Made by a program: the position numbers and the translations under genes
Part shown: positions 1 to 64,000 of the stretch, piece after piece
Numbering within the stretch: position 1 is the stretch's first letter
Layout of the letters: the number at the start of each line of letters is the position of its first letter
NCBI GenBank assembly: GCA_028534125.1
Contig: CM052816.1
Span: 37,884,001-37,948,000 of the forward strand
Length of the DNA: 64,000 nucleotides
Direction: 5' to 3'
Source: Lama glama
Taxonomy: Eukaryota
The notes under the pieces: generated by a model
Told to the model about the DNA's origin: nothing
The model's input: the letters and a program-made list of their open reading frames with translations, nothing else
Database searches by the model: none

Positions 1-579
1 TCTTTAAATATGTTTTCTAATGCACTGAAACTTTGAATAGCATTTAGAGTATACCATCTTCTCATCTCAGCTGCTCGCCATGCATCCTGCCTGAATTCTC
101 ACTACGACTTGGCAGTTACACACTGACCGCAAGTTCAGATTTATGAGGGGGCAACCATCCAGCTCTGTTTGTTTGCCTTTGGTTCGGCAGTCTGTTCCTG
201 TGGTGATTTCCACATGGCATACATGCAAGAAGGTCACAGTCATCTTGGTCCAGGGATTTAGAATCTAAATTACTTATTAGAAAAAACAAATCCACGGTCT
301 TTAGAGGAATACCAGACATAGCATTTTTTGGAAGGTGTTGTCCTAAAATAATCACACTCTTCCTCTGAGGCAAACAGAAGGCTTTAGTCATTGTGGTAAT
401 TATACACACACACAAAACAGAAGCTTTCCTATAGGTGTCACTGCTGTGAGTATACAATAAAAATCTAGCTATACAGAAAGACCCTATACTTCAAAATATA
501 TTTTAAAATATGGGAATGCTAAGATTACAGGCAAATTAAATTAACTGCATTATTAGTATGAAGAAGCAACATGTGTATT

Positions 580-626
580 CATATATATATGTGTATATGT
601 ATATGTGTGTGTGTGTGTGTGTGTGT
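580..626. repeat. Compound (TA)n/(TG)n microsatellite
   Basis: Directly visible: catatatatatgtgtatatgtatatgtgtgtgtgtgtgtgtgtgtgt. Confidence 0.95.
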
Positions 627-960
627 ATTATTTTAGACTGAAACTTGAATGTATTCAATATAAAGAAAAGGGGCAGTTGTAGATGACTTGAGATGGAAGG
701 CTCATCCATAGCATCTGAACCATCTGCCAGCCATTCCGTATCTCTGGGTTGCCAGTTGTATTTGGGACTTGCCAAGGAGCCAGATGCTCTTATGGCTTTC
801 CATTGTATAGTAACTGCTCTCCAAAGAACAAAAATAGTAAAAATACAAGAATAATGTTATTCCTTCTATGTATTTTAAATATTTTTGTTTTCTGTGTTTT
901 TTATTCTGATATTAAATGAAAATCAATACTTGAATACAAACTACTTTTTAGACATTAACT

Positions 961-1078
961 TATAATGGAAAAGAGTCTGAAAAAGAATAGATAGATGTAT
1001 ATAGATTTGTATAACTGAGCCATGTTGCTGTACATCTGAAACCAACACAACATTGTAAATCAACGTTACTTCAATACA
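961..1078 (+). mobile_element. L1 extreme 3' end, short 5'-truncated fragment
   Basis: taatggaaaagagtctgaaaaagaata...gctgtacatctgaaaccaacacaacattgtaaatcaac...cttcaata is clearly homologous to the L1 3' termini at about 20090-20200, 42930-43020 and 50165-50255 in this window. Confidence 0.85.
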
Positions 1079-2544
1079 GAACAAGACTTTTGGAAATTAA
1101 ATTTATGCATTCCAAAACTGAATCTGTTATATGTCCCTCAACCATGAGGAGCAAATAGGTGAAGGAAAATTACTTAGGATACCAATACATTCTGTATGTC
1201 TACATTCTTGAAAGATTTTAAGGCTGGTTAAGAGGAGGCCAAAAGTTACCAGAGGTAAAAGATAAAAGCACAATGTTTCAGTACTCACATCATAAATATT
1301 TATTTTTTGAGTTAATAAATGGAATTAAGAGAGAAGATACACAAAATTAGGAGATGAACTATTATCTTTACCACAGAAAAGGACATCAGAATGGAAACTG
1401 GGCCCTTGATGATTCCAAGGACATAAAGATGTTTACGTTAGCACGCGGTATGGGAGCAAGGGTGGGGAGAAGACGAAGGCCAGTGGAACAACCTGGCAGG
1501 GCCGACACACTCTATTAAAGAGGCATTTTGTCACCACTGACCAGCTGACAGGTTCCCTCTCCTGAAGCATTTTATCCTAAATCTGGATCTCTGAATACCT
1601 GGTATTTTGGCTCCTTACTAATTTTAAAGTCTGTTTTATAGTACCCTCCATGCCAGCTTAGCCCAGCAAGGTGGAGACATCCCTTCCACGTCCTAGAAAC
1701 AGTCGTCTCTGTCTGTCTTGGTCCCTGTCTTACACACACCCGCCTCACCATCATCCTACGAGGCTTACTCTTGCCTCACTCTTAGCCCTGTATCAATCAA
1801 ATTTCAGGAAGACAGTGGGAACAGATTTACACATTGACAAAGAGTCACTTATTTTAGTAAGGATCATGAATTGGGGAGTTAAGTTGATCACGTCCTTCAA
1901 CCAAATCACCATCAACCTGATTATCATCATCAAGAACAGCTCACCTGAAAACTTTGGTAAAAAAAAAGAGTGGGGCTACATAACTTAAAAGACCACAGAG
2001 ATGCCCGTCGTATTGTGGGACATGTAAGAATCGGAGGTGTTAGCACACGAGAAGGAAGGAGGAAGGCACTTCCAAAGCATAACTGAATTTGAATTTCTTG
2101 CCCATGTGGCAGGTAAGGGGCCCAGTACAGATCATAGACGGTTACAAGTCGGGGTACAGCATCCACTGGGATGCACGGCAGCATGTGCACACCTCTGCTA
2201 AAGGACAGTCGCTGCTTGTTCTTGCGTTTCACTCATACCTATATGCTCGTATTTTCAGGTTGTTGCTGCCTTTTCTTCAAATTGTAATTGAAGTACAAAG
2301 AAGAGTGCTGTTGTTTACACTCGAACATTTGCGTCCTCTCTCCTACCCATTACTGGACTAGATACCATAGTATATTCTAAGAGTGATGTACCAATATATG
2401 GGGTAAAAAGAGTTTTACTGAACACTATGAATACTCAGCGTGAAGTGGCTGGAATGTAGTAAGTGCCTATAAATATTAAAAGTCATTATTGATCTGTATA
2501 TAAGCAAGAGGCATCACTGCGCTGCAGAGGGCATGTAATCAATC

Positions 2545-2670
2545 CATAGCCTAAAAATCCTGGTTTCCAATTCTGGGCACAGAAGTTTCATTAAAAATCC
2601 CTGAGCCTCATTTTCTCCTATAGATGAAACATAATAACAGCTCTTATGTAAGATTAATCAAAGATTGAAT
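2545..2670 (+). mobile_element. MIR SINE relic
   Basis: ctgagcctcattttctcctatagatgaaacataataacagct resembles the MIR core (ctgagcctcagtttcctcatctgtaaaatgg.ataata). Confidence 0.6.
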
Positions 2671-3009
2671 TTTTTAAATTTATTTTAAAAATATTTTAGA
2701 AACAAGATGCAGCTTATAAATACTACTTACAACTAAAAGGACAGAGCTTTCCTTGACTCACTTTGCTAGTCTATGAAACGTATTTGAAAAATCCCTCTTT
2801 GATTTATATTTTATATTCTTTCAGAATATAGCATGTCTCTTTTTCTCAAGTATAAAAAGTCACATAATTTTTGAAAAATATGAGTAATATAATAATACAT
2901 AATACAAATTAAGAATCATTTTTATACCATCCAGGACTGAATCCTGTACCACATCAGCAGCATATTTCTAGGTTTAAAGACCTTGTGCCTAGTTTATTTA
3001 GTTACTGTT

Positions 3010-3955
3010 CCTGAGTATTATCCTACCTTCCTGCCTGTATAAGCCAAGTTGCCATGTCGTCTGTGCTCCTCCTGTGGGAAAGTGCACATCCTTGCTCATT
3101 TACACTATGCAGGTCCTCGTGACTTGCTTTGGCCCAGGGTATGTGAAGGGACATCAGTGTCTCCCGTAGGGGCTGCTCCTCCAGCCTGGGTTCCTGAGTC
3201 CTGGAGCAGCAGAACATGGAAGACAGCCTGTGCCATGCAGAATGGGATGGCCTCCATGACTTCTGTCCCTGACGTTGCTCCCATGATTGTCTTTTGGTAC
3301 AAGGCAAAAGGGATTTTTATGCCACAATGAAGGTTTCTAATCAACTGACTTTAAGACAGGGAGGTTATCAAGGTGGGCCTAACCTAATTATGTCAGTGTT
3401 TTAACAGCAGAGACTTTTTTTTCCTGAAATAGTAGACGAGGAAATCTGAGATACTGAAAACATGAGAGAAAATCAATGCAAGGAAGATTCTCTACTGCTG
3501 AGATGAAGAAGGCCACGGAGCATGGACCTGGGAGCAGCCTCTAGGAGGGGAATGATCCCTGACACTTGGCAAGAAAAAGGCTGATAGCCTGCAAGAGAAA
3601 GGGGGCTGCAGCTCTGACTGCAAGGAACTGAATTACATGAAAAACCTGAATAAAGTTGGAAGCACATTCTTTTCCTGAACATCCAGATAAGAACCTAAAC
3701 CTGCCGGGACATTGACTTGGGCCTTGAGAGCCCCAGTGGACCCCTGACCTATGGAACTGTGATATGATAAAAGAGCATGGTTTATAAGACACTACACAGG
3801 TGGTTATTTGTTGCATTACAACAGAAAAATGATACAGAGCTACAGGGACCACCAGCCCATGGCAACCCACTTAGAGCATAAATAAGAAATGAATATTGTA
3901 ATAAGCCATTGAAATGTGAGGACTATTTTGTTACTTCAAAGCCCTAATTAATATA
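3010..3955 (+). mobile_element. Older MaLR LTR (MLT1I/J-like), split by a younger MLT1 insertion
   Basis: Left part gtgacttgctttggccc...ctgctcctccagcctgggttcctgag; right part aaataagaaatgaatattgtaataagccattgaaatgtgaggactattttgttac...ctaattaatata, a typical MLT1 3' end. Confidence 0.6.
3229..3836 (+). mobile_element. MaLR LTR (MLT1D/E-like), solo
   Basis: TG...CA termini (tgtgccatgcagaat...aaaatgataca). MLT1 blocks ggcaaaagggatttt, gggaggttatc..ggtgggccta, gcaaggaactgaatt, gacctatggaactgtga. Confidence 0.8.
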
Positions 3956-3964
3956 CTATATCTT

Positions 3965-3997
3965 CACACACACACACACACACACATTCATACACAC
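3965..3997. repeat. (CA)n microsatellite
   Basis: Directly visible CA run. Confidence 0.95.
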
Positions 3998-6464
3998 TGA
4001 GTGTTTTAGTGCCATTATATAAATGGCATTATAATAAAAAACATTACTGTGTAATTCAGTCATTCGCTCAATAATTCAGTGTGGAAATTTTTCATACCCA
4101 TAAAAATGGACTCATAGTACTGTGTGTACTTCCTTTCAATAAGAAACCTGATCTGACAAACTTTTAGGTTTTACAAATAATTTTAAAAATCCAGCAGCAT
4201 CCTTTTGTATAGATAGCATTTTTCACACTGTGCCCTCCAGAAGGAGGTTACTAATTTATAGTCTTCATCATTTATTTTAATAATTTATTAACTTGTAAAT
4301 TTATAATTGTTAATATTTTCTTAGTTTCTACTGCTATATATGTATACACACACATCCTTTCATACAGTTTTAAATGTTATGAAACCAAACGTTTCTAGAC
4401 CTTTTATTTTTGTGTTGACTCGTGTCCATTCTCGTAATTGATAAGAAAAAAAATAAATTTCAAGCTAGAAATAATAGAAATATAAGCAAACATTCTTTCC
4501 TGTACCTTCCACATTTTCTGTTGGTATTTCAAATAGCACTTGAAAAGTCCAAATTTTAAAGCCAGAGCAGCTGTTCAGCAAAATGTTCACACAAAACAGC
4601 AGGCTAGTACGCTCTCAATAGGTTTGTGTAACAAACAACTGAAAGTTGTTTCTGCATAAACGTGAAGTTCATGGCCAACTACAAGTTTATGTGTGTAATT
4701 TAGGTCTAACACTGGAAAAGATAGCTTGGAATGTGCATATGTGGTAGATCTAAGGAGATGAACTCTGGATAACCATGGAAGCAATGAGAAGTTGAGAACA
4801 CTTTTCACCCAGATAACTTAAGGTATTGGCTTGAGTTTAGCATCGTTAATTAACATTTTCCTCAGTAAATTTCCTTACAATTCCTTTCAAGCAAATACTG
4901 TTTTCTCTATTCAAATCTTCTGAGCCTGATTACAGTAACTTACTGTCTTTCTTTTTGGTACAATGGGTGTCTATATGTCATGATGTTGTGTGTACACCAT
5001 GGAAATCATATGAAGTTTTTGAGGTTATTTCAAAATGAAAGACAGTGTCTAGTCTGAAGATAACAATGACAAAGTGACAAAATCATAAAATAAGTTATTT
5101 CTTTTTTGTCTGACTGAAGAGTTTTAACTCAGTTGATAACTTCCTCTTGGTACTGGTTATATTTCAAGCGATTTCATCTGAACTTACAAACAAAACTTGC
5201 TTTCGAAAAACATCTAATCTTTAAAACATTTAACACACACTAAAAAAAAAAAAGAAAATTGTACTCTTGGCCAAACTAGCTCTAGTTGCATTTCCTGTTA
5301 TATTGGAAGTAAAGTTGTCTTTGCCAAGAAAAGACTAATAATGTATATAATGCCAGTCCTATCTGCATTGTTTGCTTGATTGCTTTTTAGCAGTGGGAGT
5401 TTGAAAGCTGAAGGCAGTAAATGGAATTATAAGCTCTGTACCTCATTATATGAGAAAAAAAATAATTATATGTTAGGACCCAAATTTCAATGGCATATTT
5501 TATTTTTTATTATTGTGGCTATGCAAAAATTCCTCAAAAGTATGAATATTTATAGGACCTTCCTGTAGAATACTTTAACATTCTTGTTCATGGATTTTTC
5601 ACTTTGAAACCAAATACAGAGACCTCAACTTGCAGTGATTCACTCTACGAGCACTCTAACTACAACTAACATAGTATATTCTTTGTGACACAAGCAGAGC
5701 TAGAATGTAACATATCACCCAGATAACTGAGAAAACAACAGCAGAGATTTAATCTACCAGAGGTTGATAATTGTATTAAAAAAATTAAGTGACCATTTCC
5801 TCAAACTTCTTAAAGCTTTCTATTGAAGTTTCGTCAAGAAAAACTTCAGAATTCCATAATCTTCATGATAAAAATACTTCATCTTTTGATTTGTTCTAGT
5901 TAGTAAGTTTTTTAAAAAGAACTTTTTGTAAAAAGCTGTGAGTCTGTATCATATAGGTATTATTTATTTGAATAATGATTGCTATTTCTCTTATGAGGAA
6001 GAAATTGATATCTAAGCTACAGTCAGTGTGGAAAGAAAGATGTGGTTAGTAATACCCAGCCTTTTGATTTCTGTATTTCTGTCTAACCCCTGACCTAGCA
6101 ATTTCTGCTGGATCCTTGAAGTTACTTTCTTCTGAGAAAATCTGTCCTTTAAATCTCTTCTCCTACCTTGGTGAAAATAGACCATCTTGCATGACTGCTA
6201 CTTAATTATTCAAACAACTAAATAATGTGTCTTTTCATTTCTTTTAAAGATCATGAATACACGTTCAATGATTCACCATGTTTAGGTCTTAATCTATTTT
6301 GACTTTGAACATTTTTTCTACAGATGTAACTCATAATGAGAATATCCACTCTCCTTCCAAAGCATTGTAAAGATAAAACCATCAAAAAAAACTACCATTT
6401 ACTTTTAAACAACCCCCATCCAAGTAGAAAAGACATTAAGTTTTATGCACGACTTTAGAAAAAC

Positions 6465-6920
6465 ATAATCAATTAGTATTTAGTGAGCGTCTATTACGTA
6501 TCATGTATTGAGATCACAAGAGAAAAAGTTATGAGCAAGCTGTTCACTATTTTAACGAAGCTTACCAATCATTTGGGAAAACAGAAATTGCAATGTAATT
6601 TCAAACTACTTCATAAATGATGGTGTATGTAGTGGTAAATACAGAGGGCTATGGGAACCACAAGGGAGATCATTAGAACTATTATGAATTGTTGTTGGGG
6701 GTTGCACCAACATGAATTCTTGATGGAAGTTGCAGGCAGTGAAGCGATCACAGAAGAAGAGATACTTACATGACTTGAACTGATGAGTTCATTTTAAACA
6801 AGTGAAGAGGAGCAGAGAGTGGGGGAGGTCAGAGAGAAGGAGAGCTCCAGGAAGGAGAAGCAGTAAGCAAGGGCTTGCATGCTCAAGTTCTAGGGAACAT
6901 GGCCAACTGTGGAAATGAAA
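6465..6920 (-). mobile_element. L2 LINE 3' relic
   Basis: aattagtatttagtgagcgtctattacgtatcatgtattg...aaatacagagggctatgggaacc, the typical reverse-strand L2 3' pattern. Confidence 0.5.
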
Positions 6921-8329
6921 CGATCTTCAAAGTGCCTATCCATTTCTGTTACCACATCTTGAAACTAAGCTTTCATTATTTAATAGCTTCTACTATATTT
7001 CATTATTTTGTTTTGTCTTGTTTTTAGTTTTGTATTCTGGCTATTTCCTGGGCTACTTCAAAGCCAGAAAATTTAGGTAACATACAGGAAAGATAGCCAT
7101 TATGCAACCACGAGTTCTAATACTTTCATCTTTTAAAATGAGAATAATCTAACAACATGTTAATTTTTTAATGAGAAAATGTGCACTGAGTTTCATCCAA
7201 GAGACTACTGATATTTTAGAATATATCCTTTCTCAAGTAGCATTGAAAATTAAATCATAAGAAATTTGCCATGATTTGAATCTTTCCTATAATTTCTGGT
7301 AAGTAATATGTGAATCTCAACTCAGAAATCAAAAGAGATAGTTTGTGTTTATTTCCTCCCTCCAACTAAGGAGCATGCTCAAAGGTACACCAGAAGTTTT
7401 CATATCTGCTATATAGTTCCCTATTGGAAATAAGAGATACTGAGTAAATGCTGATTTCTTGATTGAATATGGATCCTAGAAGTAATGTAGGAACCAAATA
7501 TCTCTTTACAGACTCACTCAAGGTACAGATTATAAAATTTTGACTGAAATAGGAATTATATTGAAAAGTGCTACGTTGTTCCATTTCTTTACATGCACTT
7601 ACTGTGCTACCACTGATACTTTGAGAAGCCACTTTTGTTCCTAAGCAGAGAAGAGCTTTATTTAATACAGGTGGAACAGTAATTATGATCAATGTAAATT
7701 TCCAAGCACAGATTGTGCAAGCTGCTGGTGCTGGCAGTGTATTTTGTGTGTATTGATATCCACATGCCAAATGTTGTATCTATTAGCCCAGAGACATCAG
7801 CGGGATTGGACATAAGCTGAATACCACATACTGAAAAGTAAACAGGAATTCAGTATCTTAACTCAAGATGCAAAATCAGCACGAAAAATTGAATGAATGA
7901 GAGTGAAAAAAAAATAGATTGAAAAAGCTTGCTGGAATTTAAACTACTAAATTTAAACTTCTCTAGAAATTCAACATCATTATCACTTCATTATACATTC
8001 TGTTTCAGGTTTTGTTCTTGCTTTCTGTAAATTCCACTGTATTTTTTTAAATACTAAATTCTGGAATAATGTAAGAAAGGATTCCTGTGGGATAACTAAC
8101 ACAATTAGTATAAAATATTTGACTTATAAAACATGAAAATGTGGGTAAAATACACAGAAATATGTTATGTTATAAAGCTTAATAATTAAATGAATGTTGG
8201 TGAACCTGTGCAGCAACATATGAGCTACAATATTACAAATACCATTGAAGCTGCCGCATGCTGCCTGCAATCCCATATGTACTCTGTAAATTCTTCTGTT
8301 AAACCTGTTGGAAATCATCTTCCAAAAAC

Positions 8330-9905
8330 GTGTGGCCTGACATTTAACGTTCTTTATGGTGTCTACTGATGAACATCAATCTTAAATTTTGTTAATTTCT
8401 ATTTAAAGTTCATAGTCATTTTATTCTTCCAATAACAGTCTCCTGTATTTCTAGAAATGGTTAAATATTTCATTTTTCAAATTGAAATATTTAGTCCATA
8501 TTAATTTTTGTGGATGGTTGATGTATGGATTACATTTCAAATTTTTGTTCCACTTTGATAGCCTATTGTCTCAACATCATTTAACTTTCTTTAAAAAAAA
8601 TTTGGTTTGGCTATACATTTATTGATTAAATACATTATTCTTTATGGTGTTGATTATACCTGTCTTTGAAAGGGTATATTGCTTCATTTATCTAGATCTT
8701 TCAATATCTTTCAATGTGTTTCAATTTTCTAAAGTTCTTGCACATCTTTTGATTACTACATCCCTTGATATCTTACAGTTGCTATTCTTGTTAAACATTG
8801 TTCTTAAAATGTCTTATAACTATTTTTATTGATAAATGTAAGTGCAATTCATTGTTTATGCCAATTATCTGCAGAACTGCTAAGTTCTTACACAACTCTA
8901 ATAATGATAATTTGTCTGTAGGTATATTTTTGGGGGCCTTCATATAAATATCCATATAATTCATTAAAAATAAGAGTTACTTTTTCCTCTCAAAGTTCTT
9001 TTTTTCTGGCACCATCTAGGACTTTTAGTACCTCTTGATATAGAACTTGTTATAATACCCTTCTTTGTCTTGCTGCTGCTTGAAAAGAACTCTTTCTAGC
9101 ATTTTGCCGGAGGACACTGTATTTGATGAGCATTCTGATAGACCGAGTTTAGGAAGTTAAATAGGTTTCCTCCCATCCCCAGTTTGCTAGGTGATTATAC
9201 ACTGAATAGTCACACATTTTGTCATGCACTTTTTCTGATTCTATTAAAATGGTATTATGGATTTTTCTTTTATAATCTGTTACTGTGACAGATTGTACTT
9301 ATGGATTCTATAATGTGAAACCACTCTTGCATTCCTAGGATATAATCCTAATTCTTTTATATGCTGCTGCTAAAACTTTGTTTTAGATTTTTGTGTCACT
9401 TCAAGGTCCTTGTTTGATATCAAGGTTTGATTTTGATAACAAGACTTATTAACTAAGTTATCCTCCCTCTTATTCTATTCTGTTTTGAGGTTGTAATTAT
9501 AAATTATTTAAACTTTTGCTTGAACTCACCTGTAAAACCATCTGGACCTGGTATCTTCTTCATAAGAAATTCTGAATCACAGATTTAATTTCTATAGTTA
9601 TTCTAGGTAACTTACACTTCATCTTTATTCTTGGTTTAGTTTTATTACATTATATATTTCAAGGTATTTGTCCATTCAATTCTAACATTTTAATCTTTAT
9701 CTTTTTTTGAGATTTTTGTAATACTCTCAGTAACTGTTTAATCCATGCTGTTTCTTTTGTGTGTTTTTTTCTTTTTTTTTCCAATTTCCAATATTATTTC
9801 TTGCACGCTGTTTCTCTCCCTCTTTTTGTCAGTCTCATCAGAAATATGTTTCTTTTGTCTTTTCACCAGAGCCAAATTTGGGCTTTGTTGAACTTCTCTA
9901 TTGCA
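8330..9905 (-). mobile_element. Ancient L1 (L1M-type) ORF2 fragment
   Basis: Antisense ORF2 blocks: gaaaccactcttgcattcctaggatataatcc, gaactcacctgtaaaaccatctggacctgg, tttcctcccatccccagtttgctag. Confidence 0.75.
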
Positions 9906-10594
9906 TTTTTAAGGAACCCAATTGTGGTGACATTCTCCCATGGGAATTTAAAGTTTCTCCTCCAGAATCCAAGGAAAGTTACTAACTTGAGGCTAGTTTA
10001 ATTCTCCTGAATGTTTATAGATCTGTGAGACAATTTAAGGGTCAGCCTTCAGTCAGTCTAGTGGAGAATATCAGGCTGAGTTTCTCCTTTTCCAATCTGA
10101 CATTGTCATTTTTTTGTAAATGCAACCTTGGTTCTGGTTGCAGAAGTTTCCAAGTGGCGGTTTTACCTCAATGGCTTATTTTTATTTTTATTTGTCCTTG
10201 GACATTTCCTTTGCTTACAGTGCTTTCAAAGTGTATTTGTTGAAAATTATCTAGGATCAAGTTATATTCTCGTAGGAAGTCCCTTCAGGGTATCTTTCTG
10301 TCATACTGCTGGAAATGGAATTCCCATCTGAGATATTTTCAAAGGTTTAGGTATTTCAGATAACCTTTATTAAATATTTGATCTTAGGAAATGCGTGTCC
10401 TTTGAAGTCTGCTCTTCAAACCTTTAGGTAAATTAGGAAAGTAACTTAAGATTCAACAATTGAAGCCTTAGCTGTTATTCTCTGAAAATATGAAAATAAA
10501 TTCCTCCACGCCACGAGAAATCTCCTTCCAATACTAATGTCTTACCAACTGTTTCATACGTATTTTAGCTCTCTTGGTATTACTGAAAAGGGAA

Positions 10595-10935
10595 CAGGAA
10601 AACTAACATTTATTGAGCCCTTGCAATGCACCAGATATTTTATTAGTTGTTTTTCATTTGCCAGCTCAATAAATCCTCAGACTAATTTTATGACTGAGTG
10701 TTATGGCCATGTTTAATTTCAAGGAAAAGCAATAAAGAAATTTGCACAGGCTAATGGTAGTTTAAGGTTTGAAACTGAGTTCTGTTTGACCTAAAGTTAT
10801 TCTACAATATAGTGGTACGACCTACTTCTATTTTATAGATGTGGAAATGCAGGCTTATAACATCTAAAAAGAAGTTATCCAAATAAAACTGAAACATGAG
10901 TCTCTCTGATTTCAAAATCTATGCCCTTTCTAATA
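10595..10935 (-). mobile_element. MIR relics (two adjacent fragments)
   Basis: actaacatttattgagcc...; ctattttatagatgtggaaatgcaggctta...tctctgatttcaaaatctatgccctttc. Confidence 0.6.
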
Positions 10936-11094
10936 TATTTGGTTCTGTACATGGATCATTCACACCGTAAGATACAGGATGACATTTCAAGTCTCACATA
11001 ATCTTAAACTATCAGGCCTATACGAACAGCATGTTTTTATCATCACTCCTTTAAGCCATATATTAATACAGATATCCACACACTGATATATCTA

Positions 11095-14030
11095 ATTTTA
11101 TAATTAACATACAGTAAAACATATCCATTTAAATTGTTAAATTTCATGAATTCTGACAGAAGTAGACTCCCCATGAATTCACAGCCACAGTTACAGTACT
11201 GGACATTCCCATCAGTCCCAAAACGGTTCTCTCAACTAGTTGTGGTTCATTTCTCCATCTGCCCAAGGCTCAGCCACAAATGCTATGCTTTTTGTTACTA
11301 GAGAATAGTCTCTTCTCCAGAATTTTTATATAAATAGAACCCTATAGTATGCATTCATTGCATATGACTTCCTTCATCACAATGACTTTGAGGTTCATTT
11401 ATGTTGTGTTCATTCACTCTCTTAGATGGCTAGTATTCTGTTATACCATATGTTGTCTACCTATTTCCCTTTTCATGAACATTTGGGTTATTTAGAACTT
11501 TAGAGTATTGCAATTAAAATTACTATAAATATTGTATATAAGTCTTTGGGCTTAATGTACTGTTACTAATCTTTGATAAATACTTAGAGTTGATGGTTAG
11601 CCTATATAGAAGGTGTGTATATATAAGAGTTATATATATATATATATACATACATATATATAACTTTAAAGAAATTGCCAAAGTGGTCATTATATCTTAC
11701 ATTCTAAATAATAATTTTTGAGAATTCTGGTAATTCCAAGACCTAATACTTAGTCTATTCAAACTTTAAAAAATATAGCCATTTTAGCTTGTGTGTGTAT
11801 GTTTGCATGTGTACATGCACATACATGCACAATTATGTAGAATTATCTCATGTGGTTGCAACTGGCAATTAATTGATGACTAATGATGTGGAGCAACTAC
11901 GTGACCATTGGTCATTTATATATATCTTGGTAAGTTGCATTCAATGGTTTTGTCCAATTTTCAAAATTGGCTTATTAGTCTTCCTACTGTGTTTTAAGAA
12001 CATGCATATTCCAGTTACAAGTCTTCTGCCTAATATATGCATAGTATTTTTCTCTATTTGTAGTTTGACTTTTCATTTTCTTAATGGTGTCTTTTGTTGA
12101 GCAAAAGCGTTTCATTTTGATAATGTCCAACTTATTAATTTTCTTCTTTTATTATGCATTTCCTATGTGCTATGTAAAAATATGTCAATTCAAAGGTCAC
12201 ACAGATTCTCTGTTTTCTTCTATAATAATTTTAGCCTTTATATTTGAGTCTATGATCCATTCTCTTGTCAGAAAAGAGATGTTGATATTTTTCTACACAG
12301 GTATCCAGTGCTTCTAACAAAAGTTCACATAAAGGCTTTTTTTTTTTAACCAAAAGAATCATCCTGACATCTTTAAAAAAATCAAATACATACATGTATT
12401 TCTATTTCTAGAAAATCTATTATTGTTAATTGACCTACATGCCTAAGCTTCCACTAATCACACTGTCTTGATTAGCACTCTTAGTAGTAGCTTATAAAAT
12501 CAAGTATCCTGAGTCCCCAGATTGGTTCTTTTTTTTTTTTTATAAATTGCTTTGTCTAATATGTACGTGACTTTCCATGTAAATTTTAGAACAGATTGTC
12601 AATTTCTGCTTTAAAAAATCTGGCATTATTTTGATAGTTGTTATATGCAAATCTACAGGTCAATTTAGGCAGAAATGGCATCTCAATGATATTCAGTTTT
12701 TCAACCCACAAATATATTTTTTCATTTATTTACTTCACTAAGTTACAACAATGTTTTATGGTTTTCCATATAATACTATGTGTATCTTAAAAATGTTTTT
12801 AAGTATATTTTTGATACTATTGTAAATAGAGTTTTTCAAAATTTCATTTTTCAACTTTTGGCTTATTTGGATTTTGTTTATTAACCATATATTCCATGGC
12901 CTTCCTAATTCATTTACTCATGATGAGGTTATTTCATGGATTCTTTTGTATTTTCTACTTAAACTGATGTACGTAATAGTTATTTTTCTTTGGTTTCTTT
13001 TAAAGTTCATTTTCTCTTTATCTTTGTTTTTTTCAGTACTTTAACTATGATGTTACCTAGGTATGAATTTGTTTGGATTTATCCTGTTTGGCTTTGCAAA
13101 GTTTCCTGAATGTATAAAATATACCTTTCACCAAATTTCATTAGTATTTAGCCTTCATTTTGTCTAATATTTTTTCTACTTCAATATTGTCACCTATGTT
13201 AACATATGTTGGACTTGTTAATGTCCCACAAGTCCTTGAAGCTCTGATTATTTTTCCAGTTTTCACCCCCTGTTATTCCTCTGATTTGATAATTTTTATT
13301 CATCTAATTTAAATGTATGACTTTTCCATTGCCTTCATTACACTATTAAGTTCTTCCAGACAATTTTGATTTTGAGTTTTGTATTTTTCATTTATAGAAT
13401 TTCCACTGAGAATATATCTCCTGTATCTTCATCTTTCCATTCATTATATTTTTCTTTACTTCATTCAATGTAGGTGTAATAGCTATCTTAAAGTCCTTTT
13501 ATAATTGCAGCATCTTTGTCTAGTCCACTTTGGTGTCTGTTAATTGCATTTTAGCAAGCAATTAATTTAATTTGATCCACCAACTAACTCACAACTGCAG
13601 TGAGAATCAGCTCAGGTCTCAGCTCCGTTCTTTTGACTTGGCCACACTCTTTCAGTACACAGAAGAATTTGGGTAGAATTTATACAGAGAATTTGGGATT
13701 TCTCTTCTCTGCCTCTCTCTTTTCAATGATGCTCCATTCCTCATTTATAGCTGCTGTGGTTTGACTCAGTTCTTTCCTTTATTTCTTCAGGCCAGAAAGA
13801 TGGCATGTCTTCTACTGGCATTTCAAACACTCTGCAGTACACTTCACCCAACTGCCATCAGGCTAACGCTATAAGAATCTTACCCCATACTATTCTCTTT
13901 AAAGTTTTAATTTTCCTCCAAAATTTACCTGGTTTTGTTCATTCTCTAGAGCTCTTTGGGAGTGTTTTGGGATGGGAGTGGGGGTTACTAATTGTTAGTT
14001 TTCTTTAGTATCTGGTGCAATGTTTGTAGC
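11095..14030 (-). mobile_element. Ancient L1 (L1MC/ME-like): 3' UTR and ORF2 end, followed by the ORF1/5' region
   Basis: Antisense 3' end acatacagtaaaacatatccattt...; gatgactaatgatgtggagca; tttcattttgataatgtccaactta. From about 13000, antisense ORF1-like tttaactatgatgttacctaggt...tttatcctgtttgg. Confidence 0.75.
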
Positions 14031-15059
14031 TGCTATATATATGATGGTAAATGACTACCTTACTCCTCTGCACCTAATGCACAACACCTCTCTTATGCTT
14101 TAGTCTCTTACACTTAAATTGAACATACTTCTCACATTTTTAATTCTTTTCTCCAATCTTTCGGTACAGAAGTGGTATTTTAATTCTGCTGATTTACATC
14201 TGCTTTTAGAGACATGAAGTAGTCATTAAAATTAGTATTCTTTATAGTATAAAAGGATTGCTATGATCTTAATCAGGTAATAATAGCTCTTGTCTAAACA
14301 TTTTGAAATGATTTGGAATAATGCATTATTAAGGATAAAGGAAATTAGCTCAAGCTTCCCAAACTATACTCTTTCAACACACATATATGTGCATATAAAA
14401 GGTTATTAAATGAAACATTTCTAATTGCATAAAAATTTGAGTTAAAGCTAAGAGGAACTTGAACATGACAAATACACCAATCTTCAAAGAGAGTGATTAG
14501 ATTCAACAGTACTAGGGTTGAAAAGGAAACATAAAACCAGAACTGCAAACCTTAGACTACCAGCTAACTGCACTTACATAGCAGAGAAACCTAAAGACTT
14601 CTGAAGTAGTGAATTTTAATTTAAAAACAGTTGGCAGAATACTCCGAGTTTTCTCTTACTTATTGTAGGGGAGCATAGGAGTAGAGGTACTTCTCGGTTA
14701 TTGAAAGCTAACAGTGGAAGGTATTAAGAAAACTTCTTTTAGGAAATGAGTTTACTTTCAAGGAGTAGAATGTGTTATTATAACTGGATGCTTGCTTCTG
14801 GACAAAATCTCAAGGGCTTGCCTTTACTGCTTCAGGGCCAAGCAGGGGGCGAGATCTCCTCAGAGAATTTGTGCTATTCCATAGAATTTGAAAGATCATA
14901 TCAATTTCTGACTCTGTAGCACCCATTCCCAAGAACTACCCATGCAGGGTTCAAACATACCATAAATGTATTTTCCAAATAAAATTCCTCTCCTGCTTTT
15001 TAACCTTTTTTGAGAGGGTTTATTTTTCTATTATTCCCTTTGGTAATCGTGTTGAATAT

Positions 15060-16800
15060 GAATTCAACTTCCTTGTAATTATTTCTGTGTAAGTTACTAA
15101 CAGAGATATCTTAGAATCTCCCACTGTAGTCATAGATTTTCCGTTTCTAATATACTATGTCATTTATAAAATGTTATACGTATTGATGCTATGGTATCAG
15201 ATCTAAACATATTGAGATTTGCTACATCTCATAATAAAACAGCTTATAAAGTAGATTTCCTCCATTTTACTACCTTTTTTTGCACATTGTGTTGTACTTG
15301 ATGTAAATTTATACATTCTGCAAGGTTCTTTTTTGCTTTATATAGTCAACATTCATTAAGAATTAGTCATCCATTTACTCTTTTCTTCCTGTATCTATGT
15401 TTTCGTCTGAGACCATTTTTATTCTGCCTGCAGAAGTCCACGTAGTGTGGATCTGTTGGCAAGTACTCTTATTTCTTTTCCTGTTTATTCCAAATTCTGT
15501 CGTATTTTCATCATCAAAGAGAATTTTTACCAAATAAAGAAATTCCGACTATCAGCTGTTTCTTTTATCCCATTGCATTTCATTCACCTTTTCTCTCATT
15601 TCTATTAACTGCGTTGAGTAGTCAGCTTAGCTTTATTGTTTCCTGTTTGAATTACCATGTCTTTTAATTTCTTCTGGTTCTTTCAAAAATTTTTTAATTT
15701 TATTTTTAAACAGACTAATCATCAATGGTTATCATATTTCTTTTGAATTCTTCCTGCTAGAATTGTAAATCTGTTGATTGATTTAAGTGTATCAGTTTTG
15801 GAAAATTATCTACCTCTATTTATTTAACTATCAGTACTGGTATATTCTCCCCTTTCCTTGTAAGAATGAAGAAAAGTTAGGTATTTTCACTGAATCTTGT
15901 GTTTATCTCTGGTACTTCTGAGTAATTTCCTTTTTTTCTTTCCATGCATCCGTCTGAATATTTTATTCCATTTTCCAATTAACCAACCTTCTGCGATGCT
16001 ATATCTGTTTTGGCATTTAAACAATGTATTGATTATTTATATTCAGTTACGATAATTCTGTTCTAGGATTATTTTTCTGGTTTTCTGTTGTCTGATAAAA
16101 TTATCCAAGTCATTCTTCAATTTTTTGAAGCACTAATCATATCCACATCTAATAACACCTCTGCATTTCCTGTGGGTCTTTTTCTAATATCTCTGTTATC
16201 CACTGGATGAGTCATTATTTTTATTTTTGCACATTTGGTTGTTTCATTTTGAGCTCCTACGGTATACAGGAAAATCTGAAGAGATGATGCTAGTGTTATC
16301 TTCCTTTAGAGAGAATTTACTTTTGCTGTGGTCAAGCAGAGATAGTTTGCCTTCATTTGATCAGAGGTTGAGCTGATTTGAAGCTGGGCATCAGTCTTTG
16401 AGAAGAGCTGTCTAGTTTACTTTTATCCCTACACAGTGTAGCACTTCAGGGATTTCAAGTGAAATCCTGGGCTTTGTATGAGTGTTCCTTCTTCATGCAA
16501 GGGCCATAAATTTGAAAATTTATATCCTAGCCTGTTAAGAATGCCAGAAAGTCTGCTCTAATTAAAGTTCCTGAGCAACCAGTTTCTGCTTGGCTTCAGA
16601 GTTTTTCAGCAGCTTCCTTGGACTCAGTAGATGCCAAGAAGTATGACTTAAATGTTAGATCCCCTCTCTTCCCTTTCCTTCCCTGTAGTACACTGGACCC
16701 TTAAGTTCACATTGTATTTTAAATGCCTCATTTTTATGTTTGATTTTTTTTTAATTTATTCAAATCTAACTTCTCTTGTTGATTGACAATATTGATACAG
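15060..16800 (-). mobile_element. Ancient L1: endonuclease region, ORF1 and 5' region
   Basis: gagatatcttagaatctcccactgtagtcatagatttt is an antisense, degenerate version of the EN motif IIVGDFNTPL, followed by ORF1-type antisense sequence. Confidence 0.65.
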
Positions 16801-17089
16801 AAATAGGCAGTCCTCCTTTGCTAAGTGTGGAATTCCTATTTTCCCTTCTATGATGTTCAATTCTTATTAAACTACTCAAATCCAAATATTCAAATACATA
16901 TTAAACTATTTTAATGAAGTGTTTCTGAATTATTTTCATTAGCTAACCAGTGTCATTTTGGGATTACACATTGAATTATCATTGACTCCATGGTCAATAA
17001 ATTCTGGAATCAGAAAAAATCGAAGCTAGCTTAAATACTATGGGAATTAGAAATAGAATCTTTTCTATTCTACTGATTTAATAGATGTA

Positions 17090-17230
17090 ATTTTAGTACA
17101 TGCTCTGCCACTCAATGTGTGGTATTTTGCAAATTACTTTACCTCTCCCAGTCTCGGTATTCTCAGATAAAAGAAATGAGTTCAACCAAATGATCTTCAA
17201 AAGTCCTTCCATAACTAAAATTCTGTGATT
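17090..17230 (+). mobile_element. MIR relic
   Basis: ctctgccactcaatgtgtggtattttgcaaattactttacctctcccagtctcggtattctcagataaaa...aaatgatcttcaaaagtccttcc. Confidence 0.7.
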
Positions 17231-17459
17231 TAATAAGAATAAATTAAACCTGAATCTTTGATGATTAAAGTTTAATTTGAATCTTCAAATCCATCAGATT
17301 TTTGTAGTTTCTAAATTTAGAAAAAAATAATATTCTTCCTCATCCCTAGTGCCAGAAGATGTCCCACATGACCTGGACACGTTTCAGTGCAATAATTACT
17401 TTTTGAATATTTAATTGCCAAGAAATGTTGAAGAGGTCTAATAATATCAGGGAACACAT

Positions 17460-17830
17460 TCTATTACATGTAAATAAATATTATAAAGCTTAATAATTAT
17501 AATGGTAGAGAGTTACTATAAGAATATACAAATTAATGTATTAAACAGAATAGAGAATCTACAGATTCATATAAATGTGAAGGTCTTAATTAATAGTGAT
17601 ATTTAGCATTGTGCATCAGTGGGGGAACACAGGCTGGTCAAAAATGATGCTGAGACAGTTAAGTATCTATATAGAAAAAGAAAGAAATCCACACTCCATA
17701 ACGTATACCACTAAGATTAATAATGATCCATATGTAAAAATCACATATTATATTACATCAGGGTTGCAAAATAATCATAAACATGAAATGAAATTTTCAA
17801 GCCATAAGGAAAATAATTTCTAAGAAAGGG
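17460..17830 (+). mobile_element. Ancient L1 ORF2 3' fragment
   Basis: aacagaatagagaatctacaga...gcattgtgcatcagtggggga...aaaatgatgctgagac, L1 ORF2 C-terminal pattern. Confidence 0.55.
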
Positions 17831-19122
17831 TGCAGGAAGTGGAGAAATTTTAATGATTCAGATTTAGATCTCTATTATCACATTCATGTCTAATGTCAGA
17901 GGCATGTCATCACCCCCCATTAGGCTGTATAAACATGGAATGACTACTTCAAAGTTGAAGCATCCTCCTTCTCAAGTGTAAAATATGAATACTAGTATCT
18001 GTTTCTGAGAAATGCTGTGATAATTAAATAGAATAATATCAAAGTGCCAGAAGAAAAGTAGTACCCAATTATTGTTAGTACTTGTACTTGAAAAATCTCA
18101 CTTTTTTCTTTGCTGACATTATCATTACTTGGAGAACTGAAAACTTGGAGAGAGGTATTAATTTTGTAAAACTTGTGCACTTATCTAGCTTAGGCCAAGC
18201 TCGCCTAGATATTGAAGACACAAAAGAATCAAGGCACGGTCATCATCCTTCAGTGACTCCAGTCTAGTGATTTTTTTTTTGAAGAATGAAGAAGGGGATG
18301 ATAAGCAGCTATTGAAAGGATTGACAAGTAGGGCTGAAGTCTCACTCCAGTAAGATTAGAGACCATGAACTATAATGACAGCAATATACACGTTGGTTGA
18401 TTTTATTTATTACGGCTTAGCATCCCAAATGTAGGAATAGAGAAATCAGTTTTTACTGTTTTAAATTTAAAGATCTATAGGACTAATGTAGCAAAAGGAC
18501 CACTTTTTTGTGGATCTTATTAGGTTAGCTAAGAGATCTTTATATCCAAGATCTACAGAAAGAAAACTAAAGCCACTAGAGATAAAATATAAGAAAAGGA
18601 AAGAATGGAGGAACTAGATATTCAGTGATTTATAATAACATATAACTAGGAGTAAGAAAGTAAGAGAGTGAAAACAGAAAGTTGAGATGAAGAATTACAA
18701 GAGTATAAGATTGCAGAATTAAGATGCTTCCACATACAGGTTAAATCTAAGAATGAACTCTGGGAAGCATTTACTGAAGAAGAGTGGAATGACAGTTACA
18801 GTTGAAGTTTCTGAAAATCTCTGAATCCCAGACAGCAAGAAAATGCATTTATCTAATATAGCAAATGGACATTTTGGATGACGACTTAAATTTCTGTTGT
18901 GTCACCAATATATGGGAATCCTTGCCCTGTACTGCAGACGTTAGTAGTATTGCCTATACCCATATTAACTATTCTCTACAACCTAGCTTTATTGTCCTTA
19001 AATGGATTCTAAAACTGCGAGGATAGACATAGATAAGTCTAGAGTAACAGAAATAATCCTCTGAGCTTCCCTGAACAAGTTCCTACATGAAAATTTCCAT
19101 TTTAAAGCCAAAGATATTACTT

Positions 19123-20200
19123 AGGAAACCATAAACAAAATGAAAAGACAATCTACAGTATAGAATATATTTGCAAATAATGTGACTGACAAGGGCTTAC
19201 CTTCCAAAATATACAAACAGCTCATACAACTCAATAACAACAACAACAACAACAAAACAACAAACCATCCAATCAAGAAATGGGCAGAAAACCTAAACAC
19301 ACATTTCTCCAAAGAAGACAAACAGATGGCCAATAGGCACAAGGAAAGATGTTCACTATCACTATTAGAGAAATGCAAATCAAAACAACAATGAGGTATC
19401 ACCTCACATCAGTCAGAATGGCCATCATTAAAAAGTCCACAAACAATAAATGCTGGAGAGGTTGTGGAGAAAAGAGAAACATCCTACACTGTTGGTAGGA
19501 ATGTGGTTTGGTGTAGCCAATACTGAAAACAGTATGGAGATTCCTTAAAAAACAAAAATAGAGTTATCATATGATCCAGAAACCCCACTCCTGGGCGTAT
19601 ATCCAGAAGAAACTCTAATTCAAAAAGATACATGCACCCCAATGCTCATAGCAGCACTATTTACAATAGCCAAGACATAGAAGCAACATAACTGTTCATA
19701 TACAGATGAATAGGTAAATAAGATAGGGTATAGGGTGTGTACACACACACACTGGAATATTACTTAGCCATAAAAAAGAATAAAATAGTACCATTTGCAG
19801 TAACATGGACAGACCTGGTTATCATACTAAGTGAAGTAAGTCAGGCAGAGAAATACAAATATTGTGTGATATTCTTATATGTGGAATCTGAAAAAAATCA
19901 TACAAATCAACTTACTTACAAAACAGAAAGACTCACAGACAAAATAAACTTATGGTTTCCAAAGGAGAAAGGGTCAGGGACGAATAAACATGAAGTTCGG
20001 GATTAGCAGATAAAACTACTATATATAAAAAAGATAAATTATAAGGTTCTACTGTATAGCACAGGGAACTATATTTAATACCTTGTAATAACCTATAATA
20101 AAAAAGAATATGAAAATATATTTGTATGCACAAATGAATCACTATACTGTATACCAGAAACACAACATAGTGTATAAACTAGACTTCAATTAAAAAAAAA
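19123..20200 (+). mobile_element. 5'-truncated L1 (ORF2 C-terminus, 3' UTR, A tail), relatively young
   Basis: aaatgggcagaaaacctaaacacacatttctccaaagaagac ([14 protein letters not shown] in ORF 19182-19394), aatgaggtatcacctcacatcagtcagaatggcc, ending cttcaattaaaaaaaaa. Contains an (AAC)n run at about 19235-19265. Confidence 0.95.
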
Positions 20201-21863
20201 TCCCTTATAATTCAACTACTTTAATTCCAACTCAGACTGCAAAGTTACACTTTGCCTTTCTTTTTTTAATCAGAAGCTGAAAAGATCAACTGGTGACAGT
20301 TGGTGTAGCAAAAGGATATAAGATTTAAGTGCCTAAAACATTTATTAATTATGCAAAGTGCTTTGAATTTAGTATTTTTTAATGGAGCTCTATTTTAGCT
20401 CTAAAAGGACAAAAATTTGAATATATTTTTATTATAATCACTTTTCAGTGGAAATATGAAAACGGTAATTTGTTTTTGAACTCTGCCTCGAAATTAAGAA
20501 TGCTTTTCATGGAATAATTATTTTTGTTTCTTTTTATGCTTTCTTTAGTCTCTTAAAGATGATTCCTAATAAACTGCCAGATGTAAGTTTGAGGCTAGAA
20601 TTTATGGACCACGGTTATTCATTCTAGTCAAATGCCACAGACAAGAATAGCAAAAAATCAAAGTTAATTTGTAACTGAAACTGACTATTACAAAAAGCAA
20701 TTTAGCTTTAAAGAAACTTGACATGTTCAAAAGATGAACTATTTGGTGCAGCTTTGTTACTTAAAATTATTTTTAATCGTTTCATAGAAAAGAAGACTAA
20801 ACTTAAGAAGACCAGAGAAGAGTGGGCTCTATTTCATGTTCTTTTTAAAGCTCAGAGGATAAAATGTCTTTTGAAGATAAATTAAAATATATTTCAGAGA
20901 ATCATAACAGGGTTAGGTAAAGTTTTAAGGGAACTGTTACATTACAGATGGCAATATAATGTAATAAAAAAACCTATCAATTAAAAAAAAGGAATTTACA
21001 TGGTTGCCATTATATTTTAGTTCCTCTCCTCCCCAAGTTACCTAGAAAATTGCCTTTTGCTTTATTTTCTATATTTCATACACTGGTTCCATGATATATA
21101 TGAATAAGAAAGTGGGTAAATTACGCTCATAATTTTGCTAGTAACTGTTTTACAAACGCACAATTCTACCTGCAACTTAAGTCATACACTTCGCTATATA
21201 AGAGCTGAGTTTGATTCTATTTAATTTACGCACATTTGGGGAGAGAGAACCTTTCTACAGTAGGGCTGGTCTAGGCAAGAATGCATTTCTGTTTTTTAGA
21301 AATGTAAACTACAGTGGCCTAGATTAATATCCCTCAAGTAAGAGCTTAGTACGTTAGAAATAATGAATCTTCTCATTTGTTTATTCATATGGAACTTGCA
21401 TACGACCAGTTTCTCCCTCAAAGGAGTTTCACTTTTGTACCTTCTTTTGCATAGGCCTCCAGTCTCTTCTTGTATTCACACTCTGCCCTGCTTGTCCACT
21501 AGTAGAAGGAAGCAAATATATTGGCAGCAAATACTACAAATTCAGGTTAATAGTTGAAGATAAGAGATATTTTGGACCATAAATGCATTGGTAAGAAGAA
21601 AAATGTCACTGATTACTGAAATGCTTAATCGTTTTGACTATAACACTCTATGTATTTAGTAGGTTCTGAGGAAATTTTTCAGTAGAAATACACGTCTAAC
21701 ATGTATAAAAGTATTTCTGTGTTTCCATACAGAACCACTGTTTGGAAATAACAAAAGAAATGAAGCTTTTAAAAGTTTTACCAGAAGTATTAGTGCAGTT
21801 TTTATCTGCAAGTCCCCAGATAGATTGAAGGGCACAGTTTTAATGAAAATTTCATGTAGTGGA

Positions 21864-21947
21864 AAGTGAAACGAGTTGAGAACTACGATGATGACAGATG
21901 TAAACAAGTGAAACGAGTTGAGAACTACGATGATGACAGATGTAAAC
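21864..21947. repeat. Perfect 42-bp tandem duplication (2 copies)
   Basis: aagtgaaacgagttgagaactacgatgatgacagatgtaaac occurs at 21864-21905 and at 21906-21947. Confidence 0.97.
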
Positions 21948-22286
21948 CAATGGCAGGCAAATTGGTTGGTTAAAGTGTCCATGTTTGTAGCTAATATTTG
22001 GCATGTCAAAGTGAACGGCAGCAGTAGAGATTTGAAATCTAAGTATCTATCACCCTAGGCTGAACTTGTAGTCAAGATGAAAAAAGGAAAAATAGACCAA
22101 AAATGCAAGACAAAGAGGCAAGAATATGCAAGATGGGATCTCTAAGTACCAGATTTGGTAAACAAGGAGAAAGTGAGTCAGCAGACAAAACCCAAGTGCT
22201 AATATTTGTTCCAAACATAGTTTTCAAATATTCAGCTACACTGACAGATGAAACAGGATATCGAAGATCTATTTTTAATTATATAG

Positions 22287-22445
22287 TGCATTGGTTCTCA
22301 GTCTTTGCTATATATTTTAATCACCTGGGTAGTTTTAAAAATCCTGATGCCCAGTGCTGTCTGTACCATACCATCGAAATGATAGGATTTTAGGGTGGGA
22401 ACTAAGTAACAGTAATTCCAATTTGTAGTAAAGTTAGGGAAGTGC
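22287..22445. mobile_element. MER5-like hAT-Charlie DNA transposon relic
   Basis: cattggttctcagtctttgcta...aatcacctgggtagttttaaaaatcctgatgccc resembles the start of MER5. Confidence 0.65.
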
Positions 22446-23100
22446 CATGTGTTCATATTTATGTATGAGCCTGATTTACTTATTAGTTACTAGAAATTCT
22501 CATTAAAATTTTTGCACAGGGAAAAGTAAAGACATACACAAATCTAATCAAGTTATTTCAAGTTTCTAGAAAAATATATGTTGCAACCTGCGAAGGGCAA
22601 TATTATGACTGCTTTCATTTTACTTAAATTTCATTCAGAATCTGTGTCCTAGGAGAATCTCAGTATTAGGATAATTACTAGTATACCATTAGGGTAGGAA
22701 AACTGAATATAAATACTTCCTTCTTTGAAGACATTTACCTTGGCTCTGAAGTCTAATGTACTTTGGGAATACATTTTCACCAAATTAAAATAAATGGTCT
22801 ATAAATGGTAAATTAGGATTTAAGTTTTCTCACGTGTTATTTTAAAATTATCAGAAAAAAATTGTATTTATCTTTATGACAAGTACTTTATTTTTTAAGG
22901 TTTTTTCTGCTTTAATAATTGGATTAATCTTATTTTGACAAAATACCTCTTCAGACATCGTCTTAGTTTACATATAACAGGCATTTTATGTTTAACACTG
23001 ATCTTCGGTATGCATTTAGCTATTTGTTTTTTCCCTTCAGGTTTCTACCCGTTGATGTAAACTGATTTCAAAGACACAAACATGACACCAGTTATCTACC

Positions 23101-23196
23101 TAGGGTCACCATATGGCTGCAGTCCTGGTGTCAGCGGTATTCTCTTTTACTCAAAAGTGTCCCAGTTCAGATGATAAATTTTACTGTCCTTGTGTA
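23101..23196 (-). mobile_element. MER94-like hAT-Blackjack MITE relic
   Basis: Begins tagggtcaccata; internal ctcaaaagtgtcccagttcagatgataaatt matches the MER94 reverse strand as I recall it. Confidence 0.65.
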
Positions 23197-23723
23197 TCTA
23201 AAATCTGCCACTTCTGATAAGACTGCTCTAAAACTTTAAAGTTGTAATGTGATTTTTTTTTTCTTTTCAAAACAAGTACTAGGACATGCATCATCATCTA
23301 CCAGGATTATGGAAGAACTCTTTACCTACTGTCTAGCATGAGCAAAGCCCTGGCTTTTTGTTAAACATGACCATCCTATGATTTCCCCTGTAATTTATGG
23401 ATATTGAAAGGCTTTCTTTTATACCCCCAGCACTTTTTATCTGTTGTAACTTAATCAGTATCTGTGAGTAAAGTTTACTCCCTATATTTATAAGTTAGTT
23501 TCTACAAGTTTTTAAAACTTTGAGAATAATGATAATTTTATTCTTATTCATCTTTGAGTTATTCTCTACCTCAGTCATGGTATTTTGTTCTTTAACTCCA
23601 CCTTACAGGAATAAAATAACTATTTTTTTCTCTTTTAACAAATGGATAGAGAGAGGAAGCAAGGAAGAAAGAATAAAGGCTGACTTACTGTAGCAAATTA
23701 TTGATATGGAATTATAGTGGTAA

Positions 23724-24350
23724 TGAGACAGGAAGGGGGCAGGGCACAGCCATTCAAGGAATGCTACAGCAATTAACATCAAAATGGGGAAAGATTGAAC
23801 CCCTAGTAGGCCTTGAGGCTCAAGATGGTGGGAGATTTGACTTCTAGCAGATCTTAAGCTTCATTATATACTGATTGTAACATATTAACATGGTGAATAA
23901 CAAGCCCACAGGCACCACGGCAGTCCCAAGGCTAGACGCAAAAGGTCAAAGAGTGGGAAATGGCCAACTTCCTGGGAATCCCAGCCCCTTCCCCAGGCTA
24001 CTTAGACTGGTCCTTCCACTTATTAGCATATGAAGCCACCAAGCACATAAAAACTAGCAACATGGCGCCTCTAGGCCGCCTCTATCTCCCTTTTCAGAGA
24101 CAGCCCACATTCTGTCTATGGAGTGTGTACCTACTTTTAATATGAGCAACCAACCCCCACATCTCATGGCCTTTCTCTTGCCTTCCAATGTATCTCTCTG
24201 AATAAATTTACCTTTACTCAACTGTGGCTCGCTCTTGAATTCTTTCCTGCGCAAAGCCAAGGACCCACACTTGGCGGGGCACGTCCCAGGGGTTCAATCA
24301 AAGCCTGGGACATGGCCCTTCTCACGCCTCACATCTGTTTTCCTGCATCA
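23724..24350 (+). mobile_element. Solo LTR, probably ERV1 class, 627 bp
   Basis: TG at 23724 and CA at 24350, flanked by a perfect 4-bp TSD GTAA (23720-23723 and 24351-24354). TATA-like cataaaa near 24045; AATAAA at 24201-24206, then U5-like tcttgaattctttcctgcgcaaagccaaggac. Confidence 0.9.
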
Positions 24351-27300
24351 GTAAATGTGTGAATACACAGATTAGGACCAGTGTCTTGAGTGCACTGAAA
24401 TATGGCAAAGGAGAAATATACATGCTGCTCTGGGAATAATATTATGACAATAATGAAAAAAAGAGACATTAACCCAGCAAGGAGATTAATTTTTCCAGTT
24501 TTCATCTTTAACATCTCCTTTTTCTCCAACACTGATTATATTTCTGTTCCTCCTCCCTTTTATCTTTCTTTTCCTCCTGTTCTTTTTTCCTGCCCTGTGT
24601 TATTCTTAGCTCCTAGTGATGTTGGAACCTTAAGGGCAAATCTACTTTAGAAATAAACAGGAGTCATTATTTCCAAGCAAGAATGCACATTTTCTCTCTC
24701 TGTGCTCTAAAATGGAAACTAAAATAGAAGAGTTTAGCAGAGATTATATATTATCACTTTCAGAAATAATGAAAAGAATAATTAACTAAAATGACTAGGA
24801 ATCGGTGTCATGGGGGGAAAGAACACACGACCTTTAAAATCCACAGCAAATTCAATTATATAGTAAAGACAATAACTTGTTAGTGGACTTCATTTTAAAT
24901 ATCTTCTTATTTTCCCAAATGATCATACTTTAAAAGAACCTCAGCAAAAAAAAAAAAAAGGTTCTGGATACTCTAAAAAATGCTGAATTCACTAATGAAT
25001 GGAAAGAACAGTACTTGCTATGAGATTTGTTCTCACTTAAAATACATCTCAGAAAGTCTCGCCAGTAGTCAATTACCAATTCTTTCCCTCAAGTATATAA
25101 TACTAGCCACCTAATGGCAATTTGCAGCCTGTTTTGTAGCAAAGGTCTAATTTCTCCTTGCGTTAGGGTGTCCCTGCCTTGATCTATGTATCATTTAATG
25201 CTCCGTGAACATCAGATTATTTCCAATAGTCTATACAAAGAACAAGATAAACGGAAGCCTTTTAAAATTTAGTACTGACATCTGCATAGAACTTTATAAC
25301 TTCACAATTTTAGCAATCAACTCAGTTGTTGATGCTTCAGTCCCTCACAGATAGCCTTTTTAGATAAACCGTCTGGGAAGAATTACCATAGCAGAGAGTT
25401 ATGCTGGAGTCTCTCATTTGCATGTTAATACCCAGAATACTCTTCAAGTTTATTCAGGGTGGTGGTTTTATAGCAGAAATGCCATCTGAACTCCGAGAAT
25501 AAACTAAAAGAGTTGGGAGAACCTATGAGGCCACTGAGTTGTTTTTTACAAATATAAGTGATCATAAAAAGCTCAGCCTTCTCTAAGGAAAAACAAAAGA
25601 ACAGGCCTTCTTTTAATATGCAAATACAGGAACTCAACATCAACACTGTGTTAACTCCTAATCTTTTTTTTTTTTTTTAACAAATCTTTAATTTTGTGAT
25701 CACATTTTTCTGCCAGGCTGCATTAGATTCATTGTTCATAAATCGGCCCTGGATTCTCTGAGGCAGAAAGGCCAGGAAGGCGGCTTAACACTGCCTTATT
25801 CTCTGTAAGCGAGAGCCGCGTTTCCATGGGTGGAAAAAAGGAAGAAGGAAAAAATCAAATACATAGCTAATTACATGGGAATAATATAAAATTGGGGAAA
25901 GATTTGTTCTCTTATTTTCTTAGTTTGTTCAGGTGACTTTGACATGAGGCCCAACTGCACAGTAAGAATGATTCATTTTGAGGAAACAGACAAATAGAAA
26001 AGTGCATATTGTATTTGGCAGAACATTTGCTGCCTTTAAAGTTCCAGCACCTTTCAGCCAACCATCTTGTTTTCTATCTGATAATAACTTGTTCCAAGTT
26101 GAATCACCATGGTTGGCTGCACCCTATCATACCTTTGGACTAGGAAAGTGGAACTTAGAAGTTTGTGAAGTATTTCTTTATTATTCACAAGTTAACTTCT
26201 GATTGAAATAGGCTGCAGCAAAACACCCAGGTCACCCCAGCATACAGCAAAAGCACTGAACTGTGCTTCAACAAATTGACCTTCAGAGATTATTATGACC
26301 TTCAAATAGTCACTGACATCAGTGATGCATTTTTTTCTTGTTTTATTTTTTTAACGTAACTTGACGGTAAACCTCTGGGAAGGAGGGGAGTTACATCAAT
26401 TTCCTTGATAGTGTTCTGTGGAGGATATGAATAAGTGAGATTTGTAGATACTGTAGTTAACCAAATTAAAAATATAACATTTCAATTTCAATGTGAATTC
26501 CTATTGAAAGAATATATGGCTACCTTCTTAGAATGTTAAATTTATATATATAAATTTATATATCTGGCTGAGCATATATAAATATTTAATCCTTTTTGTT
26601 TTAGTTTGTTTTTAGTAAACATTATATTGAATCTGTTTGTGAAACTTTTTAGAATTACTAAATACTGTAATACTTTGCATTTTGGCATTTCATACTAAGG
26701 TCATGTTGACTTTAAAAATGTTGAGATGATTTACAGTCCAAAGCAGAGAGCGGTTTTCTCAATCACACTGACACTAAACTCACACTCTAAAAATTTATGA
26801 CTTGAAGGTGAAATGTAGCTATAAAGAATGACAGTTATGGGCCATTATCTCTTGGTTTTTGTTCTAATCTGAGAAGTGAAAAAGACACTTTTGCCACTTC
26901 AAGAAGTTAGGTAACACAAAGAGTGTGAGTATGAAGTGTTTTCTCGTGTGCACGTAGATGCTCAAAGAATCTAGTTTCTGGTCTGATGAAAATGTGGATA
27001 TGGAGTGAGGGCTGCAAAGAGCCTTATTTATGCAGTATTTTTAAAATTAGGTACTCAATTTTCTGTGAATTTTTATCAATGCAATTTAACATTTTGGAGG
27101 AGAAACTTACATATTCCTTAAAAAAGTAAAATCTTGAATATAGAATGAAAGTTTTGGAAATAAGGGCAGAGGACTTAAAGAGTTCACATTTTACGTAAAA
27201 AGTCCCTTCTAGGACTGTGGGTAAGTGAACTTAAGTTATCGTTGGCCTCTCCCTATTGATAACAATTTCTCTATAACAGGCAGTTTTCATTCCATTTTTA

Positions 27301-27754
27301 GGCAATTCTAGATGATACAAATTTCTTTCCAATACTGACCCAAATTTTTACCCTATTTGTCATTTACCTATTCATGGTTTTTCAATTTCTAGCAACTCAG
27401 AAGAAATATAATCTTTGTTGCATATTAGAGATCTCCAAATGTTTGAAAATATTTACCATTGTTTCAACATCACCAGTGTTTGATTTTAAATATCATGTCT
27501 TCTATTTCAAAATCATGAGGAGGATAGGAAAAGATCACATTTTTCTTGTTCATTTATGACCGCAATTATTGGCAAATTATTTATATGTATTATTAACAAA
27601 CGCTTTGGAGACATTATTTAGCATGTGAAGCTATTTATTTTATCACTGACTGGACCACAGACTGCTGTACTTTGTTGAATCCATCTATATCATCCTGCAT
27701 TCTGTTAATTTTTTGCTTCAGGCATTGCTTATGCTTAAGACATCCCATTTACTT

Positions 27755-27839
27755 TTTTTTTTTCAATTGAGTTATAGTCAGTTTGCAATGTTGTGTCAAA
27801 TTCTGGTGTACAGCACACTTTTTCAGTCATACATGAATC
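27755..27839 (-). mobile_element. Very short (about 85 bp) L1 3'-end insertion with 14-bp TSD
   Basis: T tract followed by caattgagttatagtcagtttgcaatgttgtgtcaaattctggtgtacagcaca...; flanked by catcccatttactt at 27741-27754 and 27840-27853. Confidence 0.9.
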
Positions 27840-28419
27840 CATCCCATTTACTTATGATCTTTATAATGCATAAGTTAGGTAAAATAAAGCCTTCTAGATC
27901 AAATGAAATAACCAAATTCCATTAAATGACATTAATTTCATACTGAGCTCAATGTCAATAAGCTATGGGATAAAGATTTTTTAAGTAGTTCTTAAAGAGT
28001 ATTCTTACACACTGACAGGTGTTTTTCTCTTAATTGAATAGTTAATGGGGCTTAAAGTGTGCCCATAGGATGAATAGAGTATACTGATTAAATATATTAA
28101 GGATTAGGTAAAAATTCTCCCTTTCTCCTTAATCATTTATCTTACAATTCCATGATCCACATGGAACACCACTTCTTTATTCAACATGTAATACTGGAAA
28201 AACTTGTATTTTTCAAATACTAGTAATACAAAAGAGGGGATATCCTCTCCATTTTTGAGGAGATAACAGTCCGGTGGGGAGAGAAATAAAATTAACAATT
28301 AAAATTCAGTGTTTCAAGGGAATAAGAGAGATATACCCAAAAATGAGCAAACTAATCTTTCTGGTAATATTCAGAAAAACTGAAAAAGAAGTGATAATTG
28401 AATCAACTATTGAAAAGAG

Positions 28420-31400
28420 TAACACTCAACCATATATACTGTTTTTAAGAGAAGAATTTTAAATATGTAATGAAAGAGGTAAGTATGAAGGTGGCAAATG
28501 GTATATCATGCAAAGGCTCAGCAAAAGGGAAACCAATGCTAGCTCCATTAGTACAAGAACATTCTTTAAGGCAAGAAGTATTATCAGAGATAAAGAGGGC
28601 AGTTTTTAATAGCAAAACACAGTCAATTGTTTAGAAGAAATAACAATCCTGTATGTCTATGCACGAATGACAGAACTTCAAATTACACAGAGAAAAAAAG
28701 TGTAACTGGAGGGAGAGAAACAAGCCCACATTATAATTAGAGATTTGGTCACTCCATTCTTAGTATCTAATAGAATGAATAGAACAACCTTAACCAAATT
28801 AACCTGACGTTTGTAGATCACTACACCCAACAAAAGCCGAACATACGTTATTTTCAAGTTCAAATGATATACGTTCCAAAATGCAGCCTCAAACAATCTC
28901 ATTAAAGTTCCAAATAACTGAAATTATTTAAAGCCTGTTCTCTGACAACAAATAATTAAATTCAAAAATCAATAACAAAGATAAATAGAATATTCATCCT
29001 TTGGAACTGAATCAGCACACTTCTAAATAACTCATGTATTAAAGTATGAATGCCAAGTAATGTTAGAAGATATTTTGAACTATATCATAAAAGAAAAAAC
29101 GTTTAAATTGTTGATTTAATCATTCGCTTTGAGAGTCCCCAAATATATACTAAATTAAATCCAATACAGAAAGAATATCATAAATGTAAGAGCAGAAGCT
29201 AATAAAAATAATATATAGATAATTCAAAAAATTAGCAAAGTTTACTGAATTTAATTGCTTGAAAGAGTTACAAAATTAAAATCTTAGAACAATAGAGAAA
29301 AATAAAAGAGTAAATTCAAGCTGCCAACGTCAGCAAAAAACACAAGATATCACTGTAGATCATAGAGACATGAAAAAGACAGTGAGAGAATACTCCGAAC
29401 AGCCTACTACACAATACCAATGAATTTGAGCATAAAGGTAAAATGGAAAGATTATGAAAAATCACTCACCAGTCTTGTTTCAAGAAGCAGAAGAGCTGAA
29501 TAACTCTCTATCTGTGAAATAAATTAGTTATAATTTAAAACCTTCCCAAGAAGATGACTCTAGATATAGTTTTACTTGTAAATTCTCTCCAATATTTAGG
29601 AGAAAATACTGCCAACCTTAAATAAATCTTTCCAGAAAATAAAAGAGTAATAAACAGGAATAAATAAGCCTTTTCAACTTATTTTAAGGGGCTAGAAATG
29701 ATGTGATACAAAGACTCCAGAAGGATAATTCAAGGTAAAAAAAATTAAAGAACAATACTTATCGCAAACGTAGACTAAAAATTCTTACAAAAATATGCGA
29801 GTAAAGTACAGCAATATTCTAAGTTCATAATATACCCTGACCAAGTGTGGTTTATCACAGGAATCTTTATTTAACCATTGAAAGAAAATAAAGTGATTAT
29901 TTCATAAACGTAGGAAAAATCACTTAGCAAAATGAATACCCATTCATAATAAAACTTCTCAGTGAGTAGGAAAAGAACTTTCTCAATTTATTACAAGGTA
30001 TCTATAAAAACAAATAAACAAAAAATTAATAACTCACATCATTCTTTATGGTGAATTACTGGAAGCATTTCCCTTAAGGTCAAGAAAAAGGCAAGGATGT
30101 CCTTTCTCACCACTTATATTCTCCAAACTGCCAATGTACAAAGTTCCAAATACCCTAAAAATACAAGTTAACAGTAATGAGAGGCACAAATACTGAAAAG
30201 AAAGAGGTAACGTGTATTCATCTGCAGACAAAATGAGTATCCACATAGAAAAGTCAAAGATATCTAACACATAAACATTAAAACTAATACTTGAATTTAA
30301 CAAGGTTGCAAAATACAAGTCCAATATAACAATATAAGTGCAGTTGAGCCTTGAACAATGAGGATTTGAACAACATGGGTCCACTTACACAAAGTTATTT
30401 TTCAATAAATATATTGGAAAATTTGTTGGAGGTTTGCAACAATTTGAAAAATCTCACAGATGAACTGCATAGACCAGAAATATAATAAAAATTAAGAAAA
30501 GGTTATGTCATGAATGCATAAAATATATTTAGATACTAGTATAAATTCAAAGAGGCATAACATGAGTATATTTAGTATAAAATTATGTTTGTTTTCTGTT
30601 CTATAACTTTGCTTTTAAAGAATTACTTTACCAAACAGTATGCTTCTCTCTCGCACTCCCCTCTCCTCCTTGTAATTAGAGAAACTGTATCAGCCTATCA
30701 TCACAAAAAAGTAATTTTTTAAAAAAGATAAACATGTTTTCAATACTGTGTTACAGTATTGAATACAACTATAAATCTGTATGCCATAAAAATTGCATAA
30801 TGATCCATTCATTAGTGTACAGGCTTATCTACTGTGAAGCAATTATATTGCTGCTTCATTATCAATGCATAAATTGTTATACCTGTAAATAAATATGAAT
30901 TTCTGTTTCACATAATTTTTTCATTTTTGATGTCGAGTAATATGTATAACATCTACAATGCTTTGTATCCTATAAGACAATATTACTGTAGGCAATGACA
31001 GATGATTCATCTTGTAAACAGATAACATAAATTGATGGTATAATACAGTACAGTACTGTAAATGTAGTTTATCTTTCTTATAATTTTCTTAATAACATTT
31101 CCTTTTCTCTAGATTACTTTATTCTAAGAATGAAGTATATAAATACATATAACATACAAAATATGTGTTCACCTACTGTTTTTGTTATCGGTAAGGCTTC
31201 CAGTCAACAGCAGGCTATTAGTAGTTATGTTTTGGGGGAATCAAAAGTAATATGTGAACTTCAACCTCATGGGGGGTTGGTGCCCCTAGCCCTGGAGTTT
31301 TTCAAGGGCCAACTCTAATACATGCGCTAGAATGAAAAATTAGAAAATAAAATGTAAAATCATTTAAAACTCTACTGAAAACAAAAGTATTTAGGAACAT

Positions 31401-33055
31401 TAAATTCAGAGTCTATAAAATTTATAAAGTAAAAACGATAAAATACTGCTAGGAGAAATTAAAGGAGATCTAAATAAACGGAAATCTGTAACATGATCAT
31501 GGATTTAGAAACTCAGTGTTCTTAGGATATTAGTACTCTTTAAGTTAACTTACAAATTCACTACAATTCCAATTAATATCCTGGCACTCTTTTCCTGGAG
31601 CAATACAATGAACTCAAAACTATTATTATGACATGCAAAGCACCAGGAGTAGCTAAAATTTTAAAAAGAACAAGTTAGAAGATTTATGTGACTCCCTTGC
31701 AAGGTGTTCTATAAAGCAATTAATGCAGTTTTATCAATGTAAGGATAAACAAATCAATTATTGGGACATCAGAGAAAGATCAGAAATAGACACATCACTG
31801 ATTTTCTATAAGTATGCTAAAACTATTCATTGGGAGTAATAGTCTTTGGAAGAAATGCTGCTAAAATATTTAAGTAGTTGTGTGGAAAGAAAAACAAACC
31901 TTAACTTCTATTATCAAACATAAAAATGTATTCAAGTACTATCCTAGACCTAGAAACAGGAGTGTTTAGAGTTTAGAGTTAAGAAATCTAATAAAGTTTC
32001 TAAAGGGAATCATGCGAGAATATTTTCATGGTCTTGATATAGGCAACGTTTTTTATTGAAGATATACATACACAAAACCAGTAATCACATAAAAGGATAA
32101 GTTTTGCTTATCAAAAGCAGCATTCAAAAACTGAACTAAGAACATATAAGTAGTATGTACATCTGACAAACAGTATCTAGACTATATAATGAACTCTCAT
32201 AACAGAAAATGATAACAAAAAGGCAAGTATAAAAAATGGGCAAAAGACTTGTGCTGTTGTATTACAAAATAAGATACAGCACTGACTGAAAAGGTCATGA
32301 AAAAGTACTCAATATTATTAGTGATCAGAAAAATGTAAATTAAAACCAAATTAGGTTCCATTTCACACTCACAAAAGGGCTAATATAAAATTTACAATGT
32401 TGACAAAAAGATATATGTTGGTAAGGATGTGGAGCAACTGGAAATCTAATGCACTCTAGGTGACAGTTTAAAATGGCACAATCACATCAAAAAAAAATCA
32501 ACATCTGCCAACCAGCAAGTCCATTCCTAGTCATTTTTACAAGAAAACTTAGAATTTATGTACACAAAAGATCTCTATAATATCTTGTGTAACAACATTG
32601 TTCATAATAGTCACACAACTAAAACCAACCCAAATGTCCTTTAATAGCAGGGTGGATAAACAATTTTTGGTTATTCATATAATTCAATAATCACCAGCAA
32701 TTAAAAAGGAACAGCCTACTTATACTCCCAATAAATAATAATCTCAATACATCATGTTGAATAAAAGAAGCCAAACCACAAAATACATATTCTGTAAGGC
32801 TGAATTACTTGAAAGTCATGATCAAGCTACTTTATCATGTTGGAAACCCTGAAAGTTGTTGAACTGGGTGTTGAAAAGAGGACTGATTGGAAACATGAAC
32901 AAAGGACTTATTGGAGATGACAGAAATATTTTATATATTGATTAGACTGCAGGTTATAAAAAGGAATACATTTGTCAAAACCCTTCAAACTGTATACTTG
33001 TTTTCTGTTTCATTTAAGTGTATTTAAAATACTGGTCACGAAATTAGAAATAAAA
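28420..33055 (+). mobile_element. Ancient L1 (L1MC/ME-like) from the EN domain to the 3' UTR, interrupted by Tigger2
   Basis: EN-like cccacattataattagagatttggtcactcc; RT-like aaggcaaggatgtcctttctcaccactt and tctgcagacaaaatg; 3' region gttggtaaggatgtggagcaactggaa, caaaacccttcaaactgtatactt. Confidence 0.85.
30341..31315. mobile_element. Tigger2-family (TcMar) internally deleted DNA transposon, about 975 bp
   Basis: Terminal inverted repeats cagttgagccttgaacaa ... tttttcaagggccaactc; right flank TA, left flank TG (degenerate TA TSD); internal ggtccacttacac...caataaatatattggaaaatt. Confidence 0.88.
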
Positions 33056-33634
33056 AATAGTGAAATTACAATTATAGCAATATGTATTTACACGTAACAA
33101 TATACATTTATATATTGCAATTATATATTGCAATCTACGTTTTTATAGCAATGTAGTAATAACATTGACTATTAAAAGGAAAAACTTTTAATGTGAAGAC
33201 TTCTAAAATATTTGTTTTTTTCCTAAGAAAATGGACATAATGTGTAATTTTGAACACTGCTAAAATTAGAAAAAGAAGTAAATGTGGTAAAAACATTGAG
33301 AATAATTACTGAGATTTGAAGGAATTGATACTTTCCTTTCTGACCTTCAGAATTTGAACCCAATTAAAAGATAAATGCATAAATCTCGGAAACAAATCAA
33401 AGTATCTGTTTTGTTACTTATGAAGCTAGACTTGAGAATGTAAATTAGGTTAATGACAACCATGGACCCTGTGGAATACCTGCCCCTAAATTAAATGTAT
33501 ATGTTTACCTAGCTACTGTGACGGCTAGTCAGCCACATGCCCCCACCCCACGAGCAGGGCGTTTCCCCCTAAGATGACTGAACAAACAACAGAAGATGAA
33601 CATGCAGGATATCTTTAGGAAAGAAGATTTTCAC

Positions 33635-33735
33635 AAGAGAGAAGGAAAGGGAGTGAGGGAGTGAAGGGTGAGGGAGGAAGGAGAGCAGGAGGGAGGGAAA
33701 GGAAGAAAGACACGAAAGGAAGGGAGGAAAGGAAA
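33635..33735. repeat. GA-rich polypurine low-complexity tract
   Basis: aagagagaaggaaagggagtgagggagtgaagggtgagggaggaaggagag...ggaaagg. Confidence 0.85.
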
Positions 33736-36700
33736 TTTCAGTGTGGTTCAGCTTAACCACACATTTACCAAAACAATCAAAACTTACAGCCCATAGAAAT
33801 TTAATTAAATGTGCTTCTTTTGACAGCAAATTGTTTCAAAATAAATGAGTGTCTTTACACAGGCTACACATGATTCAGTTTATTACGAGCAGCACAACTC
33901 CCTGTTTTCCAATGCTGCATTTAAATCATGTATTTACTTTACCTGTCAGGCACCTGCAGGCACTGAATTTGTTATCTTGAAATATTAGATAAATAATTGT
34001 TATTTAAATAAACAAGGCTGAACCAGTTGATATTAAAATAAAACAGGACATATTAGAAGTAAAAGAGACATTGATGAATTTCAGATTTAAGAGGCAAGAT
34101 TTTGGTAGTTTTTCTGCCTGCATAATTAAAATTATCCTTGTTTCACATGCCCTGTGTGTCTGCTGAACATTCTTTCTGTCGCTCATTTCTCTACACCTGT
34201 TTTTATTGGCCACTAATAGAAAGCCATTTCCATTCTAGAAGATGGCCTTGGCCACATCTAAATAACAGGTGACAAGCAGCCAACTAAAACCGATTTTGAC
34301 GTTGTAATCTAGATGTTCCACACTGGTTTATAATGGCTAATAAATGAGTGTTGAAATCCATCTTAAAAAGACTATTGAAGGTGATAACTTGTTATTTGCA
34401 GAAAGTTTCAGAATCTGAGTTTTATCTAGAAACGGTTCCTGAAAACAGTCATACCGTGGCCCCGGCCCTGCGGTTCTCTGTAGTTTCACTCTCTTATACC
34501 CTGTGTTGTGTCAGTGAGATAGACTCTTTTGAGGCTATGAAAGAGCAGCTGTGACATGCGTCTATTCTCACTTTGAGCCGTCAGTGTATTTTATTTAAAC
34601 AGTGGGCCTGAGCAGAGTGCTGATTCCTTTGTAAACTGGAGGAAAGTCTTTAGGTTAAAATAATCTAGTGAATCAGTCTCTATTCAAACGCTATTTTCAT
34701 GTCTCGGAACTTTAACATTAGCTTTGATCTCTATAACCATTTTTATGTACTTCTTCATATTATTTAACTTCTCTTTCATTAAATATGAAAAAGAATCTTC
34801 ACAATTACTTACCATAGCAACCACTGTAGAAGTAGATTCAAATGCCAAGACTGGCACAGAGTTCACAGTTGCTATAATCATGCCAAACAGTTTCCAACAT
34901 GACCCTGTGTAGTTACTTTAAGGCTTTTGTATCCTGATGGGAACAGTGAAGTGGATTTGCTTTTAATCAGCACATATGAATATCATCACTGTCATCATCA
35001 TTATCAACAACAGTGATAACAACAAAAACTACCTTGAGGGCTTCTATATAGCCCCCTATGCTAGACTTCATGTAATTTTGATTCTATATTACATTGGAAT
35101 ACTGGTTGCATAATGGCAAAAATGCTACTGCTGTACAGACATGTATACATCCACAACCGAATGAGATATGCAATACATAAAGGAGAAAAATACATACAAT
35201 GTGTATATACACACAAGTCTATTTGCAAAATTATAAATGGTTAGATCATTTCAGAAGAATATGAATAAAATTTTTATTAGCTAAGTGAATAAGTGACAAT
35301 GTATTATATATTTTTCCTCTACATAAATGTACATGCTTTTAATATACATTACTTTTCAATTTCTTTTTTCTATTTGCTAGAACACTTTATTTATATTTCT
35401 TTTGAAGTCTTATATTTTTCCATAAAAACTTCATGTAGCTACTTAGAAAAAGGGTGACTATGCCTCCTGGTCCCATCTTGCCTCAAGATGCAACTAATTT
35501 TTATTCTTTCCCTTTTCTTACCCTTCACTGAAACACATATGTATCTAATCTTTCTCTATGTCAATATCAGGCTTTGTCCTAGGCTCTGGAAAACCATCAA
35601 TTAGCAAGAGAAATACAGTCTCAATCTCATGGAACTTGAAATATTTTAGGGGAGATAGCCACTAGACAATTACATAATTAACAGATTTTAATTATGATAG
35701 TTGCAGTTCTCACTATCACCCAACCGAGTATCTATTCACTTGCTTTTAGATAAATTAAACCATTTAATTTGCTTTTGTTCTGAAATTTAAAGTATTTTTT
35801 CTGATAATATTGGCATTTGATAAGTTGAAAAACAAGTGCAATATCATTCAAAAAAAGGTATGGATGGAAATTTTCTATATACTTGCTTGATAACAAGCAG
35901 TGACATTAATGAAAAACTCCAAAGAGAAGGATACCAATGATAATTTTCACAGAAATATTCCTGGTTTTGAATAACTGTAAAAACCATGAGGTACAAGTTT
36001 TGAAGTGTGGGTCACAAAGTTAATGATGACAATTTGCTATGGAGATTATTTTTTAGCCAAATATGATACAGAAGCAGTTGTTATAGTAAAGAAAACTATA
36101 TTGTATACATTTTAAAAATCAAGTTTAAAGTTAAAGACAAAAACCAATGCTTCTGAAACTTCTAATTTTCAGATAATTATAAAATTATTGTAATAATTAA
36201 AAAATCAAATAAATAAAAATATATAAAAGGCAGAGAGGGAAGATAGCAAAGTAAGAAGACATGGACCTCACCTCCCACCATGAACACATAAAAACCTTAT
36301 CTACTTATGGAACAATTCTCATGGAAAACTAACTGAAAACTGGCAGAAGGACTCCTGTACAGCCAAGGATATAAGAAAGATACACACATAATCGAGAATG
36401 ATGGGAAGAAAAGCACCATGTAGGGACCCATTCCCCTAGGAGAGGACTCAGATTAAAAGGAGATTGCACAGGTCGACACTCACCCTGGGGGGTGAGCAGG
36501 CTGAGCCACAAACTGGGCATCCCAATCCTGGGGTCCTAGGGAGAGGAGACAAGTGCCCCTGGCTGACTAGAGAACAACCGGATCAGATAAAAAGGCTGGA
36601 GAAGCGTAGACTCCCCTCATGAGAAGTGTGCAGGTGCTGGCTTACCCCCAGGCAGGGCAGAGAGTGGTGTGCCCTAGTGGCTGCTCCTCAGTCCAAGCCA

Positions 36701-37525
36701 TGTGAATGCCCCAGCCCTGCTCACTCCACATCACAGCTTGACACTGGATCTGGGGTGGCCAGGACCTTGGAAAAGACTCAGTCTAGAATGTAGAGGCAAC
36801 ACAGGGGCCTATGGCATAGCCCAGATGAGGTGCTGTCAGCTGTTTCTGGCACTGACTCAAGCAGCACCACAGAAGCAGATCGGACTTCTGATGGTAGTGG
36901 GGCCACCAGTATTCCTGAGACTACCCCAGTGCACTCCCCAGCCCAGGCGAACACTCCAAACCAACTAACTCCATGTCACAGCATACTACTAGATCTGGGG
37001 TGGGCACAGCTGGAGAAAAGACACAATGTGGGCTGCATCTGAGCGGAGTCACAGATGCCTACACTGTCAGAACACTGAACCTCTGTAAGCACATCAGCCC
37101 CACTTGCTTCAGTACTTCTCTCCTTTGATGCCAAAGTCCCGGTATGGGGAGAAAAAACATATATATCAAAGTTAAAAGGAACAGACCTAGCTCAAGCCTG
37201 GCCCTCAGGGCTTGTGCTCCAGCAACTTAAGATCAGATCCTGCCCTTGACAGGGTAATGACAGCAAAGCAGAGAGGAAGTTCCACCTCACACCCTGCACA
37301 AGCTCTAGCTCCTCCATCATCAGCAACATCCACTACCAAGGTGATAGTTTGCAGCACACCCTAAGGAAAGACTTGACTGGCATCCACATCAAATATACCC
37401 CTCCCACCAAAGGCACTGAGCACACAAAGTCTATACGGGGATGTTCTCATGTATGAATACCCCTTCAAGACCACAATAGGTAACTGTTTCACCTAAATTC
37501 ACAGAAGTTGAGAAAGATAACTAAA

Positions 37526-38390
37526 ATGAAAAGGCAAAGGAACTAGCCTCAATTGAAAGACCAAAAATAAAAAAACCTGAAAAAAATAATGAAACAGGAA
37601 TAAATATTTACCAGATAAAGAATTCAAAACATTGGTAATAAAAATGCTAACTAAATAGGGAAGAGAATTGATCTGAACACTTAAGCCAATAACAAGAAAA
37701 TATAAAAAAGACCCAATCAAAAATAGTTAATTCAATAACTGAGAATTAAAAAAAAAACTCTGTAAGCAATGACTAGCAGATTAAATGACACAGAAGAACA
37801 AATAAATGATCCGAAACATAAAATAATGGAAATCACTGAATCAGAACAGCAGACAGAAAGACAAATGAAAAAAAAAATAGTGCCACATACAAGATCTATG
37901 AGATAATATTAAGTGTGCCAGCATTTGTATTATAGGGGTTCTAAAAGAAGAAAGAGAGAAGGAAGTCAAAAATGTATCTGAAGAAATTATGGCTGAAAAC
38001 GTCCCAAACCTAAAGAAGATATCAGATAACCAGTTACAGAAAGCACAGAATCCAAACAGACCCAAACCAAGATATGTCCTAAATAAAATGGCAAAATTAA
38101 AGCAAGAACTCTAAAGAGAGCAAGATAAAAACAAACATTCATGTACAAGGGAATCCCTATAAGGCTATCAACTTAATTCTCTGCAGAAACCTTTCAGGCT
38201 AGAACGGAGTGGCAAGATAAATTTGAACTGCTGAGAGGGAAAAATCTGCAATGTAGGATACTCTACCCAGCAAAATCAACATTTATAGTAGAAGGAGAGA
38301 TAAAGAACTTCTCAGACAAGCAAAAACTAAAGGAATTCAGTGATACTAAACCTATCCTAAAAGAAATGCTATAAGGTCGTGTCTATGTGG
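37526..38390 (+). pseudogene. L1 ORF1 (RNA-binding protein), disrupted
   Basis: Starts MKRQRN; contains gaagaaattatggctgaaaac (EEIMAEN) and ttctcagacaagcaaaaactaaaggaattc (FSDKQKLKEF); multiple stops and frameshifts. Confidence 0.85.
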
Positions 38391-38855
38391 AAAACTAAGA
38401 ATCCATAGGAAAGGGAAAAAATTCCAACAGGAAAGGCAAATATACAGTGAGGATTGAAGATTTCTTAAATACGTCAGTATATAGATCAAAATGCAAAAAA
38501 AAAAAAAAAATCAAAGCCAACTATAACTATAATAAACAATAAAGGGATATGCATGAAAATGTAAAAGATGACATCAGAAACACAAAAGATTTGGCAGGAG
38601 AGTAAAAAATGTAGACCTTCTGGAATGTGTTTGAATTTAAATGACTATTAGTTTAAATCAAGGAGATATAATTATGGGTCAGCAAATAAGAACCCCATGG
38701 TAACCACAAATCAATAGTCTACAAGCAATACACAAAATCTAAAAAGAAAGAGATCCAAGGATAACTACTAAAGAAAATCATCAAAATACAATGGGAGAAA
38801 CAAAAAGATATGAGTAAAGAAGAATTACAAAAACAACTGGAAAACAAATAATAAA

Positions 38856-41800
38856 ATGACAATAAATATATACTTATTAATAATTACTTTAAATATCAAT
38901 GGGCTAAATGTTCTAATCAAAATATATTGGGTAGATGATTGGATTAAAAAACAAGACAGTTCAATACACTGTCTAAAGAGACTCACTTCAGTGTGAAAGA
39001 CACAGACACTGAAAGTAAAGGAGTGGAAAAAGATATTTAATGCAAACAAACAAAAAGAATGCAGGGGTAGTAATATTTATATCAGACAAAATAGACTTTT
39101 CAAAACAAAGGTTATAATAAAAAACAAAGAAGGAATTATCATAAAGAGATCAACAGAAGAAATTATACTTATTAACTTATATGCACCCAATAAAGGAGCA
39201 CCTAAATATGTAAAGCAAATACTAACATACATAAAGGGAAATACTGATGATAATACAGTAATAGCTGGGGACTTTAACACTCCACTGACATCAATGAACA
39301 GATCATCCAGACAGAAAATCAGTGAGGCAACAGTGGTCTTAAATGACACAATAGACCAGTAGAACTTAATAAATATCTACCAAGACTACAACCAAAAACA
39401 GCATAATACACATTATTTTCAAGTGCGCTCCAGGAGAGATCACTCACTAGGCCACAAAAAAATAAAAGCCTCTACAAGTTTGAGAGGATAGAAAGTATAC
39501 TAAGAATTTTTTCCAACCACAATGGTATAAAGCTAGAATTCAGCTACAGAAAAAAAAAAAAAATGGGAAAATTACAAACACATGGAACTAAACATGAGGA
39601 TGCTAAAAAACCAATTGGTTGATAATGGAATAAAAAAGGAAATCAGAAAATATCTTGAGACAAATAAAAAAGGAAATACAACAAAACTTTCCAAAATCTG
39701 TGGGATGCTATAAAAGTAGGTCTCAGAGGGAAGCTCATAGGGATACAGTGCTTCTTAAAGAAACAAGAAAAATCTCAAATAAACCTACCAACTATAAGAT
39801 TTAGAAAAGGGAGAACAAAGTAGAAAGTCAGGAGAAGGAAAGAAATAAAGATCAGGGAAGAAATAAATAAAATAAAGATTTTAAAAATTGAAAAGATCGA
39901 TGCAACAAAGAGCTGGGTTTTTTTAAAAGATAAAAATTAATAAACCTATAGACAAGCTCACCAAGAAAAGAGAACAAATAAATACGAAATGAAAGAGGAG
40001 AAATAACCGATACCACAGAGATACAAATTACAAGTGAATACTGTCAAAACATATGCCAACAAATGGGACAACCTTGAAGAAATGGACAAACTTCTGGAAA
40101 TATACAACCAAACAAGACTGAGTCAAGAAGAAAGCAGACAATTTGAACAGACCAATTACTAGAAGTGAAATTTAATGTTAAAAAAAAAATCCAGGCAAAC
40201 AAAAGTTCAAGACTGGATGGCTTCATGGGGATATTCTACCAAACATTTAACAAAGGAATTACACCCATCATTTTTAAACTATTTTGAAAAACTGAAGAGG
40301 AAGGAACACTCCCAAACTAGTTCTACAAGGCCATCATTACCCTGATATCAAAACTGACAAAGATACAATGAAAAATTTACAAGCCAGTATCTTTGATAAA
40401 CATAAATACAAAATTCTCCAACAAAATATTAGCAAACTGAATCTAACAATATATAAAAAGGATCATACAACATGATCAAGTTGGGTTTATTACAGCATCA
40501 CAATTACGGTTCTTCATTTACAAATAAATCAAAGTGATACACCACACTGACAAGGGATAAAAATCACATGATCATATCAACTGATGCAGAAAAAAAGTGA
40601 CAAAATTTAACATCTATTCATGATAAAAACTCTGATCACAGTGGGTCTTGAGGAAACACACATCAAGAGAATTAAGACTATTTATGACAAACCCACAGCC
40701 AACATAATTCTCAACAGTGAAAAACTGAAAGCCTTTAGCTAAATTCAGGAACAAGACAAGGAAGCACACTCTTGTCACTTCAATTTAACATAGTGTTGGA
40801 AGTCCTAGAAACAGCAAGCAGGCAAGAAAAAGAAATATAAAATATCCAATTTGGAAGGCAAGAATTCAAACTGTAACTGTTTGCAGATGACATGATACCC
40901 TGAAGTCTCCACCCAAAACTATTAGAACTAATAAATAAATTCGGCAATGTTGCAGGATACGGGACGAATACACAATCTGTTGTGTTTCTACACACTAACA
41001 ACGAAATATCAGAATGAGAAAGTTAAAAAAAAAAAAAACCACTTAAAATCACAACAAAAAGGATAAAATTCCTAGCAGTAAACTTAAACAAGGAGGTGAA
41101 GAACCTATACTCTGAAAACTATAGAACACTGATAAAGAAACTGACAATGATTCAAAGAAATGGAAAGATATCATATGCTCTTGAATTGGAAGAATTAATG
41201 TTGTTAAAATGTGCATACTACTCAAAGCAATCTGCAGATTTAACACCATTCCTATCTAAATACCCATGACATTTTTCACAGAGCTAGAAGAAATAATCCT
41301 ATAATTCATATGGAACCACAAAAGACAACAGCTCAACAAAGCATCTTGAGAAAAAAGCAAAAAGCTGGAGGTATAACCCTCTCAGACTTCTGACTGTACT
41401 ACAAAGCTGCAGTGCTCAAAACAGCATAATACTGGCACAAAAACAGACACATAAGTCAATGGAACCAAAGAGAGAGGTCAGACATAACCCCATACACCTG
41501 TAGTCAATTAATCTACAACAAAGGAGGAAAGAATATGCAATGGAGAAAAGACAGTCTCTTCAACAAGCGGTGGTGGGAAAACTGGACAGCCACATGAGAT
41601 TATAACAATGAGATTAGAAAATTCCTTCACACCATATACAAAATTAACTCTAAGGGGCAGGATATAACTCAAGTGGTAGATCACAAGCTTGGTGTGCATG
41701 GGGTCCTGGGTTCAATTCCTAGTACCTTCTCTAAAAACAAACAAACCTAGTTACCTCCCTCGGAACAAACACAAAAACAAAAAATTAAATATAACAAATA

Positions 41801-42733
41801 AATAAATAAATAAACTCTGGTTTAGAGACCTAACTAGAGAATATTAATAGAACACTCTTTGACATAAATCATAACAATATTTTTTGGATCTGTCTCCTAA
41901 GGCAAAAGAAATAAAAGCAAAATTAAATTATACATAACTAAATTTAAAAGCTTTTGCATTGCAAAGGAAACCATCAACAAAGTGAACAGACAACCTACAG
42001 AATGGGAGAAAAATTTGCAAATAATGTGACCAAAAAAGGATTAATATCCAAAATATACAGACATCCCATACAACTCAATTATTAAAAAAAAATCAAAAAA
42101 GGGTAGAAAATTTGAATATATATTGTTTCCAAAGAAGACATACAGATGGCTAACAGGCCCATGAAAATATGCTCAATATCACTAATTAACTGGGAAATGC
42201 AGATCAAAAACATCAATGAGATATCACTTAACCCGTCAGAATAGCTATCATCAAAAAGTTTACAAATAACAAATATTGGAGAGGATGTGGATAAAAGAGA
42301 ACCCTTTTATACTTGTGGTGGGAATGTAAACTGGTGCAGTTACCATGCAAAACAGTACAAGTGTCCTTAAGAAACTAAAAACAGAACTACCCTGTATGAT
42401 CCAGCAATTCCACTCCTGTGTATGTATTCAGAACATCATAAAAACCCTAATTTGAAAAGATATATGCACCCCAGCATTCATAAGAGCATTACGTACAATA
42501 GCCAAGACAAAGAAGCAACGGAAGTGCCCAACAGACAGATGGATAAATAAGATGTGTATATATAAACTAGAATATTACTCAGCCATAGAAAAAGAATGGA
42601 ATTCTGCCATTTTCAGCCATATGGACGAAAATATAGGGAATTCATTCAGCCATATAGGAAATATTATCCTTAGTGAAATAAATCAGACAGAGAAAGACAA
42701 ATACTGTATGTTATCACTTACATGTGGAATCTA
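38856..42733 (+). pseudogene. L1 ORF2 (endonuclease / reverse transcriptase), disrupted
   Basis: EN motifs ITLNINGL, NLYAPN, IAGDFNTPL; RT motif LFADDMI; C-terminus ILSEINQTEKDKYCM (ORF 42552-42734). No long open frame remains. Confidence 0.9.
41654..41807 (+). mobile_element. tRNA-derived SINE, camelid Vic-1-like
   Basis: ggggcaggatataactcaagtggtaga (A box) ... ggttcaattcc (B box, 41709-41719) ... aaacctagttacctccc, then an A-rich/(TAAA)n tail. Near-TSD aaattaactct (41641) / aaataaactct (41808). Confidence 0.85.
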
Positions 42734-44224
42734 AAAAATAATACAAATGAGTGTATATACAAAATAGAAGCAGACCCACAGATAACAAATGCGGTTACCA
42801 AGGGTGGAGGTGGAAGTGGGGAGGGACAAATTAGGGATACGGGATTAACAGATACAAATTACTATGTGTAAAATAGATAAGCAACAAGGATATATTTATA
42901 GCATAGATAATTATAGCCATTATCTTGTAATAATCTATAATGCAGTATAATTTGCAAAAAAACCTGAAACACTATGCTGTACATCTGAAACTAATACTGT
43001 AAATCTACTTCAATAAAAAACATAAGACGCAATAAATTGTTGAATAAAAGCAACTATGTAACCCATTAAAATATGCTGTTAATGAAAGAGAAAAAGGATA
43101 TATTTAAGTAAATCCTTGAAAGCTTGCTTAGAAGAAGGAAAATTGAGAGCATGGAAGTAATATATGCATGATGGACAGAGGGACAGTGTTCACTTTTTTA
43201 GCTTTCCATTTAAAAGTAAGAAGGCATGATGACGGTATCACTGAGAAAATAAAGCTTTCTCTTTAAGAAAAAAAAGTAATAGCTAGATACTGACATGAAA
43301 TGCATGTATGTGAGTATTCAGAGGGGAGGTTTCCTATCATAAGGCTGTGGTGTGGTTGAATAACATATTTCCATTATGCTGATGAGAAAGGATCTTTAAA
43401 CAGATAGAGAGTCTATTGAAAGAATGAAATTATGCTTCACAGTGTTCATAAGCATAGGGCAAAAGACTCACAGGTAGAGTGAGTACATTTCCTCCTTGCT
43501 CTTCCTAATTCAGGTAGAGGCTTTGCCTACAGAATAGACAGAGGTGAAAAAATACAGTATTTTTTTCAAATTTAATATTCAGATTCTAGTTGATAGTCAA
43601 AGAAAATCTGCACTTATGCTAGGTTATTCATAGGCTTCTCTTATTTTGTTACCTAAACATTTATCTAAAACTAATTTCATATAAATCTGCTAAAAAGAAT
43701 GTTAACAGAATTTAACTTGACTTGAATGTGGTACCATTATTCACAATATGACTAACTCCATAATACAAGTAGGCAAGTTAGAATCGCAAGCTCCAAATAG
43801 CGTTTTGTGCATTTCCTTACTTTGGAAACATCCACACAGGTATCATTTATTATCACACACAGTTATCATTACCATCTCCTCTTCTGAACCCCAATATTTT
43901 ATTGCTTTCTATGATATTCCAATTCTTAAATATGATATTGATATTTTAGTTTGCTCTATGTGGATAATAAGAATCAACTTGGAATTTGAACATCACAAGA
44001 AAAATAAAAATTGGCTTCATTTTATATTATCTTCTGTTTTCATTTTATGACTTCATAAAATTGTCTTGATTTCTCAAAATAGAGGTTTTAGTTAACTTTG
44101 AAGTGGTCATTTAAATTAAAATGGCTCCTTAATTACTTGAAACTCCTCAGATACTGGAAGCACAGAAAGAAAAGAGTTAGGGTTTAAGTGAAGTTGAACA
44201 TCATATTAAGCTCAATGGTGCTTT

Positions 44225-44615
44225 TGGAAAGCATTCCTATAAGGAAGTTATGCCTCACGATGCAGACTCTCAAGTTAGAGATTAGCATGGAGAAAGTTTA
44301 TGAAAAAGTGATCTTGATCTCACCACCTGTGAAAGACAAGGAAAAGGAACAGAGTTGGCCAGAGGGACATGGAGGGTGATGATGCAGTCTTAATGAAGCT
44401 TTCAGATGTCACCAAAAGGAAATACAACATTATTGTGGACTACTGGGATTTTCCCATGGCAGTCATTGGATGTGAGCTAATCTGAGATGGGAATATAACC
44501 TTGGGAAAGGCAATTCTTTTCAGCCAAGATAATTGCTGAGAATGCTGACAGCTGAGGAATATTCCCAACTTTAATCCTGAAGATAAATCTGGATGGCTCA
44601 TCAGTGTTGAATATA
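44225..44615 (-). mobile_element. LTR16-like ERVL LTR (3' LTR of the adjacent internal remnant)
   Basis: gcagactctcaagttagagattagcatggagaaagtttatg...caccacctgtgaaag...ggccagagggac...tgatgcagtc resembles the LTR16 reverse strand; boundaries are approximate. Confidence 0.65.
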
Positions 44616-47600
44616 ATCATCTCTTTGCGCAGCTCACCAGCTCCTCTAGAATTCTAGCTGTGCAAACTTACAATGGAAATGTTAGCAGGAAAAAATGTAA
44701 CTACACGGTCCCAGCTGATCTTAGCATAAAAAAAAAAAAAAACACTCTCATTCCTCTAGCAGCTACTTTATATTCTACTCACCCTTTGTCAGTACCTTTG
44801 CTGGTTTAGGTGGCATAATCCAGACCCTTACATCTAAGGGATCTGAGCTCCTGATCACTATGCCCTTCTGAGTCTCTAACTAGTGCATGTGCATATTTAC
44901 TACCAATACTGAGCAAGGGAGTACTACAGGTGGCCCACATGAATCATTTGGGTGTCTAACATTATTATTTTTTGCTCACATTGTGTAACAGCAGCCCTTA
45001 CTGTCAATCTGTTGATGTTAAAAGTAAATTGTCAAGACGGCAAATCTCTTTCTTGCCAATTAATTCCACAGCTATAAAAGCCTCAGTTACCCAGGTGGCA
45101 ATCATAACTTAACAGCTCAATGGAATTCTCGATGTTTCTGTGATGGAAACATTACTCGCTTTGAGAATCAATATCTGTAATCCCAAATAGCTCAGAGTTG
45201 TAGTGAAGCAAGCATTTTTCCAATGGGTCACTGAAAGTTACACAAGCAGGGTCATTCCAGCTTCTGCCATGCAGTTCCTAGTCCTGTGTTTTATACCTAT
45301 TGGAGACAGAATACCGAACAAAATTTGTTGACTTCAAGTATACACTAGAAGGTGATTTTTCTCCTTCTCCAAGGATTGTACCTGAACTATCACCTCAGCT
45401 ATTCCTTCAACAGACTGTTCAATTGCTCCACGTTTGGAAGCTTTGGGATATTACGGTATTCAAAATGATTACTAGATTATTTGATAGTTTTCCCACTCCC
45501 ATACGTCTTGCTAGGAAGAGGGTCTGCTGGTCTTATGCAATACCATGTTTGTGGATCAAATATTCACTGTCAGATACTGGTATTGGCTTGCAAATTAATA
45601 TCTGGAATGAGTATCTACTCCTGTCAAAATGACTCACTTCCCCTGCATGTGGAAAGGGTCCAATATTATCAGCTTACCACTAAATGGATGATTGGTTTCC
45701 TTTTTGTATGGTATCGTACTGGGAACTCAGCTTTTGTATCTCTTATGAGAAAGTCGAACAACTGGCTGTAGCAGTAGTTAGGTCCGCCCTGGAAAATAGG
45801 AGCCTACGCTTCTGGTTTACGTATTGTAGAGCCACTATCCTTGCCTCATAACAACTTTTTTATGCACCCATTGTCACAGCACTGAAGTGGGCAGTGACAG
45901 AGACCTATTAAGATTGACCACTGGAATCACTTGTCTACTTTATTGTTTAGTGACTCTTCTGTGGTAGATACTCTCAGATGGGTGTTAACATACAATGAAA
46001 ATATTTTCACCGTAAGAACTGCTTTTCATCTATCAATCTACATATCTCTAGAGTTTGTTTCTTCTTATCTTTTTTACATTTTTCTTTCCAAGCACTACAC
46101 CAGGCAGTCAAGCTGGTGTGTGCATGAATGTGTGCATATTTTAACTTCCGACCACTCTTCCCTCCCCATGGGTACAACACGTAAGCTCTACTCAGTTTGA
46201 GAATTTCCCACGAAGCACTGTGTTTCAAGGTCAACTCTTGATGGGGCAGTATTGTGGTCACTGTCCTTTACTGGCTTCAACCCACCAAGTTAATCCATCT
46301 GTGAACCAAATTTAGGTGTTGCCTCTCTGTCAGCTGGTCATAAGGGACCAATCTTTTGTATTCATAGGTGTGGATTCAATAGGCAGGCACGGAGGCAACA
46401 GTAGATGACATGGGAGTCGGGGATAAAAATCTGTTCATGAAGCTTATTTGCAGCCTCTGGCCCTGCTCATGCTTGATCCTTAAACAACTGCTAACTTATG
46501 GTTGCTTGCTGCTGAGCCTGTCCATCTTTATGACTATGAATATGCAAGTCTGTTAGACATCAGCTCAAAACAGACCATTCTGGCTGCATGGTTCCTTGGT
46601 GTACTGTGGTCAGTCAGTCTATCTTTACCAGGGCTTTGTAGCCCACAGTGGCTTTCTTTTCAAATATTTGTATTTACTAAAGATGACCTGCACTAATTTC
46701 AAAACTTTAAGGATAAGTATCGTGATTCTCCCACCGGGGCTTGCCATACATTTATCTCTTGATGTCTTTTCCCAGTATTGAAAAATCTGAAAGCACTGGG
46801 TTTGCTGGAGCACACGGCTGAAGCTGCTGGGCCACTTGCACTGCACTTTGGACCTGTTGTAAAGTAATATCCTCCTCAAGCCTGAAACCTGGAAGTCTTC
46901 TGTATCACCTAGTTTATGGGTTAGAACAGTATCCTCAAGTAGAACCCAAAGAGTTCTAACAGACATTGTACGTAATTCTTTGTGGTGGGAGGGTTAAAGT
47001 AAAACAATATAAACCCTTTATTTTAGAAGGATAATTTGGCAAACCCAGACTCCTGGACGCTAACATAATCACTTGATACAACAGATACTTGAAATCTCGT
47101 AAGATTTACCCCTCACTCACTGGGGTATGTATGCTTTACCAACTACTCAAAAGCATTAGTCACTTCTTCTTCATCCTGTGAAATTTGAGATTGTGAATAT
47201 TCTGGCTCAGCGTGATAGTCAGTAGAATGCCAGGCTGATACAAGTTTTTGGAATACGTGTTTGCAAGGACTGTGGGAGACCAGTAGTAAGACTGTAAATA
47301 TATACTATGTTCCATTCTAGCTGCATCTGAAATGTTTTGATCATCTTTTCTGATGAAGATGGCAAACAACGCATTTTCCAGGTCATGACAATTCTGCCTT
47401 AGCAAAAATATCAAAAAGGGAACACCTGCAATAGGGGCTATGATTTTGGTGATTTTTCCCATAGTCCATTTACATCCTCCAGATTTGTTTGGTTTTTGTA
47501 AGGGACAGACAGACAAACTAAATGGTAGGATCGCTCTCTTAGCATCCTTTAGATTTTCAAGGGTAGCACTGATTTCTGTCTTTGCTCCCAAAATCTTATA

Positions 47601-48130
47601 TTGCTTTTTATTTTCTATTTTGGCTCACGACACAGAATTTTCAAGGTTTTCCAACTGGCTTTCCCCAAAATGAAAGTTCTTAACCACAATTCCCAAACTT
47701 CCCCCTTCAAAAAAACATTATATATATATATATTATCATCAAGTATATGCAATCCAATTATACATTTATACATTCTAGTACTAGGAGAATACCCACTCCA
47801 TGTGTCCACAAATCTAATGTGAGCTGGACCTGAACCACAACTCCACTGACCACCTTGTTCCCGTATGATTATTCTTTATTAAGGAACCAATGATAATGCT
47901 TCAGATCCCTAGATATCACTGTTAACAAGGAACCCGTACCAAACAGTTCTGAAAATTACAGTTTCCTTTTTTACCAAATGTATTGTTACCCAAATAAATG
48001 GTAAATATCCCAGTGGGGGTAGACTGGGAGAATGATTACCATGTATTCTTGTCATTGTGTTTGAGGGTTCTTCAATCAATGGTTTCCATGTTTGAAAACT
48101 GTATTACATTCTGAATCAAGAGATTATGAC
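44616..48130 (-). mobile_element. ERVL-class (ERV3-16A3-like) internal remnant: protease-RT-(RNaseH)-integrase-dUTPase
   Basis: Minus-strand translations: GTGSLLTVISRDLKH (about 47890-47943, protease); EISATLENLKDA...PLQKP...IIAPIAGVP...DLENALFAI (ORF 47160-47591, RT); VEQLNSLLKE (about 45400-45430, integrase); IPLS/KL*LPPG (about 45085-45130, dUTPase). Confidence 0.85.
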
Positions 48131-48154
48131 CATGTTCTTTTCTTCTTCTTCTTT

Positions 48155-50500
48155 TTTTAATAGTATAGATTGACAAAATTTGCAAAAGTAATATGGGGAG
48201 GTCCTGTATACATTTATCCTAGTTTTCTCCAATGGTAACATCGTACATAATTATAGTACAATGTCAACCCTCGGACTATTTGGGGAACAATGTGTTTTTA
48301 TAGCTCTGTGTTTTTTGTCATATGTCAATATTTGTGTAACTACAACCACAATCAAGACATAGAACCTTCTATCGCCCAAGATCTCCCTCACGCTACCCCT
48401 TTATAGTTACACCTCCCCTTTTCCTCAACATTCCAACCTTTGAAATCCACTAATCTGTTTTCCATCTTTGTGATTTTATCATTTTTTAACATTGACTTAT
48501 TGAGGGACATTTTGGTTGTTACCTATTTTTGGTGTTTTAAAAATGAGGCTATTACAAAAGTTGTGTACAAGTGTTATGTGAAAATAATTTTCATTTCTGT
48601 GGGATAAAAATTAAGAGTAAAATGCAGAATTTTATGGCAAATGTGTGTTTTTCTTATAAAACCACTAACTAATTACCCCATAGTTGCTGTATCATTTTAT
48701 ATTCCTACCAACAATATATGAGAGTTTGTAAGAGATCCAATTTTCCACATCCTTGTCAGCATTTATACTGTCAGATTTCACTCCTCTTTCTCCTAGCTCT
48801 TCATCTGTCTCTCCCTGTCTCTCTCTCTCTGCTATTCAAGGAGTGTGTAGTGATTTTTCATGGTTAATCCTAATTTGCAGCTCCCTAATAGCTACTAGCA
48901 ATGTTGAAGATCTTTTCCTGTGTTTATATGTCATCTGTATGCTCTCTTTGAATTTTTTTAATTGTTAAATTTTGAGATTTATATATTCTAAATACAAGTG
49001 TTTTGCCAGATACGTGGTTTGCAAGTACCTTTTCTGGATCTACAGCTTTTTTCATTCTCTTAACAGTCCTTTGTAGATCAAAAGTTTTTTTATTTTGATG
49101 AAGTCAAATTTATCAGTTTCCTTTTATGGAGTATGATTTTGGTGTCTAGTTCAAGAACTCTCTCCTAGCTCTATACATGAAGATATATAATTTATAGCTT
49201 TACAAATGGGACCTATTCAAACTTATAAAGCTTTTGCACAGCAAAGGAAATCATCAACAAAATGAAAAGACAACCTACTGATGGGGAGAAAACATTTGCA
49301 AATGATGTGACTGACAAGGGATTAATTTTCAAAATACACAAACAGTTCATACAAATCAGTATTAAAAAAACAAACAAACAAACAAACAAAAAAATGGGCA
49401 GAAGACCTAAATAGACATTTCTCCAAAGAATACCTACAGATGCTCAGGAGGCACATGAAAATATGTTCCATATCACTAATTAGAGAAATGAAAATCAAAA
49501 CTACAATGAGGTATCACCTCACACCAGTCAGAATGGCCATCATCAAAAAGTGTACAAATAATAAACACTAGAGAGTGTGTGGAGCAAAGGGAATGTAGGA
49601 ACATAAATTGGTGCAGCCCCTATGGAAAAGAGTCTGAAGATGCCTTAAAAACTAAAAATAATGTTACCATATGATCCAGCAATTCCATTCCTGAGCATAT
49701 ATCCAGAAAAAACAAAAACTTTAATTCAAAAAGATATATGCATACCAATGTTCATAGCAGCACTATTCATAAAGCCAAGATACGGAAGCAACTTAAATGT
49801 CCACTGACAGATGAACGAATAAAAAAAGATGTTACACATACACACAATGTTATATTACTCAGCCATAAAAAAAAATATTGCCATTTGCTGCAATTTGAAT
49901 GGACCTCAAGGTTATCATACTAAGTGAATTAAGTCAGGCAAAGAAAGACAAATGTTATATCACTTATATGTGGAATCAAAAAAAAATCAATCTGTTTACA
50001 AAACAGAAAGAGACAGGCAGAAAACAAATTTATGGTTACTAAAGGGGAAAGTGGAGGGGTAGGGATAAATTAGGAATATGGATTAATAGATACACACCAC
50101 TATATATAAAATAGATAAACAAGGATTTACTATATAGAACATGGAACTATATTCAGACTCTTGTAATAACCTGTAATGGAGAAGAACATGAAGCTGTACA
50201 CCTGAAACTAACAATGTTGTAAATCAACTATAGTTAAATTTTAAAAATAAAAAATAAGATGCATATTTTTTCATCGAACATTAAGTCAATATTACATTGT
50301 AAAGTTCTTTTTTAAGTAAGAAGTTTCATTAAAGGTTTATCTTGCCTACAAATATCCAATTACTCCAACAATATTTTTTGAAAAGATTATCTTTTCTCCA
50401 CCATATTGTGTTTGCACCTGTATCATAAATCAGTTGGCTATATTTCTGTAAGGATATTTCTCACTTGTCTTTTTTATTCCATAGATCTAAGTGCCTAACT
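48155..50500 (-). mobile_element. Ancient L1 (L1MC/MD-like) 3' part, split by a younger L1
   Basis: Antisense 3' UTR ttctccaatggtaacatcgtacataattatagtacaatgtcaac; attttgatgaagtcaaatttatcag; resumes at about 50280 with tatccaattactccaacaatattttttgaaaagattatc. Confidence 0.8.
49202..50257 (+). mobile_element. 5'-truncated younger L1 (ORF2 end and 3' UTR)
   Basis: acaaatgggaccta...gcttttgcacagcaaaggaaa...aatgaggtatcacctcacaccagtcagaatggcc...gctgtacacctgaaactaacaatgttgtaaatcaacta, then an A-rich tail; closely parallels 19123-20200. Confidence 0.95.
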
Positions 50501-52006
50501 CTAAATAGACAGTGGTCAAACCAACTTTTTCAAAACTAAAAAATAACTAGAGGCTTGAATATGCACTATGTGGGTCACTGCAAGAATAACTGCTAAACCT
50601 TCGCAAGACCAGGGGTGTTGTGGTATTCTGACTTTTCATAACCTCTGTTTCAACCCTCTCTAAGCTCATGGTACTTTTAAAACCAGCACAATGTCACCAA
50701 TTAAAGGGGTTGGAACTCTTAAGCCCTATTCCCAGCACATTAATGTTACTTAAACTCTCACATTTCCTAAGAAAAGTCCCATTTGCAGGATACTGTTATT
50801 ATTTAAGTTGATAGTTTTTTCTATCTCTGCAGTAGTTGTTAACAAATGATTTGAGACAGTTGTTTAACACTGCAGCTGCCTGAAGCTGCAGTACACTTGG
50901 GGCATACAAGTGCCTCAACATAACTTAAAATCGGTATCTGCATAATGAGATGTATATAAAGAGATTAGAATTACTCTGAAATATTCACGCAAATCCTGAT
51001 GATTGTGCACGTGTACATGACAGTGCACACATCCAGAAAAGACATGAGAGAGCCTCATTCAGCCACCACTGACTGACCCTGAGGCAGAGTTGTGATCTTA
51101 TTCATTAAAGGTACCCTCAATAAATAGACAGTGCTGCTCAGCAAAGAACAGAAGGCCTATTGGTTCAAGTCATATAAGGAAATATCTGACATCAGCTAAG
51201 TAGTAAGACATTTGAGGAGAAAAGACAATGACTACATGCTACAGGAAATCGACTTTATAGCATTAGTTCACAAAAATCACTGAACAAGCAAACAGCTGGA
51301 ACAAGAATGAAAATAATAACAAGAACAGTAAGAAAATATGGCCAGAGGAGGAGCGTGTGTCTGATTTCCAAAGCTGTCACAATGTATCATCGAAAGTGTC
51401 CAGTTTTTAACCCAACATTGTAAATCACACAGAGAAAAAGTTAAGTATGCTGAATACACATAAAATCAAACTAGTCAAAAGAAACTGTGTCTTAGGAGGT
51501 GTAGAGACTTTCAAAACAGCTCAAATAAGTATGTTCCAGTAACTAAAACATAGCATACAAGCAATTAAATTAGAAAAATAATCTATCATGAAATAGAGTA
51601 TGAATAAAGAAATACAAATTCTATTAAAAACAAAATATAAACTCTAGAGTTGAAAAATACAATAACCAAACGAGAAATTTACTAAAGTAAAACTCACTAG
51701 TGTAAATCTAAAGTTTGAGAGGAAAGAACACACTTGAATATAAATGCCACTGAGATTATTCAGTTCAAAAATTAGAATAAAAATAGGAAGAAAAAGTCAT
51801 AGAACCTTAGAGACCAAAGGATACTATTCAATCTGCCATAATATATGTAACAGTAGCCCTAGAAGGAGAGGAGAAAGACAGGGACTTGAACAATGTTTGT
51901 AGAAATAATAAAGGAAATGTCCCAAATCCGATGAAAATATTACTCTGTACATCCAAGATACTCAACAAACTCCAAGCAGGATAAATCAAAAGAGGTCCAC
52001 AATGAG

Positions 52007-53881
52007 ATCTGGTTTCAGTTCCTCAAGTAAGGAGCTTGGAAGTCACCATTCCATCCAAGTAACGAGTACACGCTGAACAGATTGAAAAATCAACTTTTCT
52101 TGGATTTGTAAGAGAGAGGAGGACACAAGGCAAACCAGTGCCTGAAGACTGGAAACACAGACCGGCAAATACAAGGAGTCATGCTTTACTGGAGCACATT
52201 CACCAGCAGAAACCAACACAGGATCCAGAGCCAGGGCAGGAAAACCTGAAATGTTACTGATGATTCGCTGGAGGCTCAGTGCGTAGAAATCTGAGAGTTA
52301 AAAAATCCTGAGGGACCCCACAGTGCTTTGAGATTTACCTCCAGGCATTTGACCAAATTCTCATGGTAAACAGTGATGAAAACTCCCCTCCTGCTTCTGG
52401 CAAAAGGAGAGGAAAAGGAACCATTTTGAAATATGCTAGAGTACTCTGGTCTTAATAAGACCTGCCCTTGGGGGAAACAGTTAATCAGAGCCTATCATAC
52501 AGGGTATTAGCAGAGCCAAAATGACCTGGAGAAGGGTAACGCCCAACTCCAGCCCTCCCTAGACACCCTGTGCCACCAAAGATGGGAGGAAAAAAGTGAG
52601 AAACACTTGTGAAGTGCACTTCAGAGGCATACATTTAAAAACTCTACGTGCTCATAAATCCAGAGGCACAGGCTCACTTAAAAAACTAAGACCTAATCAT
52701 GGGACTGTAAGAACACTTCCCCTCTCCTCATACCTCATTGTCACGTTACTAAAAGCCTATTTGCACCAGTTCCTTGTACCCAGTACAGCTGCACCCAGTT
52801 CAGCAACCAATAAAAATTTCCAAAGCATCCCCAAAGGAAAAAAAAAAAAAAAACACGATTTGAAGAGACAGAACAAGCATTGGAACCAGACATGGCAGTG
52901 ATGTTGGAATTATCAGAGTAGGAATTTAAAAATGGCTATAGTGAATATGCTAAGGACTCTAATGGATAAAATAGCAAGCATTAAAGAAGAGACGGGCAGT
53001 GTAAGCATAAAGATGGAAATCTACCCCCCCAAAAAAAGAACCAGTAAGGAATGCTAGAGATAAAAACATTGCATTGTAACAGGCAGACCGTACATGGCTA
53101 AGGAAAGAATCTCTGAGGTAGAAGATTTATTAATAGAATCCTCAAAAACTGCGGAAAGGAAAAAAAAAGGTCAGGGGGAAAATGCAGAACAGAATATACA
53201 AAGTCTGTGTGACAACTTCAAAAGTTTTAACATACATGTAATGGGAAAACCAGAAGTGAAGAAAAAGAGACGGGAGCAGAAAAGAATATCTCAAACAATA
53301 ATGACTGAGAGCTTCTCCCAAATTAATTCAGAAACAGTAAGCTCAGAGAACATCAAGAAAGATAAATGCCAAAACACCTACACTAAGAGATAATATTTTC
53401 AAACAACAGGATATCAAAATTTTTATTACTAAGAGAAAAACGTCAATCTAAAAGGCTACATACTGTGTGATTTCAAATATATGACATTCTGGAATAGGCA
53501 AACAATGGTGATAAAAATAAAAAGATCAGCGGTTTCCAGGACTGGTGGTGGGGAGGGATAAATAAGCCAAGCAAAGAGGAATTTTAAGGGTAGTGAAAAT
53601 ACTCTGCATGGTATTATAATAATAGATGTATCATTACACATTTGCTAAAACTTGTAGAATGTACACCAAGAGTGAACCCTAAGGTAAACTAAGGACTTTG
53701 TGTGATTATGGTATGTCAGTGTAGATTTATCTTGGTTAAAAATAAAAGTACCATTCTGATGTTTATTATGGGGCAGGCTATATATTTGTGGGGTAGGGAA
53801 TATGGGGAAATCTCTGTATCTCCCTCTCAATTTTATTGTAAATATAAAACCTCTCTAAAAAAACAGTCTTAAAAAATGAAG
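52007..53881 (+). mobile_element. Internally deleted L1 (5' UTR and partial ORF1 joined to an L1MC1/2-like 3' end; essentially no ORF2)
   Basis: ORF1 remnant AKERISEVED...EQNIQSLCDNFKSFNIHVMGKPE (ORF 53094-53393). At about 53420 it switches to tattactaagag...aaggctacatactgtgtgatt, an L1 3' end. Degenerate 16-bp flanking duplication at 51991-52006 / 53882-53897. Confidence 0.75.
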
Positions 53882-55660
53882 AGAGATCCGCACTAAGCAG
53901 GACTACAGCATGGTCAAACTGCTGAAAATCAAGGCAAAGAGAGCACGTGAAGAACCATATGAAAAAAAATTCCTCACCACACACACGGAATCCTTAAAAA
54001 TTAACAACTCTTTCCTTCAGAAACTATGGAGGCCTGAAGGCAATGACATAACATGTTTAAAGTGCTGAAAGAGAAAGACTGTCAACAAAAAAATTCTACA
54101 CACAGTAAAATTATACTTCATAAATAAAGGATAAACTAAGCCACTGCCAGATAAAGCAAAATAAGAAAATTAATTGCTGACAGACCTACCCCAGAAGATA
54201 TTCTAAAGAAAGTCTTTCTAACTGAAATGAAACAACACTAAAGAATAGTTAAATTCTCTCAAAGAAGTAAAGAACGCTGTAAAAGTAACTACTTAGGTAA
54301 CTGTAAAAGACGGTAAAATATATTTTTTGCAACTCTTTTTTTGTATGTTGCTTAAAAGACAAGTACATAAATCAATAATTATAATACTATGTTGATATGC
54401 TTACAATATTTAAAGATGAAATGTCTACGATAATTACAGCACAAATGAGAATGATGGAGATATAACTGAACAAAACTTCTGTATAATATCAAAATTATTT
54501 TAGTACTAATCTAAACTTGATTGCTTTACATTAAGATGAAAATTGTAATCTCAAGGTTACAAAAAATTTTTTAAATAAAGTAAAATAAATGTTATCCTTA
54601 AAATCCCTTTAACATGCAAGTAGGCAATAATGGAGAAATAAAGGAACAGGAACAAGAGTAAATATAAGAAATACAGAAAACAAGTGTCAGAGTGGCAGAT
54701 GTAAGTCCTACCTCATGTCACGACATCAAATGTAAATGGATTAAATGCTCCAAAAGAAATCAGAGACTTCAAGATGGAAAAAAAAAAATCCGACTATATG
54801 CTGTATACAAGAGACACACTTTAGACTATAAAACAAAATAACTTGAAAAAATTTTATATCATGCAAACTATAATCAAGTAAGCCTGGAATGGTTATAGAA
54901 ACACAAAATGAAAAAGACTTTAAGTGAAAACTGTTATAATACACAAAGTGAAGCACTTCATAATGATACAGAAATTCAAGTATCAGGAAATTATAACTGT
55001 AAATATATATGTACCGAAAACAAAGCACCCAAATTCATTAGACTCACTGAGAAAATTGAAGAAAACAGACAATAATAATAACTGGAAACTTTGATACCTG
55101 AATTTCAATGATGGACAGAACAACTAGATAGAAGATCAAAAAAGAAATGAAAAGCTTAATACTATCAATCTAGTAGATCCAACAGAAACCTATAGAATGC
55201 TCTATAGAACTACAGAATACAAATTATTATTAATTATAAATGGAACATACTCCCAGATAGAAAATATTTAGGTGATAATACAAGTCTCAATAATTAAAAT
55301 GATTAAAATTGCACAAAGTATAGTCTCTGACCACAATGAAATAAAATAATAAACCATCAACAGAATAAAATTTGGGGAATTCATAAACATGTGGAAATTA
55401 GAGTGTATTTTCAAACAATAAACATAACAAAGAAGCAGCCAAAAGGCAAATCAGAAAAAAACTTTTAGATGAATGAAAATAAAAATACTATATACCTGCA
55501 ATTATGTGAGCAAATAACATAGTGCAAATTAGAAAACTTATAGCTATAGACATATATGTCTCAACAAAAACAATCTATCAGCTCAATAAACTAATCTTCC
55601 ACCTTAAGATACTGGAAAAAGAAGAAAATGTAAAATCAAAGTTTGCAAAAGAATGAAAAT

Positions 55661-56505
55661 TATGATATTGTGATTTATAAGAAATATATATATATTTGGT
55701 CATTTGGATGATCAAGTATGTATTTTTTATATTTGATCTTTGTCCACAGTTTTTGGCTCACAGCTCTCCAAACCCTTGGAACTTCCTGAATAAAAGCAAA
55801 GAGAAAAGTTTTGTTATAATATTGTCTTTCAGAACCATGAAGGTGAAATGGGTGTTGTATAATTCATAACAAGCCCCTCTTTACCACAACTGGGTTTATG
55901 TTAATGATGTGACTTTGGGAAAGCAAATAGGGATTGGGGGCTGCTTGCCAGGGGAATAAACCATGATTAAGGGGTTGGAATTTTCAGTCCCACCCCCAGA
56001 ATTGGAGGCTGAATCAATTTCCAATACCCAATGATTTAATCAATCATATTTATGTAATACAGCCCCCATAAAACCTCACAAGAACAGGATTCAAAGAGCT
56101 TCTGGGCTGAGAACACATAAAGATTTGGGGAGAGTGGCATACCTGGAGAGTGTATGAAAGTTTCTGCCCATTTCCCCATACCTTGGCTCAATGCATCTCT
56201 TCCATATGGCTGCTCCTGAATTATGTATTTTAATAACCAACTGGTAATCTAATAAGTAAAACAATTCTCTGACTTTTGTGAGCTGCTCTGGCAAGTTAAT
56301 CAAACCCAAGGAGGGGATTATGGAAACATCCAGTCATAGCTAGTTGTTCTGAAGCACAGCTGATAATTTGGGCTCACAGTGACATCTGTGATGGGGAAGG
56401 GGGCACTCTTATAGGCCTAAATCCTTAACCTATGGAATCTGATGCTATTTCTGGACAGATAGTGTCAGAACAGAGTTGCTTGCTGGTGTGGGAAATGCCC
56501 TCACA
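55661..56505 (+). mobile_element. MER21-like LTR
   Basis: Begins tatgatattgtga...tatatttggtc; blocks ttcataacaagcccct, ggggttggaattttcagtcccacc, aatgatttaatcaatcat, gtgagctgctctggcaagttaatcaaaccc. The right boundary is approximate. Confidence 0.8.
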
Positions 56506-57470
56506 AGAGAAGATACCAAGTTCAAACTTTTATTAAAATTAAAAGATTATACATTAATAGTATGAATAATGGAATTAGGTAACTGATTAAATGGATAAAT
56601 TTCCAGAAACATAATTGTAACTGATTTAAGAGAATATTGAAAATCTGAATGGATCTATATCAGGTAGAGATTGAATTGGTAATTGGAAACCTCTCCACAA
56701 AAAAGAGTCCAGGTTCAAATGGCTTCACTGTTGAAATCCATCAAACGTTTAAACCATAAATATCTTTCAGAAACTTGAAAAAAATAGAAGGTAAAGAAAT
56801 ACTTCCTAAATTATTCTATGAGGCAAGTATTACTCTGATACAAAAACCAAAGACACCACAAGAAAAGCAAACTACAGATCAATAACCCTCTGAAATACAG
56901 ATGCAAAATACTTCAAAAAGACTAGCAGATGAGATCTAGCAATACATAATAAATGCATATCATGAACAAGGAGAATTTATTCCACAAATGCAAGATTTGC
57001 TCAATACATGTAAATCAATCAATGTAATAGACCTTATTAATGAGATAAAGGAGAAATAAAAAATAATCTTGCCTATACAGGTAGAAAAAGTATTTGGAGG
57101 ACAACATCCATTCATGATAAAAATAATCAACAAATCTGTAACATAAGGGTACTTACTCAAACTGAAAAACATCATTTACTAAACCCCTACATTAAACATC
57201 ATACTTAACTGGAATTTCCAAAACTTTCTCCTTAAGAACCATAAGGAGACAAGGATATTTTTGCTACTTCTGTTCAATCTTACAGGAGGTCCTAGTCTGA
57301 GCAATTAAGCAAGAAAAGGAAATTTAAATTATGCAGACTAGGAAGAAGTAAATTTATCTCTAATTGTAGATGGCATGATTTTGTACACAGAAATTCTTAA
57401 GGACTCTGCTAATAACCATTAGAGTTTACATAGAGGTTAACCAAAGCTGCAAGGTATGCAATCAATATTA

Positions 57471-58369
57471 ATGAGTGTGTATATGTTCATGAATGACTGA
57501 AAAATTGTGCTGAACACTGGAATTTGACACAACACTGTAAAATGATTATGAATCAATAAAAAATGTAAAAAAAAAAAAAGATCCACAGAAGGGCCCCAAT
57601 CAAGGGCCAAATGTTGACTTGGTTGATTAAGTCTCTTACATCAGAGTGTACATTTTTAGCAGAGGAACAGTTTCATTTCTTTCCTAGATCAGTACATGGA
57701 ACGAGAAGTTCCTGGCAGGAGGGCTCTTCCAGCTTCATAGCTTAGTGGTGGTTCTGAGCACGAGCCCTGCGTGCCGGAGTTGTGTGGGCAGTGGGTACAG
57801 TGTTGGTGGGAGGATAAATGGTAGCACCTGGGGAGTGGGTACAATGGTGCCCTCTGTCAAAAAGGAACACACGTAGTGTTTGCACCTCTAGGAGTAACTC
57901 CTACTTATAACCCCCATGTGTAGCTAAACATGTATGTTCAGGATGTTCACTGCAGCATCGTTTGCTATCAGAGAATCCCTCAGCAGGGGACTAATCAAAT
58001 ACACTATAAGACAACTCTACCATGGCACCTAGGCAGCTACTTAAAAGCTGGGGACAGGGTCGGGGCGGGAGGCAGGTTGTCTCCAAGATCTATAAAGTAA
58101 GATGGAGAATGGTGGTACTATACTTACATTTGAGTTAAAAAAAAAAGTGGGGAAGCAATATAGATACATTAATGCTTGCATATGCTTTGACTATCTCCCC
58201 AGGGGTAAGGGGGAGATTTACTTGTGCACTGTACACTCACATGTGCAAATTGAATTGTTGTAACCTATGCCTATATTGATACACATATGTATGTATGCAT
58301 GTGTGTGTGTTTTGAAATAAGTTTAAATTAGGATTTTTAAATAAAACAAGCCTGGATTTGAAAAAAAAA
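57471..58369 (+). mobile_element. Short young L1 3' end with putative 3' transduction and second A tail
   Basis: L1 3' terminus 57471-57566 with AATAAA at 57555; A13 at 57567-57579; unrelated sequence 57580-58360 with AATAAA at 58340; A9 at 58361-58369; the host L1 resumes afterwards. Confidence 0.8.
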
Positions 58370-60159
58370 TTTAATTGAAGTGCTACATATTATCAATGAA
58401 AAAAATCCAAGAATAAGATGAGAAAACAATCCCATTTACAACAGTATCAACAAAAAATAAAATACTTAGGAAGAAATTTAACAAAATAAGTGCAAGATTT
58501 GTTCAATGATAACTAAATAACATTGTTGAAAGAAACTAAAGAGGATCTAAGTAAATATACAAATATCCACTTCCATGAACCAAAAGACTTAAAGTTATAA
58601 AGATGGAAATACTCCCCAAATTGATCTACAGATTCAATAAAATCCTTTCAAAATTCTAGCTGCCTGTTTGTATTTTTGTTTGTTCTGTGGAAATTGGCCA
58701 ACTGATCCCAAATCTCATGTAAAATGCAAAGGGCACAGAATAGCTAAAATAATGCAAAAAACTCTGAAAAGGGAGGACACTTCTCAATTTCAAAACTTAC
58801 TGCAAAGACATAGTAATCAAGACTATGTGGTGCTGGTAATAAGTATGGACATTTAGATAAATTGCAAAGAATCTAGAGTCTACAAAGAAACCCTCACATT
58901 CATGTTTTCAACAAGGGTTTCAAGAAGATTCAATGGAGACATAATAGTCTTTCTAACGAATGGTGCTGGGACAATTGGATATTTGCATGAAAGAATAAAT
59001 GAAATGGACTTTTGTTACAACATATACAAAAATTAACTCAAAATAAGTTATAGGTCCAAATCTAAGAGCTAAACAGCTAAAATTCTTACATGGCGACATA
59101 TACTTAACTTTGTGACCTTGCATTAGGCAATGGTTTCTTAGATATGACACTAAAAGCACATGTGTCAAAGTTTAAAAAATAGGTAAACTAGACTTCATCA
59201 AAACTAAAAACTTCTGTTCTTTTAATCATACCATTAAGAAAGTGAAAGTCAGCCCACAGTAGGAGAGAAAACATTTGAAAAATCTTAGAACGAATAAGGC
59301 ACTTGTACCCAGGATATATACGGAAATGTTACAATCCAACAATAAAAAGATAAATGTTCAAATTAAAAATAGGTAAAACATTTATACAGACTTTTATCCA
59401 AAGTAGATACACAAATGCCAATAAGCACATGAAAACAAAATTATCAACATTAGATAAATGCAAATGAAAACCGTAAGATACCACTTCATACCCACTAGAA
59501 TGGCTATGATAAAAAAGAAAAACAGTACAATGTTAGAAAGTGATATGGAGAAACTGGAACACACATATAATAATGGTGACAATGTAAACTGATTCTATGG
59601 TAAACAGTTTCGGTGGATCCTCTTAGAATTATTAGGTATATACCCTAAAGAAAGGAAAATAGGCATTCAAAAAAAAGCATACACAAATGTTCATGGCAGC
59701 ATTATTCTTAATAACAATCCAAATCTTAATCAAATGATAAATTAATAAAATGTGATATATTTATGCAATGGAATATTATTTGGCTATGAAAAGGAAAGTG
59801 CTGATACATGATACAACATAGATAAATCTCAAAAATATCGTAAGTGAAAGAAACAAGGGACAAAAGACCACCTGTTTGTGTTTCCATTTATACGAAATGG
59901 CCAAAACAGTCAAACATACAGAGATAGAAATTAGATATGTTTTTGCGTAGGGTGAGGAGGTGGGGTGGATGGATAATGACTCCTAATCTCTATAGTACTT
60001 TATCATGGGGTGATTACAATGATGATAAAATTAGATGTTAGTGATGGCTGCATAACTCTGAATACACTAAAAACTTTAAATAGGTTAATTTTTAGTATAT
60101 TAACTATATCTCAATAAAACTATTTACATAAAAAAAATAGCAAACATACTTTTATGACT

Positions 60160-60390
60160 TCCCTGAGTCACCAGAATTAGCTGGCCTCTATGTTGTGAGA
60201 GCATGTTGTCTATGTTAACTATTCTAGCATTTTTAATACTGAAATTAAATTATTTATATAATTGTCTTCTTCTTAGACTGTAAGATTCTTATGAGTCAGG
60301 GCTTTATATGCATTCTTCTCTACTTTTATCTTAAACACTGTACCTGGAACATAAATAGAACAAAGGACTAGATTCTTCACTATATTTTTG
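60160..60390 (+). mobile_element. L2 3' end relic
   Basis: cttagactgtaagattcttatgagtcagggct...cactgtacctggaacataaatag, the L2 terminal pattern. Confidence 0.7.
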
Positions 60391-62012
60391 AAAAAGTAAC
60401 ATCTTTCTTGTACTTTCCTCCACAAATTTCTATTCTGACACATCATCTTTAGGACAAAATTATTTAATAGCCTTAAAGAGCAATGTGATGCTCCACATTT
60501 TAGAATACTGAATTCAATCCCTGCATGTGCTTGTGTATATGGAACTGTCATTGTACATGTGCATTGTTTTCAGAAAGGTCCTACATGTGATTATTGTATT
60601 CTGAAAAAATTTGAAAAAAATGCAAAAATAAGGTCAATTGAGGAAATTGTACATTACATGATACAAACATTAATTATATGGACCCAGGAATGATTTTTAA
60701 TCTAATTTTATACAAAAAGTAGTAATTAACACAAAAGAGAGCAATACACCATAGGTCTTGAACAAAAATTTGAGTTTCCTGTAGTGACTAGAACGTCTTC
60801 CTGAGCATGAGCCTGTATGAGGCAAGTTTGAGAAATTTACTTTTGTTTTCCAATAAATGAATGGTGCCATTAGAATAAAGTGTGATTTTGAACAGTTATT
60901 CTACTTTCTATACGGAACACTTAATGACCTACAAACTGTATTGGTATCAGTGATTTTCCTGTTTCCCTTAAGTGTCAGAGAATCTCAGTATATTTTTAGA
61001 ACCCTAAAGAATCAATCATCATTTTCTCTTCACCTGTGATTTACAAAGCCATTTTTATGATTAGGTAGTGACCTGAGATTGTATTATAGTGGAAGAGATT
61101 CTACGTTAACTGCTCCTTGCAAACAATCCAGAGACAGGTGTCTTTTCACAAATTATTTTCTTCTTACCCTGTTTGCTTTATCACCACAGAATGCTGCATA
61201 ACATGTTTGTTTTTTTTCTTTCTAATGTATTAACGTCTCATTCCTAGGGCATTTCCTTAGTTTAATAATTTCGATCTTCATGTCAAAATATGTAAACAAA
61301 TTTGCTCTCTGTTCTCTTAACTGCTTCTGTTTTTATCTGTTTCCTCACGTAGACACTCCTTTTGCATCTAAGGCCAGAAAATTTGAACTCAATTTTCATT
61401 CTGACTTCAAGCCTCCCCTCCCGTGCACATTTCAATGTTTACCCATCAATTCCTCCAGAATATTGCCCAGAACTGCCCTATTTTCACCTGTGTCTGCTAA
61501 TTTGTTTTTGTTTTTTTCTTACTAAGCACTTTATTCTCTGCTGTTTCACTTGTCTAGTATATGATCTTCTTAAACCCACTTTTCTGTGTCAGAGACCATA
61601 GAGCAATGGGGATCTTCTTTATCATTTTATTTGAGGAAATTGTTAGCCTTTTGAAAAGACACAATGAACAGTTTATTTTGCTCAGTATATTTCGAAATAA
61701 GATAAGAACTTTATTGTAAGAATAAAGAGGAATGAGAGACACAGAATAAAGAAAGCAAAGCAAATAAGATAAATACAAATTGGTGAGAATAGGATACTTG
61801 AATAACAAAAAAAAAAAAGAGTATAGTGTATGAAGGAACAAAGCCAATACATGAAAAGGCAGGGCAGACACTATATAATTGTATAAGGGGTGGAAAAAAA
61901 GCCCCCAAATCAATAAGAACAGGAAGCGAACAGAGACATGGGAAAGTTTGGGAAAGGAGTTTCTGCGTTTAAAACACATAGTGAAGGCTTTGATTGTTCA
62001 CTCTGAACTCAC

Positions 62013-62174
62013 CAAGAGAGTGCCCCCAAAGCCTTTGGGTATGAAACGCCTTTAGTAGATGGAGTGCAACCAAGCCGCTCAATGTCTGGAGAATGGTTGC
62101 CTGCACTCTGAACGCTGGCCCCCAGAGCCACGGCACAGCTCACTATTCATAAGCGGCCCCACTGTTCCCTGTCT
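62013..62174 (-). other. Candidate non-coding exon (162 nt)
   Basis: Minus-strand acceptor gaatttttcag|A and consensus donor TTG|GTGAGT bracket a GC-richer island; there are stops in all three frames. Confidence 0.3.
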
Positions 62175-63841
62175 CTGAAAAATTCAATGTGTAAGCTTTA
62201 GTTAGAATGAAAAGCCATTATAAATTTTTGTCTGCATGCATATGGATAAGCTTCAGTAATAATGAGTGTTAAAAAAAAACACTACATAGTGGAATCTAAT
62301 AGAAACTTTCACATGGTATTGTTTCCACCATGCATAATTCATAAAGAAGAAATTAGAAGAAAGCAGACAGGCGCTGACTTCCTTAAGTTTTGTTTTTAGA
62401 TTTTTTTTTCCTGATTTTTAATGTATTCCTTTGGAGAAAAAAATGTTTCTCTTGTGCATTACTGATACTGTTTTGCAGTGAGCTTTAAGTGTCATCCAGG
62501 CTTTCTTGTTCAATCTAAAATCATATTTTATATGTTAATTTTAGCCTTCATTGTTTGTTTTATGATTTGTTTTTAATCATCATCCTTCAGAAAATTTCAT
62601 TCAGGATTCAAGAACCATTATCCTTCAGTGATTCTACAATATAATGAAGCAAATTTGCAACACAATATTTTTCTTAAATCCATGGATATTATCATCATAT
62701 GTATTTTCAAAGTACCCTAGAATGTCTTCGTGTAACTGAATTAAATGTAGTTTAATTAAATTAAGTAAATTAAATTACTCATTACCAGTAATAACTTTAA
62801 GCTTTAGAAAGCATTTGAATTGGAAAAGAATTTGAATACCTGGCTTAACAGCTCAAGTGTGGTGTGAAATTAATTTGCATTATACATATCTTACTTCTTC
62901 CCAATAAATGCAAGATGGAAGACAGAATGAGAATAAGAGACTCTGAACACCACTTTTTTAATTTATTAAGAAGGGTATTTTCCATGGTGAGCAATTGAAC
63001 TAAAACATGATTACTTATTGAAGAAAAAATGTTCAATTATATAATAACATTAAATAATGAATCATGAAATATCTAAAAACATTATTTTCTTAGAAGCCAT
63101 ATACATTTCATTGTAACTCAATGTAAGGACTAGAACTATATATAAGGACTATAGAACTATTGTCACCAATCTTAATAAATTCATTTTGTGGGGTTTAATT
63201 TAGGTAATTGGTTAAAGGTGGGGAGGAATGACAGGTAATAAAGGCAGAAACATAATCTTATCACTTGATCCATCCAACCTGTTAATTTTGCTACTGTGAA
63301 TTTCTAACACCATGATTTTTAATCTAGTTTTTTGGGCAAATAAACATGTATTTATTTACGTATTCATTTACTGTAGGGCAAATAGAATCCACAAACAACT
63401 TTTTACAAAATGTTAGATTTTTTTTCTAGAATAAAGATAGGCAAAAATACATAAATGATTGTCTTAATTATGCGAATGTTGGCACTTTAGTGTTATTATC
63501 AAATAATACATGCACATTTTTTTCCTTACGTGACACTAGTAGTATCACACAAATTCTCAACGTGGAATATATGCTTATCTGTCCTAGTATGCTATCATTT
63601 GATCTTAATTCATCAGTTGGTCTAAAATATCCAGTGGATGGTATCTAAAAGCTATAAAAAGTAAAATATTTTAAAGATAATCAACTAAAAATGCTGCCTC
63701 CATGAAGTCTAATAGGTCTAATTTCAGGGAAAAGAGGCATTTAAAAGCCTTTGATAGTTGCTTTTACCATGGAGAGTACTCAAAAATGAGATTATAAAAA
63801 AGAGGCAAATTCAAACTTTTTAATAAAAAGAGGAAGAAACT

Positions 63842-63868
63842 AACACATACACATAACACACACACACA
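63842..63868. repeat. Imperfect (CA)n microsatellite
   Basis: aacacatacacataacacacacacaca. Confidence 0.85.
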
Positions 63869-64000
63869 ATCTTCAACCACAAAGGGACATGGAAAGGAGA
63901 GGGTATAACAGCTTTTCATAAGGAATGGGTCACAAAATCAGAACATTGGAAATATTTAATAGAGTCAGAACGAATTTTTTTCCCTGTAAATTAAGAATTG

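Follow-up and report, generated by a model that had tools for sequence, protein, structure and literature searches.

A probable L1 3′ transduction, joined with a target-site duplication of at most 2-3 bp, within an old L1 of Lama glama

Introduction

By what route did some 900 bases come to divide the second reading frame of an old L1 element, when these bases begin as an L1 3′ end, pass through an A-run, continue as DNA of another base composition and finish in a second A-run? The question is raised by a locus in a stretch of 64,000 nucleotides (hereafter the window), a mammalian and AT-rich sequence (33.8% GC) that holds many decayed L1 copies. An earlier note on this DNA had proposed an L1 3′ transduction, in which a source element would have been read through its own polyA signal so that the DNA lying downstream was carried along. 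According to an excerpt of PMC4862182, a transduction has the structure of a target-site duplication (TSD), L1, transduced sequence and polyA, and the TSDs left by TPRT usually measure 4-25 bp. Here we describe the insert and its host, weigh the explanations that can be offered for it, and conclude that a single 5′-truncated L1 3′ transduction, with blunt or almost blunt integration, accounts for it with a probability of roughly two in three. The insert would then be a real but ordinary retro-insertion by a well-known mechanism, probably one 3′ transduction.

The insert and the host L1

The features of the locus are as follows, the foreign DNA between the two A-runs being called the passenger.

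56520..57469, + strand: left arm of the host L1, ORF2 (RT region), aligned to the L1 copy at 40075-40970 and ending in ATT
57470..57566, + strand: 5′-truncated L1 3′ tail with AATAAA at 57555; the two A's at its start may be either TSD or microhomology
57567..57579, + strand: internal A13, putatively the genomic tail of the source element
57580..57790, + strand: 5′ part of the passenger, with no significant match in the window
57790..58345, + strand: probable decayed sense-strand L1 3′ end, with an ORF2 C-terminus remnant at about 57790-58000 and probably 3′ UTR up to the AATAAA at 58340
58062..58069, + strand: GGGGCGGG, a GC-box-like motif present in the sequence
58340..58345, + strand: second AATAAA, the sole A[AT]TAAA in 57594-58360
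58361..58369, + strand: A9, about four A's of terminal tail plus five A's needed by the host frame (58365-58369)
58365..60130, + strand: right arm of the host L1, including its own 3′ end, with AATAAA at 60113

The two polyA signals (57555 and 58340), the A13 (57567-57579), the A9 (58361-58369), GGGGCGGG at 58062 and a passenger of 781 bp were all reproduced at the places where the earlier note had put them. In the order of the strand, the insert thus consists of an L1 tail, AATAAA, A13, foreign DNA, AATAAA, 15 nt and an A-run.

The host, an old L1 of almost full length on the + strand, ends near 60130 and contains other nested inserts. The insert, from 57470 to about 58364 (~900 bases), divides its ORF2 with no net loss of codons. 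That the host is interrupted and then resumes, as had been claimed, is confirmed by both arms aligning over their full length with another L1 copy, so that they are collinear across the insert and meet at about 40966-40970; this copy (40075-40970) matches residues 668-750 of human ORF2p with an E value of 1.5e-16. The translation of the left arm ends in ...TKAARYAINI and that of the right arm, from 58365, reads KNLIEVLHIINEK, both being in register with human ORF2p provided that five A's are assigned to the host. Read from this host frame, the target would be ATT with five A's behind it and thus a TT/AAAA site of the endonuclease type, so that five of the nine terminal A's would belong to the host and about four would be left for the tail. 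The insertion would accordingly lie at the L1 endonuclease consensus, the hexamer TTAAAA occurring five times in the 1,986 bp of the host arms, insertion site counted.

The junctions are less typical. At the left one there are two A's only, directly followed by tail sequence, and for this reason a TSD could measure at most 2-3 bp (AA or AAT); no TSD of the usual 4-25 bp encloses tail and passenger, and a comparison of the junction regions gives a direct repeat of 6 bp at most, which is out of register. The earlier observation that no long TSD is visible is therefore upheld, while the suggestion that one might be concealed in the A-run is ruled out by the same two A's.

Other features accompany this locus. 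A GC-richer block at about 55670-56510, which resembles a solo LTR of MER21 type, also interrupts the host L1, and the ORF1 region of the host holds at about 53420-53890 what may be the 3′ end of another old L1, a sequence used as an alignment target. Elsewhere in the window, a perfect 42-bp tandem duplication occupies 21864-21947 and the most GC-rich tile (0.51) lies at about 36700-37500, where 677 bp with an A-run end, possibly another retro-insertion, lie between direct repeats of 11 bp (starting points 37081 and 37758).

The L1 tail on the 5′ side

The short segment that opens the insert can be assigned, by alignment within the window, to an L1 3′ end. A second tail, at 27753-27837, shares 82% identity with it over 88 bp. 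Moreover, 57470-57550 aligns with the 3′ ends of two ORF2-bearing L1 copies (near 20100 and near 42950) at scores that only 3 and 0 of 300 shuffles, respectively, reached, the comparison with two other ORF2-bearing copies being not significant (236 and 60 of 300 shuffles). The insert therefore carries on its 5′ side what a partnered transduction is expected to carry, namely the 3′ end of an L1 together with the polyA signal and the A-run of that element. The tail sequence has a camelid look.

The second tail is informative in its own right. Lying on the − strand within 27740-27853, it belongs to the same L1 family, measures 85 bp and has an A-run and a perfect 14-bp TSD, and its L1 sequence (27753-27837) stops at its first A-run. 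As far as a single copy shows, this family normally makes TSDs and stops at its first signal, from which it follows, again on one copy, that the passenger is not the normal 3′ UTR of the tail family. The possibility that it was simply such a UTR, raised earlier as an observation that would undo the transduction reading, is thus not borne out.

The passenger and the decayed L1 3′ end within it

The passenger had been described as richer than the host in both GC and CpG. The first half of this description stands, GC being 0.437 as against 0.301 and 0.304 in the host flanks, a value reached by 4 of 79 equal-size tiles elsewhere in the window. The second half was dropped: the passenger holds eight CpG dinucleotides, with an observed/expected ratio of 0.22 that is close to the 0.20 of the window, and nine of the 79 tiles hold as many or more. 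Likewise, the importance attached to the GC box finds no support beyond the presence of the motif; GGGGCGGG, a post hoc pick, arises in 0.95% of 2000 shuffles and GGGCGG in 7%.

Searches with the passenger were largely silent. Against the rest of the window, blastn and nhmmer returned low-complexity TG/TA matches only; Pfam gave 0 families in seven translations of the searched part of the passenger, and Rfam gave no family at threshold, two sub-threshold miRNA matches over a TG/TA-rich stretch being taken as chance. Within the 5′ part, we take 57738-57785 to be a MIR-head-like stretch, a reading that no match within the window confirmed, and a pyrimidine tract ending in AG at 57671-57688 resembles a splice acceptor.

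At its other extremity, the passenger ends in ...CCTGGATTTG followed by the A-run, the second AATAAA standing 15 nt before A9. Such a signal 10-30 nt before the end appears in 1.3% of 2000 shuffles of 57594-58360 (a post hoc figure). The insert thus finishes as a transduction would, with a polyA signal 10-30 nt upstream of the terminal A-run, albeit a signal that may be the own signal of an older element.

Indeed, much of the passenger appears to be L1 itself. In motif and anchored tests picked after the sequence was seen, the frame RMFTAASFAI at 57940 shares 7 of 10 residues with the C-terminal motif of ORF2p, a figure that none of 500 shuffles reaches; only four other places in the window hold at least 6 of the 10 residues, and all of them are L1 ORF2 ends. 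In alignments anchored on this motif, the similarity to four copies begins at about 57790 (z 2.2, 4.4, 3.1 and 2.0), and the 3′ UTR part of the remnant is significant against one of five L1 copies. Approaches free of the anchor were less favorable: local alignments of 57860-58360 with seven L1 3′ ends, in both orientations, gave at best z 2.1, a DNA profile built from four in-window L1 copies found no match in the passenger, and a PDB search with the passenger frames, the motif frame included, gave no ORF2p match. A protein score reached by 0 of 150 shuffles in an unanchored alignment was set aside, as it concerns the minus strand and looks compositional. Since unanchored alignments of both protein and DNA missed the remnant, it is moderately, not firmly, established.

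With this reserve, the old L1 piece that had been noticed near 57920-57970 is present and more extensive than was thought, running from about 57790 and probably to the end of the passenger. About 70% of the passenger is likely to be a fossil L1 3′ end, possibly of the kind labeled L1ME, with the second signal at or near its old terminus. The distance from the motif to AATAAA is 400 nt in the remnant and 429 nt in the host L1, and the second AATAAA probably belongs to the decayed element. This closeness of the two distances suggests that signal and A-run may have pre-existed in the DNA, in which case they need not mark a new polyadenylation.

The remnant also bears on the history of the passenger. 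Its identity to other L1 copies (57-63%) is similar to that of the host (61-65%), so that the idea of a remnant more decayed than its host was dropped and decay cannot order the events. Its GC content is more telling, since it amounts to 42%, whereas the segment of the host that is homologous to the remnant has 32% (p 3e-4) and three other L1 copies have 32-36% (p 4e-4 to 0.04). This excess over homologous segments suggests that the remnant aged in a GC-richer region before being relocated.

Copies and occurrence

The earlier note had imagined that the passenger, if recurrent, would define a repeat lineage. For this idea we find no support, the 64-kb window holding no further copy of the tail-passenger unit. 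Metagenome scans for the passenger 3′ end and for the tail motif gave 0 and 0; as the blank for the tail motif suggests a collection devoid of host DNA, neither scan bears on copy number.

The passenger was also followed through 75 sampled words. Among the 24 sequencing runs listed, 14 hold a fraction of 0.91-0.99 of them, and when two possible source runs are excluded, 12 such runs are left, which come from 8 studies and carry 4 organism labels; this word sharing gives no information on position or copy number. Since runs from several labels hold these words, the sequence is common to close relatives. In six runs whose material is RNA by record or by guess, the fraction is 0.11-0.41 of the words, which is a measure of word sharing only and not of expression.

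That tail and passenger represent one copy of a lineage-specific dispersed family is, in our view, quite improbable. Under such a reading, a source L1 sitting just upstream of an ancient L1 remnant would have used the polyA signal of the fossil, and the tail extended by 780 bp would have spread many times, as a new L1 3′ UTR or a non-autonomous element. Were the unit multi-copy, it would illustrate an active L1 adopting the polyA signal of a fossil L1 as a heritable 3′ extension.

A 3′ transduction and its alternatives

The sequence of events that best accounts for the insert can be outlined as follows. Transcription of a source L1 located elsewhere would have passed over the polyA signal of that element and ended at the next AATAAA, which lay about 780 nt further on and was probably supplied by the old L1 remnant. 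The resulting RNA would have been primed and copied into the TT/AAAA site of the old host L1, reverse transcription would have halted once some 100 nt of the source L1 had been copied, and the junction at the 5′ end would have been made blunt or with an AA microhomology. The second strand may have been cleaved at or next to the nick, leaving a duplication of 0-2 bp.

The order of the parts, the endonuclease-type site, the spacing of the polyA signal and the foreign base composition are all consistent with a 3′ transduction. Against it stand a TSD of at most AA or AAT, as compared with 14 bp at the sister tail, and a terminal tail of about four A's beyond the five of the host. The proposal of the earlier note thus survives as the best explanation, and part of its argument is weakened: signal and A-run may already stand in the donor DNA, so that two tails say less than was supposed, the second AATAAA being probably that of the old L1. 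Membership of the insert in the class of L1 3′ transductions is consequently probable and not proven, since three hallmarks are present, the TSD is missing, and the window holds no donor locus.

All rival explanations draw chiefly on the missing TSD. One of them, which we regard as unlikely, is a retrocopy of a host RNA, whether a polyadenylated transcript copied, with a TSD consisting of A's alone, into the A-tail of a tiny L1 already in place, or a copied transcript with an L1 tail, truncated there. The 3′ signature would be identical, and retrocopies were indeed mistaken for transductions according to an excerpt of PMC4862182. The passenger words reach 0.28 in one recorded RNA run and 0.24-0.41 in three guessed RNA runs, which might reflect a transcript of the passenger. 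Nevertheless, the right run has nine A's, five of which are the host's, too few to provide both a tail and an A-only TSD without uneven erosion; the outer insertion would still be devoid of a TSD, and neither a coding match (Pfam) nor an RNA family (Rfam) was found.

Similarly improbable is a succession of two events, in which the passenger would be an ancient L1 fragment, inserted long ago and with its TSD eroded, and the L1 tail a later arrival at its 5′ junction. This would suit the absence of a TSD and the contrast between an intact internal A13 and a terminal tail that is very short, as well as a passenger made up mostly of an L1 3′ end in sense orientation, normal in length and about as decayed as the host. 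It would require, however, that the later tail, also deprived of a TSD, struck the old junction to the base; furthermore, the ~210 bp that precede the remnant are not L1-like, the GC of the remnant is far from local levels, and its subfamily, which may be older than that of the host, would also argue against it.

A copy made at the DNA level, by capture of a donor fragment (an L1 tail and its downstream DNA as far as the A-run of the old L1) at a break through microhomology-mediated repair and without any RNA, can be given little credence. It would explain the missing TSD and the A-rich character of both junctions, and signal and A-run may pre-exist in the donor; yet the break coincides with a canonical endonuclease site that is correctly oriented (five sites in 1,986 bp), and no host sequence is lost. 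Finally, an assembly artefact is very improbable, even if the junctions are known from the assembly alone, given a host frame in register on both sides and the 14 runs that hold 0.91-0.99 of the passenger words, whose position is not shown thereby.

Comparison with known systems

As a single event, the insert is of small weight, human L1 3′ transductions being catalogued by the hundreds. An excerpt of PMC9311842 counts 268 high-confidence transductions, 7-997 nt long, among 7,103 polymorphic L1s, and in one of PMC13009371 transductions make up about 25% of insertions, a signal lying 10-30 bp upstream of 274 of 349 transduction ends. In the literature searched we found no camelid transduction catalogue, the excerpted text of PMC8605555 having one mention of the process. 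The insert could be used to mark a lineage and to identify descendants of one extinct source L1 in what appears to be a camelid genome.

Processed retrocopies and gene retrocopy insertion polymorphisms, as they appear in the PMC4862182 excerpt, share with the insert an AATAAA with an A-tail and an L1-type site. The insert differs from them in that it starts with an L1 tail and an internal A-run and has no coding match.

From a typical L1 3′ transduction it departs by a TSD not exceeding 2-3 bp, by a terminal tail of about four A's beyond those of the host, and by a passenger that is largely a decayed L1 3′ end. With regard to the junctions, LINE integration can end in blunt joining according to the excerpted part of PMC2666801, whose data concern a zebrafish LINE in chicken cells, whereas here the empty site is deduced from the host frame. 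The absence of net gain or loss at the target brings the insert close to the blunt-joined or target-site-truncated LINE insertions of the model of Gilbert et al. 2002, as reported in that same excerpt.

The likeness to L1 3′ transductions extends to the second AATAAA, located 10-30 nt before the terminal A-run, and to a length within the 7-997 nt range of PMC9311842. Altogether, with its truncated L1 3′ end, its internal A-run, the downstream DNA that follows and an endonuclease-type site, the insert resembles most a partnered L1 3′ transduction.
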